Source of the DNA: Negaprion brevirostris
Taxonomy: Eukaryota
Length of the DNA stretch: 64,000 bases
Direction: 5' to 3'
Assembly: GCA_030324005.1 (NCBI GenBank)
Contig: JARDVH010000137.1
Span: 37,396,341 to 37,460,340, forward strand
The notes below the pieces were generated by a model. That model made no database searches. It saw only the letters and a program-made list of their open reading frames with translations, and was not told the DNA's origin. Below are positions 1-64,000 of the stretch, in pieces. The translations under genes were made by a program, and so were the position numbers. Within the stretch, counting starts at the first letter, position 1. Every line of letters begins with the position of its first letter.

Positions 1-153
1 AAAGCATTTAGACAGTTACATGGATAAGATAGGTATAGAGGGATATGGGCCAAATGTGGGCAATTGGGACTAGCTTATGGGTTGAAAAAAGCGGCATGGA
101 CGAGTTGGGCCGACGGGGCTGTTTCCATGTTGTAAACCTCTATGACTCTATGT
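1..153 (+). mobile_element. CR1/HER1-type LINE 3' end
   Basis: Typical tail: gcatttagacagttacatgg...gagggatatgggccaaatg...ctctatgactctatg. Confidence 0.8.
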
Positions 154-169
154 ATACCACTGTGCCACC

Positions 170-765
170 CCTTCTGTTTGATCTGTCCTACCGGTGGGAC
201 AGGGCATTCCCAGGAATAATGATGATGAAGTCTGGGGTATTATCTACACAGTATGATTCTGTGAGCTTGACAAATCTGAGATTTGCTCTCCCAAATCTTG
301 CACAAGCCACCTGATCTTAGTAAGAATAACTTTCAGGGTCTGTGGAGTTGAATTTCCCATTGACGTTTGATGCCAGCTGGTCTATCCAGTTTCATTCCTT
401 CTAGGCTTTTAAGCAGTTAGATACAACTGAGACCATTGTTGCCCGTCAAGAATTGAGCAGAGTGGTTTGCTCAGCTATTTCAGAGGATATTTGAGGGTCA
501 ATGGCATTGCTGTGGGTCTGATGTTAGGCTAGACCAGGTAAAGATGACATTTCCTTACCTAAAGAACGTTAATGGACCAGTTTGGTTTTTACAATTGATA
601 GTTCTCATGGTCATTATTGAGACCACCTTGATCTGTTCATTGAATCTAACTTCCACCAGCTTTGTGTTTGGATTTGAACCCGCGCCCACACCACATTAGC
701 TTGGACCTACTGGATTACAGTCCATAGTCCAGTGACAATACCACTATATTGCCATCTCCCTATAT
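170..765 (-). mobile_element. tRNA-headed LINE 5' fragment running into an APE endonuclease domain
   Basis: Minus strand: A-box-like tggcaatatagtggta (754-739), B-box ggttcaaatcc (680-670), then degenerate LTESYCVDNTPDFIIIIPGNALSHR*DR. Confidence 0.65.
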
Positions 766-3019
766 TGAATGATTAAACCTAAGTAATATAAGACAGCGGG
801 TTTCAAATCAAGTTGATGTCCCATTCACTGTTACAAAGGAAATGGCATGACACCAATTCGAACTGAGCATCAGGAAGAGAACTTCCTTTAAAATCAGTAA
901 TTTAAAAGTGCTGTTTGGATCTTGGATTTGCTATCGTAGTTGATAGTCTGCACTCCCTGAAGGGGAGTAATCTTTGTATAGAAATTTCTTGTGTTCACCT
1001 GTTTGTCTTTAGTTTATTGTTAATTCAGCTAACTTTTCCTTTTATAATAGGAACATATTTGTATGCAAAATATCGTTTTTAAGTTGCTTGTAGACTGCTC
1101 CATCTCAGCATTGTGTGTCATTGCCACATCCCAGTAGTATCACAAATGAGCAATGCTGTTTGAGTGTTCTGATTCTCAGTGCCATGTTTTAAGTGAGATG
1201 CATACAAAAAAAAGTAGTGGGGCTATTTCTAAACAACAACAGTTCAGAAATATTGTGTTTCATAGCAACAGGAATTAATACACCAGTAACAACGTTCTGA
1301 CAGATTTTTGATTGACATAATTGATTCAATTTCCACTTGCACTTGCAATGCATACCAATATTTTTTTACCATTAATGATGTCAGTAGCTGTACAGAAAGC
1401 AGCTCACAGGTAGTTGAAATCTCTCCTTAAAAAATTGGTCAGTTGTGAACCAGTTTTTTTTTTTTTGCTGCACAATTGAATCCTACTTGAAATGTAAAAC
1501 CTACTTAACTTGACTGTTCATTTTACTATTACTTGCTTCCAACAGTGGGAGGAGCAACAACTTGACATTGCTAAAGACTTGTACCATTGTCATATGTTGT
1601 GATGCATACAAAAAAAAGTGTTTACATGTGAAGGTTCGAAGAAGCAACAGTGAGTTATGCCACTCACTGCTGTACCTTAATTTGCACCAGCTCTGAGATG
1701 GGCTTACAGAAACTAATTTTAAAAGAAATGTATTTAGATCATTAGTTTGCTGATTTTATTCCCTGTTCACAAACCAATGTCACATGGACGAAAAATAGTG
1801 GTCTATGTGACCTCAACAGTGCAATTAAAGGACACTTTCTCACACTGCATTTATTTAAAAAAATACTAAAACCTGTTACTGATTGAAGCAGTCATTTGTG
1901 GAAGTGCAGCATTGCATTAATTAGGGAAATCTATTTATTTATTGTTTGCAAAGAAAGCAATTTATCCATTGATGAGAATCATGCAGATGATTTATCTGCT
2001 TAAATTGCTGCAATTATCATCCATGCCATGTCTCCAAAATAAATCTGCATTTTCAACTCACTTTGAACATTTTACAATAAATTACCAATCAATTTGTCAT
2101 TTTAAAATTAAACTACACTTGACTTAATTGTAACTGACTGTTGGCATCTATAAACGGGTTTTAAGTTAAAGCTGAGGGTCAGGAAAGCAAGAAGGAAGTG
2201 GAAATAGAGGCAACATGATGGAAATGTAGAATATTTTTAACAGTGCAACAGTGGTTTATTGCCTTTTGAGTGGTCAATGTAAAATTTTTAAAGATGGTAA
2301 GTCCTAAAACTAAGACTCAGCACAGAGGATATTGATGCATGCAATTTACAACAAATAAACTTTGAGATCGAGAGAGCGAGTACCATTTTACCAACTTGAA
2401 CAGAGTGCAGTCTGAGGGAATCAAAGTTAAAGGAAATTATTCTAATAATGTAATGTAATCTAATCTAATAATTCTAATCATGTAAGCAGCCCTGTAAAAG
2501 GAATGCAAGTGTGGAGAGACAACAGGCAACCCATCCAGAGGAATCTTTGAATCACCGTTCCAGTGAGCGACAATATTCAGTATCTGGGGAGGTTCTCCCA
2601 TGTAGGCCACTTGCGTGAGTCTGTCAGAGGTGACAGATTGGTAACTGAGTATCACAACCGGAGAAACAAATACATAACTTGCAAGAGTTTACTGTGGTTG
2701 GAAAATGCCAGGGATTTATGACCAATCACTCCCTGCAAAGGTTCTGACATGCAGTAACTGAGAAAAATTGATAACTAACTACTGCGTTATCCAGTATTTT
2801 TGAGAAGTTTTGGTGTTCTTATATTTTTAAAAAATTTACTAACTTGTAAATTTTTCAATTGGAATTGTAAAGTATTTGTTGATGGAGGAATGAGAAGCAC
2901 AATGGTCTGATCTGTTCACTGTGCAGTCCAGTCCTTTGCTATGCTCACCAGTGCATATTTTGACTAATGTTTCTTTAGTGTAGATTTTCCATGGGAAATT
3001 TGTGTTTTCACATCTCTTC

Positions 3020-3315
3020 GTTGCCTTGCCCCTCCCTGTTACTGGAACACCCTGCACCTTTACAACCCTCCTAAATGTCTGCATGCTCCTCCAATTCTGG
3101 ACTGTTGCAGATCCTAAATTTTCACTGCTCCCCTGTAGGCAGCTGTTTATTTTTGTTCCTTGAAGACACTCCTTTTAAACCTATCTTTTGACTAAACGTT
3201 TAGTCACCTGTCCTGATGTCTCATGATGCGGCTCATTAGTTTGTTTACCCTCTTTTGAAAGGCCTTGAGAAACTTTGCGATGTTAAAGGTATTTTATAAA
3301 TAAAAGTTAATTTGA
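3020..3315 (+). mobile_element. Old L2-type LINE 3' end
   Basis: ctccaattctgg...ccttgagaaactttgcgatgttaaaggtattttataaataaaagtt resembles the L2 tail. Confidence 0.55.
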
Positions 3316-5467
3316 AGCGATTCAGTAGCATTAATACACTATACATATTTTCTCTGGTTGGGAAATAAAATTATAACCAGAGGTGGGCCATTTTGTAATC
3401 AAATCAGGAAGCACTTTTTCACCCAGAGTGAATTCTTGCCCAAATTCCTGTAGATATAGCAAGTGAAATTTTTTAGATATAAAAGGGTAAGAATCAAAGC
3501 TGAATAAAATAGTTGAGATGACCTGGAAGGGTGGTAGAGACAGTATTCCTCATTTAAAACATGGAAGTGTTGTAACCTACAGGGTACAGACCATGAACTG
3601 TAAATTGGAGTTAAACTAATGATGGGCGACTGAGTCAAGTGAGTGGGCTGTATTAGTGGCCCTGCTTCATTTCAGTGGGTCACAAGATTTAGCTGGGTAT
3701 ATTGCAGTCAGAGACAGTTCACTGGGAAGTGAAACTCTCAACTTCTCTGAGAAGCTGAACAAGGCAAGGTAATTGCAAAGACACAAGCTTCCTAAGAAAC
3801 AAGATACAATCCAGATAACTCATTCTTTCTGACTTAATTTCCTGGTTATGAGAACAGAGACCAAGGTATTGTTTAGAAGAATTTAAGAGTAAACAAAGGG
3901 TTATGAATTAAAGACAACTGCAGCAATCAGGTTTAATGTGGGACTTGGCCTTCAGAGAAACATCAAAAGTTTGATGCCATTTTAATCAGAGTCTGTGAGT
4001 TAAAGCAATTGTTTGTACAGCAGTCTCTTGATCCCAGGGTTCAATTTTAGGATCTTCCTGTCCAATTATGACATCAGTTGGGATCGTAATACCAATAGCA
4101 AAAAGATTACTCAGTCGGAAATCAGCAGACTGTGACAACCCTGTGAATAGACACTTTAATAAAGTATCTCGTGGGTCACACCCAGAACTCTGGGTCGCTT
4201 ATGGCCCCAGGATTGCAGGTTGCCCACCATTGGATGAGACTACTGATCTTTCCTGCCCTAGTATGTTGGGCCAAATGGCTGCCGCCTTTAAATTTTCTGT
4301 TTTGGAGGTCAGCAATAATCTGAACAATAGAACTCGTGGGACCTACTCCTATTTCTATATTACCAAACGATGGGAACCATATCATGCCTGAACAATAGTC
4401 TTGAGTGATTTCCACAGGTGGCCCTCACAAATAAGCATCCAGCAGCCTCGATGTATTATCTCTTTACATAATGCAAGTGCCAATTTCATTATTAAAAATG
4501 TATATTTAGTGGTATTTTGTTTGCTTCCATCTTCCAATTGCATTCTCTAATATATATCCTTGAAGTATTACATTGTTAGTTGTTCAAGTACTTTTATGTG
4601 GTACTAAGATAGAGAGCTTGAGCCCGTACTAAACACAAACTGCAGTTCCCTATGACACTCACTCGAGGTTATTCGAGGGTTTTTTTTTGTTTCAACCGTA
4701 TGACTAACGGGGCTGATTTAGTAAGTACATGATGTATTCTGTGATTGCTAGCCACAAACTAAATTAAAATCCCCAGCATACATTAAGGTACTCAGCAAAA
4801 TAGCTGTGAAATGGTTGTACATGACAGATGCTGCCTGGGGGAGAACGATAAACTATGCAAGCAATGTCGTAACTGTTGTTGGAAATTCCCGTTTATTAAA
4901 GGAAGATGATACAGACGCTGTAGTAGGAAGGTCTTTTCACAGTTGAGCTTTTTTCAAATTTTCAAGAAATTAGCATACAAAATTTAATACCCTAATCTTT
5001 GTCAAAGATCTTGTTTCCTTTGCAGACCCCTTGGGTTTGTTGAACTAGGAAGAAGCTATTTGGACAACTTGACTGTAGGAGCCCATTATGCAGTGTTTCT
5101 TGGCATCTTTGAGAGTTGGTAGTCAGTTTACTAGCTTGGAAATGTCATGCAGACCGAAAGCAGCGGGTTACCAACTCTTCCTTCCATTCTTGTTCACTAG
5201 AGCTGGAAAGAATATCACTTTTTTTGTATTTTGAAAAAACATGGGAGAGAAAGGGAAGAATTGTTTATCCTTAACGATCTTGGTTAAGATTTAACTACAG
5301 AATTTTTTAAAGATCAGCAGTAAAATGATATTCCGATAGTGTTGATGCTGGTTTCAGAGTGGCCCAGTTTCATTTCGTGCATTTGTCTTAATCTGTGTGA
5401 GGCACTGACTTACTGCACCAAACAAACAACACTCTTGAGTGCTGGCATTGAATTAATATATATTAGA

Positions 5468-5778
5468 TCATAGAATCCCTACAGTACAGCAGGAGGCCAT
5501 TTGGTCCATCAATCTGCACCAACCACAATCCTATCCAGAACCTATCCTCATAATCCATACATTTACCCTAGCTAGCACCCCTCCCCTCACCAACACTAAG
5601 GGACAATTTAGCATGGCCAATCCACCTAACTCGCACATCTTTTGGACTGTGGAGAGAAACCAGAGGAAACCTACGCAGACATGGGAAGAATGTGCAAACT
5701 CCACACAGATACTGACCCAAGCTAGAAATCAAACTCCGATCCCTGGCACTGAGGCAGCAGTGCTGCCGTGCCACCCTA
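5468..5778 (-). mobile_element. HE1-like V-SINE (CR1-type tail)
   Basis: tRNA-derived head, V-domain (gtggagtttgcacattct...ggtttcctc), tail ending gggattctatg. Confidence 0.85.
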
Positions 5779-5970
5779 TTCTTGGGGTTTCGGTCTTGTT
5801 GCTAAGGCCAGCATGTCAATTTGTGCATGGTGGTTGTGGGCTGTCTTCTGCACTTGTTCCTACAGTGCTGTGGGTAGGAGTTTCAGGATTTTGACTCACT
5901 AGGAAGAAATAGCCATATACTTCCGAGTTAGGATCATATATTACTTAGAAAGGAACTTGGAGGTGACAGT

Positions 5971-6206
5971 AGATAAAAGCAAATTACTGTGGATGCTGGA
6001 ATCTGAAACCAGAAGATAAAATGCTGGAAAATCTCACCAAGTCTGACAGCACTTGTAAGGAGAGAAAAGAGCTGACATTTTGAGTCTAGATGACCTTTTG
6101 TCAAAGACTTGACAAAGGGTCATCTAGACTCGTTGTCCGCTCTTTTCTCTCCTTGGTGATGCTGCCAAACCTGCTGAGATTTTCCAGCATTTTCTCTTTT
6201 TTGATT
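5971..6206. mobile_element. Palindromic Penelope-type non-autonomous insert with 14-bp TSD, nested in an older LINE 3' fragment
   Basis: Arms are reverse complements around ttgtcaaagacttgacaa; flanked by ttggaggtgacagt at 5957-5970 and 6207-6220; arm sequence is related to the termini of the PLE at 21715-23800. Confidence 0.8.
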
Positions 6207-7147
6207 TTGGAGGTGACAGTGTTCCAGTGCACCTGCTACCCTTTTTCTAGGTGGTGGAGACTGTGGATTTAGGACATACTGCCAAGGAAATCATGGCGAA
6301 TTGCTGTTATGCATCTGTAGCAAGTGCACCCTAGTACCATTAACTGAGTAAATCCAGATGGTGAAGAGGTTCGACTTTTGTTGCATTTCATCTATTGAAA
6401 AGAGTTGAAGTACACAAGCGTGCACTGTGCAAATGAATGTGTAGAAATTATATGCCAGCAATGTACCTCTTTTCAGTTTATTAATCCATCCACATCTATA
6501 TTCCCAGTTAGTCATGTCTGGCTCACTTTCGTTTTGCTTTGTTAAAGATACCATGTACGTGCAAGTTGCTGGTAACAGCTAGTGACTAACATATTGAACA
6601 CCACTAATGCATCATACATTACCAAGTGTACGTGCTCTCACCATTTGTTCAAGTTAAATTCCCATTGTGCCATATGGTGATTGCTGTTCTCTGACATGTA
6701 TATTGGCAAAACTTCTGAGAGATCCCACATTTTTGCCTGCTTGCGTGGAATTGTATCAGCTCCTTGATTGCAGTGGAAAATAATTTTGTGTAATATTTAA
6801 CATTTGGTATATTTTGAGTTCTGAATTTTGCGGAACAAGTTATACTTAAGAACTGGCTGTGTGATAGGGCTGTTAACTTAATTGCATGCAACTTGAGGGG
6901 TGAGCAGTGTATTTCACTATTTGATTCGCTGAAACAAATCTGCAGTCTGTGCATTGAGTATAGGTAGAAAGTGAACATGTCAACCAGATGTTCATATGTT
7001 GGTGCTGTAGAAGCCAGTGTCTCGAGCATGCCTAATTCCTGTTGATTTTGCTGAAGCAAAGTATCTGTAGTTTTTTTTTCCCATTATTAAACCACTTCAT
7101 AGGACTGGAGTAAGTCATTCAGCTCCATGAATCCAAATTCTGTTTGT

Positions 7148-7415
7148 GGGGTGGCATGGAGGCACAGTGGTGAGCAATGCTGGGGCTCAATTCCAGCCTC
7201 AGGTGACTGTGCAAATTCCGCACATTCTCCTTGTGTCTGTGTGGGCTTCCTCCTGGTCCGCCAAAGATGTGTGGGTTAGGTTGATAGGTCATGCTAAATT
7301 GACCCTTAGTGTCAACAGGATGTGGGGTTACAGGATTAGGGCCTGGGTGGGATTGTGGTCAGTGCAGACTCAGGCCGAAATGGCTTGCTTCTGCACAGGA
7401 GGAATTTTATGATAT
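7148..7415 (+). mobile_element. HE1-like V-SINE
   Basis: ggcacagtggtgagcaatgctg head, V-domain, CR1-type tail. Confidence 0.8.
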
Positions 7416-7464
7416 CTATGAACTTGTTCAGCTATTCACCTTATGTCATAATCTATCTTTTTTT

Positions 7465-8185
7465 TTGACTTCACCTGTCGCAGTCCCCACTTGGAGCAAA
7501 TTCTGCACCCTTGCCATTCTCGGTGCTTCCTCCAACTGGTGTTCAACTTGGAGTATTGCTTCATCAGCTGAGGGGGGTGGTATTTGGTAATCAGCAGGAG
7601 ATTTGCGCCCATGTATGACCTGGTGCCATGGGACTTCAAGTCTGGAGTTGATGTTGAAGTCTCCAAGGGGAATTTTCATCCCGATTGTGCACCACTGTCA
7701 CCACCCCTGCTGGATGTATCCGAGAATGGTGGTGATGGTGTCTGCTACCTTGCCTATAAGGTATTTATCTGAGTATGCCAGTGTTGGGCTGTTGCTTGAC
7801 TAGTTGTGAGAGAGCTCTTTAAATTTGGTACAAGATTTTGTAAAGTGGACTTTACAGTGTTGAGAGCTGGGTTTGCTGTTTCATTTTTCTGGTGCCTAGG
7901 TCAATGCTAGGTAGTCTGTCTGGTTTCATTTTGTGGACTTCGTAGCAGTTGGATACGAGTAAGTGGCTTGCTAGGCTGACATTGCTTTGTGTCTGAACTC
8001 GCATGTAGGCAAGACCATGTAAAGTCAGCAGATTTCCTTCCTTGAAGGATACTAATAAATAGAAGATGGATTTTTATAACAATCAACAGTTATCATCGCT
8101 AGACTTTTGAAATCCAGAAATTTTTTTTATTGAATTCAAATTCTGCCATCTGCTAGTCCAGTGACAATTTCATTGCCTCCCCTAT
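7465..8185 (-). mobile_element. tRNA-headed LINE 5' fragment with degenerate APE endonuclease
   Basis: ORFs 7436..7666 and 7446..7679 give NLLLITKYHPP / PSADEAILQVEHQLEEA (EEP-domain Y.PP motif); upstream leader is shared with 170-765. Confidence 0.7.
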
Positions 8186-9009
8186 CTCAATTCAATCACT
8201 TAAGCTTGTATATTCAAGTGAGCACATGTTGATGCAACATGTCCCATAATTTCATCTTACTTCCACACCAGGTGAGTGCCATTGGTTGAGTGGTAGGATT
8301 CTTGCCTTTTTGAGTTAAACGTGTTATTTAAATCCTGCTGCAAATAATCTGACTCTCTGAAATCTAGGTTGCTGTCCAGTGGGACTCCATTCTTTGGGCT
8401 GAGATGTCTGGTTTACATTGTGGTCATTGAGGAAGTCTCAGAATGCTAATTAGCTTGAGAGTTAAAAAATTAAGATAGCTCAGCTTAGTGCTGGTTTTGA
8501 AAGCTAATGATGCAACCTCCTAACAAGCATAACCTACCTCAGATTTAATATTCTGAGACCAGTGCTAATCTAGGTCTAGGGTCTGCAGAGATGTGGAGGT
8601 TCTAACAACCTGTTGCCCTGGATATTCTTATCTTCGCTGACAACTTTGGAATGTTCTGTGGCTACTAATATGCAAAGATGAAAAACCTTTCAGTTGTACC
8701 AGAGTGCTACCCTTAAAACATCCTTAGTGTTTTACTGTTTTTAATTCTAGATTCCTCCTGTGGATTGTCATAGGTGATTAAACTTTATTTTGTGATGTGT
8801 GCAAGGCTTTATTTAGTGATGATTTCAGGAAAGCTGATTAACCCATCTCTCTTCCTTAAGTGCGTGTTGACCATTTTTGTTTTTGTTAGAGGTGAAACAG
8901 CACCCTTGAGGCTTGACTTAACAAAAAAAGCAAGGTTTTTAATGAAAAAAATCATTCTCCGCGTTAGGGATTGTATGAAGATTCTCAATACTTTGTTTCT
9001 TGACTTCAG

Positions 9010-9084
9010 GTTGTTTTGCATGTGGAATGGAAAATGGATTCCGTGTCTATAACACTGATCCACTGAAGGAGAAGGAAAAACAAG
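9010..9084 (+). CDS. WDR45B: WDR45B coding exon 2 (75 bp): (G)[24 protein letters not shown](E)
   Basis: ttcag acceptor at 9008-9009; donor caag|gtgagg at 9085; translation matches WIPI3. Confidence 0.96.
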
Positions 9085-9589
9085 GTGAGGCGTATCGCCA
9101 GTCAGGTAATGCAGATTTGTGATTACTACTGCTTTTACATCAATTGCAATAAGATAATTCTGTTTTAAATATAATTTTGACTATTAATTTTTGTTTCCAG
9201 GGTCTAAATTATAAGTGTGCAAAGTTAGTTAGGTTTTTAAAAATACTGAGTTGATAAATGATGTAAAACATTTTAGCAAGAGAAGCATTTGGAAAATAAA
9301 CATTCAAGCTGAGGGACAATCTTGTCTCAGGTGTCTTGAGAGGCTTCTTTGAACAACTGCACTGGCAAACGTATTCCTCAGCCAGTTCCACTTTTTTTTT
9401 TGTCCCTTCCTTGGTCAAGTTTTCAACAACCTTGTGTAGGCCAACTATAAAACTTTCTAGCTGGTCGAGCAGTGTTGCAGTAGTACGTTACTCCATTGTC
9501 AGATACCTTGTTTTGAAGACCTATTAAACCAAACCCTGTCAACAGTCATAAATCATCTTCTGGTACAACTTTGAAGAGAAGCATGATGA

Positions 9590-9846
9590 TGCTGGCTGGC
9601 GGATAGGAGACAGAGGGTGGTGGTTGATGGTAAGTATTCGTCATGGAGTTTGGTTACGAGTGGTGTGCCNNNNNNNNNNNNNNNNNNNNNNNNNNNNNNN
9701 NNNNNNNNNNNNNNNNNNNNNNNNNNNNNNNNNNNNNNNNNNNNNNNNNNNNNNNNNNNNNNNNNNNNNTCATTGCTTTTTAACTGGCCGGCGCAACATC
9801 GTGGGCCGAAGGGCCTGTTCTGCGCTGTAATGTTCTATGTTCTATG
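9590..9846 (+). mobile_element. CR1-type LINE, middle collapsed into a 100-N gap
   Basis: RT motif WLADRRQRVVVDGKYSSWSLVTSGVP before the gap; tail gggccgaagggcctgttctgcgctgtaatgttctatgttctatg after it. Confidence 0.85.
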
Positions 9847-10473
9847 CTGTCTTGTCTGCTCGCATGCACCCTTTTTTTTACTAATTGACATGTCAGCTTG
9901 GTGGATTAAAAGAACAATGGTATTTGCCTTTTCGTTTTATGTGAAGCATTTGAGTATTATTGAAGGTTCTTTGGAACTTGTGTTTAGATACATTTTGATT
10001 TCTTTCTGGTGTAAAACGGTGTATTATAGTTCACTAAGCCTCAGTTGCTATGGTGACTAGTTTTGGGTTGTGGATAGTGCTGGTCAAGGCTTCAGTCACA
10101 TGGCTGACCAGGAAACACTCCCACTCTCACCACTGGTCACTTGGTGTGTGTTGAAAGAGGGGAAAAAGTCCTGGGGTGGGATTCCAATCCAGAGCTTCTG
10201 GTTTAGAGGCAGTGACATTACCCAGTACATCACATGACCTCCATTTAGTACAAAATAAGTAGGTGTAAACATTACAGTTTCAAGGCCAGACACTTCTGTT
10301 CCAAATGCAATAAACCAGTGAGCAAAAGCATGATTAGATCTTTGGCAGAGCAAGGTTGCAGTTGTATTCCTTGATTCATCTTATGCTATATCCACTTGGT
10401 CACTGTTTCAGTAAGTCTGTCTGTCTGAGCATCATCCTACATTGAACAATTATGAATTTGTTTTCTTTTACAG

Positions 10474-10575
10474 AATTTATGGAAGGCGGAGTTGGTCATG
10501 TTGAAATGCTTTTTCGATGTAATTACTTAGCTTTGGTTGGAGGTGGTAAAAAACCCAAGTATCCTCCCAATAAAG
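10474..10575 (+). CDS. WDR45B: WDR45B coding exon 3 (102 bp): (E)[33 protein letters not shown](V)
   Basis: Polypyrimidine tract + tacag acceptor; donor aaag|gtatag; PROPPIN blade sequence. Confidence 0.97.
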
Positions 10576-12948
10576 GTATAGCCTGGTCAGTGGAAATGTG
10601 ATATTATTGGGATTAACCATTTTGAGGACAATGTCATTTACCATCTGTGACGTTGAAAAAAATTAGGGTGGTTAATAACTTCAATTAAAATGCAACTCCA
10701 TATAATAATGTAGTGGTTATCCACCTGGACTGGGTAATATTCTGTGTAATCGGAGAGAATTACCTTTTAAAAGCTGCTATATTTACATTAAATCTGAACA
10801 GTTTCATTAATTCCCTCCTCTAAGAACTGTAATCCCTGTTGCCTTTTTTGTTCTGGAATACTTAAGCAATTTGCCTATCTGCTAGGACCTTTACAAAATT
10901 TAGGAAGTTTGGAAAATTACAAGCAACTACATTCACTGTATCTCTGCAGGCACATCTTTTAATTTGCTGGCGTACAGGCCATTAATCCCAATAACTTGTC
11001 AGCTTTTAGTCCCGTTAATGATGATACATTCTTGTAGAGTATTTTTTTGACAGTAAGTGCAACATATCTGTTTGGAAAATTATTAAATATCTCTTTAAAT
11101 GCCTGTCACAGCTTCTCTACTACTTTGCCGTTAACCCACCTTCCCTATCCATTTTCACTAACTCTGTCTTTATACTTTTGTGATTTCCATTCATTAATTT
11201 AATGATTCTAGTTTCAGAACCACACTTCTCACCCTCAAACTGAATGTGAAGTCCTACCATATCATGGTCATTCTTATCTAGAGTAATCTTTGCTGTGAGG
11301 TTATTAATTAATTCTGTCTCATTACGTATTACCAGGGATAAAGTAGCCTGTTCCCTAGTTGCCCTCTTTTTTTTTTAAATCGTGAGTGAGGGGCAACATT
11401 TTCCAATCTTAAGTGTAGTCCCTGAATTGAAAGAACTAAATAGTGAGGACACATCAGTAGTGTCCTCACTTATTTTTTAAATCCAGGTGTGGAAATTTTC
11501 CCATTCTGGAGACATGTCACTCTAGTGCCAATCTTTTTATTTATAATTGTCATTTTGCCAGTGTTAATTTGGTTGAGACTGTCCATGATTTCAGTATTTG
11601 TCTCCTTGGGATTTCCTGTTTGTTGACATCTTAAATGCAACCATTTAAATTATTCACATAGCTGTCTTTACTTCACTCACTCCAAGAATTTTCTTGATGT
11701 AATGTTGCAAAGCTCTGGAGAAGAGCATATGTGGAAAACCTAAGTCAGAAGCTATAATGATGAAATCTTTTATCGTTAAATACTCGCCACATTTCTAAAT
11801 TTAAAGAAGAATGCCGAATCCACTTACAGGAGTGAATTGTGTCACTTTATGGCAAAGAATATCAACGACCCTAAACTTTTAATTAATGGGAACTATCTGA
11901 GGTTCTAACTGTGAAGTTAAGGTGTTGCTTCATTGATGAAATTGGTAATTGCTTTTGGTCTTTGGGGAACAACTGGAGTTACCTCCTGATAAAATGGTAA
12001 ATAGGAAAAATTGCAGTGTTTTTTTTTTCCTTTTAGAAAAAGTTTTTGGTTTCTAAACTTCAAAAATTTCCAGCCTACTGCGCTAGTCTCAGCAAAAGCA
12101 GCAGAAGTGACAAGCACAAATTAACCTCCCAGAATCTGTGCTAGCATTGAATGGCTACCAAGCTTGTTTGCATCTGTCCTAATCTGCCATCAAATATTTT
12201 ATACCCTTGGTTAGATTTATCATTGCCAGTTTAATATTTACTTTTTATGCTGTAAGCTGAAAAATTCTGAAGGAAAATAAGCGTGGAGCAAACAGAGCAG
12301 GCAACCAAGTATTTCCTGAATTTATCCGATTGACAGGTTGTGAATAAACAGCACCAGGAGTGAAAAATTAATGTAAATTGTTTCTCATTCCAATCAAGGG
12401 GGGAAGAAAATTGAATTTCATTTTAAAAATATCCGACAATGAAAAGTCAAAGGAATGACATTGCTGTACCTGTAAAGGTTTTTTTTCATATCGAGTATTC
12501 CTTTGTAACAATATACAGTTAGCATGTTAAAATAATCTGACGGCTAGTCCAGGTTTAATTAAAGCAAAATGCTGCTGATCGTGAAAATCTGAAGTTAAAA
12601 TAAAAGCAGGAAATGCTAGAAACATTCAGCAGATTTAACAACAGCCATGTAGAGAGAAACCATGTTAATATTTCAGGAAGTTGCATCTCACATTTCACAC
12701 ACAATGGCTGGCAAAGGGAAAGAGCGAACTTGAGGGAAGGCCTGTGATTGGTTGTCTGAGTAAATAATGAAAAAAAAAGGGGGACAAGTAAAGAAATAAG
12801 CTCAATCTAGAGTTTATTGATGGTCTGCAATTGCATTCCTTCAGTGGCCCTGAAGAAAGGAAGGATAATTATTTTGTGAGCTCATTTTTTTGGAACTGCC
12901 TAGATTTCATTTTGAGAAGGAATGATGAAATGCTGTGGTATTTTACAG

Positions 12949-13036
12949 TAATGATATGGGATGATTTAAAGAAGAAGACTGTTATTGAAATTGAATTTTC
13001 TACTGAAGTCAAAGCAGTTAAACTACGGAGAGACAG
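12949..13036 (+). CDS. WDR45B: WDR45B coding exon 4 (88 bp): (V)[28 protein letters not shown](R)
   Basis: ttttacag acceptor; donor cag|gtaacc; visible in ORF 12831..13040. Confidence 0.97.
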
Positions 13037-13289
13037 GTAACCTTTGGAAGTCTAATTGCTTCCTTGAAATTTAACTTTTTCTACTTTTATTTTCCCATAC
13101 CTACTGCAAATCTAAATTTCATTGATTAGTTGAATATTAAAGACGCTGATTCATCTCCAATCAGCATTTTGCATTTCTTACTTCACTAGATCACAAGATA
13201 ATTGCGGTAAGGAAAGCCATTCTTCTTCTCATTTCATGCTCTTAGACGCTGACGTTTTCCATTGTGGTTTATGCATTCCCATATTTAGA

Positions 13290-13580
13290 ATGGCACAGTA
13301 GTTAGCAATGCTGCCTCTCATTGCCAGGAACCTGGATTCAATTCCGGACTCTAGTCACTGTCTGTTTGGAGGTTGCACGTTCTCTCTGTATCTGCATGGG
13401 TTTCCTCCCACGCACCAAAGATATGCGGGTTAGGTTGATTGACCAAGCTAAAATTGCTCCTTAGTTTCAGGGGGACTAGCAGTGTAAATATGTAGGGTTA
13501 AGGGGAGAGGGCGTGGGTGGGATTGCTGTCGGTGCAGGCTTGATGGTCCGATTGGCCTCTCCACTGTTGGGATTCTATAT
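13290..13580 (+). mobile_element. HE1-like V-SINE
   Basis: Head tggcacagtagttagcaatgctgcctc, B-box, V-domain, tail gggattctat. Confidence 0.85.
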
Positions 13581-14519
13581 TTGTCCTGAATCTTAACTAG
13601 ACTTGCTTCTAGAAGTTGGTGAAATGCCTTTTGGAAATTTGGATGTATTACTCTATGGCGTTTCCGTAGTAATCCTCAGCTATCACTACCTGAGAAACCA
13701 ATAGAATGATAGTCATACTGTACAGAAAAGGCCCTTTAGTTCAGTTGTCTGCCCCGACAATATNNNNNNNNNNNNNNNNNNNNNNNNNNNNNNNNNNNNN
13801 NNNNNNNNNNNNNNNNNNNNNNNNNNNNNNNNNNNNNNNNNNNNNNNNNNNNNNNNNNNNNNNCGACAATATGTACCACTAAGGCATGCAATCCTATTTT
13901 CCTGCCTTTGTTCCATGTCCTGGAATATTCCGACATTTCAAGGGTTGGTAACACAATCTTTCCATTTTCTACATTATGTTCACTTGTTACATAGGTTATT
14001 ATTGTACAAACAAATAACTTAATTGAAAACCGTTTTTGTATAGAATTACATGAAATGTGCAGGACAGGAATGGACCCTTTGGCCCAATTGGTCAGTGTTG
14101 TTGTTTATAGTCAACATAAGTCTTCTCCCACTTCTGTTCTTCCAACTCTACTGGAATATTCAATTCCTTTCCCTCTTGTCCTTGCCCAGCTTCCCCTTAA
14201 ATAAGTTAGGCTATTTGCCTCAACTGTTTCTTATATTAGCAGGTTCCACATTCTGGGGAATGGTGTTTTTCTCAAATTCCTTAAATCCATCATGGCTCTT
14301 CATTGTGGTATCTCTACAAATGGAAACATCTCTACATCTACCCCCTCAAACTCAGTCATAATTTTAGACCCAGTAACACTTGAGTTTTCTCGAGTGAAGA
14401 GCAAGGAGCACCAGCTTGTTTAATCCGCTGCCAGGGTGCGATAAAATTGTTAGTTAGGGAACAAGATTTGTAGTGGAAACAGAAAAGAATGTCACAAGTG
14501 GCTTCAACATTTAATTAGA

Positions 14520-14810
14520 GGATATTTCTGTTGATCCACTACAGTGTCAGATACAGTCTGATAATTTAGCAAGTTTGGAGGAGTTGAGGGAGGTGGTGAT
14601 GAGGTAGTGTTAGGGATCATCAGCATACATGTGAAAATTAACCATGCCTTTGGATTACATCACCAAGGAGCAGCATGAAGATAAGAAATAGGAGACGGTC
14701 AAGGATTGATCCTTGACAATGCAGAAGCAGTAAGATCCTTGACAGTAAGAAGCAGAGAATCAATTGGCGAGTGATTCTCTGGCTACAGTTTGATAGGCAA
14801 GAATTACTGA
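14520..14810 (-). mobile_element. L2-type LINE RT fragment
   Basis: Minus-strand translation QGSILDRLLFLIFMLLLGDVIQRHG..FHMYADD. Confidence 0.75.
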
Positions 14811-15199
14811 TGGGTATAGCATCATGCTTTTGTATCTCTGGTACCTCTACATCTCTTTCCTAATAAGATGACCAGAATATCTGCGTCCAATTATAACTGA
14901 ACCAAGGTTTCTGCAAACTTTATTATTTCTCTGGTTTTCAACCCTATCTTAATATGCGAAATAACCATAATGTTTTGTTTTTGTAGCCTTATTAACATTG
15001 GTAACTGCTTTTAGAGATTTGTGTATCTGTAACCCTAGAACCCATTGTTCCTATAGACTTTAAGGAGCCACTTGCTGTTTGGAAAATATATTTCCCATTT
15101 AAAAATGCTGTTGCCTACATTGAAATTCATTTACTAATTGCACCTATTCTTGAAGTTAATCAATGTCTGTTCAATTTTGTCACTTTTGTTTTTGAAGCT

Positions 15200-15550
15200 A
15201 TAACCTCTATCATTTCTTTTAGCTATATCAGGAGTTAACAGGTCAATAAATGTCAGAAGGGGCTGTCTGTCACAGCTTACCCTCTGATTTCAGCTTCTCT
15301 GCCATTCATATCTTTTTATCCTGTCTGGACTGCCATTTCCCCTTGTTTTTGTGGCTGTGACTCATCTTTCATTCCCTCACTCTGCAGTATATCTCTCACT
15401 TTCTATGCCTGTTAGCTTTGACAAAGGTCATCTGGATTCGAAATGTCAGCTCTTTTTCTCTCCTTAGTGATGCTGCCAGACCTGCTGAGATTTTCCAGTA
15501 TTTTCTCTTTTGGTTTCAGATTCAGCAACTGCAGTAATTTGCTTTTATTC
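15200..15550 (+). mobile_element. Penelope-type terminal repeat with a decayed hammerhead core
   Basis: gctTTGACAAaggtcatctggattcGAAAtgtcagc followed by gatgctgccagacctgctgagattttccag, the same family as 5971-6206. Confidence 0.7.
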
Positions 15551-15571
15551 GCTGCGTGTAGTTGAAAGTTT

Positions 15572-15870
15572 TAAAGTTCATTTATTAGTGTCATAAATAT
15601 GCATACATTAACAGTGCAATGAAGCTATTGTGAAAATCCCCTAGTCACCACACTCCAGCGCCTGTTCAGTACACTGAGGAAGAATTTAGCATGGTCAGTG
15701 CACCTAACCAGCATGTCTTTTTGGCTGTGGGAGGAAACTGGAGCACTTGAAGGAAACCCATGCAGACACGGGGAGAATGTACAGACTTCACACAGACAGT
15801 GACCCAAGCCGGGAATCAAACCCAGGTCCCTGGCACTCTGAGGCAGCAGTGCTAACCACTGTGCCACCCC
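15572..15870 (-). mobile_element. V-SINE variant with alternative (non-CR1) tail, full length
   Basis: HE1-type head and V-domain, but tail reads aggcgctggagtgtggtgactaggggattttcac...cttcattgcactgttaatgt...tgacactaataaa. Confidence 0.85.
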
Positions 15871-16542
15871 TATAGGGCTAATTCTTGGATTATGACAGCA
15901 GTTAAATATTTTGCATCAGTCATGCCTCCTGTGGATCATGTTAATGTTTCAACTTAAGTGTACTTGGGTTGAATAACATTTTGTTTTGAAGAAATATGGA
16001 GGTAAGGTAGAATAATGGAGTGAGAAGATCAACTGTGATCATAATTGAATGGTAGAGAAGGCTTAAAACTATTCAGATAGAAGAAATCTCTCAGTAGGTG
16101 GGAATTTGAGTTTGAATGATACGCATCCAAGTGGACCAAAATGGAAAGGTGCTGGGGGTCATTTTCCATAAGTTCAATAGCTCAGTGCAGTATGGGATAA
16201 TCTCTTAGATGGAGGTTTATTTGTACTTCCAATTTTCAAAAACGGGACAACTCGGCGTCAGAAGACCACAGGCACGTCAACCTGACATCCATCATTGGGA
16301 AGATGCTGGAAGTGATCCTAAGAGAAATTTGTTGTAAGAGACGTTATAAGCCGATCACTGGGAAACGGAAGGGTCCATAGGAGAACCTCAACACACGAGA
16401 GGATTTTTTAATGTACCTGGGGAAGAAGTTAGTTAACCAATTGAATGTAATAGAATTGACGTTGTTTACCTGGACTTTACAGAAGCCTTTAAGTACAATT
16501 GAATGTTTTTCCTGTCCTGCTATTTACGTTTTTTTGTTACAG

Positions 16543-16637
16543 AATTGTAGTAGTTCTGGATTCCATGATTAAAGTCTTCACGTTCACTCACAATCCTCAT
16601 CAGCTGCATGTATTTGAGACCTGCTACAACCCCAAAG
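16543..16637 (+). CDS. WDR45B: WDR45B coding exon 5 (95 bp): (R)[31 protein letters not shown](G), GC donor
   Basis: ttacag acceptor; homology and the phase of exon 6 require the boundary aaag|gcaagt; visible in ORF 16499..16714. Confidence 0.95.
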
Positions 16638-18654
16638 GCAAGTTAGTTTTTTATCAGAGAATTCAGAGCCAGAGTATTTTTATAGTGTTCACATCTTTCA
16701 TCATTGTGCTCTAAATTTAGTTTATCTCTATAGGTGACCATAGCAGTGAAAAATTAAACTTCTGTCCTTGTTTGGGTCGTAGACATTCCTATGGTGGATT
16801 TGCAGGTGNNNNNNNNNNNNNNNNNNNNNNNNNNNNNNNNNNNNNNNNNNNNNNNNNNNNNNNNNNNNNNNNNNNNNNNNNNNNNNNNNNNNNNNNNNNN
16901 NNNNNNNNNNNNAGGAAGGATAAAAAATAAAAACGTGGAGTAAATACTTAATACGTTTTGGGTAATAGCACCTTAGAGAATTGGGTTTCCTGGTGTATAG
17001 GTGAAGTCAGTTTAATATTTGAAAACAGCAAATAAACCTGCATTTATAATAAACTACCTTGTGAATTTTAAGCTGTTTACAGCCTTGGTGAAATCTGCAA
17101 TATTTCAGTTTTGTTTCTCCTTTATTATATATGGAATTCTTAAATTTTGACAGACCCTAATGCTTAAAAATGAGAGGGCTGATTTATAAAACGTTATTGA
17201 TCCTGGGCTCTTGACTCAAATAAGTAAGGAACAACTGGATGGAGGCTGTATTACAATTTCAAGGATGAGGGCATGAAAATAAAATACTTTAGTCACGATT
17301 TTAATACTATAAAATTGTTGTTGGTAAGTAGGATTCCAGTTTGAAAATCACAGTATGGAACTTGATGTGATCTTTGGAAGAGTAGGCTAGATTGCAGCTT
17401 GGGACATGACTTTATGTAAGTGTCTAAGCCTGGCTTTATTGCCTGAGGTGAAGGGCCATTGGACCAAAAAATGGAGCCAGACTGTTGCTTTGGACCTCAA
17501 ACTGGACTTGGAGTAATGATTCAAGAAAACCTAAATGGAGAGAGGAATTAAAGGTGAAAATCAATTATTTCAGCAAGTGTTTTTTTTTCTCCTCTTTTTA
17601 TGCAACTCATTTATTATAAGTTGTCATTTGCCACTTTGGTGTCTAACATCAGTGAAATCTTGGTTCGATGCAATATTTTGTAGTAGACAAGTTAAAAGTT
17701 CTGAGGGTCGTAAGTCTCTGAACTCTTACTCAAAATGCAATGAAAACAAAATCTTTCACCTTGTTTTTAAAAATTGTCAGGGGAAGGTAAGAATGTGAGG
17801 TTGAAGTTGTAAGCGGATCGGCCACGACCATGTTGAATAGTGAAGGAGGCTTGAGAGTCTGAGTGGCTTCCTCCTGTTCCTAATTCATATGTTTGTAACA
17901 CTTGCATTTTTAACTATATTGTGAACAATGATTTTAGTGTGTTTGGGGAAACTAATAGATCGATAAGTGTAACTTCTTTTCATCACTTGCTTAGCATTGT
18001 AAAAAGATAATACGCACAGTGATTTTTATCCTGTACATTCTCCATGCACAAGACATTGGATGGGTGGTGCTCAGAGGCAACCAGCTGCATGCTCAGAGGC
18101 TACAGAGGTGCTATAGTGCATTTGTGTACGTGTAGGCACGCCACAAACCACTTGATAATCTTAAATTGTCCAAATGCGGCCACAATCTTGGTTTGTGGGA
18201 GTCTGATAGCTTCCACCTAATAAAATATTTGCTGTGTATTTTCATTTTAATTCTCAGTCTTTCAGCAATACAGACTTCAGTAGTTTGGATTTTTAACCAG
18301 ATTAAAATCATCTGCAAAGGGAGTGATTCTATGAAATTAGTGCTAATAAAAAAACTCAATTAATTAAAATACAGTACTCTGAAATTCTTGTTAATTGGCT
18401 CTTAGCAATACACTTGATTGTGAAATGAGTGAACGTAGAGCATTTCACAAGGATGTTACTAGTTAATTGACTGTAGTTCTCAATGCGCAGACTATTTTTC
18501 TATTTCCATATTTAGTGTGAGGCTGTTATAAAACAGGTGTCATCTGATTACTGTTCTCATCAAATTACCTGTCCACCAATTGCAGCACTTGAACCTGCTA
18601 TTATATAATGCTTTTTTTAAACTCGCCACAGCATTTTTCCTAGCTCCAAAAATT

Positions 18655-18945
18655 ATAAGAATCCTACCATGCAGGAGGAGTCTGCACTGACCGCAATCCC
18701 ACCCAGATCCTTTCCCTGTAACCCCACATATTTACCCTAGCTAGTCCCCCTGATACTAAAGGGCAATTTAGCATGGTCAATCAGCCGAACCCACATATCT
18801 TTGGACTGTGGGAAGTAGCTGGAGCACCTGGAGGAAATCCACGCAGAAACGGGGCAAATGTGCAAACTCCATGCAGACAGTGACCCAAGCCGGGAATTGA
18901 ACCCGGGTCCGTGGGGCAGTGAGGCACAGTGCTATCATGCTGCCC
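18655..18945 (-). mobile_element. HE1-like V-SINE
   Basis: Head, B-box ggttcaattcc, V-domain, CR1-type tail. Confidence 0.85.
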
Positions 18946-19469
18946 TGCTTTTTACCCGATTTGTGGTTGGCAGTGATTTTGGTCCTGGTACTAGCATGTG
19001 TACTGTACCCCAGCTGAGCCAGATCGTGATATCCATCACTGTATGCGTAAGGCAGGCTTGGCATGCTTTTGGAATGTAACCCCAGCTGTTTTCCCTCAGA
19101 CATTCAGTTCTTTTTAATCTTGCTTGATCTGTTATGCGAAGGTGGAACATTGTATTCACAGAATCCTTAGGCTATGTTTTGGCCCATTNNNNNNNNNNNN
19201 NNNNNNNNNNNNNNNNNNNNNNCTTCTCCCCATAACCCTGCATTTTACTGTGGCTGATGTTATTTCCGCCACCCTTCCACCACTACCCCTGCCACCACCA
19301 AGGCACTTGACTCATATATTTGCCCCTCTGGAATGGCCAAGTGAGACACTTGGCTTAAGGGGCAATGGGGGATGGGAACAAATGCCATCCACATCCAATG
19401 GAAGAAAAGATATATAACAAAATAGCATTATTTTTGTTGCATTTTTGATTTATTTTGATTAAGGAAAAA

Positions 19470-20530
19470 AAGTACACGTGTCGGGCACTTCGGCCCTCCT
19501 AGCCTGTGCAGATCATAATGCCCTAACTAATCTTAAATAAAAACCATCTGCCCTTATTCGTTCTAATATCAGGCTATTCTCTCCCTATTCATGTACCCAT
19601 CTAGCTGTTTCTTAAATGCCTGCTTCCACCATGTCCTCTGGCAGCACGTTCCAGGCACCCACCACTCTGCGTGAAAAACTTCACCTGCACATTTTCCCTT
19701 AAACTTTCCCCCTCTCACCTTGAATCTATGCCCCTTGTGATTGATACTTCCTACCTTGGAAAAGGCCTCTGACCACCCATTCTGCCAATGCCTTGCATGC
19801 TGTTGTAGACCTCTATCAGGTCTCCCCTCAGTCTCCATGTTTCCAATGAAAACAATCCTAGTTTATTCAATCTCTCCTCATAGTCAACACCTTTGAAACC
19901 AGGCAACATCCTGGTCTACCTTCTTTGTACTCTCTCCAAAGCTTTCTTGTCCTTCTCTTTAGTGTGGTGAACAGAACTGCTGGCAATACTCCAAATGCGG
20001 CCTAACCAAGGTTTTATTTGGCTGCAACATTATTTCCCGATTCTTGTACTTGATGCCTCAGCTATCCATCTAGCTAGCCCACCCCAAATCCCATATGATT
20101 TTAGTTTTTCTATCAGCCCGCCATGTGGGATCTTGTCAAATGTCTTACAAACAACATCCACAGCCCAATCCTCGTCAATTATTGTCATCACCTCTGCAAA
20201 AAATTCAATAAAGTCGGTGAAACGTGTCCTTCCCCGTACAAACCGTGCTGCTTGTCACTAACCNNNNNNNNNNNNNNNNNNNNNNNNNNNNNNNNNNNNN
20301 NNNNNNNNNNNNNCTTCTCAAAGCTTCCTCACCAGCCTATAATTTTCTAGATCAGCCCTGCTTCCTTTCTTAAACAAGAGAACAACATTGACTATTCTCC
20401 AATCCTCTGGAACATTGCTCGTGGTCAAAGAGGATGTGAAGATATCTGTTAAGGCTGCAGCTATTCCTCCCTTGTCGCTGGTAGCAACCTGGGATAGATT
20501 CCATCTGGCCCTGGGGACTTGTCTACCTTA
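19470..20530 (-). mobile_element. CR1-type LINE 3' portion, degenerate
   Basis: ORF 19569..19838 has GHRFKVRGGKFKG...AFKKQLDGYMNRE; RT-region remnants at 20100-20530. Confidence 0.85.
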
Positions 20531-21156
20531 ATTACAGGAAAATAAATTGTTTTCAAACACCAATTAAACTGGAGCATAATATAAAGAAGCTTATTAAATA
20601 TCTAAAGAGATATTAAATACTTAAGAATTTGACTAGACTTTAAGCATTTGCACAAAAAGGTCACTACTTGTGTAAACTGATGCACCAAAAGTGTCATGTC
20701 ATTCATGTGCCTGACAGAGTTTAAAATGAAGATGCAATTACATTGCCTGCAGCTTGAATCTTGTGATTTTTTTTTTTCAAATGAAGTTAATGGAACTTCT
20801 AGAAGCATTAGATTAAAAAAGACTATCATGCATTAATGTGACCCCTGAGATTAGAGGCCTGCTAGTGATTTAAAACATTTTGACCAATTTTAGTGGAATT
20901 TTTTCAAAGTGTTGCATGAGGTTGAGGGAATTAATGTTATCCATTTGGATTTTGGGAAGCATGTGTCTATGGTGTAGAATGTTGACCGCATGAATGCTCT
21001 ACTGGAAGCTAGATAGCAAGGTGGTAGTATCTGGAGGGATGCAAGAGCACAGTTGCGTGATAGTTGGCTCCTGTATGGAGTTCTATGTTGCTTGAGACTT
21101 TTAAAAATGATTTGAGGATGGAATATAGTTCTGCAAGTTTTATAGAACCACTTGTA

Positions 21157-21467
21157 GGTGGCACAGTGACTAGCACTGCAGTCTCTCAATGTCAGGGACA
21201 CGGGTTCAATTCCGGACTCGGGTCACTGCCTGTGTGGAATTTGCATGTTCTCCGTCCCTGCCTGGGTTTCCTCCAGGTGCTCCAGTTTCCTCCCATACTC
21301 CAAAGATCTCTGGGAGAAGTTGATTGACCATGCTAAATTGTCCGAGTATCAGGGAGATTAGCAGGGTAAATGCGTGAGGTTATGGGCATAGGGCCTAGAT
21401 GGGATTGTTGTCATTGTAGGCTCGGTGGGCTGAATGGCCTCTTTCTGCACTGTAGGGATTCTATGAA
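21157..21467 (+). mobile_element. HE1-like V-SINE
   Basis: ggtggcacagtgactagcactgc head; tail ctgcactgtagggattctatg. Confidence 0.85.
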
Positions 21468-21714
21468 AATGGATACTGAGGCCGTTGATAGCATGCCTTA
21501 ATTCAAATGGACCTTAAAAGACTATGTAAATAAATAGAGGCACGACCCAAGAAAATTCAATATGGGTAAATGCTCTTTTCAGCATGTATTCTGTTTCCTA
21601 ATGTCTTAATGTGTATGTACTGTTTCTAAATTGAGCTAAATTTATTGTACCCAGGGGAAACCAGGCTTCCTTTTATATATCTTTGCAAAAGTAAATAACA
21701 CTGTAACCTGATTT

Positions 21715-23800
21715 AACTGGAATGAAAATTCTGGAAGATCTCAGCAAGTCTAACAGTACCTATTGGGAGAGAATTGAGTCTACGTGTCCCTTTTTTTTTT
21801 TTGTCAGCNNNGACAGGAGCCCGTCCCCAGTGCCTAAACAGATTCGTTCTACCCACATTCGGTCCACGTCCACCACCTCCATGCCCCCCCCCCCACTTTT
21901 GATCTCTTCATCGAGAACTTGGTGTGACATTGGCTGTCTCAATTTCTATGTTCCTCTTAATCACTCTAATTTGTCGCCTTCCTAACTTGGTGCACTTTGC
22001 TCTCTTAGATCAAAACCCACTGACAAGGGCGGTGCTGTTATTGTTTGGCTTTCAGACCTCTACCTTGCAGAGGCTGAGTGCCAACTCTTGGATGCTTCCT
22101 CCTATGTCCCCCTGGACCACAACCCAACCACTGAACATCAAGCCCCCATTTCCACGACTGTCAATAACCTCACTCCTCTGGAGATCTTCCTTCCACAGCC
22201 CCCCAACCTCAGTTTCCCACTTCTACTTCCTTTTCCAAAATCCATAGACAGGATTGCCCTGGTAGACCTGTTGTGTCAGCCTGTTCCTGCCCCATAACTC
22301 ATTTCCTCCTCTTGAGTCCATTCTCTTTCCCTTTGTCCAGTCCCCTCCCACCTACATCCATGATTCCTCTGATGCCCTACGCCACATCAATGACTCCCAG
22401 TTTCCAGGCCCAAACACCATGGATGTTCAATCCTTCTACGTTGCCACTCCCCACCAGGATAGCCTCAGCTCTCTGATTCTTCCTCTAACAGATCTGAGCA
22501 ATCTCCATCCACCACCACTCCTTTGTCTGGCTGAACTAGCTCTCTTGCTCAACAGTTTGTCCTTTTTAACCCATCTCGCTTCCTCCAAATAAAAGGTGTG
22601 GCTATGGGACCTGCATGGGTCCCAGTTATGCCTGTTTCATTATGGTTTATGTGGAGATTCCCTGTTCCAGTCCTCCTCTGGACCTTCCCACAACTCCTTT
22701 ATCAGTACATCAACGACCATTTCGACGCTGTTTCATGCTCTTGTCTGGACCTGGAAAAAAATATCAATTTTGCTTCTAGTTTCCACCCTTCTATCACCTT
22801 CACATGGTGCACCTCTGACACTTCTCTTCCCTCCCTTGATTTCTGTCTCTATTTCTGGTGATAAATTATCCATTAGTTTCCATTGCAAGCTCACTGACTC
22901 CCATAACTACGTTGACTACAGTTCTTCATGCCCCACATCCTGTAAGGACTCCATCCCATTCTCTCAGTTCCTTCACCTCTGCCGTATCTGTTCTGATGAT
23001 GCCACTTTCCAAAGTAGTGCTACTAATATGTCTTCTGTCTTCCTCAATCGTGGTTGATGGGGCTCTCTACTACATCTAACCCATCCCCTGGGCCACTGGT
23101 CTCACCCCCTCCCTTCTCAGAACCAGGGTAGGGTTCTCCTTGTCCTCACTTTTCACCCCACCAGTCTCCACGTTCAAAGGATCATCCACTGCCGTTTCTG
23201 CCAACACCACGATGCCATTACTCGACCCATCTTCCTCTGATTCTTGTTAGCAAGCCGCAGGATGTCTCTCCGGGACATCCTGGTCCATTCCTCCGTCACA
23301 CCAACACCTCACCCCTGCCATGGCACCTTCCCATTCAGTCATAGAAGGTGCAACACCTGCCCCTTTACCTCCTCCCTGCTCACTATGCCAGGTCCTAAAC
23401 AGGTGAAGCAGTGCTTCAGATGCACCTCCTTTTAACCTGGTCTGTTGCGTTAGCTGCTCCCAATGCAGCCTAATCTACACTGGAGAGGCCAAATGCAGAC
23501 CGGGTGACCGCTTTGCTGAACACCTTCGGTCTGTCCGCAAGCAAGACCCAGACCTTCCTGTCACTTGCCACTTCAACACACCATCCTGCTGTCCTGTCCA
23601 CATGCAAAAGGCCAAGGACCAGCAATGTTGTAATGAACCCCAACACAAATTGGAGGAACAGCATCTACCACTCTGACAAACGGTCATCTACGCTTGAAAC
23701 ATTGGCTCTATTCTCTCCTCACAGATGCTATCAGACCTGTTGAGATTTTCCAGCATTTTCTGTTTTGTTTCAGATTCCAGCATCCGCACTATTTTGCTTC
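21715..23800 (+). mobile_element. Degenerate Penelope-like retroelement (RT + GIY-YIG) with inverted terminal repeats
   Basis: Frameshifted motifs KGVAMGP, YIND (YIDD-like), KLTDSHNYVDYSSS.PTSCKDSIPFSQFLHLCRICS, and GIY-YIG-like CSQCSLIYTGEAKCRPGDRFAEHLRSVRK. 21717-21790 is a reverse complement of about 23695-23765. Confidence 0.9.
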
Positions 23801-23849
23801 AACCTTATTTAACTATTGTTTTGTCTTATCTCCTCTGCCTTCCTTCCAG

Positions 23850-24047
23850 GATTGTGTGTTCTTTGTCCAAACAGCAACAATNNNNNNNNNNCTCCGAGCA
23901 TTTCCAGGAACACATACTGGACGTGTGCAAATAGTGGACCTTGCCAGCACAGAAAAGCCCCCAGTAGACATACCTGCACATGAAGGAGTTCTCAGCTGTA
24001 TTGCTTTAAACCTTCAGGGGACACGTATTGCCACTGCTTCAGAAAAG
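23850..24047 (+). CDS. WDR45B: WDR45B coding exon 6 (10-N gap inside): (G)[10 protein letters not shown][gap][52 protein letters not shown]
   Basis: ttccag acceptor at 23848-23849; donor aag|gtaagt at 24048. The N-run 23882-23891 stands in for about one codon. Confidence 0.95.
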
Positions 24048-24074
24048 GTAAGTTTCCTTTTTTAAAAAAAGGAT

Positions 24075-24815
24075 TCAAAAACTGAGAATGCTGGAAAATC
24101 TCAGCAGGTCTGTCAGCATTTGTGGACCAAGACTGATTGACCTTTTGTCAGAGCTAAAGAAAACTGGAAATAGGATGAGATGATACTGATATTTGGGGGT
24201 TGGGGCGGGGTAGATGGGTGGAGTGAAGCAATATGGGGCTGGATAGAAGGCCAGTGACAAGTGGAGGCTCAGGAGAGAACTCCCCCGAGCAGCCTCCTAT
24301 TGCTGGTCCTCTATTCAGCCCCTACTGCTACACCTCCTTCCTCCTCCCCTTCAACGGTATGAATCTCATCCTATTTCCAGTTCTGTTTAGCTTTCAAGTC
24401 CTTCAGACTTGAATCATCAGCTCTCTCTACAGATGCTATCAGACCTGCTGAGATTTTCCAGCATTTTTATAGAATCATAGAATCCCTACTGTGCAGAAGT
24501 AGGCCGTNNNNNNNNNNCCTGCACTGACAATCTCATCCAGGACCTATCCCCATAAATCCATGTATTTATCCTGCTAATCTGTCTCACACAAGGGTCAATT
24601 TAGCATGGTCAATCCAATTAACCCACACAGCTTTGGACTGTGGGAGGAAACGAAGGGAAACCCACGCAGATGGGAAGAACATTTAAACACCACACAGTCA
24701 CCCGAGGCTGGAATTGAATCTGGGGCTCTGGTGCTGTGAGGCAATGCTAAACACTGTGCTGTCTATTTTCTGCTTTTGTTTCGGATTCCAGCATCTGTTG
24801 TAATTTGTTTTTATC
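24075..24815. mobile_element. Palindromic Penelope-type element with a nested HE1 SINE (24468-24760, minus)
   Basis: 24077-24190 pairs with 24355-24467; the terminal repeat resumes at about 24763 after the SINE. Confidence 0.75.
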
Positions 24816-26285
24816 TTAAAAATGGTTCGTGTGGACAATAATGAATAAATGTCTTGAAAGTGAAGCTTTTTTTTGCACCAAACCCCATTGTTCTGTTCTC
24901 CAAGCAACTAAGCAAAAGGTTATTGATCAGTAGTGTGACATTTCAATTTAATCCTCCTTGTACTGGAGCTAAAGTAATGGTTCCAAAGATCTTATCTTTC
25001 AGCAGTTGGTGAAGTTCAGAAGCAGTCATTATTTAATGGATTGAAAGTATTTCAAATTGACTTTTTCAGCCTCGTATTTAGGATTGATTTTTCAAAATTT
25101 GATCCGTCTTCTCTGTGCGCCCCTACCTGAAATGCTAGATATTAAAACTATTGAAATGGTCTGCCAATTAAACATGGGGTCAAGCATGATTGACCTGATG
25201 TAAATCAACCCTCTCATCTCTGTATTCTCCCCCCACCCACCTCGCTAATTTGCTGATTTGTGGACCATCGCTTGGTTTCTTACAGCATTCTTCTTCCTTT
25301 TTTCTTCCTCCTTTCTCCTCATGCCATCTGAACCTCTTTTTGTACACCAGAAAGGATGGTTTCACATTTTTGAGGAAACACAAAGCTACATCCCAGTATT
25401 GATCCAAACAGATAATGGCATACTGTCTTGGTATACCAGTTTGCTGTATCTTCCTGGGAAGGATGGTGAATGCCTAGATTTTAGGCACATTCTATATTTG
25501 GGAAGCTGTGTTTCCAGTGGGAACAAAGTGTGTGCTTTCATTCAAAGTGGAAGGAGCCAGTAGACAAATGTGTTGATGCTGGAAATCTGAAACAAAATAA
25601 AAAGTGCTAGAAATACCCAGCAGGTCACATGCTTGGTAAAGAGCTCATTATGACATCTGTCAAAAGTGGAAAATTATTACCAACCAGCAGTATTTCAAAA
25701 GGAAGAGACATTGACATCACACCTCCCCAAATACAGTTAACTCAACAGTCCTTTAATTGGATTGCAGGAGACAGATATCTAAAAACATGTGATATTACCA
25801 TGAAAAGTAAGTAGCAGACAACCAAGGAAATTAATCAGTGAAGTATGAATAGCTGAAAATGAGGAAATTAAGTGGATGGACAGGAAAGCCTGAAATTGAT
25901 GGTAGAAAAAAAGTATGTTCATACCCAAGAGTACAAATTGCCAACATGGTTGTGTTCGCCGCCTTGTTGAAGTTTGAATATAATTATACAGATTTGCTTA
26001 TCTGCACTATTGTAATTCAACAATGAAATGAAACGTCCCTTACTTGAAAATCTTGGTTAAAAACTTGCCCCCGTTAATTGTTATCTAAGTATACATAATG
26101 TCAAGATAATTCATAGAAGAATCTGCATCAATTGACAGACGGCCATGACTTGGTTTGTTAGAAGCTGTAAATTTTAATTTTAAANNNNNNNNNNNNNNNN
26201 NNNNNNNNNNNNNNNNNNNNNNNNNNNNNNNNNNNNNNNNNNNNNNNNNNNNNNNNNNNNNNNNNNNNNNNNNNNNNNNNNNNNN

Positions 26286-26336
26286 ACAGCTCATCCAAGA
26301 GTTGCGAAGAGGATCGCAAGCAGCAAACATTTATTG
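26286..26336 (+). CDS. WDR45B: WDR45B coding exon 7, 3' part only (5' part in gap 26185-26285): QLIQELRRGSQAANIY(C)
   Basis: Contains the LRRG phosphoinositide-binding motif typical of WIPI3/4; donor tg|gtatgt at 26337. Confidence 0.93.
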
Positions 26337-26379
26337 GTATGTTTAAATCTCTACGTCTTGTCTAAGCATCAGTTAACTT

Positions 26380-26810
26380 GAATTGATTTGATTTATTATT
26401 GTCACATGTAACAATATACAGTGAGAAGTATTGTTTCTTGTGCACTAAACAGACAAAGCAAATCTTTCATAGAGAAGGAAAGGAGAGAGTGCAGAATGTA
26501 GTGTTACAGTCATAGCTGGAATGTAGAGAAAGATCCACTTAATGCAAGGTAGATCCATTGAAAAGTCTGATGGCAGCAGGAAAGAAGCTGTTCTTGAGTC
26601 GATTGGTACGTGACCTCAGACTTTTGCATCTTTAAGCAGACAGAAGAAGGTGGAAAAGAATGTCTGAGACAATGGGAAGCGTAGACAGAGTCAGTGGATG
26701 GGAGGCTAGTTGGCGTGATGGACTGGACTACATCCACGCAGTCTTGGGCAGAGTAGGAGCCATATGCCGTGATACAACCAGAGAGAATGCTTTCTGTGGT
26801 GCATCTGTAA
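26380..26810 (-). mobile_element. Rex1/Babar-type LINE 3' end
   Basis: ORF 26510..26737 VVQSITPTSLPSTDSVYASHCLR resembles the Rex1 C-terminus; tail tacatgtgacaataataaatcaaatc. Tail-only copies at about 32403-32530(+), 39115-39245(-) and 48100-48222(+). Confidence 0.7.
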
Positions 26811-27319
26811 CGGTTTGAAGCAGTTTTTGTCCTTTGAAATCAGTGTTTTTGAATTTCAAAATTAGTGCCTCTTTCTATTTAAATAGATGTTGTGCAGATT
26901 GTTCATAAAATGTTTCCGTAAGGTTCTTTCTGAATTGCTTTCACTTGTGACTCAAAGCCAGACACATCATTGATTGAAGCGTACTAGGAAAGTCGCAGAA
27001 ACAATCAACCATTTATTCTATATTTATAAACTGATACAGAAAATTTTAATTTGATTTATTTGTAGAACAGATTTTTAGTCCTAAAAAATTTTGTTTTCAT
27101 TCTTTTTAGTATGCACTTTCCATTCTACTTTCTAAATCTGGCCAGTTGAATGCACACTGTCAGACTGGCTCCATTTGAATTTTAAAAGGGCAGGTTAGAG
27201 AGGTCAATTAGTCATAGAATCCCTACAGTGCAGAAGGAGGCCATTTGGCCCATTGAGTCTGCACTGACCGTAATTCCTCCTTGAAAACAATGTTTTGGCC
27301 TCGAGTGCTTTTGTCAGTC

Positions 27320-27705
27320 CTATAAGATTTACCCCATCTCATTTAGACTATGACCCCTGGTTTTGGACACCCCCACTGTTGGGAGCTTCCTTTCTGCACC
27401 GACCCAGTGTAGTCCTATTAAAATTTTGAGTCTCAATGAACTCTCTCCTCCCACCCCCCCATTCATTCTCCTAAACTCCTGCAAATATAATCCTAACTGA
27501 CTCGGTCTCACCTCGTACGTCAGTCCCGCCAACCCAGGAATCAGTGTGGTAAACCTTTGCTCTCCCTATAGCAAGGTCATCCTTTCTGAGATAAGGAGAC
27601 TAAAACTGTTCGCGACGTTCCAGGCGTGACCTCTCCAATGCCCTGTTTCACTGCAGCAAAACATCTCTGCTCCGGTACTCACATCCTCTCGTTATGAAGG
27701 CCACC
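27320..27705 (-). mobile_element. CR1-type LINE fragment
   Basis: MAGLTYEVRPSQLGLYLQEFRRM...SKTRGHSL. Confidence 0.85.
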
Positions 27706-28717
27706 ATAAAAACATACAATGCTAATGATGCATACAATTTTTAACTGAAGTCATTATTTATAAAGCCACTGGAATTGGCTCCTATAAAACTGCCTGAAGC
27801 AATGGGAAAAATTATTTATTGATTTTGTTGAATCACTCTTTCTCCCCCCCCCCCCACCCCCCAAATCTTTGGGATATAAACACATCATGTTTGTATTGTT
27901 GTTCCTGTTTAGTCTCCACAAAAAACTGTTTTCAAAAATGCAGTGTCGGTGCTATTAGTGCATTCATTATTGTAGCTGGTGCACCCAAGATCCTGCACTG
28001 ATCGAGGTAGAGCTTCTGTCTTCATTTGAATGAGCATGTGGCTTTGTAATCTCTGTTGCAATTTACCCTTTCAAACATACACTGGCAAATTGATTCAGTT
28101 TTCAGAGAGGAGCCCAGTGCTTTGCAGAATGACATTTCTGATCCCTTCATTTGATGTGCGAGTAGGGGACAACCATCTTTGAAAACCTCTGACATCGATT
28201 TCTCTGAATTTGAAAATGACATCTAATCACAATATTGAACAACCTTGTTTTTAAGCCAACACGTCTTCTACCACTGCACCTCATCCAAATCCTCCGCCTT
28301 ATTGTCGAGATCCACCTACCAATTGCTAATCTGCCTATCAAGCTTCGTTGTGCCCTTTGAAACCTTTTATGCGCTACCTTTTTAAATTGTGGGTGGCATA
28401 GTTGTTACCACTCGTGCCCTAGTATGACGGGAGAACCAGCAAAGTTTGGGTAAACAGATTAAAAGGTATGGTGGTAAATAAGTATGGGAAACATTCAACA
28501 AAAATACATTCCATTGTAGGACAAAAGCGAGCGAGAGAGTTCCATCCATGGCTTACCAAGGAGGGTAAGAGTAGTATTAGATGAAAATGAGAGGTTTCTA
28601 ATGTTGCAAAGAATAGCCTCAAGTCTGAAGATTGGGAATGTTTTAGGAACCAGCAAAGAGCCACCAAAAAAGTTGACAAAGGGACACGATAAGCCATGAG
28701 TAAACTAGCCATGGAAT

Positions 28718-29197
28718 AAGAACATAAGAAATAGGAGCAGGAGTAGGCCATCTCGCCCTTCGAGCCTGCCCCGCCACTAAATAAGATCATGGTTGATCTG
28801 AAGTGAATCAGTCCCACTTTCTCCCCATAACCCTTAATTCCCTTGTCTATATCAGAAATCTATCTAACCATGACTTAAACATATTCAACGAGGTAGCCTC
28901 CACCACTTCAATGGGCAGAAAATTCCAGAGATTCACCACCCTTTTTTTGAGTGAGGAAGTTCCTTCTCATCTCTGTTCTAAACTGTGCCCTCTAGTTCTG
29001 CTATCCTTTCTAAGCGGGAAGAATCTCTCTACCTCTACCCTATCTAGCCCCTTTATTATTTTGTAAGTCTCTGTAAGATACCCCCTCAGCCTTCTAAACT
29101 CTAACGAGTACAGACCCAGCCTATTCAATCTCTCTTCATAAGCTAACCCCCTCATCTCCGGTATCAGCCTGGTGAACCTTCTCTGTACTCCCTCCAA
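28718..29197 (-). mobile_element. Relatively young CR1-type LINE 3' end, running into gap 29198-29567
   Basis: EGVQRRFTRLIPEMRGLAYEERLNRLGLYSLEFRRLRG...RTRGHSL; tail cctactcctgctcctatttcttatgttctta. Another tail copy at 30324-30410. Confidence 0.9.
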
Positions 29198-32142
29198 NNN
29201 NNNNNNNNNNNNNNNNNNNNNNNNNNNNNNNNNNNNNNNNNNNNNNNNNNNNNNNNNNNNNNNNNNNNNNNNNNNNNNNNNNNNNNNNNNNNNNNNNNNN
29301 NNNNNNNNNNNNNNNNNNNNNNNNNNNNNNNNNNNNNNNNNNNNNNNNNNNNNNNNNNNNNNNNNNNNNNNNNNNNNNNNNNNNNNNNNNNNNNNNNNNN
29401 NNNNNNNNNNNNNNNNNNNNNNNNNNNNNNNNNNNNNNNNNNNNNNNNNNNNNNNNNNNNNNNNNNNNNNNNNNNNNNNNNNNNNNNNNNNNNNNNNNNN
29501 NNNNNNNNNNNNNNNNNNNNNNNNNNNNNNNNNNNNNNNNNNNNNNNNNNNNNNNNNNNNNNNNNNNGCTGATTGGCATTGAAGGTGAGTTTGCCGTATT
29601 CATTCCATAGTAGAAAATGGTTACAACACAGAATCAAAGCATTTGACCAATAGTCTGGGATTTTTGACGTGGCTTGGGCAAGGCTCGTAAAATCCTGCCT
29701 GAGGCCAACGGAGAATTCCATTCTGAGAGTCTCTGGTAAAATTCTGCCCATTGTGTCTGTGCCAGTTCCCTGTAAGAACCACTCATCTAGTCCCAATGCT
29801 CAGCCTATTTGCCATAGCTCTGCATATTTTTTCTCTTCAGATTTTTAAGTTTGAAGTTTATTTATTAGTATCACAAGTAATAATATATATGGGTCATCAA
29901 CTTCCTGATGATCTGAGAGGATTAGATATACAGTCATCAATACTCCTCCAGTTGTTTTTGAAGCTATAAACTATTTTACCAGCTCAAATGACACAAATTT
30001 TATTGTATGATTAGTGTTGTTTTGGTTGGGGAAAGGAATACCCATTTGTTAACATTCAGTACAAAGAAATATGAACCCTTACATCTTTTGTGTTAGCCAT
30101 CCCTGCTGTATCTTTGATATTCCAGTCCCACCATGGGATGTGATGAGCCATTCAAATGTCTATTGACTTTCATGGGACCAGAAGATCCTGTCAGTGTGAA
30201 AATCCCACCCAGTATCTTTCATCCACATTCACTGATATCTTTACTTCCCAATATCTAGCTCATATTTTAAATTTTTTGTTTGACCTCCGGTTATGGCCTT
30301 CTGGGTTGTTGCGTTATATGTGCATAAGAAACATAAGAAATAGGAGCAGGAGTAGGCCATCTAGCCCTTCGAGCCTGCCCCGCCATTCAATAAGATCATG
30401 GCTGATCTGTTAAGTGGGACAGGGACACCTCGTGAGTATCATCTACTCGATTTAAGACATCCTACCTTAATAATTGGATTTCCTGCTTATCTAATTTCAA
30501 GATTCTACTGTAACTATTTAAATTTAAAAGTTAGATTATCTACTAGAAATAAGACTATATTGTCTTGACTGTTAATGTGACTGTTGTCAGGTTTTGCTGG
30601 CTTTAAATTGCATGTTGATTCTTTTCTAAACAACATGGAGATTTATTATTTGTCGCATGGTCTTTTATGTGACTAATCAGTGAGCCATATCTCCATGCAG
30701 TCTGAAAAAGAACATTGTAGAGCCAGAAAAGCCTCTGCTCTCTCCAGTTCTGCAGGAAACTGCATAGTGCAAGGTGTTTATGTACAAGACATTTAGCATC
30801 TTGGACCATTCTTGAGAATCTTTTCTGCATCCTCCCTGATGCCTTCACACCCTTCCCAAAATGTAGTGGTCAGAATTACACTATTCCAATTGAGGCCAAA
30901 CCAGGGTTTTATAGATGTTTAATATAATTTAGTAGTTTTTGTTCTTCCCTTTTATTTATGAGCCGGCCTCTGTGCTTGCCATCTACAGTGCTTCACGTAT
31001 GTACAATTCCAGGTCCATGCGCTCTGAATCTTTAGTTTATAATGCTTGTCTTCATTTTTTTTCCAGCAGAAATTGTGTCACTTCACAATTCTCTGCATTA
31101 AATTTAGTCTGCCGTTTGTCCACTCATTCCACCAGATTATCCTTTTCATATCTATGCATCAAATTCTGTGCACTGGGCTTTATGAAAAGCTAAGTTTGAC
31201 CTTCCAGTTTCTGTCATTAATTTGCACAATTATAAAATCTGTACAGCTGTAAGACTTGGTCAGCTATCTTGTGTAGCAGCTTGATCATTGGTGTCCCCTG
31301 TAACACAGCTCACAACAATCCACCATTGAAATGCGTGTCAGCTGTCACTGACTTGTTTTGCCTAATTCAAAACCGGTGGTTGCCTGCTTCCTCTACTGAG
31401 TAATGTATTTAGTGGTGGATTTCCAGCAAGAGTCCCAAAAAGTTCCCCATGTGACCAAAAGTCAAGTTCATTCACGTTGAAGCAGTGCTCAATCAAGGGC
31501 CACGAATGTGATTTTCTGCTGTGTATCTTCTGGGCAGGCTACATCGTTGTGGTTGGGGAAGTTTGGTGCATCAACCACACACCTAAAGCGTAACTGGGCA
31601 GAGCATGTTGATGACGTTTTGGGACATTCATCCCTAATTTTGTCACATTTGCTTTTGATCAGAACTGCAGCATAATATTGCAGAACATCTTAGCAGATGA
31701 TCACTTTTTTTTAATAACAGCAGTTGAACAACATTTTGACATTCCATGTTCCCTGAGATGGAGAGACTACGCAGATAGATACCTGTGTGGCTCAGTTTAC
31801 AGGGCAACTGAAAAATATTTAATCAATAGCCTGATTTATTATGGATGTAACATTAAAAATTAGTGGATGTTCAGAAACTCCATGGGGGATAACAAGAAAG
31901 CACAGTTGCCACCTTAGTGGAAAGCTGAAGCAACCTATGAGAAATGAGCCTGTCAATTGGCATGAGCTTTAGATTTTGTAGACCAGTGAGCAGCGTATCA
32001 AACAAAGAACAAAAACAGCCTGGGAAACAGGCCCTTTGGCCCAACGAGCCCACGCCGCCGTTTTAACACTACCAGTCCCCCCACTTTCACCCATGACCCT
32101 TTATCTATTGTTTTATGGACATCCACATTGAGGGAAACTAAT

Positions 32143-32330
32143 TTAGGGACAATTTATTACTGCCAATCTGCCTAATAGCACATCTTTGGGGTGTGGGAGG
32201 AAACCGGAGCACCCGGAGAAAACCCACGCAAGCACGGGGAGAATGCGCAAACTGCCACAGATGCTGGCCCAAATCCATGTATCTGCACAGCAAACAGCGA
32301 TAGTCACTGAGCTGTTGTGTTGCCCAGGAA
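32143..32330 (-). mobile_element. V-SINE, divergent subfamily
   Basis: V-domain ttctccccgtgcttgcgtgggttttctccgggtgctccggtttcctcccacaccccaaagatgtg with a different head. Confidence 0.7.
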
Positions 32331-32669
32331 TGTATTGTTGCAGGTTGAGGGGAGACCTCATAGAGGTCTACAAAATTATGAGAGGCATAGACAGGCTGGA
32401 TAGTAACGATACATTCTGCACTCTCTCCTTTCCTTCTCCAAGATGTTATGCATTGTCTGTACAGCGCTCAAGAAACAATATTTTATACTGTATACTAATA
32501 CATGTGATAATGATGAATCAAATCAAAATCAAAGAAGTTTAAAAGAGAAGTTATTTTCCTTATGTTTTCCTGGGGGGTGATGTTTAATACCCACATGCCT
32601 GGAGGTGTCTGAGGTTTTCAATGCCAATGGACTTGATCATTGGGGCAGAGATGCGATATTTACTCAAAA

Positions 32670-33315
32670 GAAGACAGATGACATGCTTTCCTTCATCACC
32701 AGGGGCATTGAGTACTAGAGTTGGGAATCATGTTGCAGCTATATAAAATCTTGGTTAGGCTGCATTTGGAGTATTGCGTGCACTTCTGGTTACCACACTA
32801 CCGGAGAGACATGGAAGCTTTGGAGAAAGTGCAAAGATTCAACAGGATGTTGCCTGGTCTCGAGGATTTTGACTATGAGGAGGGGTTGAATAAACTCGGA
32901 TTGTTTTCATTGGAAAGACTGAGGCTGAGGGGAGACCTGATAGAGATCTACAAAATTACGAGAGGCATAGGCAGACTGGATTGTTGGAGACTTTTTCCCA
33001 GGGTGGAAGTTTCAGTTACAAGGGGGCACAGGTTCAAGGTGAGAGGGGGAAAGTTCAAGGGAGATGTGCAAGGCAAGTTTTTCATGCAGAGAGTGGTGGG
33101 TGCTTGGAACGTGCTGCCAGAGGAGGTGGTGGAAGTGGACACATTAGCAATATTTAAGAGGCACCTAGATGGGTACATGAATAGGGAAGGAATAGAGGGA
33201 TATAGACTGAGTGAGGGCAGAAGGTTCTTTTCAGTTTAGTTCAGGCATTATGATCGGCACAGGCTTGGAGCGCTGAAGGGTCAGTTCCTGTGCTGTACTT
33301 TGCTTTGTTCTTTGA
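32670..33315 (+). mobile_element. CR1-type LINE 3' end (172-aa RT C-terminal ORF)
   Basis: LYKILVRLHLEYCVHFWLPHYRRDMEALEKVQR...GHRFKVRGGKFKGD, followed by the CR1 tail. Confidence 0.92.
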
Positions 33316-34077
33316 TGTTTACGGGATTGCAGAGGAATTGCCAACGTTTGAAGTTAGTCTCATTCCCAGTGTGACCATGGGTTAACCTCAACAACTCAAT
33401 CCTGCCCTAGTGCAGCCTCCACATGTCCCCATTGCTGGGAACTAACATTATTACTCACATCTTCATATACACTCAACCACAAAGCCACTGCATTGCTAAC
33501 ATGTGTTATCTAACCTTTGATCTCCCAGGTCTGGTGACCCCACAAAGCACAGAGTGTGCCGTATTGTATCTAATACTGAAGGCCACTACCTTAATCACCC
33601 TATTATCATGGCATTCCCCCTTCTCTTTAAACAAAACGCACTTCTGACTGGTTTCTGTTAGAGCAAAAGAGCCTGTGAGTATAACCTACTCGGGAACACA
33701 AAGTCTCGTATCTCATCTTTTGTGGTCTGTTTTGATCAGTCTGGTTTATCCTTTACTTGTCTTTGTATCTCTGTGGGTTTCTTCACTGTTCTTCCACTGG
33801 ATGTTCTGACTAGTGACAGAGATGATTTTGAAAGACCCCTCCAGCTCTCGGTCACTTTCACCCCTTAGATAGTTTCCAGATTTCTCAGCTTTTGCCTGGT
33901 TATCTATTGCTTCACTGGTGGATTCTGGTTCTGGATCTTCAACTACACTTTCTGCGAGGTTGTGTTTCACGTGTTTTCCATAGGAATTCTCAGTTTCTCC
34001 TCTACGGGTATCTGTTTGCAGTCCACACTATGTAAGACCTTTGTTCTCCTATGGTTCCTGTGACAACCACCCTGTGA

Positions 34078-34387
34078 TGGGGTGGCACAGTGGTTAGCAT
34101 TGCTGCCTCACAACACCAGGGATCGGGGGTCAATTCTGGCCTTTGGTCACTGCCTGTGTGGAGTTTGCACATTCTCCCCGTGTCTGTGTGGGTTTCCTCT
34201 GGGTACTCTGGTATCCTTCTATTATTCAAAGATGTGTGGGTTGGGTTGATTGGCCATGCTAAATTGACCCGAGTGTCAGTGTATTAACAGTGCCAGTGGA
34301 GTTATGGGAATAGACCTTGGGTGGCATTATGGTCGGTGCAGACTCAATGGGCTGAATGGCCTCCTTCTGCACTGTAGGGATTCTATG
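34078..34387 (+). mobile_element. HE1-like V-SINE, full length
   Basis: Head ggtggcacagtggttagcattgctgcctcac through tail ctgtagggattctatg. Confidence 0.88.
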
Positions 34388-34487
34388 NNNNNNNNNNNNN
34401 NNNNNNNNNNNNNNNNNNNNNNNNNNNNNNNNNNNNNNNNNNNNNNNNNNNNNNNNNNNNNNNNNNNNNNNNNNNNNNNNNNNNNNN

Positions 34488-34870
34488 CCTCCAGCCTCAA
34501 CTCCAGTTGCCTAACCCGAGCCCTCAAACGCTGCAACTCCAGACATTTGGTGCAGATGTGGACTTTCCAGAGATGCTGTGTCTCCAGGAACTCCCACATA
34601 TTGCACCTAACGCGCCTCCCCAAGGACCCTGCCATTAATTTGACCACCCTTAGAATTATGGACACAAATGGAAAAATTAGACCAGTATCTCACCTTGCCT
34701 AAGCCTCGTGAGCCAAAGCCCTTGCAGCACTCACTCAGCACCCACCTCACTCCACTGCCCGCTGTCTATTGCAGCCTTCTTTTTGTACTCCCGCACTCCC
34801 TTCCCGACTGCCCTTGCGCCTAGGTCCTGCTACGGAAGCGCAAACTAATAAAAACCCCACGAACCGGCAA
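34488..34870 (-). mobile_element. 5' end (5'UTR + ORF1 zinc-finger/leucine-zipper) of a CR1-type LINE
   Basis: MAGSLGRRVRCNMWEFLETQHLWKVHICTKCLELQRLRARVRQLELRLE matches the CR1 ORF1 zf/lz pattern; upstream region is CpG-rich. Confidence 0.75.
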
Positions 34871-35141
34871 TATAATTTGAAATTTACAGTACAATCGCAA
34901 TTTGACATGTTTGTCATGTTGTATGACTTATTCTTCTGTCATCTAAACAGTTACAGAGCTTATTTGTTTAGTCTTTGACCTGAATAGCTTACACTGGAAA
35001 ACTGAACCTAGATCGCCAGAAGAACACTAGAAATAATACCAATAACTCTGCTTGTATTTGCATCCTGCCATCTACTGGTATGAGCTGATAAGGCAGCATT
35101 TTTTTTTGTTATTCCATTCCTGTTTTTATTGTTTTTACATT

Positions 35142-35335
35142 CATAGAATCATAGAACCCTGCAGTGCAGAAAAGGGCCCTTCGGCCCATTGAGTCTATAC
35201 TGACCGCAATTCCACCCAGGCCAGACCCCCATATCCCTACATATTTTACCCAGCCATCCCTCTAACCGATGCATCTCAGGACACTAAGGAGCAATTTTAG
35301 CATAGCCAGTCAACCTACCCACACGTTTTTGGTGC
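35142..35335 (-). mobile_element. 5'-truncated HE1-like SINE
   Basis: catagaatcatagaaccctgcagtgcagaa tail plus body. Confidence 0.75.
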
Positions 35336-35537
35336 AAGTTGTTTTATAGCAACTGAAACAGAATAGTTAGGGTAGTTTGGTTTTTTCCCCCGGAGGCAGA
35401 TTAGTTAATGAGGAATTAAATTGCCTTTCTCCTTTGGAATTGTGGAACTAGATAGTTCTAGATAATATTTATAAAATTTTTAGTTGCTGTTGAGATTCCC
35501 TTCTCTTGCAACTAATGGATTTTTTTTTGTCTTGCAG

Positions 35538-35590
35538 CATTAATTTTAATCAAGATGCATCTTTAATCTGTGTGTCGAGTGATCATGGGA
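35538..35590 (+). CDS. WDR45B: WDR45B coding exon 8, 5' part only (3' part in gap 35591-35662): (C)INFNQDASLICVSSDHG
   Basis: Polypyrimidine tract + ttgcag acceptor at 35536-35537; translation matches WIPI3. Confidence 0.93.
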
Positions 35591-35864
35591 NNNNNNNNNN
35601 NNNNNNNNNNNNNNNNNNNNNNNNNNNNNNNNNNNNNNNNNNNNNNNNNNNNNNNNNNNNNNGGTTGCAGAATGTCTTAACATGAATTACTAATTCACAT
35701 TAATTTTAGCAGTTATTACAAACTGCCTCTGCTGTTTTGGTTAGACTGAACTACCAGCCAATTCAATTTATTTTGAGCAAAAACATTGAATTCTCAAACT
35801 GATGTGAGGAGAAGTTTATTCTGAAATGCAAACAAATGAATGATAACTTTGTACTGAATAACCT

Positions 35865-36290
35865 TGGTGCTGTAATGTAAGATTCCGAGGATGAAAGGGG
35901 TTGGTGTATCAGGAGTGATTAAACACATTTGGGCTTGAACTCGCTGGAAATTAGAAGGATAAGAGGGGATCTGAAGGTTTCTGTTATGTGGCAATCTAGA
36001 ACAAGATGTTGCAGGTATAGGCTGAGAGGCGGCAGATTTAAAACTGAGATGAGGAGGAACTGCTTCCCAGAAGGTGGTAAATTTGTGCAACTCGCTGCCC
36101 CATACCGCGGTGGAGTCTGAATCATTGGTTTCAAGAAAGCAATAGACATTTCTAATATAAGAAAAAGGAAAAGACAAGACATGGGGAACAGGTGTGGGAC
36201 GGATTTGAGCTCAGAGATCAACTATGATCTGATTGAATAATGGAGCAGGCTCGAAGGGCTGAATTTGCCTACTTCTGTGCCTAATTCCTA
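35865..36290 (+). mobile_element. CR1-type LINE 3' fragment
   Basis: GLNSLEIRRIRGDL...RFKTEMRRN; tail ggagcaggctcgaagggctgaat. Confidence 0.8.
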
Positions 36291-36479
36291 GGAGCATTAA
36301 AATTTTTCTGTAAATTTTGAATTTGTGCTCTGAAGAGTAGGCCATACAACCCTTTTNNNNNNNNNNNNNNNNNNNNNNNNNNNNNNNNNNNNNNNNNNNN
36401 NNNNNNNNNNNNNNNNNNNNNNNNNNNNNNNNNNNNNNNNNNNNNNNNNNNNNNNNAACCCTTTTCTCCCACGCAATAG

Positions 36480-36632
36480 ATATTCGATCTGTATTTAGGT
36501 TAAGTGCACTGGCCATGCAAAATTCTTCCTCAGTGCACCGGAACAGGCATGCATGGCAACTAGGGGATTTTCACAGTAACTTAATTGCAGTGTTTAATGT
36601 AAGCCTACTTGTGACACTAATAAACTAAACTT
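36480..36632 (+). mobile_element. 5'-truncated V-SINE variant (alternative tail); tail-only copy at 38110-38200
   Basis: ctaggggattttcacagtaacttaattgcagtgtttaatgtaagcctacttgtgacactaataaa. Confidence 0.75.
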
Positions 36633-37479
36633 AAATCTTCAGCTGAATTTACCAATTTCTTCCATATTCGTTGAGATCCTTACCTAAATCAAAAATCTAT
36701 TGCTCTCCATCTCCAATTTCAATTCACTAAGTCGTAAAAACCAGTTATCTAAAATGACCTGATTTTTACTTCCCTATGTGTGATGGAAGTGCTTCCTGAT
36801 TTCACCCATAAAGTGGCCTAGCTGTAGTCTTTTACTGTTGTTTCTTATTCTGGACTGTCGCACCAAACACATGACTTTTTGGTGAAATATTGATGTCCCA
36901 TTCGCCTCTGGAATTGTAGCGAGTGGGATATTGACCATTGACAGGTGGGGTTTTCTGGTCATGGAACAAGTGGGGTTGACCCCAAGACTGGAAAATCCTG
37001 TCCTTTGTATCTACCCTATTTTATCACCTAATTCTTTGAAGTGCCTTGATTACGTCCATTCCATTACCTTCTAACTCCAGGCAAATACAAGCCAGCTTTA
37101 TGCAACATGTCTATTCGATTCTTAAGCACTTACGTAATTTGAGTCTGCACTGCACTGCTCCTCAGCCAATATACCTTTACTGAAATTTGATGCTTAAAGT
37201 GGGGCAGTACTCCAGATGAGGACTGACAATTGAAACATTGTTTCCTTACTTTTGAATTGCAATCACTTTGAGATGAGACTTTTTTTTGAGTAACTTTTTA
37301 TGCCTGTGTAGGAGCACTAGGACCTGTTGCCGGTACCAGAATTGCAGATGACTAGCCCAGTGTTGCACGCGTGTTTACAAGCTCTGGATCCGAAGCACTT
37401 TTCTGAAGAGACGTTGCTTTAGTTTCTCATGGGTGAATTTATAGACGATGGGCTAATTTTTCTTCAATTCTAATTGCAG

Positions 37480-37601
37480 TTTAGCATCCGCGAGCTTCCT
37501 TCCAAAATACTTCAGCTCTAAATGGAGTTTCTCCAAGTTTCAGGTTCCTTCTGGTTCGCCTTGTATCTGTGCCTTCGGTACTGAACCCAACGCTGTTGTG
37601 G
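37480..37601 (+). CDS. WDR45B: WDR45B coding exon 9 (122 bp): (S)[40 protein letters not shown](A)
   Basis: ttgcag acceptor; donor gtgg|gtaagc. Confidence 0.97.
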
Positions 37602-39631
37602 GTAAGCCCTGCTGTTTTGCATCTGAGTGATAATTATGTAAATTCTAACAGAGGTCCACAAAACACTTGTGGTGTTAGTATCTTCATTGCACAGTAATTA
37701 CTATGTGATTTCTAGTTATTCATTCACTAAAAACTTTGGCAGAATCAAAACTCCTCGCTCTGGGAGGAGAAAGGAAGCAAAATAAAGTCCTGTTCCTATG
37801 TTTAAAAACTGGCCTGGGATTTCGAATACAAATTTTGCCAATTGCTAGAATGTGACGCCTAATTGGAGATTGCAGAAGCAGATTTAAACTGATGGGCTCA
37901 ATATTGTTCAAGGAATAAATACCCTTTTTTTTTCTTTTAATCTGCCTGTTATAATTTCAACATCTATCATCAAAGTAAGCAGCTTCATAACTACCCCACT
38001 TGTTCCATGACACAGTCTGTGTTTACAATTCCCAATTCGTAGCAGGACTAAACTTTTTCTTTCTTGAGTCTCAGCCTTTGCAGTGGGATAGCTATTGGGA
38101 ATTAGGCATGAGGCGCCAGAGTGTGGCAACTAGGGGATTTTCACAGTAACTTCATTGCAGTGTTAATGTAAGCCTACTTATGACACTAAAACTTAAGCAA
38201 ACTTATCAATAAAGTCAAGTTGATGTATTTTTTAAATTCACCTAGCCAGTTTTTATAAAACCTTTTTATTCAGATGTACAGAATCTTCATTTTTAGCATA
38301 AAGAATTACTGTTGAATGAGCAAATAGGTAATCAACACAGTTAGACTCTTCAGGAAAACTTGTGGTATCTCGAATCAAATCTCCCAACTTAATCCCCTGG
38401 TTTGAGAAGCTAATTTGCAAAGACGTTTTTCTTGTGATTCTTTCTCGTTTTCTTTAAGTTTGAATTTCTGAAATTGCAGCCATATTAATCAAAAGCGATT
38501 ATATAACTTTGTACAATATATCCCCTTTGTTCTTGCTATATTGTTAGGTATTAGCTGTCGAATCATGTCCCAGCAATGCAATTTTCCCTTGAATGTTATA
38601 ACGTTATTCTTAAATTATTTCTTAAACAACTCTTTGCAAGATAGTAATTTTTTTCTAGATAGTCATTTGTCAGTACAGAACTTGAGTATTGCTGGAAAAA
38701 AAAGACATGTTGAAGCTTCTCATTTTGAACTCATCAGGACACTTTAAGAATACCAATGAGGAAAACCATTTATACTGCATGAGAAGAGAATGCCAAGTGA
38801 TTGGCAAGTGGACTCTTAATAATAGTGGTGTTGCCATGGGGAATGCATTAATTGGTGGTGACTGATAGATAACTGCCAAGAATTGTTTGATATTTAAACC
38901 AGGCAACTTGACCCTGATTGGTTTGAGTATGAGCTGGTTGGGTTACCTTGTCCATTGCAAACAGTAGCTGAGACATGCTGATACTGAGTGCCAGTTTTTG
39001 GGACATTAGCTGAGCAGCACATTGGCAGTGTCCAACATTGGATGTGATTCCACAATTGGGCAACGTTTGTTAAATAATCCTCAGTGTGCTAAGAATTATA
39101 CTGACAGCCATTTTAAGATTTTGATTTGATTTTATTATTTTCATTGTATTAGTATACAGTGAAAAGTACTGTTTCTTGTGTACTATACAGACAAAACATA
39201 CCGTTCATAGAGAAGGAAAGGAGAGAGTGGAGAATGTACTGTTAGTCGTTAAGAGATTGAATTAAGCATTGTTAGAGTTAGAATGAAGTTTTAAAAACAT
39301 AAAGCGAAAATAAAAGGATTAGTGGGTGTGTTGGGCACAGCTTGCAAGAAGTCGTCATGCTCAGGTACCATCTTGGATCATTTGGGCTTGTGGTGTGGTG
39401 CATTTACGTGTACTGGAAGCTGTAAAATATATATATATAACAAAATACACAAGATTCTGTTTGTTTTTTTTTTGCAGACAAAATAAGCAGACAGCCATTT
39501 GCTGGTTCATCCCCAGGACAATGCCTTGAACAATCAGGGTCAAGCTGTTTGGTTTAAATAGCAAACCATGCTTGGCAGGTATCGGTCAGTCACCAACAGC
39601 TGGTGTATTCTTCATGGCAATGCCTCTATCA

Positions 39632-39840
39632 TGATGTGATGCTGTTGGACTGGGGTAAACACAGCAGTAAGAAGTCTCTCAACGCCAGGTTAAAGTCCAA
39701 CAGACTTATTTGGTAGCAAAAGCCACTANNNNNNNNNNNNNNNNTCAGATTCACCTGACGAAGGATCAGCGCTCTGAAAGCTAGTGACGTTTGCTACCAA
39801 ATAAACCTGTTGGACTTTAACTTGGTGTTGAGGCATCTTA
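39632..39840. mobile_element. Palindromic Penelope-type insert carrying a hammerhead motif, with 14-bp TSD
   Basis: 39668-39728 is a reverse complement of 39782-39840; flanks caatgcctctatca (39618-39631) and caatgcttctatca (39841-39854). Confidence 0.8.
39752..39786 (+). ncRNA. Minimal type I hammerhead ribozyme motif (stem II decayed)
   Basis: CAC-CUGACGA-A-GGAUC-AGC-GCUCU-GAAA-G-CUA-GUG: conserved cores, 3-bp stem I, palindromic AGCU at stem III, NUH = CUA. Confidence 0.65.
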
Positions 39841-39919
39841 CAATGCTTCTATCAATCAGGGTCCACTTGTCTTTTCATAGTGTATAAATTGGTGTTTGCC
39901 CCTTGTACTGTCTGTTCAG

Positions 39920-40150
39920 GGATGTGGGCTGGTACCCATTTGATACCCATCCCTAATTGCCCTTCAGCTGAGGGCATTTGAGAATCAACCACATTGTGTC
40001 TGGAGTCGCACGTACACCAGACCAGATAAGAGAAGCAGACTTCCTTCCATAAAGGACATTATTGAACCAGGTGGGTTGTTACGACGATTGACAATGGCTC
40101 CATGGTCAAGATTAAAGTTAATTCCAGATTTTTAATTAATTCAAATTTTG
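39920..40150 (-). mobile_element. Short non-autonomous relative of the tRNA-headed LINE (leader joined to tail)
   Basis: Shares ttccttcc..aaaggacattattgaaccag leader with 520-600 and 8020-8090; ends in a gggatggg...aaatg tail. Confidence 0.55.
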
Positions 40151-41349
40151 TATCAAACAGCATGCAAAGTGTCCTGTTGACTATAAATGAAAACCTTCAA
40201 TGTGTTTTTTTTCAAATAATATTCTTTCACCAACGAGTTTAACAGAATTAAAACAATCAGACATATGAAGCAGGCAGAATGTGCTTCCCCACTGTGTTAA
40301 CTCAACATTGTTACAATTATGTAGCTCTTGTGGTTTCTCCCGATCTGGTTAATGCTCTACGTGTACAAAGCTGACTGGAAAAATCTGAGTTTCTATTTGA
40401 CTAGGAAGGCTTCAGGTCAAATCCACATCCAACAACCTGCTTTGAAAACCATGCTCACGTTTTAACAACTGACAATTCCACACTGGTTGAGGCAACCACA
40501 GTGTAAAAACAAAATGTCATTCTCCCATCTCCCAGTGATATCTGAATCTTCTTTGAAAAACACTAGGACCAAGAGCTGTATCACTGCCAACATCTCTAAC
40601 TTGGACCAAACCCTATTGGCTTCATTGAAATCATCCATTAACTTTTTTGAGCTGTATTGTTGACAGCGTAATTGACAAAAACATTACCTTTGCCCAACTT
40701 TGGTAGCAAAGGTTTCAAAAACAAAGGAAAATCATCCTTCAGTCTGAATTGCAATCATTTACCACACTTGCTTTCAGTCCTGAAGCCACTTTTTAAAAAA
40801 AAATGTTAAGCTTATGCTGATCCTCCAACTGCAGGCCTCAGTTCTGTTAACCAGCCTTTCATGTGATTGAAAATCTATGAACCTTGCTCTGTGGGACTAC
40901 TTTGTTTGATGAGAATGTTGACCCAGTGACTTTTTTTCAGTGCTGGGCTAACAGTTGGCTGAATGGATGATAAAACGTTTCATTGCAATATCAAGATACC
41001 ATTTGTACTGAGTGAACGATGTTTGCCTGGCATTGCTCACTAAACAAACTCATTGACTGACATACTACTTAAACTGACCGATTGAGACAGTCTGGACAGA
41101 TTGAAAACTGTTAAGAGATTGAAATATGTATGCATGTGGATAATATGCACTTTGTTACAATTCCTGTGTCTTGCTCTGCCTCATGCTTCCTATTACTTCA
41201 AAAACATAGGAATTCAACTAAGAAATTACACTTAATCAAGAAACTGAATCAAATCNNNNNNNNNNAATCACTCTGCTTCAATCCAAATCTCTTGGCTGTC
41301 ATTTTATTGCAGTAACTGAATTTTTTAAAATTGAAAACGGTAGCATTGT

Positions 41350-41600
41350 TTTCAAGTGGTTAGCACCAGGGAGCCAGGTTCAATTCCAGCCTCTGATCAC
41401 TGTGTGTGGAGTTTGCTCATTCTCCCTGTGTTTGCAGGAGTTTCTCCTGGTGCTCCGATTTGCTCCCACAGCCCAAAGATGTGCAGGTTAGGTGGATTAG
41501 CAGGGTAGATATGTGGGGTTATGGGAATAAGGCCTGGGTGGGATTGTGGTCAGTGCAGAATTGATGGGCCAAATGGCCTGCAGTGTAGGAATTCAATGAT
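41350..41600 (+). mobile_element. HE1-like V-SINE
   Basis: B-box ggttcaattcc, V-domain, CR1-type tail. Confidence 0.8.
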
Positions 41601-41834
41601 TTTTGGAATCTATTTCAATGAATGTTCACGATTTTCAATAGTTTTAAAAAAAACTGCTTGAGGAAAACAGATGAATGGATTACAGCATCTCTGTTTTAGT
41701 TGTTTATGCTGAAGACCAGTTTGCCTAGAGGTGTTTTCTAAGCCTGAAGCACGTGTTCCCTTGTGCTGCAATATTGGAATTTTTGTGATTTGTTTTTAAC
41801 CAGTTAGTGAATGTATTTTAGTATTTGTCTTTTT

Positions 41835-42400
41835 AGAACAAGAGACCTATATTGATATAGCATTTCTCCCAACCAGCTCAAAGCACTTTACAGTCAATGA
41901 AATACATTTTTGTAGTGTAGACAACATAGCAGACAACTTTTTTGCACATCAGTCTCCCACAAATCAGTAATGTGTTAATGAAATATTGAAGAATAAATAC
42001 AATGCCCCTGTCTCACTGTGTGTGCCTCTATATGCCCTTCTCCGATCAGAACCTTCCACACACCTGACGAAGGAACAGTGTTTCTGAAAGCTTGTGGGTT
42101 CACTAACCAATAAACTGGTTGGACTTTAACCTGGTGTTGTGAGGTTTTTTACTATGTTTACCTCCGTCTAACGCCAGCATCTCCACATCACTGAAATAGT
42201 GCCACGATACGGTCACCTTAATAGACCGATGGGGCTTCAATTTATATGTCGTGCGAGAGACAGCATCTCCAACAGTGCAGCACTATCATAGTACTGCACT
42301 GGAGTGCAACTTGGATTTTTTGTGCTCATGTCCTGGCATGGTACTTGAATCCACAAAATTTTGAACCAGACACATTTTCTACCATCTGAGTCATGGTTGC
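41835..42400 (-). mobile_element. Ancient Deu-domain (SacSINE1/AmnSINE-like) tRNA SINE interrupted by a Penelope-type arm at about 42010-42190
   Basis: Deu-like hairpin cagtgcagcactatcatagtactgcactg; gaaatagtgcca; B-box-like ggattcaagtacc on minus; tail caaagcactttacagtcaatgaa. Confidence 0.65.
42061..42096 (+). ncRNA. Minimal type I hammerhead ribozyme motif
   Basis: CAC-CUGACGA-AGGAAC-AGU-GUUUCU-GAAA-G-CUU-GUG: stem II can form 6 bp (one G-U), palindromic AGCU, NUH = CUU. Followed by the same arm sequence as 39790-39840. Confidence 0.7.
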
Positions 42401-42847
42401 CGCTGTTAAGGTAGTTTCACATTTTAAACATTATCAAGCAATACATGTTCTACAATAAGTGCATGGGAAACACTTAATTTATTATTATATTCATATCTAC
42501 ACATTGTTTCTATCCTGTGTCTATCATGATTTTTCTTTTGAAGTTTGAAGCTTATTGCTTTTAACACTCGGAAAATTTGTTGTGTTGATCACGATGAGGC
42601 ACTTCAATGCAAAGTTTGCTTACTCAAAGTTACAATTCCACATGAGAAGTGTCTATGAAAGTCATGCATGTGTTGTATAATTCTAATTAAACATATAGCA
42701 GTATTAACCAACCAAATGATTTCCTATTTTGTTTTTGTTCTTTTGAGATTATTTTAACCTTATTTAACAGTTTTGTGATATGAAATTTAAATAAACTAAT
42801 TTTCTTTAGGAATAACATTCACAGTAATCTGGTCTGATTTGTTGCAG

Positions 42848-42954
42848 CGATTTGTGCAGATGGCAGCTACTACAAATTTTTGTTCAACACCAAAGGTGAA
42901 TGCACCCGGGATGTCTATGCCCAGTTCCTGGAAATGACAGATGATAAGATATGA
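42848..42954 (+). CDS. WDR45B: WDR45B last coding exon 10 (107 bp CDS): (A)[34 protein letters not shown]
   Basis: ttgcag acceptor at 42846-42847; TGA at 42952-42954. Confidence 0.97.
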
Positions 42955-45180
42955 CTGTAAAGGATATGAATGCAAATAATTACTTTTCAAACAGATCTGC
43001 CTATTGCTGGGGTTTAGCCTGCCAGCCTAAAAAGAGGAAAAAGTGTTACGTGACTAAACAGTGATAAAACGAGGNNNNNNNNNNCATGATGGACCATTGG
43101 ATGGACGACATACAGATGTCTCTGTTTATTATTTTTGCCATTTTCCGATTCTGTTGTGGAATGTTTTTTGGGTTTGGGGAAGAATCTATTTTTTATTAAA
43201 ATGAATTGCAACATTTAACCTTTGTGACCACAAGGAAGTAACCAATCCTTCAAACTGCTCCTCTTTTGTAAAAGAACTCTTGAACTAACTGTGCCTGTTG
43301 AAACTAGTTTCTTTGTGACTGGATGTTTACAGTTGACACTTTGAAGCAGCAGGTTTTTTCCTTAATGTTTGGTTTGCTTGCTGGCAAAATGAATTATCAT
43401 TGCCTAATGTGAGCAATTACTTGTTAAACACACAAGCCCAAATCTATGTTTCATTGTAACTATATATTGTGGCCTGTGAATGTGAAAAGCTTAAATAGAC
43501 ATCAGATTGCACAAGGCTGTTAACGGCCAAGCTGTTAACTTCAGGTCAGCTCATGGAGTTAAGTGCACAGTAAATTCTTTTTCCACTTTGGGATTCACAA
43601 TTACAGAAAGTTACAAACTGGTGTTTGCTTAAAACAAGATGCCCAATTGGTTAGCATAGGTTTTGTGCTAAATGTATGTACAGTACAAAACTCATTTCTA
43701 GTTACAAAATACTGTTTTTAATGTACTCTGCACATTAAGTCTAACTTGTATATTGGTGATTTTTCTTTGAAAGAAGGCCTGCTACTTTTCGAAAGGAAAA
43801 GTGAGATTTTGACATTTGTACTTTTTCCGTATCTGGTGTGCATAAGTGAATAAATTAGCATCCAGGTTGAAAACATTGCATAAATTAAGTTAAGAAAAAC
43901 TGCAAAAGGAACAAACCATTATTTTTGCAGAAGAAACTAACTACGACCTCTGCATAAAATCCAATGGCTTAAAAGCAAGTTTTATTGGTTGTATTTAATC
44001 TCCACTTTCAAAGGACAAGCAATCTTAATTTATTTGTTCCCTTAATTTTGATAAATTGGACAACTTCTGGTTTAAAAAATTAAACTTGTGTAACATCTTC
44101 ACACTAGAAGTGCAAACTCTTGTTTTTAAAAAAAAAAACCCCCAGTGACCTGGTTTAACATCAAGTTTGGGTTTTGATTAAAGTCTAGCCAAAAAGCCAA
44201 AACTTCCTCTGCAAATATTTTCTTAAGCAGAGCGAGTGTCTAACTAGAAACTAGCTCATTAAATGCATACCATTTGAGTAAGTACTTCTGGCCTTTTGTT
44301 CATTAATGGTATCTCGTAGGAATGGATCACTTCAGGTGGTTACTACCCTACAGGGCTTGCCCTGGAGATTGTCAGAGCAGACTTAGTTAAATGAAAACTG
44401 TTTTTCTTTCAAGTGTTAATAATACTCTATTTATTTATCCAAACTAATGTAGATTTATTAAGAATTTTCTGTTGGCATGTACAGAGATGCAGTTTATGTG
44501 GGAGTGGTCCAATAATGTGCTATATTTTTTTGGACAAAAAGCACACAAATGTAACTGACATTAATCAGCAAAGTTACACTATCTTCTTTCCTGCTTTTAT
44601 TGGAATCTAAAATATGTGCAGCTCTGTACCTCAAAGGTAATAGCTTGAAATTGTAATTAATAGGACAACTGCATGCAGGCACATTGAAAAACTCAGCTTG
44701 AAGTTTCCACAGGAAAACTTCCAATAAAAAACTTCCAATAATCTTCAGGAAATTTACAGTTGCAACAGCATTGGGTTAAGCTGTCACAGTTAAGTTTTAC
44801 ACTGTAGCTTTTATTATAGATACGTTATGTTAAACAGGACACTTCTCAGCTCCTGTAATTGTACAGTTATTGAACTGAAACTAATATGAGTTCTTAAGAT
44901 AAGATAACTTTCATAATGTACCTTTACTAATATTAACCAGAGGTTGGAGCACCCAACGTTCAGTCACTTCTGGGTGCAGTGTAAATTAAAATCAAGTGAA
45001 AATAAGTGGTGTACATACATGTGTGCCTGTGTAAATTGTTAATTAGAAAAACTGTCCACTTTTTACTAAAAAGGTTTAATTGTATTAAATTTTTTCACTA
45101 ACTTGTTTGACCATGTCATTCATTTTTTTTGTATTTTATGTTTCCCTGCACTAATAAAAAAGTCATTAACTTTTCAAAAG
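42955..45180 (+). other. WDR45B: WDR45B 3'UTR (approximate end)
   Basis: Repeat-free AU-rich stretch after the stop; AATAAA at 43849, 44723 and 45153. Confidence 0.65.
45153..45158 (+). promoter_or_regulatory. Likely distal polyadenylation signal of WDR45B
   Basis: AATAAA preceded by U-rich/UGUA sequence and followed by GU/U-rich sequence (ttgttaatttgtactt). Confidence 0.55.
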
Positions 45181-46544
45181 TTGTTAATTTGTACTTGGGG
45201 GAAAATGCAACATTTAATTCTAAAANNNNNNNNNNNNNNNNNNNNNNNNNNNNNNNNNNNNNNNNNNNNNNNNNNNNNNNNNNNNNNNNNNNNNNNNNNN
45301 NNNNNNNNNNNNNNNNNNNNNNNNNNNNNNNNNNNNNNNNNNNNNNNNNNNNNNNNNNNNNNNNNNNNNNNNNNNNNNNNNNNNNNNNNNNNNNNNNNNN
45401 NNNNNNNNNNTCATACTAACTATGGCTTTATTCTGCAAGTTCGTAACTGGAATTTCCCATTCCATCTTCCTGTAAACTAAGAATTACTGATCTGTACAGA
45501 GATTCTAACAATGGTGAATCTATCTTTTGGTCAATCGATCCTGAGGTGTGGTGTCCATGCCTGACTAACTTCAGATTGGTGCACCTGGAAGGTGTAGCCA
45601 AAAGATTGTTCGTGGGCTATCCATCTTCACACTACTGCTGCTGGCCATTTTGATAAATGAGTGCTAAGTTTGTCTTGCAAAGACACCTCATTTTTGGAGA
45701 GTATAAAATGTGAACTGCTGGTGATGAAAGGTGACAAAAACAAACAAACATCGCCAATAATTCTAATTAAATCAATGGACATTTTATTGAATGAATCACT
45801 TCTACAAGTATACAGTACCTTTAAAACAATGTTCTAGAATCGTCAAATTCTTTGTCTTCAAGTTCCAATGTAAAGAGTTCATGTTTGTTCTCATTCACTT
45901 TGGCTGTTGGCAACACTGTGGATATGATCCTGTTCCAGACAAGGATTAATAACTTCCTGTTTCAAGATGAAGTTTGAGATTCAAGGCACTTGTGAAGAGA
46001 AACTCAAAAATAAACTACAAGATGAGAAATGTAAAACAATTTCCAAATCTATTTTATGTTTCAACATTCAGGAATAAAATGGGATTACATGTGAATTAAC
46101 AGGCAAACCCTCAAAGACACTGCATGTTGTACACTAAATGGTACATGTAACTAACAGATTCCCTTGTGGAGTTATCTACTGTGATGGTTGTACTGCTGAG
46201 TCAACCAATCTTGTTGGAACTGTTTCCCTCACGAGGAATTCCAATCTTCACTTAAGATCTCATCTGGAATTCTCAGTCGATGCCACTCTCCATGTTTCAA
46301 TCTCATTTCCCAACACCTTGTTCTCAAGTCTGCAGTCCAGTACTAACGCAAGTGCAACTTAAGCTCTTCAGCTGCACTGACCAGAATACTTCTGTTCCAG
46401 AAAAGGTGCCTTTGCCCCTACAGTGTGCAGCATGAAGTCACCAATGTTCTGCTGCCTTCCTGGATTTTCAGGGTTCGCCAGTTACTTAAAGGATGCCAGT
46501 CACAGCTCTTTTCCTGCTTTTATCCTTTCTCTGCTCTTTCTTCT

Positions 46545-47691
46545 GGAGCAATTTATGTATAGAATTCCAACACACAATCCTCAGAAATGAAGATTGGAAA
46601 CTCTTAAGACAGAGAGATGGAGCTTCAGTGAGATTGGTTGACTTGAGCATTCCCAATGCCTGGTTGGTTTGTTCAGAAATCCATGGACTCTGCCTTGGTC
46701 ATTTCTGTTATTCGTGTAATGAGGTTTCTTCAACAATTGGCTTGTTAATTCACATACCTTATACTTTAACCTATGAGGTATGTTGGAACGTCAAATAGAT
46801 TTTGTAAACTATATTTCTCATTTTGTAGTTTATTTTTGAATTTCTCTTTTTAACTGCCTTGAATCTCAAACTTTGTCTTTAAACAGGAAGTTATTGGTCT
46901 CTGTTTACAACAGGATCATAACTACAATGATGCCAGGTACAATCTTGTTTTATTCTTCTGATCTTGCATAGTAAAGCTTATTTTTATTTGTTTGAAACCT
47001 ATGAAATCTTGTGCCTCCACCCTCTCTGGAACCTTTAACTGTGATGATTCGTTCCTTTGTTTTTCTTTTTATGCAGGATCACGGGGTCCATTCTCAGCCA
47101 AGAACTTCAAAATATCAGACTGCATATGTTCCATCCAGCTTCAATCTCCATTTTCTACAAGGAACGTCAAATCTCGTTGCAGCATACGGATCCAACTCTC
47201 AAACAGATTGATTTTTTTTCAGAATCATCGCTCCATTACATCCATACCATTGGGTATTTTATGATCCTTTGCCAGATCTTAAGTTTCTGGAAATCTTGCT
47301 GGGGACTAAATAAACTTTGTCGGTTTTAAACAAAACATTGAGAGACAAGATACTATGGTGAATAAAATCACAAGATTCCATGATTGTCAAACAAATAAAA
47401 GTAAGCTTTACTGTGCAAGAGCAGAAAGATAAAACAATTCACAATACCTACCTTATACTATAATCTTTCAGTTCAGTATGCAATGTATGCCAATAAGCCA
47501 ATTGTGGTTGAACACACTTCATTACACAAATAATAGATGTGATCAAGGCAGAGTCCATAGATTTCTGAACAAACCAACCAGGCATTGGTAACACTCAAGT
47601 GAACCAATTTCACTGAAGCTCCAGCTCAAGGGTTTCCAATTTTCATCCTCGAGGATCTTCTGTTGGAATTCTGTACAAAAAGGTTCCTCCA
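46545..47691. repeat. Large imperfect inverted repeat (arms about 46545-47013 and 47369-47691)
   Basis: 46555-46745 is a reverse complement of 47492-47678 (e.g. caaggcagagtccat.gatttctgaacaaaccaaccaggcattgg); 46941-47013 is a reverse complement of 47369-47440. Confidence 0.85.
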
Positions 47692-48319
47692 ACTGGGACG
47701 GTTTCAATGACAGCTTACCTTGCAGTATTTAAATCTCATCTCCAGGCTCTCTCTTCTCTTGGATTCCCAAGTATACATCCAAACCCCAACTTCAGACCAA
47801 TGTCTGCACCAAACAAATCCTGCAGCTCCAATTGGATGCATTTTCTCAACGGCAAGCGCCACTGATTCAACTTTCAGCTCTTTCTCTAATTGGAGCCTGT
47901 TTCTTGGCTTCCCCGCATCTTCACTGGACCTGTCCTTGTCTCTTACCTGGAATTTCCTTTTGGGACCCCTGTCTTAGGGGTTGCTTGAGATACTTGCCGG
48001 CTAAGGCATCCTGCTCCCACGCACCTGGGTTTTCATGCTGTTTTTAATCATCTGTTCAGCATAATGGACTAATTCTTGGCCTGTTCTCTACATCCCAGCT
48101 ATGACTGTAACGCTACATTCTGCACCCTCTCCTTTCCTTTATGTATGGTACGTTTTGTCTGTATAGCACGCAAGAAACAATAGTTCTCATTGTAAATCAA
48201 TGCATGTGACAATAAGTCAAATAAAACAGCTTACACTGCCAAACTGAGCATGGACAAAATGTCTGAGGTTTGTTGGAAGTTGAGGTTCCTGACCTTCCTG
48301 CTCAACAAGTATACCTTTC

Positions 48320-49370
48320 ATAACAATATTAATAGCATCTCAGATTTGATGACAAACTACACAAATCAAGTGGTGGAAGTGAACATATTTCCACAGTGGG
48401 AAGTTCTTTCTTCACCAACCATATACCTTTTGCACTTAGATGAATATGACCCTTGAATGGCTTCGTTCAAAAGGTTGAACTACAGACATTAAAACCTCCT
48501 GGTCCAACTGCAGTGTTTTTTTTAGTTCACAGGGATCTCTTGATTTCATTGGTTATATAGGATCTGAACGTGGCTCGCACTAATAATTGGCATTCATTAT
48601 GTAGGCCGCAAATTATCGATCTGTAACTTCACTCCATCCTCATCCACCCAACTGTTGCTATAAACAACATCTTCTGCAGGGAATTTTTTTTAAACGTACA
48701 TTTGACAAATGACCGAGACTTCATTTGATCCCGTTGTCTAAGCAAGTCAGTACCATCGTGAATCTTACCCTCCTGTCCTGTGGTTTTCACTAGAACGATG
48801 ATTGAACTTTTTTCCACTCGTTTGGTTGCTGGACACAAGCTGAATGGGTATATTATCCACACTGACCTGATGTAATAGGTACTTGTGTTTTTGCTGCTGT
48901 CCAATCCGCTAGAAACTGTAAATTTAGGCACCGAGGTCTTTTGGCTGTTGGAGCGATCTTGGTTTTCTGCCACACAACCAGATCTTTTTGTTCCACAAAA
49001 CAGCTACACCAATCAGCTGTTGCTCTGAAATCTTTGCTGGACTCGGGGGTTTCATTTGGCCCTATTATCTATCATCAGAAATGCAATGTAATCATTCTGA
49101 CAGTTGAGGACCCATTCTCATACATTTCTCAAGCTCGCACACCAGTTCCCATTTTGATGAGGTATTTGGTATTGGGCATCTTCGACGAGAGTTCCTTGAA
49201 ACCAAGTTTACATTTCATCCTTTTTGCTGGAAGATCCATTTATGTTCATTTGCCATGCGTGGTTTGCTGTGGCCATGACTTCAACTCCTACGGCATTTTC
49301 TTGGCAACACACCTCGATCCACTCTTAGTGTCGTTCCATAATTATTCCCTGTATCCTTGCGCATAACGTC
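48320..49370 (-). mobile_element. Fossil pogo-family (Tc1/mariner superfamily) DDE transposase
   Basis: Frameshifted minus-strand motifs in the correct order: MPNTK, FRATADWCSCFVEQKDLVVWQKTKIA (CENP-B-type HTH), VKTTGQE..FTMVLTCLDNG, W.DEDGVKL, FRSYITNEIK, AVGPGG..SVVQP, KPFKGHI. Confidence 0.85.
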
Positions 49371-49379
49371 TTCTCGACT

Positions 49380-50240
49380 GTTTTGACCGAACCTACCTCC
49401 ACCGTGCTTCCCGGCTGAGCGTTCCAGATCCCAACCACTTGCTGGGAGAGAAGGGTTTTTCCTCGCATCACATTCACTTCTTTTGCAAATGACTAAATCT
49501 GCGCCCTCTTGTTCTTAAATGTTTTTATGAGTGGGAACATTTTCTCCGTATCTACTCTTTCCAGTTCCCTTGCGATTTTAAGCATCTAACCTCCTTAGTC
49601 TTTACTAGCAGAACAATCCCAACCCCTCCAGTCTGTCCTCATAACTGTAGTTTCTCATTCGTGGAGCTATTCTTGTAATTCTTGGGCGGTATGATGGCGT
49701 AGTGGTTGGCACTGCTGTCTCAGCGCCAGGGCCTGGGTTCAATTCCCAGCTTGGGTCACCGTCTATGTGGAGTTTGCACGTTCTCCCAGTGTCTGTGTGG
49801 GTTTCCTCCCGGTCTGAAAGACGTGCTGGTTAGGTGCACTGACCCGAACGGGCATCAGAGTGTGGCGACTGAGGGAATTTCACAGTAACTTCATTGCAGC
49901 GTTAATGTAAGCCTTACTTGTGACTAAAATAAACTTTTTACTTTGTAAACCTTTTCTGCGCTCTTTCCAATGTGTTCACTCCCCCCGCCCCCCCAAATAG
50001 TGTGGTGCCTAGAACTATGCACAATATTTCAGCTGAGGTCTAATTAGTGTCTTGCTCTTGTGTTCTACGGGGTGCCCCGTTAAACCCGTAAAATATGCTT
50101 TATTAACTGCTCTCTCCATCTGCCGTCTTCAATGATCTATGCACGTATACAACCGGCTCACACTGCTCCTGCGCTCCTTCAAGAATTTTATCTCTTATTT
50201 TGTATTGCCTCTTCGTACTATTCCTACCAAAATGGATCTT
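49380..50240 (-). mobile_element. Old CR1-type LINE fragment interrupted by a V-SINE variant at 49684-49940 (+)
   Basis: CR1 3'-region motifs on both sides; the SINE has an HE1 head and the alternative tail. Confidence 0.75.
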
Positions 50241-50774
50241 TACTCAACTTGGAACGGCAGCCTAGATTAAGAAGCCTCACCATATTCAAAAGGTGCACTT
50301 ATGCACATTTACGACAGAAATGAAGCAACTTCTAGTTTAATAAAAGACTAAGCTTTTACTGTGCGAATAGTTAAGAGTCATTTGCCACTTCATTCTGTGC
50401 CCAAATTTGCATCAACTATTAATATTATCACAGCAAGAAATACTGATAAAAAATTACTTTGCAAAAATCACATAGCTGATATAAATTAGCATGCAAAACT
50501 TACTAAAATGGTTTAAAAAGCTTCCTTGCTGTCAGTGGGTGAAAGAAGTACATCAAACTGCTTGCAAAGTGGGAGTATTTCAATTCCTTTTTTCTGCTCC
50601 TACAGGCCAGTGTTCCCCTTCTACATCCCCACCAAAGATGACATTCCAACTTATCTAAAGTTAACCATATGAATCATGGGGAGAGCTCTAATGTTAACAA
50701 CTCAGATATCTTTACATTTTTGTCAAAGACTTTATGCTGCAATGCACAAGCAGTTAGTCATTGGTTGTCTGAAA

Positions 50775-51320
50775 GGAGGCCAAACTTAGAGTATTGTGTG
50801 CAGTTTTGGTCACCTAATTACAGGAAGGATATTAATAAGGTCGAAAGAGTGCAGAGAAGGTTTACAAGGATGTTGCCGGGACTTGAGAAACCGAGTTGCA
50901 GAGAAAGGTTGAACAGGTTAGGACTTTATTGCCTCGAGCGTAGAAGAACAAGGGGATATTTGATAGAGGTGTATAAAATTACGATGGGTATAGATAGGGT
51001 GAATGCAAGCAGGCTTTTTCCACCGAGGATAGGAGAAAAAAAACTAGAGGACGTGGGTTAAGGGTGAAAAGTTTAAGGGGAATATTGAGCCGGCTTCTTC
51101 ACACAGTGGTGGGAGTGGGGAATGAGCTGCCAGATGAAGTAGTGAAGGAGGGCTCGCTTTTAACATTTAAGAAAAACCTGGACAGGTAGATGGATGAGAA
51201 GGGTGTGGAGGGATATGTTTCAGGTGCAAGTCAGTGGGACTAGGCAGAAAAAGTGGGTAGGCACAGACGAGAAGGGCCAAAAGGCCTGTTTCTGAGCCGT
51301 AATTGTCGATGGTTCTATGC
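50775..51320 (+). mobile_element. CR1-type LINE 3' end
   Basis: RPNLEYCVQFWSPNYRKDINKVERVQRRFTRMLPGL...; tail ends ggttctatg. Confidence 0.9.
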
Positions 51321-51517
51321 AGTAACGCATTGTGAAAGTGCTGTTCTTCACAGTGAAGTGAAGCAGAATTGTGTGCTCGTTATTTAAGGATTAAGAACTC
51401 ATCACAATTTGAAGAGCAGGTAATTCACCTATAGCCAATTAAACTTCAAAATACAAATTAATTCCATTTTTGATTTAATATTTAATGACTCAAATATCTG
51501 AAACGGCTGAAGTAGTC

Positions 51518-51670
51518 AGTCCAAAAGACGTGCTGGTTAAGTGCATTAACCGTGCTAAGTTCTCCCTCGTGTACTGAGTAGGCGCTGGAGTGTGGCGACT
51601 AGGGGATTTTCACAGTAACTTTGTTGCAGTGTTAATATAAGCCTACTTGTGACACTAGTAAATAAAAAAT
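51518..51670 (+). mobile_element. 5'-truncated V-SINE variant (alternative tail)
   Basis: ccaaaagacgtgctggtta...aggcgctggagtgtggcgactaggggattttcacagtaac...cctacttgtgacact. Confidence 0.8.
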
Positions 51671-51974
51671 AAAAATGTTTAATGCAGTCAGTATATGTAG
51701 AACTACAAAGGCAGGTTAGTGATTTGAACAACGTGTCTACAAATGCTGACTCACCTTTGAGAATGATTGACAGACCGTCCATCCTCTGTCCAACTCAATG
51801 CTGGTTTTAAAAAAAGCAAATCATATTTTAAAACACTCGGCAATGTAAAAATGTCTAAAACACAACAATGACGCATGCATTTTAACTATCAGAGTTCGGA
51901 TTTACCTGGAAGAGTTTATCATTTGTTTGGGAAACCGACGGTAATATACATCAATGAAAACATCCAGTCCCTTG

Positions 51975-52540
51975 AAACTCCTCCACCGTCTAATAAAAAG
52001 CATGTTTGATCCTCAACCTTAACCCCGCTTTCTGGCCCAATCTGCCATATCCCTCAATTCCTTTAGTCTATCAATGTCTGCCTTGAACATGTACAGTAAC
52101 TGAATATCCTCTGGGATAGAGAATTGCAAAGATTCACAGCTAGGAGAGAAAAAGCTCATCTCCGTCTGAAATGGACATTTCCTTACCCTGAGATTAAGAT
52201 CCTGATTATTGGGCTCTCCAGCCAAGTAAAACAATCTCTATCTCTGCAGAAGTCTCGCAGAATATTTCACGTTTCAATTAGATTGCCCCCTCACTTTTTT
52301 AAAACCCAGAGACTTTAAGCATTCTACTCAATCTCCCTCTTTATACCAACAACCCTCATCACAGGAACTCAATTTTGTTGCACATTTTACTTTAAGCGCA
52401 GAGGACAAAATTGAGACCAGAGGGTTGATCTCCGAAAAACCTTATATAATTGCGGTAAGGCTTCATTACTCTGACTCTAAACCCCATGCAATAAAACATA
52501 CCGTTTGCCTTCCTAGTTGCTTGCTGTAGTCGCACGTTCA
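51975..52540 (-). mobile_element. Old CR1-type LINE 3' fragment (further old pieces at about 53200-53750 minus and 54610-54845 plus)
   Basis: LNLRVRKCPFQTEM...MFKADIDRL; CR1 3'UTR-like sequence. Confidence 0.7.
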
Positions 52541-55500
52541 CTTAGTAGTCCAGAGCTTGTCTCCAGGTTGTAAGAAACTAGACAAACGACCCAAGGTGTG
52601 CTTATGGAAACACGGAAGCCTGGAAAAATGACTGGGAATTTCCCAGGATGCTCGAACTTTCAATGGGCAATTCCCCTGCTCCCTTAGACCCTCTGAAAAG
52701 GTCTCTTGAATCAAGATTCAAACACTTTGCACAATTCTGACGTACTTACTTGAAGTTAACCGGGAAATCCTAGTGTAGGACTACTATACAACTGACAATC
52801 ATCCCATCCACTTACACACAAACCATTCACTTATGTACTGACACCCAAAGAAACTTGGGGACTTTTAAGCACTCACCAAGAATATGGCAGCTGGTACCAT
52901 AAAAAGGGGATGCGTTCTCTTCACTACTCTCGGGATTTCTGCACTATGTAATGGAGGTAGGAGCCTTTTCAACATTTGCAGTTAAGTGGGCAGATTTCCA
53001 TTTGATCAGCGTTGGACACATGGGTTGACTCTGATTGGAAATTTTGGGCCTGTGTTTTTGTACAAGGACACCAAAATCCCTCTGAAAACCAACACATAAG
53101 ATTCTCACCGTAAAAATGAAGTCCTATTTTTCTACTCTTTCCAATTATTTTGTTTGTGGTGGAGGTGGGGGGTGCGGACATGCTGAGAATTTCTTTAAGT
53201 CCGTGGTCTCTTTAAATATATTTTGCATGCTAACTGCCTGAGGTCCTTCAGGTCACTGCGACTTTTGGGTTGTTTCCACAGAAAACATCGCTTTCCGAAA
53301 AAAGTGAACTCTTTCGCATTATATTCCATCTGCCAACTTTTTGCTTCAACTAACCTGTCTACATCTCTCTCCTCTTTATAACAGTACTTCCTTTCAGTCA
53401 TTAATGTAAATAGTTGAAGCTCCTGAACTAATTCAACTAGTAACAGCCTCATCAGTAAACAGCCATTTTAATTCCTATTGTTTTCTTCTCTTTAACCAAT
53501 TCTGTTATCCCAATACTACAAACCCTCATTTTGATTACATCCACTGGTTCCCCAATATCTACTCTTCTTTTACATCTTCAAAAAAATTCCAATTGATATC
53601 AAATACTATTTCCCCTTTCATTTAATCAAACTGACTCTTGTCTATGATTTTCTAAGTGCCCTGTTATCACCCTCTAATAACAGATTTGGATCATTTTTCC
53701 AATGGGAAATGTCAGGCTAACTGACTTGTGGTTTCTCACTTTCTCTCCTATTTTGGATCAATTCCTTTGCTCCGATTCACAAGAGCCTGACCTCGTATCA
53801 ACATGCCAGACAGGGTTCCATTTTTCTAATTAATGCAAACTATAACCACAGGCTTTGGGAGATAGCTTTACGTAAAAGGATAACACTTGAATTATTTCAC
53901 TGCACACAGGAACATGGCCCTGTGCAAGTTGCTAATTTTGCTTTTGTCCCTTGCCGCTCACCCTAAGCCTGGAAGTGGAGTTGAAGAAAGCTGGTAATAA
54001 TTATTCAGTTACTTGAACGGAACCAAGAGCCTAATCTTGAGTAAGCAAGAATTCAGGTTATTTCTGCCAACGTTCTTCTGTCTCCATTAGACAGGATTGC
54101 TTGTAGTTATTGGGGGAACTTCCTGGGAGCGTTCTAGTGTTTGTGGTGGGTTACTTGCGGTCATTCATTCTGTCCTCAAAGCGTACTCTTTACTTCTAGC
54201 TTCTGTTTTTAGACTTGCAGAAATGGGATAGTCACAAAAACAACCGTCATGCTGTCTGCAAAACCTAACAGTACTTGATATAAATTCTATGCTAGAGATT
54301 CCGCAAGTCTTTGATTGGAAAACCACACACAAGAGTTTGTTCTATGAATTGATCACCTCATCCCAATACCCTCATCAAAATGTTTAAACCTAAACTGAGA
54401 GATTTCCTTTAAACATTAAAAAATTGCTGAGAAGGCAAGTGCAAGTAATACAAGCGAATTCAAGTGCTGAAACAACACCTGCACTGACAAGTAATAACTA
54501 CTAATTACCCAGGAGGTAATCCAGTGTCTTCAAGTTAAGGCTCAAAACTATTACAAAGGGCTTTGCCTATTATTCTCCTCCTTACCCTCACACCATGAAG
54601 ATTGATGAAATTATGTTCACATACGCTTCACTCAGGAGGGTAGTGAATCTTGGAATTCTCTAATTAAGGGGGGCTGTGGATGCTCAGTTATCAAGTAGAG
54701 ATCGACAATCTTTAGATATTAAAGATATTAAGGGACACAGAGATAGTATACGAAAATGGTGTTGCAGTAGATGAGCAGCTATGATTTCGTTGAATGGCGC
54801 AGCAAGTTCAAGGGACCAAATGACTGACTCTGATTCTCTACCTTAGTCTTTACAATTTGATGTAAACCTGGTGAATGTTTACAAGGTCTCAAACTTGTGC
54901 CTTAGCAATTCAAATTACGAGGGAAGGAATCGCACTCACGCCGGGGTAGTTATTACAACAGCAACAATGGGAGAACAAGAGGAATTTTTTATTTTGCAGT
55001 GATTGGTCTGTCATTTAGTTGTGGCAGCCCTGGGAAATATTTGGATCAGCTTTTATAAATACTTTGCAGGTGTTTTACTCTTTATGGGATTAAGTTTAAA
55101 TTCATACACATCAGAAAGTTCACTAACTTGTGGTGCTCAGTTAAAGTTCCGTTTGAAGGCTATTATTTGTCAAATTATTTCAAATGAGTTCATGACCAAA
55201 TTAAAATAAAATGCAAGTACGTTATCCAATGGGTTTCCACATAAACACTCAAGTGTGAAATATATTTAACCACCTGCAAGTATCCATAACCTTGAGCAAG
55301 ATTCAGTTTTGTAACCCTCAAACAAGATTAAGTTCAGTTGCTCATATTGGTGTTTTATTTCAAGCCAAGACACCTACAATTATTTTAAAAGTGAATATAC
55401 AAGTTACCTTGTTCTTCATTTGACTGGAGTCAAATTATTGCAAATGTACCTTGTATAACACTGGTCTCCTGTCACAACAAAATAAATAAATCATGCTGAT

Positions 55501-57185
55501 TTAAAATGCCTGTTCTGTTCCACTGCTAAAGTGGTAAACAGCACAAATTTGGCATCTTCTGTATACATTTACACCATTCAAAAATATTTTTCCTACATTT
55601 ACTGTTGAGCTAAAATAATAATTTTCAAGAAAAATTTGAAGTGAAACTACATTTGGCTTTGCAAGAGGAAGTGGGCTGATCAGAACAACTTCTGAATGGC
55701 CACAAAATCCCAATGTTAAAAAGCTGCATCTGGTTAGTAATCTGCATTTGAGATTGCTTTGTTCCAGTGTTCAAAAAAGATGACAGTGCATCAGTTTTTT
55801 TTTTACAGGAATGTCCTTCAAGTCCACTACACTGAGCTTATAGCTAATGTAGTTTTCTCCCTTTACGTTGGGTAAAATGCAAACATTACATTTTTGGTGA
55901 GGCCATGTTCCAGAATGTCTGTACTGAGCAATTAATATTCACAAACAATCAGTAGGTCAGGGTCAATTTGTGTTAAATGTAAAGTAAAATTTCCTCCACC
56001 TCTCTCCCCAAGTGTCTTTAACATTGACATGGAATAACATTCCTCTATTTCAAAATTAATATTTTCTGTTTTCCTATGCAAACTTTTCATGGCAAATTAT
56101 AAATCGCCCTGAGCTTGTATCCTCCACGAATGGCATTAAAATAGCACTGCTGGGCCTTTACAACGGTCTGTGCCTGCTGCAAATCCAGACAGACGAAAGG
56201 GACCCATGAAAGGAAATGTGTAATCTCAGTACTGCTGAGTAGTAGCCGTACTGAGAATTGTTCAAGGTTACTCATCCCTTCCTGGAGGAAAAAGAGCACG
56301 GCTTAGCATCTTGCTTCTCAGATGAAATCTAAACATTCGTTTATCTTTAATTTCCTACAAAAACATTAAGACAGTGTGCCTAGCTGCCCCACTCCACACA
56401 CTACTCCCCTTTCATTTACCTTAATAACCAGCACAACGCTTTGACAGTCACCATTTCTGTCATGTTCAAAGATCTGGTCAGCAGTTGTTTAGACACAGTA
56501 AAACATCAGAAGCATTTTCACTGTCTGGGTTCCAGATTCAACCAAAGCATTATTTGCATGAGTCAAACAGATGCTCAAAAAAACATTCGAGGCATTAAAA
56601 TGCTTTAATCTTGGAGACGTGGGTTAAAGTCCTGCCAGATGGGATAAAGGCTTACTTTGTTGGCTTTGAGGGTCATTTATGAAGTGCCCACATGAAACAT
56701 GTACACTTCTGTAAAGTACAATTGTGCAGTAGTTCCAGTGAACTTCTTTCCTGTTCTGCAAAGTTTTTTCTAAATCCACAGTCATATTGGTAGTATGAAG
56801 ACTGGAGAATTAAGTCTTTGAAAATTTAAAAACCCATTATCAATAACTGCCACTGCCTATTTAACAAAGATTAAATAATAGTAAACTTATTCAGATTTAG
56901 TGATGCACCTTCTCCATAACTTCGAAACCACATCTGCCACTGCAGCGTATCAACTCCCCCTCCCCTCACCATTTCCCATTTAAGTGAACCTCCAGAAATA
57001 CCACAAGTAGCACAGTATGTTACACCATGAGTACGTTGAAAACTTAAAACTTGAGAACTTAACCAAAATGCATTTACTTCTCAATTTCTGCAGTGTTAGG
57101 GGATGCAATGAGCAGAATGTTAGGCACCTTACTACAAAACAAAAATCTGGGCCATTGCTGACCTATTTCTACTCATCTGTTGACT

Positions 57186-57495
57186 GGGTGGCACAGTGAT
57201 TAGCACTGCTGCCTCTCAGCTCCAGGGCCCTGGGTTTGATTGCCAGCTTGGGTCATTGTATGGAGTCTGCACATTCCCCTCGTTTCTGCGTGGATTTCCT
57301 CCCGTAGTCCAAAGACGCGCGCGGGTTAGCTTGATTGGCCATGCTAAATTGCCCTTTAGTGTCCTGGGGTGCGTGGGTTAGAGGATTAGCGAGATAAACG
57401 TGTGGAGTTACGGGGATACGGCTTTAGTGAGATTCTTGTCGGTGCAGACTCGATGGGCCGAATGGCCTCCTTCTTCACTACAGGGTTTTGAAGGA
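57186..57495 (+). mobile_element. HE1-like V-SINE
   Basis: gggtggcacagtgattagcactgctgcctctcag head through gatgggccgaatggcctccttc tail. Confidence 0.85.
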
Positions 57496-59739
57496 TAGAA
57501 CTGCAGAAGTCTGAAAAAGATTTGCGCAAACTCCCTCTTAACCTTCCTGCATCACCAAAATATATAACTTGATATGGCATAATACATTAATTTACAGGAG
57601 GGAGAAGTGAAGGAAGGGACTAAAGAATAACATTTCAATCCCAAGGAAAGTGAATGGAATTTTGGAAATATACAAGGTGCTAACCATAACATCCTACCTC
57701 CACCTGCAGGAGGCCAAACTTCAGATCTATATTCACACAGCTACAAAGTTCTTTCAATTTAACTTCATAAATCTGGCAGACATGCCTGTCAAATTTTTAA
57801 AAATCTGTACCCTGCAGTAAAAGGGAAACAAGCTTCAAGTGCAACAGAAGAGTCCAGCTCGGCCACCTGCCCGCTAAAATATTAAACTACTCGCTAATAC
57901 CTATTAAACGTTTCCCCCTCGCTTCCCATAAAGCAACGTGGAATTTGAAACATCATTAATTTCAGCTAATATTTTGCTGTCCAATCAAACTGTTGTTCCT
58001 ATTAGTGACAACCCTTAAACAAGCCTGCAGCAGCGGACACGTTCCCCACAGATGCTGGTATTGCAGAGAATCAAGAGCCAAAGCTTCAAGTGTAGACGAG
58101 CTAAGAGCAAAGAGAATCAGCAGAGATTTGTACTATTGGGATGGTGGCGGTGGTGGCGGAGGAGGGGGTGTGGAATTGGACAAAGGGAGTGTAAATGAGG
58201 ATACAGAAGGCTGAGAAGATATTATGAGCGTCCGTGAAGCGTCCATTCTGTTTTTCAGATTCTAGCATCTGCCGTATTGTGTTATTTTACAAAAAAAATT
58301 ACCGTCCTCCTATAGTACAGAATGCATCTGCACACAGTCGCCTGCAGGTAAGAAACTTGATTAATCTTTTATATGTTTGGGAAGCATAAACTGAAAATTG
58401 ACGATTGCCCCTTCCACCAGAATATCACGAGCCACACTGATCATCCCAATATGTTGTAGTTTCCTTGTACAACTTTTAAGGTCCAGTTGCAGTGCAAAGA
58501 GAGCAAACTTTTCATTTTGTTCTAAGAAGTAAAGCAGGTTACAAGGTCCTTCTCAACATTAACACACACAGTAAAGGTTGTGATGTTAAGACAAACAAAT
58601 GAAATTCGCATCTAGCTGATCAATGGTATTCAGCCAAGCTCGACGCAGCTTTAAAAGTGAGCTTGGGTACAACATTAAATCCAGTTGTATTAAGTCTTCC
58701 AAATCTACCAGAAGGAAACAAAGATATTAGTGAGCAAACTTGCTGCTTTCACATCCTGCTGTTCAGCTCAGATGTTCTGAATTCCTTCAGCTTCCGTCCT
58801 CACCTGGAGAAATACATCACTTCAGCAAAGGAACAGCACGTGGGAATTATGCCAATTTGAACGTTATCAAAGTTATCTACTGCTGTACCGTGGCTGTCCT
58901 ATTGCGATTCACAGAATTAAAATATCCTCAAGATCCAGCCGTGGGCAATTGCTGCTTTAGACTGTAGTATAGTGAAGGTGGTGGTGGGGAGAGAGGGAGA
59001 GGAAGGTGCTTCTTCAGATGAAAAGGTTGACATTCCTAGAACATCTTTCCACACCCTTCTCAAACAAACATTACCGACCCGCTTCATACATAAATAATTA
59101 CTTAATAGTGCAGTGACTTGTACAAAGGAAACATCGAACAATGTCATGGCTGCTGTAGAGCTGTGCTATCTTTTGAGATTAAGCCATTTGGCATATTCAA
59201 TATTGTGAACACCAATGGAATGATCTATAAAGCTTATCCAAGTAATTTGGTGTTAGAAACGTTCAACAAATTCAAAAGTTAAAGCATCTTCATTCGGACA
59301 CAATTATCTCGAATTTAATAAGATTCGCTATTTCGCATATAGCTTAAAATATGAAAAAATTATTAGCCAGTAAATACATGGGTTAAATCTTCACCTCTTG
59401 AACAATCCTTTTGCTTTATATACATCTACCTATCTTTCCAGTTTTGCTTCTTCCAAAGGTCATGGGTCCTTGCACTCCCCAACAGTTGGCAGAACAACTA
59501 TTCTTGATCTTGTTTCTGATGCTACACGGACAGCAAGTAGAACGGTGGCTTAATGGGCTTATTTACCTCGACCATTTTCTTTTTACAGCAAAGGATTCAG
59601 ATCTCGCCTGAACTAGCAATTCACGTGATCGAGATTATGGCAGCAAAGCTACAGTTATCCCACCAGCATCAGATTGTTCTATTTTAACTTTGGTTACGTT
59701 TCAATTTTCGTTTATTCCTATTTACGGCCTTAATACCAC

Positions 59740-60860
59740 AAATGTGATTTTGAAATAGCCTCCGTGTCTGCAGCCTTAGCTACATCGTCCTCTAGTGCCT
59801 CCCCACTTTTGTCCAGTTGGGCAGGACTCCGCTCATCCATTCTAATCTGTCTATACAGGCAGAGTATCACTTGTTATGACAACTCTTCCTGCACCCATGC
59901 CATTATATGTGGCGTCCTACAATGATCTGTTCTTAGCCCCTTCCTATTGCTCATGTATACATTGCCCCAACATGACACTATCTGAAAACACAGCATTAGT
60001 TTTCACTTGAACACTGATGAAGCCTGGCTCTACCTCACCACCAGCTCTGGTAATTCTTGCATGCTGATTAATTGACTGCCTGTCTGACATCCAGTACAGA
60101 AATCTCCTCCAATTAAATACTGGGAAGACCAAAGCAGTTGCTTTGGTGCCCACTACAAACTCAGTTCCCAAATAATTCATCTCTCTTCCTAGCAACTCAG
60201 TCACTATTTACAGCCCTAGTGTCATATTTGACTCCAAAATGGGCTTCCAACAGCATATTCATGCCATCACAAAATCAGTTCACTTCCATGAAAACAACAA
60301 TGCCTGATTCTGCTCCCACCTCAACTCATTGGCTGAAACCTCATCCCTGCGCTTTTCACCTCCAGATCTGACTATTCCAATATCCTTGTAGCTGGTTTCC
60401 CCCATTCTGCTGAACTTGAAATCATCCAAAACTTTGCTGTTCACGTTTTACTTTCACCAAGTCCCGTTCAGTCACCTGCCTGCTAAGCTGCGTTGGGTTC
60501 CTGGTCAAGCAACGCCTCAGTTTTAAAATTCCATCGTTGTTTCCAAATCCCTCCAGAATCACATCCATTTCTCTATAATCTCCTTCAGTTCTACAATCCT
60601 GAGATATCTGCAGTCATCTAATTCAGGCCACTTCAGTATTTGACACCGTTTCATCATTTCAGCTACTCACGCCCTTATTTCTTAATTTTCCTCTCTAAAA
60701 TGCTCAGCCCCCCTTTCCTCCTCGATCCTCCTTATAATCCTTCTCTTCGACTGAGCTTTTGGCCATCTGCTCCAATATCACCACAGTTAGCTCATTTTGC
60801 TTTCCGATGCACTCGTGAAGCATCTTTGTTTAATTACACTAAAGACATAAACACAAGTTA
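59740..60860 (+). mobile_element. Old L2-type LINE 3' half
   Basis: GVLQ*SVLSPFLLLMYTLP (GVPQGSVLGPLLF-like), LLQLNTGKTKAV, L2-type tail. Confidence 0.8.
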
Positions 60861-61264
60861 ATGTGTAAACTGCTAAAGGTTATAACGAGTGTATCACGCC
60901 ACTTCATTGGTGTCAAACAGGAAAAGTTTTTCTTTGGTTATCCGTGTAAGCCATGAATCTAGACAGGCTATTCAACCCTGAGACATCACAGGTAAGCCCA
61001 CTGGTTAAGCAGTGTCCATTGGATAGCAATATTGACTGGGGAAACTGGTTGATGAAATCCACTAGAGGGCCCAACAGAGGTCACCTAATTGACCTAGAAC
61101 TGAGCATGGGATCCGAATGGTCTACGCAGCTCAGCTACCTTGTGAATAAAAGCCACTGAACTGCCGGAAGTGGAGAAAAATGGACTTCGTAGATACATAC
61201 ATATCATGAAATATATTTTGTGTCCATTCATATTTTGAATATTCGTAACCCCGACTACACAGAC

Positions 61265-62401
61265 GTCATAATTAAACAAGGTTTTTATTCCGCAGTTTGA
61301 TTTTTAGCAACAGTTACCAGGTCCCAATAGCCCAGAACAGATATGCACTTTTTTTTCTCCTCCTCTTAAATAAACAGTTTGCAGCAATGTGTTTTTCTTC
61401 TTTTCGTTTGAAATATAGCCTGCAAAACCAAGCCAGGAATAGCCAATGTCAACACAAAGTAACAAATAAGCAAAGAAAGCAAATAAGCAGTAGGTAAGTG
61501 CAGCGCTGGTCAAATTAATAGCTGTTCATTTAGGTCAGGTAACGGCTCAGTTACATTGGCTTCTTGCCCAAAACATGCAAACCCGAAGCATTTGATCACT
61601 ACACATTAATAAAAATTGATTAAATTCATCAGGAATCTGTTAAAATATGAAAATCTGCAGGTGTAAAGTAGATTTATCTGGATTTAAACAGACTGAAGTA
61701 AACTTTTAACCACTCCATTGGTTATTTAAAAAAAAACATAACTACATTCATTTTCACCGAACATAAAATTAAATTTACGTACGAAAACAGTTGTGATTCC
61801 AAAGCTTCTGAAATATAAAATGGAGTGATCTGAAATGATAGTAACCCCATTTTCATCTGCAGAAATGAAATACACCCAGAAATATCCTAATTCCACATAT
61901 GAACAAAATACTGCATATTTACTAACAACTGCATTAGGTAGGTCATTAAAGGCTAGCTGCCAGATGTAGGAAATGGGTCCAACCTTTGTTTCCTTTATGT
62001 AATATACAATCTTTTGTAACTGGTGCACAGTAAGCACTTGCCATGCTGCCGTCACACTGGTCTGCTCAAGTCTATAAGTATCTGATGGAGAACGTCAGAT
62101 GTGCGTGGCTAGCTGTGGCCCTTCCCGTCTCTCCCTTTCCCAGTGAGCACTGAGGTAGTTGAGCAGGAGGAACAGCCTCTTATGAGGGGAGTCACTTATT
62201 AAATTTGTTCAGTTTATTTTAATTTATTCCTGTGTTTTAAGGCTTCCTGTTTCTCAGTGCTACAATTTACAGTCACTCATACAGGTCCCCTAAACCCATA
62301 ACGAGTCAACACATTCTGAAGTTCTAGATGTTAAGTTAGACTTGTCCATTTGGCACCTTGCATTTGATAGAAATTAAGCATCTTTTCCCATTCCCCAGTC
62401 T
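61265..62401 (-). other. FOXK2: FOXK2 3'UTR (minimum extent), AATAAA on minus strand at 61284-61289
   Basis: Repeat-free AU-rich sequence downstream of the stop; tttatt at 61284-61289 on +. A longer UTR isoform is not excluded. Confidence 0.55.
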
Positions 62402-62641
<240 letters not shown>

Positions 62642-63189
62642 TCAATTCCTATTAGGTTTGCCTTGACAGTTCCCCACAATTATTAAAAGGGTGGGAAAGT
62701 TCTAATTTAATTTGATGCCTATATTCAGTTAAATAAATTTGCACTGGAGGACAATTTACAACAGTAACGCTTTTCAATGATTCATACACTGTTAGGCAAT
62801 CAAGAGACAAATATTGCCACTGTTTATCAATTTCAGAAGAAATACCTTTTACCTAAAAAAAGGACTGGATTTTGGAGTTGTAATAAAAAGGGCTAACCAA
62901 GTTTTGGAGTTTGTCAACTTCAATGTCAAACTTATGAAATATTTTACAATAACAGAAGAAAAGAGCAGATAAAATTCTGCAACCACTTTGATAACTGCAG
63001 TCACTAAGTCGTGGTAGCTTCAGATGCAAGACTTCATGAAATCTCTTCAACTGAACCAGGTAGTCGTCTTGTACCTTTGACTGCCACAGGTGATAAGGTT
63101 GGCAGTATGTAGACGAGAAACAGCTGGCTCGAAGGATAGATGCTTGGGCATGCGAGAGGAAATGGTGCCAAGTCGCGATGAGAAGCCGT

Positions 63190-63420
63190 TTGTAGGTGAT
63201 TTCTGCCATCTGATATTAAGAAATGTCTGAGCATATTGGATGCAGCGAAAGCTATGGGTCTCAACAACAACCTAGTTTTAGTGCTAAGGATGTTCTTGAG
63301 AAGTATCCATGCCTCTAGCCAAAGTATTTCAGTGCACTGGCACCTACCTGACAAAAGGTGGAAAATTGCTCAGCTGTGTCCTCGCCACAAAAGGAAAAAC
63401 AAATGAGGAGCCTATCAACT
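63190..63420 (+). mobile_element. LINE RT N-terminal fragment in the last FOXK2 intron
   Basis: DIKKCLSILDAAKAMG...PLAKVFQ...WKIAQLCPRHK. Confidence 0.65.
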
Positions 63421-64000
63421 GCAGAGCGACGAAGGTATTACAAATATGCTGCGTTTAGGTTTGTCATCAAATTCCTGAATGTAGTTAAGCGATCGTAACT
63501 TTAGTTGGAGAAAGTCAAAAGTATGGGAGAGAAACCTCAAAAGAAATATTTTTTTCAAATGCCTTGACACTTAAGACAAAAGTAAAAGAGGGTTGAGGAA
63601 CGCTTACAAATGTCTTTGCCCAACATCCAAAAAAAGTGGTCAAAGCGGGATAAAACAAAATGTGTGAGGCAATATTACCCAGTGTCAACTGGCACCTCAT
63701 CTCTACACAGGTAAACTGAATATAACAATGAATACAAAAATCTGCAATTGTTCATTTTTAATTGGCAGTCTTTGAACAACAAATAGTGGGGATAACTGAT
63801 ATGTTTGTTGTCTACAAATATTTTGATGAAGTGTGCACAATGATGACATTTTATTGGTTTATATTTTATGACAGAACACCTCCGTCTGTAATTAACCCAA
63901 GGTGAAGTGGTTGAACCAAACGTCTTCAATCTGATACACGCACGGCTTCTGTCCAGCAAATCTCATCATCAGGTTACTTTGCTTTCTGTTATGTTATATT

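Follow-up and report, generated by a model that had tools for sequence, protein, structure and literature searches.

The two hammerhead motifs in the last coding intron of WDR45B are very probably ribozyme-carrying end pieces of a Penelope-like retrotransposon (PLE) present in high copy number, left there by two separate 5'-truncated insertions, likely inert and removed with the intron. Each motif was found to be part of a 3' end fragment (pseudo-LTR, pLTR) of such an element. The window, that is the whole stretch of DNA analysed, is 64,000 nt long. The pair is of little import as it stands: these are 2 copies among at least 14,000, and the motif class was described in 2014.

The motifs and their host intron

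The host gene was identified as WIPI3/WDR45B on the + strand, with exons matching PDB WIPI3 (E 8e-27 and 1e-17). The penultimate coding exon (37480..37601, +) has AG/GT boundaries and an in-frame translation, and the final coding exon up to the stop codon lies at 42848..42954 (+; PDB WIPI3 match E 1e-17). Both insertions are in the last coding intron, 37602..42847 (+; 5,246 nt), which has GT..AG ends and a phase that fits the next exon. By human exon numbering we take the exon at 37480..37601 to be exon 9 and the intron at 37602..42847 to be intron 9. Nine WDR45B coding exons were located in the window, where exon 1 was sought and not found. Runs of N at 23,882-23,891, 26,185-26,285 and 35,591-35,662 lie inside three WDR45B coding exons, so the assembly's gene model is incomplete.

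Copy 1 (minimal type I hammerhead motif 1, 39751..39787, +, predicted cut after 39,783) comprises CAC at 39,752-54, CUGACGA at 39,755-61, an extra A at 39,762, stem II at 39,763-67/39,771-75 (G-U, G-C, A-U, a U x C mismatch and C-G), GAAA at 39,776-79, AGCU at 39,779-82, A as N17 at 39,783 and GUG at 39,784-86. Copy 2 (minimal type I hammerhead motif 2, 42061..42096, +, predicted cut after 42,093) comprises CAC at 42,061-63, CUGACGA at 42,064-70, an extra A at 42,071, a stem II of 4 pairs of which the first is G-U, GAAA at 42,086-89, AGCU, U as N17 at 42,093 and GUG at 42,094-96. The initial annotation had placed both motifs on the sense strand of the last WDR45B intron, and this was confirmed in the sequence, as were the parts it had listed for each (stem I CAC/GUG, CUGACGA, stem II, GAAA and AGCU) and the defects it had pointed out (U rather than C before GAAA in both, and the stem II mismatch of copy 1). 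Its assignment to Penelope-type minimal type I hammerheads also stood: neither copy has lost a catalytic core position or the AGCU palindrome, and in both the core reads CUGANGA...GAAA with U16.1 and N17, an extra nucleotide lies between A9 and stem II, and positions 15.2-16.2 are palindromic with no loop III. The G10.1-C11.1 pair of the PLE minimal hammerhead is a G10.1-U11.1 pair in copy 1 and in copy 2. G-U at 10.1-11.1 slows hammerhead cleavage, and U at N17, as in copy 2, makes a slow cleavage triplet.

The loose pattern CTGANGAN{8,30}GAAA was present at chance level in the window (5 observed vs 5.4 expected). The full motifs were above chance, with 14,162 exact core matches genome-wide to a pattern fitting both copies, a minimum for the family, vs 1 for a backwards-read control pattern. 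An Rfam search had been proposed as a check; a scan of the window and of 39,600-42,300 returned no hammerhead match at E<=10, which is weak evidence where minimal motifs without most of helix III are concerned. The likeness between copies 1 and 2 continues beyond the ribozyme into a common tail (79% over 100 nt). This shared repeat tail goes beyond what had been annotated, as does the finding that copy 1 lies next to a 16-N gap and to a second, inverted version of its tail.

As described in the available portion of PMC4209133, PLE minimal hammerheads are like the window motifs in their CUGANGA core, extra nucleotide ahead of stem II, short stem I, palindromic 15.2-16.2 and lack of loop III, and also occur as thousands of mostly solo copies from truncated elements with some close opposite-strand pairs. 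Unlike them, the window motifs have a stem II of 4-5 pairs and carry G10.1-U11.1 in place of the conserved G-C, and the window's two copies do not form the two ends of a single element. The 14,162 exact copies compare with 4,000 in coelacanth and 9,000 in Xenopus given in that portion, under differing search rules. The pair also resembles the amniote intronic hammerheads in RECK, CTCL and DTNB (PMC6155905, in part) as sense-strand type I motifs in a host intron. Those are rare, deeply conserved and drawn with tertiary contacts, whereas the window pair belongs to a repeat with many thousand copies, has degraded stems and gives no hint of being conserved past retention in close relatives. The literature search found no paper joining WDR45B with a hammerhead and no shark Penelope hammerhead; the species table of bioRxiv 10.64898/2026.07.22.740005, with one chondrichthyan among its species, may already cover the family.

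The parent family and the two insertions

The genome searched amounted to 2.69 Gb, and a first look gave 1,713 and 1,406 candidates for the two copies and 24,676 genome-wide for the element endonuclease. In longer copies the stop codon of a GIY-YIG frame lies 200-250 nt upstream of the hammerhead motif (Pfam E 1.9e-4, score under the curated cut-off), and fragments of reverse transcriptase (RT) matched RVT_1 at E 0.004 and 0.03, likewise under the curated cut-off. A CX4CXXC linker was seen in 9 of 20 fetched loci. RT followed by a C-terminal GIY-YIG upstream of the pLTR is present, in broken frames, in three copies (L146, L144 and L018); neither domain is in the two window fragments. Of the 20 loci chosen for long frames, none had an intact ORF of full length, and most of the frames crossed N gaps. 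Judged from sequence, the element order of RT, linker, GIY-YIG and hammerhead-bearing end is that of Neptune/Nematis-type Penelope-like elements, and RT, a CX2-5CXXC linker and GIY-YIG at the C terminus are features that the longer copies have in common with EN+ Neptune/Nematis PLEs in the consulted sections of PMC8557442. Unlike full EN+ PLEs the window holds end fragments of 176-209 bp only, and the family is placed no more narrowly than as Neptune/Nematis type.

Among 45 distinct copies the pair 10.1-11.1 was G-C in 21 and G-U in 21, with the adjacent pair G-C in 43. From this 21:21 split we infer that the C-to-T change before GAAA reflects decay of a methylated CpG, which would later have turned C11.1 into U. 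In an alignment that took in copies with a 13-nt stem II only, 90% of cells in stems I and II were paired across the family vs 31-47% when slid, and covariation was not above shuffles (50/500). C11.1 together with the stem I GUG is kept at 6,496 sites. The family is thus a resource, as these cores permit testing for depletion from introns on the sense strand; such depletion of minimal hammerheads would reveal whether they ever cut host transcripts.

Comparison of the window with long element copies gave three matches only, at 39,631-39,728 (-), 39,751-39,841 (+) and 42,015-42,190 (+). The first two make up insertion 1 (39,632-39,840), which consists of an inverted, 5'-truncated copy of the pseudo-LTR tail (39632..39728, -; 82-86% to the long element copies L146/L150), a 16-N gap at the fold-back junction (39729..39744) and a sense arm, a pseudo-LTR fragment assigned by tree to subfamily A (39745..39840, +; 83-91% to L146/L150). 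The inverted arm is 88% complementary to 39,782-39,832, that is, to the 3' part of motif 1 onwards. Insertion 1 is flanked by a 14-bp target-site duplication with 1 mismatch (left 39618..39631, right 39841..39854, by alignment), and a duplication of at least 14 bp was reached by 1 of 278 random window pairs. It splits the second arm of an older inverted repeat, and the arm resumes afterwards. The older element has arms at 38,805-38,920 and 39,531-39,869, 79% complementary and 610 nt apart, and is probably MITE-like; its left arm (38805..38920), recovered as inverted repeats I1, I18 and I19 and by gapped alignment, is without the insertion. Insertion 2 (42015..42190, +) is a solo 176-bp 3' end fragment, 84-85% identical to L146/L150 over 177 nt and assigned by tree to subfamily B. 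A candidate duplication for insertion 2 (41,979-41,988/42,192-42,201, 10 bp) was rejected, being at chance level (27/278) and 26 nt off the boundary.

In a tree with 57 other copies, copy 1 and copy 2 fell on opposite sides of a long 100/100 branch; 1 of 58 fetched copies was left out since the anchor pattern failed. Mean identity was 91% to the own subfamily set and 68% to the other; because the sets were collected by similarity to each copy, part of the identity within a set follows from that selection. Between the two insertions neither a PLE protein match nor a PLE DNA match was found, and no target duplication surrounds the whole two-motif unit. Given the different subfamilies, the 14-bp duplication belonging to insertion 1 and the lack of an element body between them, the two motifs, on sequence grounds, arrived as separate insertions. 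Insertion 1 shows 5' truncation, an inverted 5' copy and a target duplication, and insertion 2 shows truncation. Inverted pLTR insertions with 5' truncation, an inverted 5' copy, target duplication and fold-back assembly gaps are described in PMC8557442 and PMC3846280, each in the part available. A GIY-YIG cut would have primed reverse transcription that got no further than the 3' end of the element RNA, and at insertion 1 a second, inverted tail copy would have been made at the 5' side.

That the 2.3 kb constitute one mobile unit, whether a full-length element in decay or a piece of host DNA caught between two direct pseudo-LTRs as in Adineta Pen3a, has a negligible probability. The order of inverted pLTR, direct pLTR, spacer and direct pLTR resembles a layout in the consulted part of PMC3846280, and the spacing is near element length. 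Against this, the spacer holds no trace of RT or endonuclease, the best duplication around the whole unit is 8 bp, off-boundary and at chance level, insertion 1 has a duplication of its own and lies inside an older repeat arm, which continues on the far side, and the two ends come from different subfamilies. A non-LTR retrozyme was also considered and rejected, as there are no tandem hammerhead units, the spacer is unrelated intron DNA and the shared repeat is about 100 nt. Non-LTR retrozymes (PMC7229834; bioRxiv 10.64898/2026.07.22.740005; both in part) are alike in carrying type I hammerheads related to PLE ends; according to the same portions their hammerheads in vertebrates cleave better as dimers, and 42-44% of copies in Xenopus are intronic. 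Retrozymes are head-to-tail units of 51-972 bp, unlike the window motifs, which are 2.3 kb apart with unrelated intron between them. An abundant SINE-like repeat is present between the two motifs at 41,366-41,600 and at about ten other places in the window.

Close pairs, relatives and the identity of copy 1

The frequency of close pairs was assessed in 864 kb of three contigs (739 kb sequenced), of which 464 kb were centred on the window, so that this is not a random draw; the stretch around the window was sampled because of this very pair. A profile search returned 56 pieces, of which 39 cover the core and 15 of these 39 have it intact. Three same-strand pairs of intact cores lie within 5 kb in the 864 kb, namely the window pair and two others (4.2 and 3.5 kb), with no element body between the members of those two. 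Counting exact matches only, same-strand pairs no more than 2,309 nt apart have a Poisson expectation of about 86 for the genome, which becomes about 925 with an extrapolated 46,600 cores. Minus-then-plus inverted (fold-back) pairs like insertion 1 numbered 15 in the 864-kb sample. Two copies 2.3 kb apart are thus no excess over the abundance of the repeat. On the - strand of contig C42, cores at 50,188,471 and 50,191,947, 3.5 kb apart, each have a perfect 5-bp stem II and a 3-bp stem I, with no element body between them. Contig C1 has same-strand, C11.1-bearing pairs at 26,224,804/26,224,956 (- strand) and 27,692,651/27,693,176, 152 and 525 nt apart, and these are far better candidates for a dimer or a retrozyme-like unit than the window pair.

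With respect to relatives, insertion 1 was present in all 3 other organisms, whose intron is 3-4.5% diverged and whose contigs enter the insertion by 32-33 nt from the unique flank. Insertion 2 was seen in at least 2 of the 3, with contigs entering it by 21-47 nt. The contigs, from four sequencing runs, break at both insertions, before the cores and the 16-N gap. Their presence in relatives indicates that both insertions predate those splits; as retention at 3-4.5% divergence is expected for neutral DNA, it neither supports nor refutes a function. Contig joints that seem to skip the 2.3 kb (39,811 to 42,123 and similar) were set aside, since they join the copies' shared tail and are best explained by other genomic copies.

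The stretch 39,745-39,821 is identical over 77 nt to locus L032 (C137:36,814,061), which lies 622 kb off on the same contig in different flanks. The identity takes in the rare stem II change and the junction, whereas a comparison of the two arms within insertion 1 shows differences at 7 of 59 positions. Other copies have exact common runs of up to 71 nt, so the 77-nt identity is not extreme. Gene conversion could account for it, as could descent from a shared source or a join made in assembly at the gap; with such a join the letters of motif 1 would not be this locus's own. A remobilised fold-back subfamily carrying the copy 1 junction was considered and rejected; the junction 20-mer occurs at 12 sites, and among 10 of them L032 alone has the same stem II variant and the same tail. 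A variant-pattern search for the stem II type of copy 1 gave 0 matches.

Predicted folding and activity

Folding was computed from equilibrium nearest-neighbour energies, excluding tertiary contacts, proteins and the 16 hidden bases. A dimer of the two copies is possible on paper: AGCU would serve as helix III, and the 3-bp stems I would cross, their arms being cross-compatible. The designed dimer of copies 1 and 2 came to -5.5 kcal/mol, a loss of 6.6 relative to separate folding of the two pieces, while three dimers of natural C11.1-bearing copies came to -16.5 to -19.3 kcal/mol (a loss of 2.2-2.7) and that of one other G-U copy to -8.9 kcal/mol. The duplex of the inverted arm with copy 1 is predicted at -78.9 kcal/mol. 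In native context the probability of pairing with the inverted arm was 0.83 for U16.1, 0.98 for the cleavage nucleotide and 0.99-1.0 for the 3' stem I arm, and the stem I probability of copy 1 was 0.0. At the gap-free sister locus L032 the hairpin covers GAAA as well. For motif 2, the stem II probability was about 0.6 in isolation and 0.03-0.27 in longer context, and that of stem I was at most 0.02, falling below 0.01 in longer context. Neither of the two motifs was more stable than its shuffled sequences, with z values of 0.96 and -0.04, against -1.72 for an intact copy. On these models the active hammerhead form is predicted to be disfavoured for both motifs.

The inverted arm would be transcribed first, before motif 1 and 2.3 kb ahead of motif 2. 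Its predicted partners in motif 1 are U16.1, the cleavage nucleotide and the 3' arm of stem I, so that the dimer could not form. This order of synthesis should favour the hairpin kinetically as well. Motif 2 would remain a lone minimal motif with no helix III, a form that was inactive in published tests.

The initial annotation had suggested that the two motifs complement each other in cis. On this reading an AGCU strand swap on the nascent pre-mRNA would cut the last intron and free a 2,310-nt RNA, perhaps with the help of the element's protein or of a helicase opening the hairpin. In its favour, the cores are intact and on the same strand, the stem I arms are compatible and the insertions are common to relatives. 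We nevertheless consider it very improbable. The local hairpin stands at -78.9 vs -5.5 kcal/mol for the dimer, which is itself 6.6 kcal/mol less stable than the separate folds, C11.1 is present in neither copy, copy 1 has a stem II mismatch and copy 2 the slow triplet with U at N17. Moreover, such same-strand pairs are expected by tens to hundreds, and these two are separate insertions from different subfamilies. Should the window pair cleave in cis after all, two unrelated insertions would have come together as a ribozyme that acts on a gene of autophagy.

A dimer model and protein assistance have been published for this class of motif, in the parts of the sources available. The statement that such motifs cleave efficiently as dimers proved too strong, since the portion of PMC4209133 available gives no cleavage for a single minimal motif and low cleavage for dimers and trimers. 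In the accessible text of PMC11167929, a lizard PLE hammerhead required the protein of the element for cleavage and was dispensable for insertion in vitro, and no RNA-seq reads ended at its cut site. A latent form of the cis-dimer, switched on if an element protein or a helicase opened the hairpin and then cutting the intron and freeing the 2,310-nt RNA, is likewise given very little credence. Were it true, host intron cleavage would come under the control of retroelement activity, given the tens to hundreds of same-strand pairs in each genome.

Residual activity of motif 2 alone, which would act in trans with a second transcript of WDR45B or with another copy that is transcribed and would nick a small fraction of pre-mRNAs, was judged just as improbable; the nick would fall 754 nt ahead of the 3' splice site and have no selected role. 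Motif 2 has no inverted arm beside it, its isolated stem II probability is about 0.6 and thousands of copies are potential partners. Standing against these points are the probabilities in longer context (stem II 0.03-0.27, stem I <0.01), a dimer of just 4+3+3 pairs at very low concentration and the inactivity of single minimal motifs in the available part of PMC4209133. The preferred reading remains that of two likely inert PLE ends spliced out with the intron.

Further repeats were noted elsewhere in the window. At 22,311-23,580 (+), in an earlier WDR45B intron, lies a remnant of a second, more distant Penelope-like element that matches the parent family weakly (RT E 3e-4, GIY-YIG E 0.01); no core motif was seen nearby, and Pfam gave no match there. 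A short hairpin-forming repeat family, likely a MITE, occurs at 5,973-6,201, 15,416-15,548 and 23,671-23,799, and the copy at 6,068-6,143 has a sub-threshold Rfam miRNA match.
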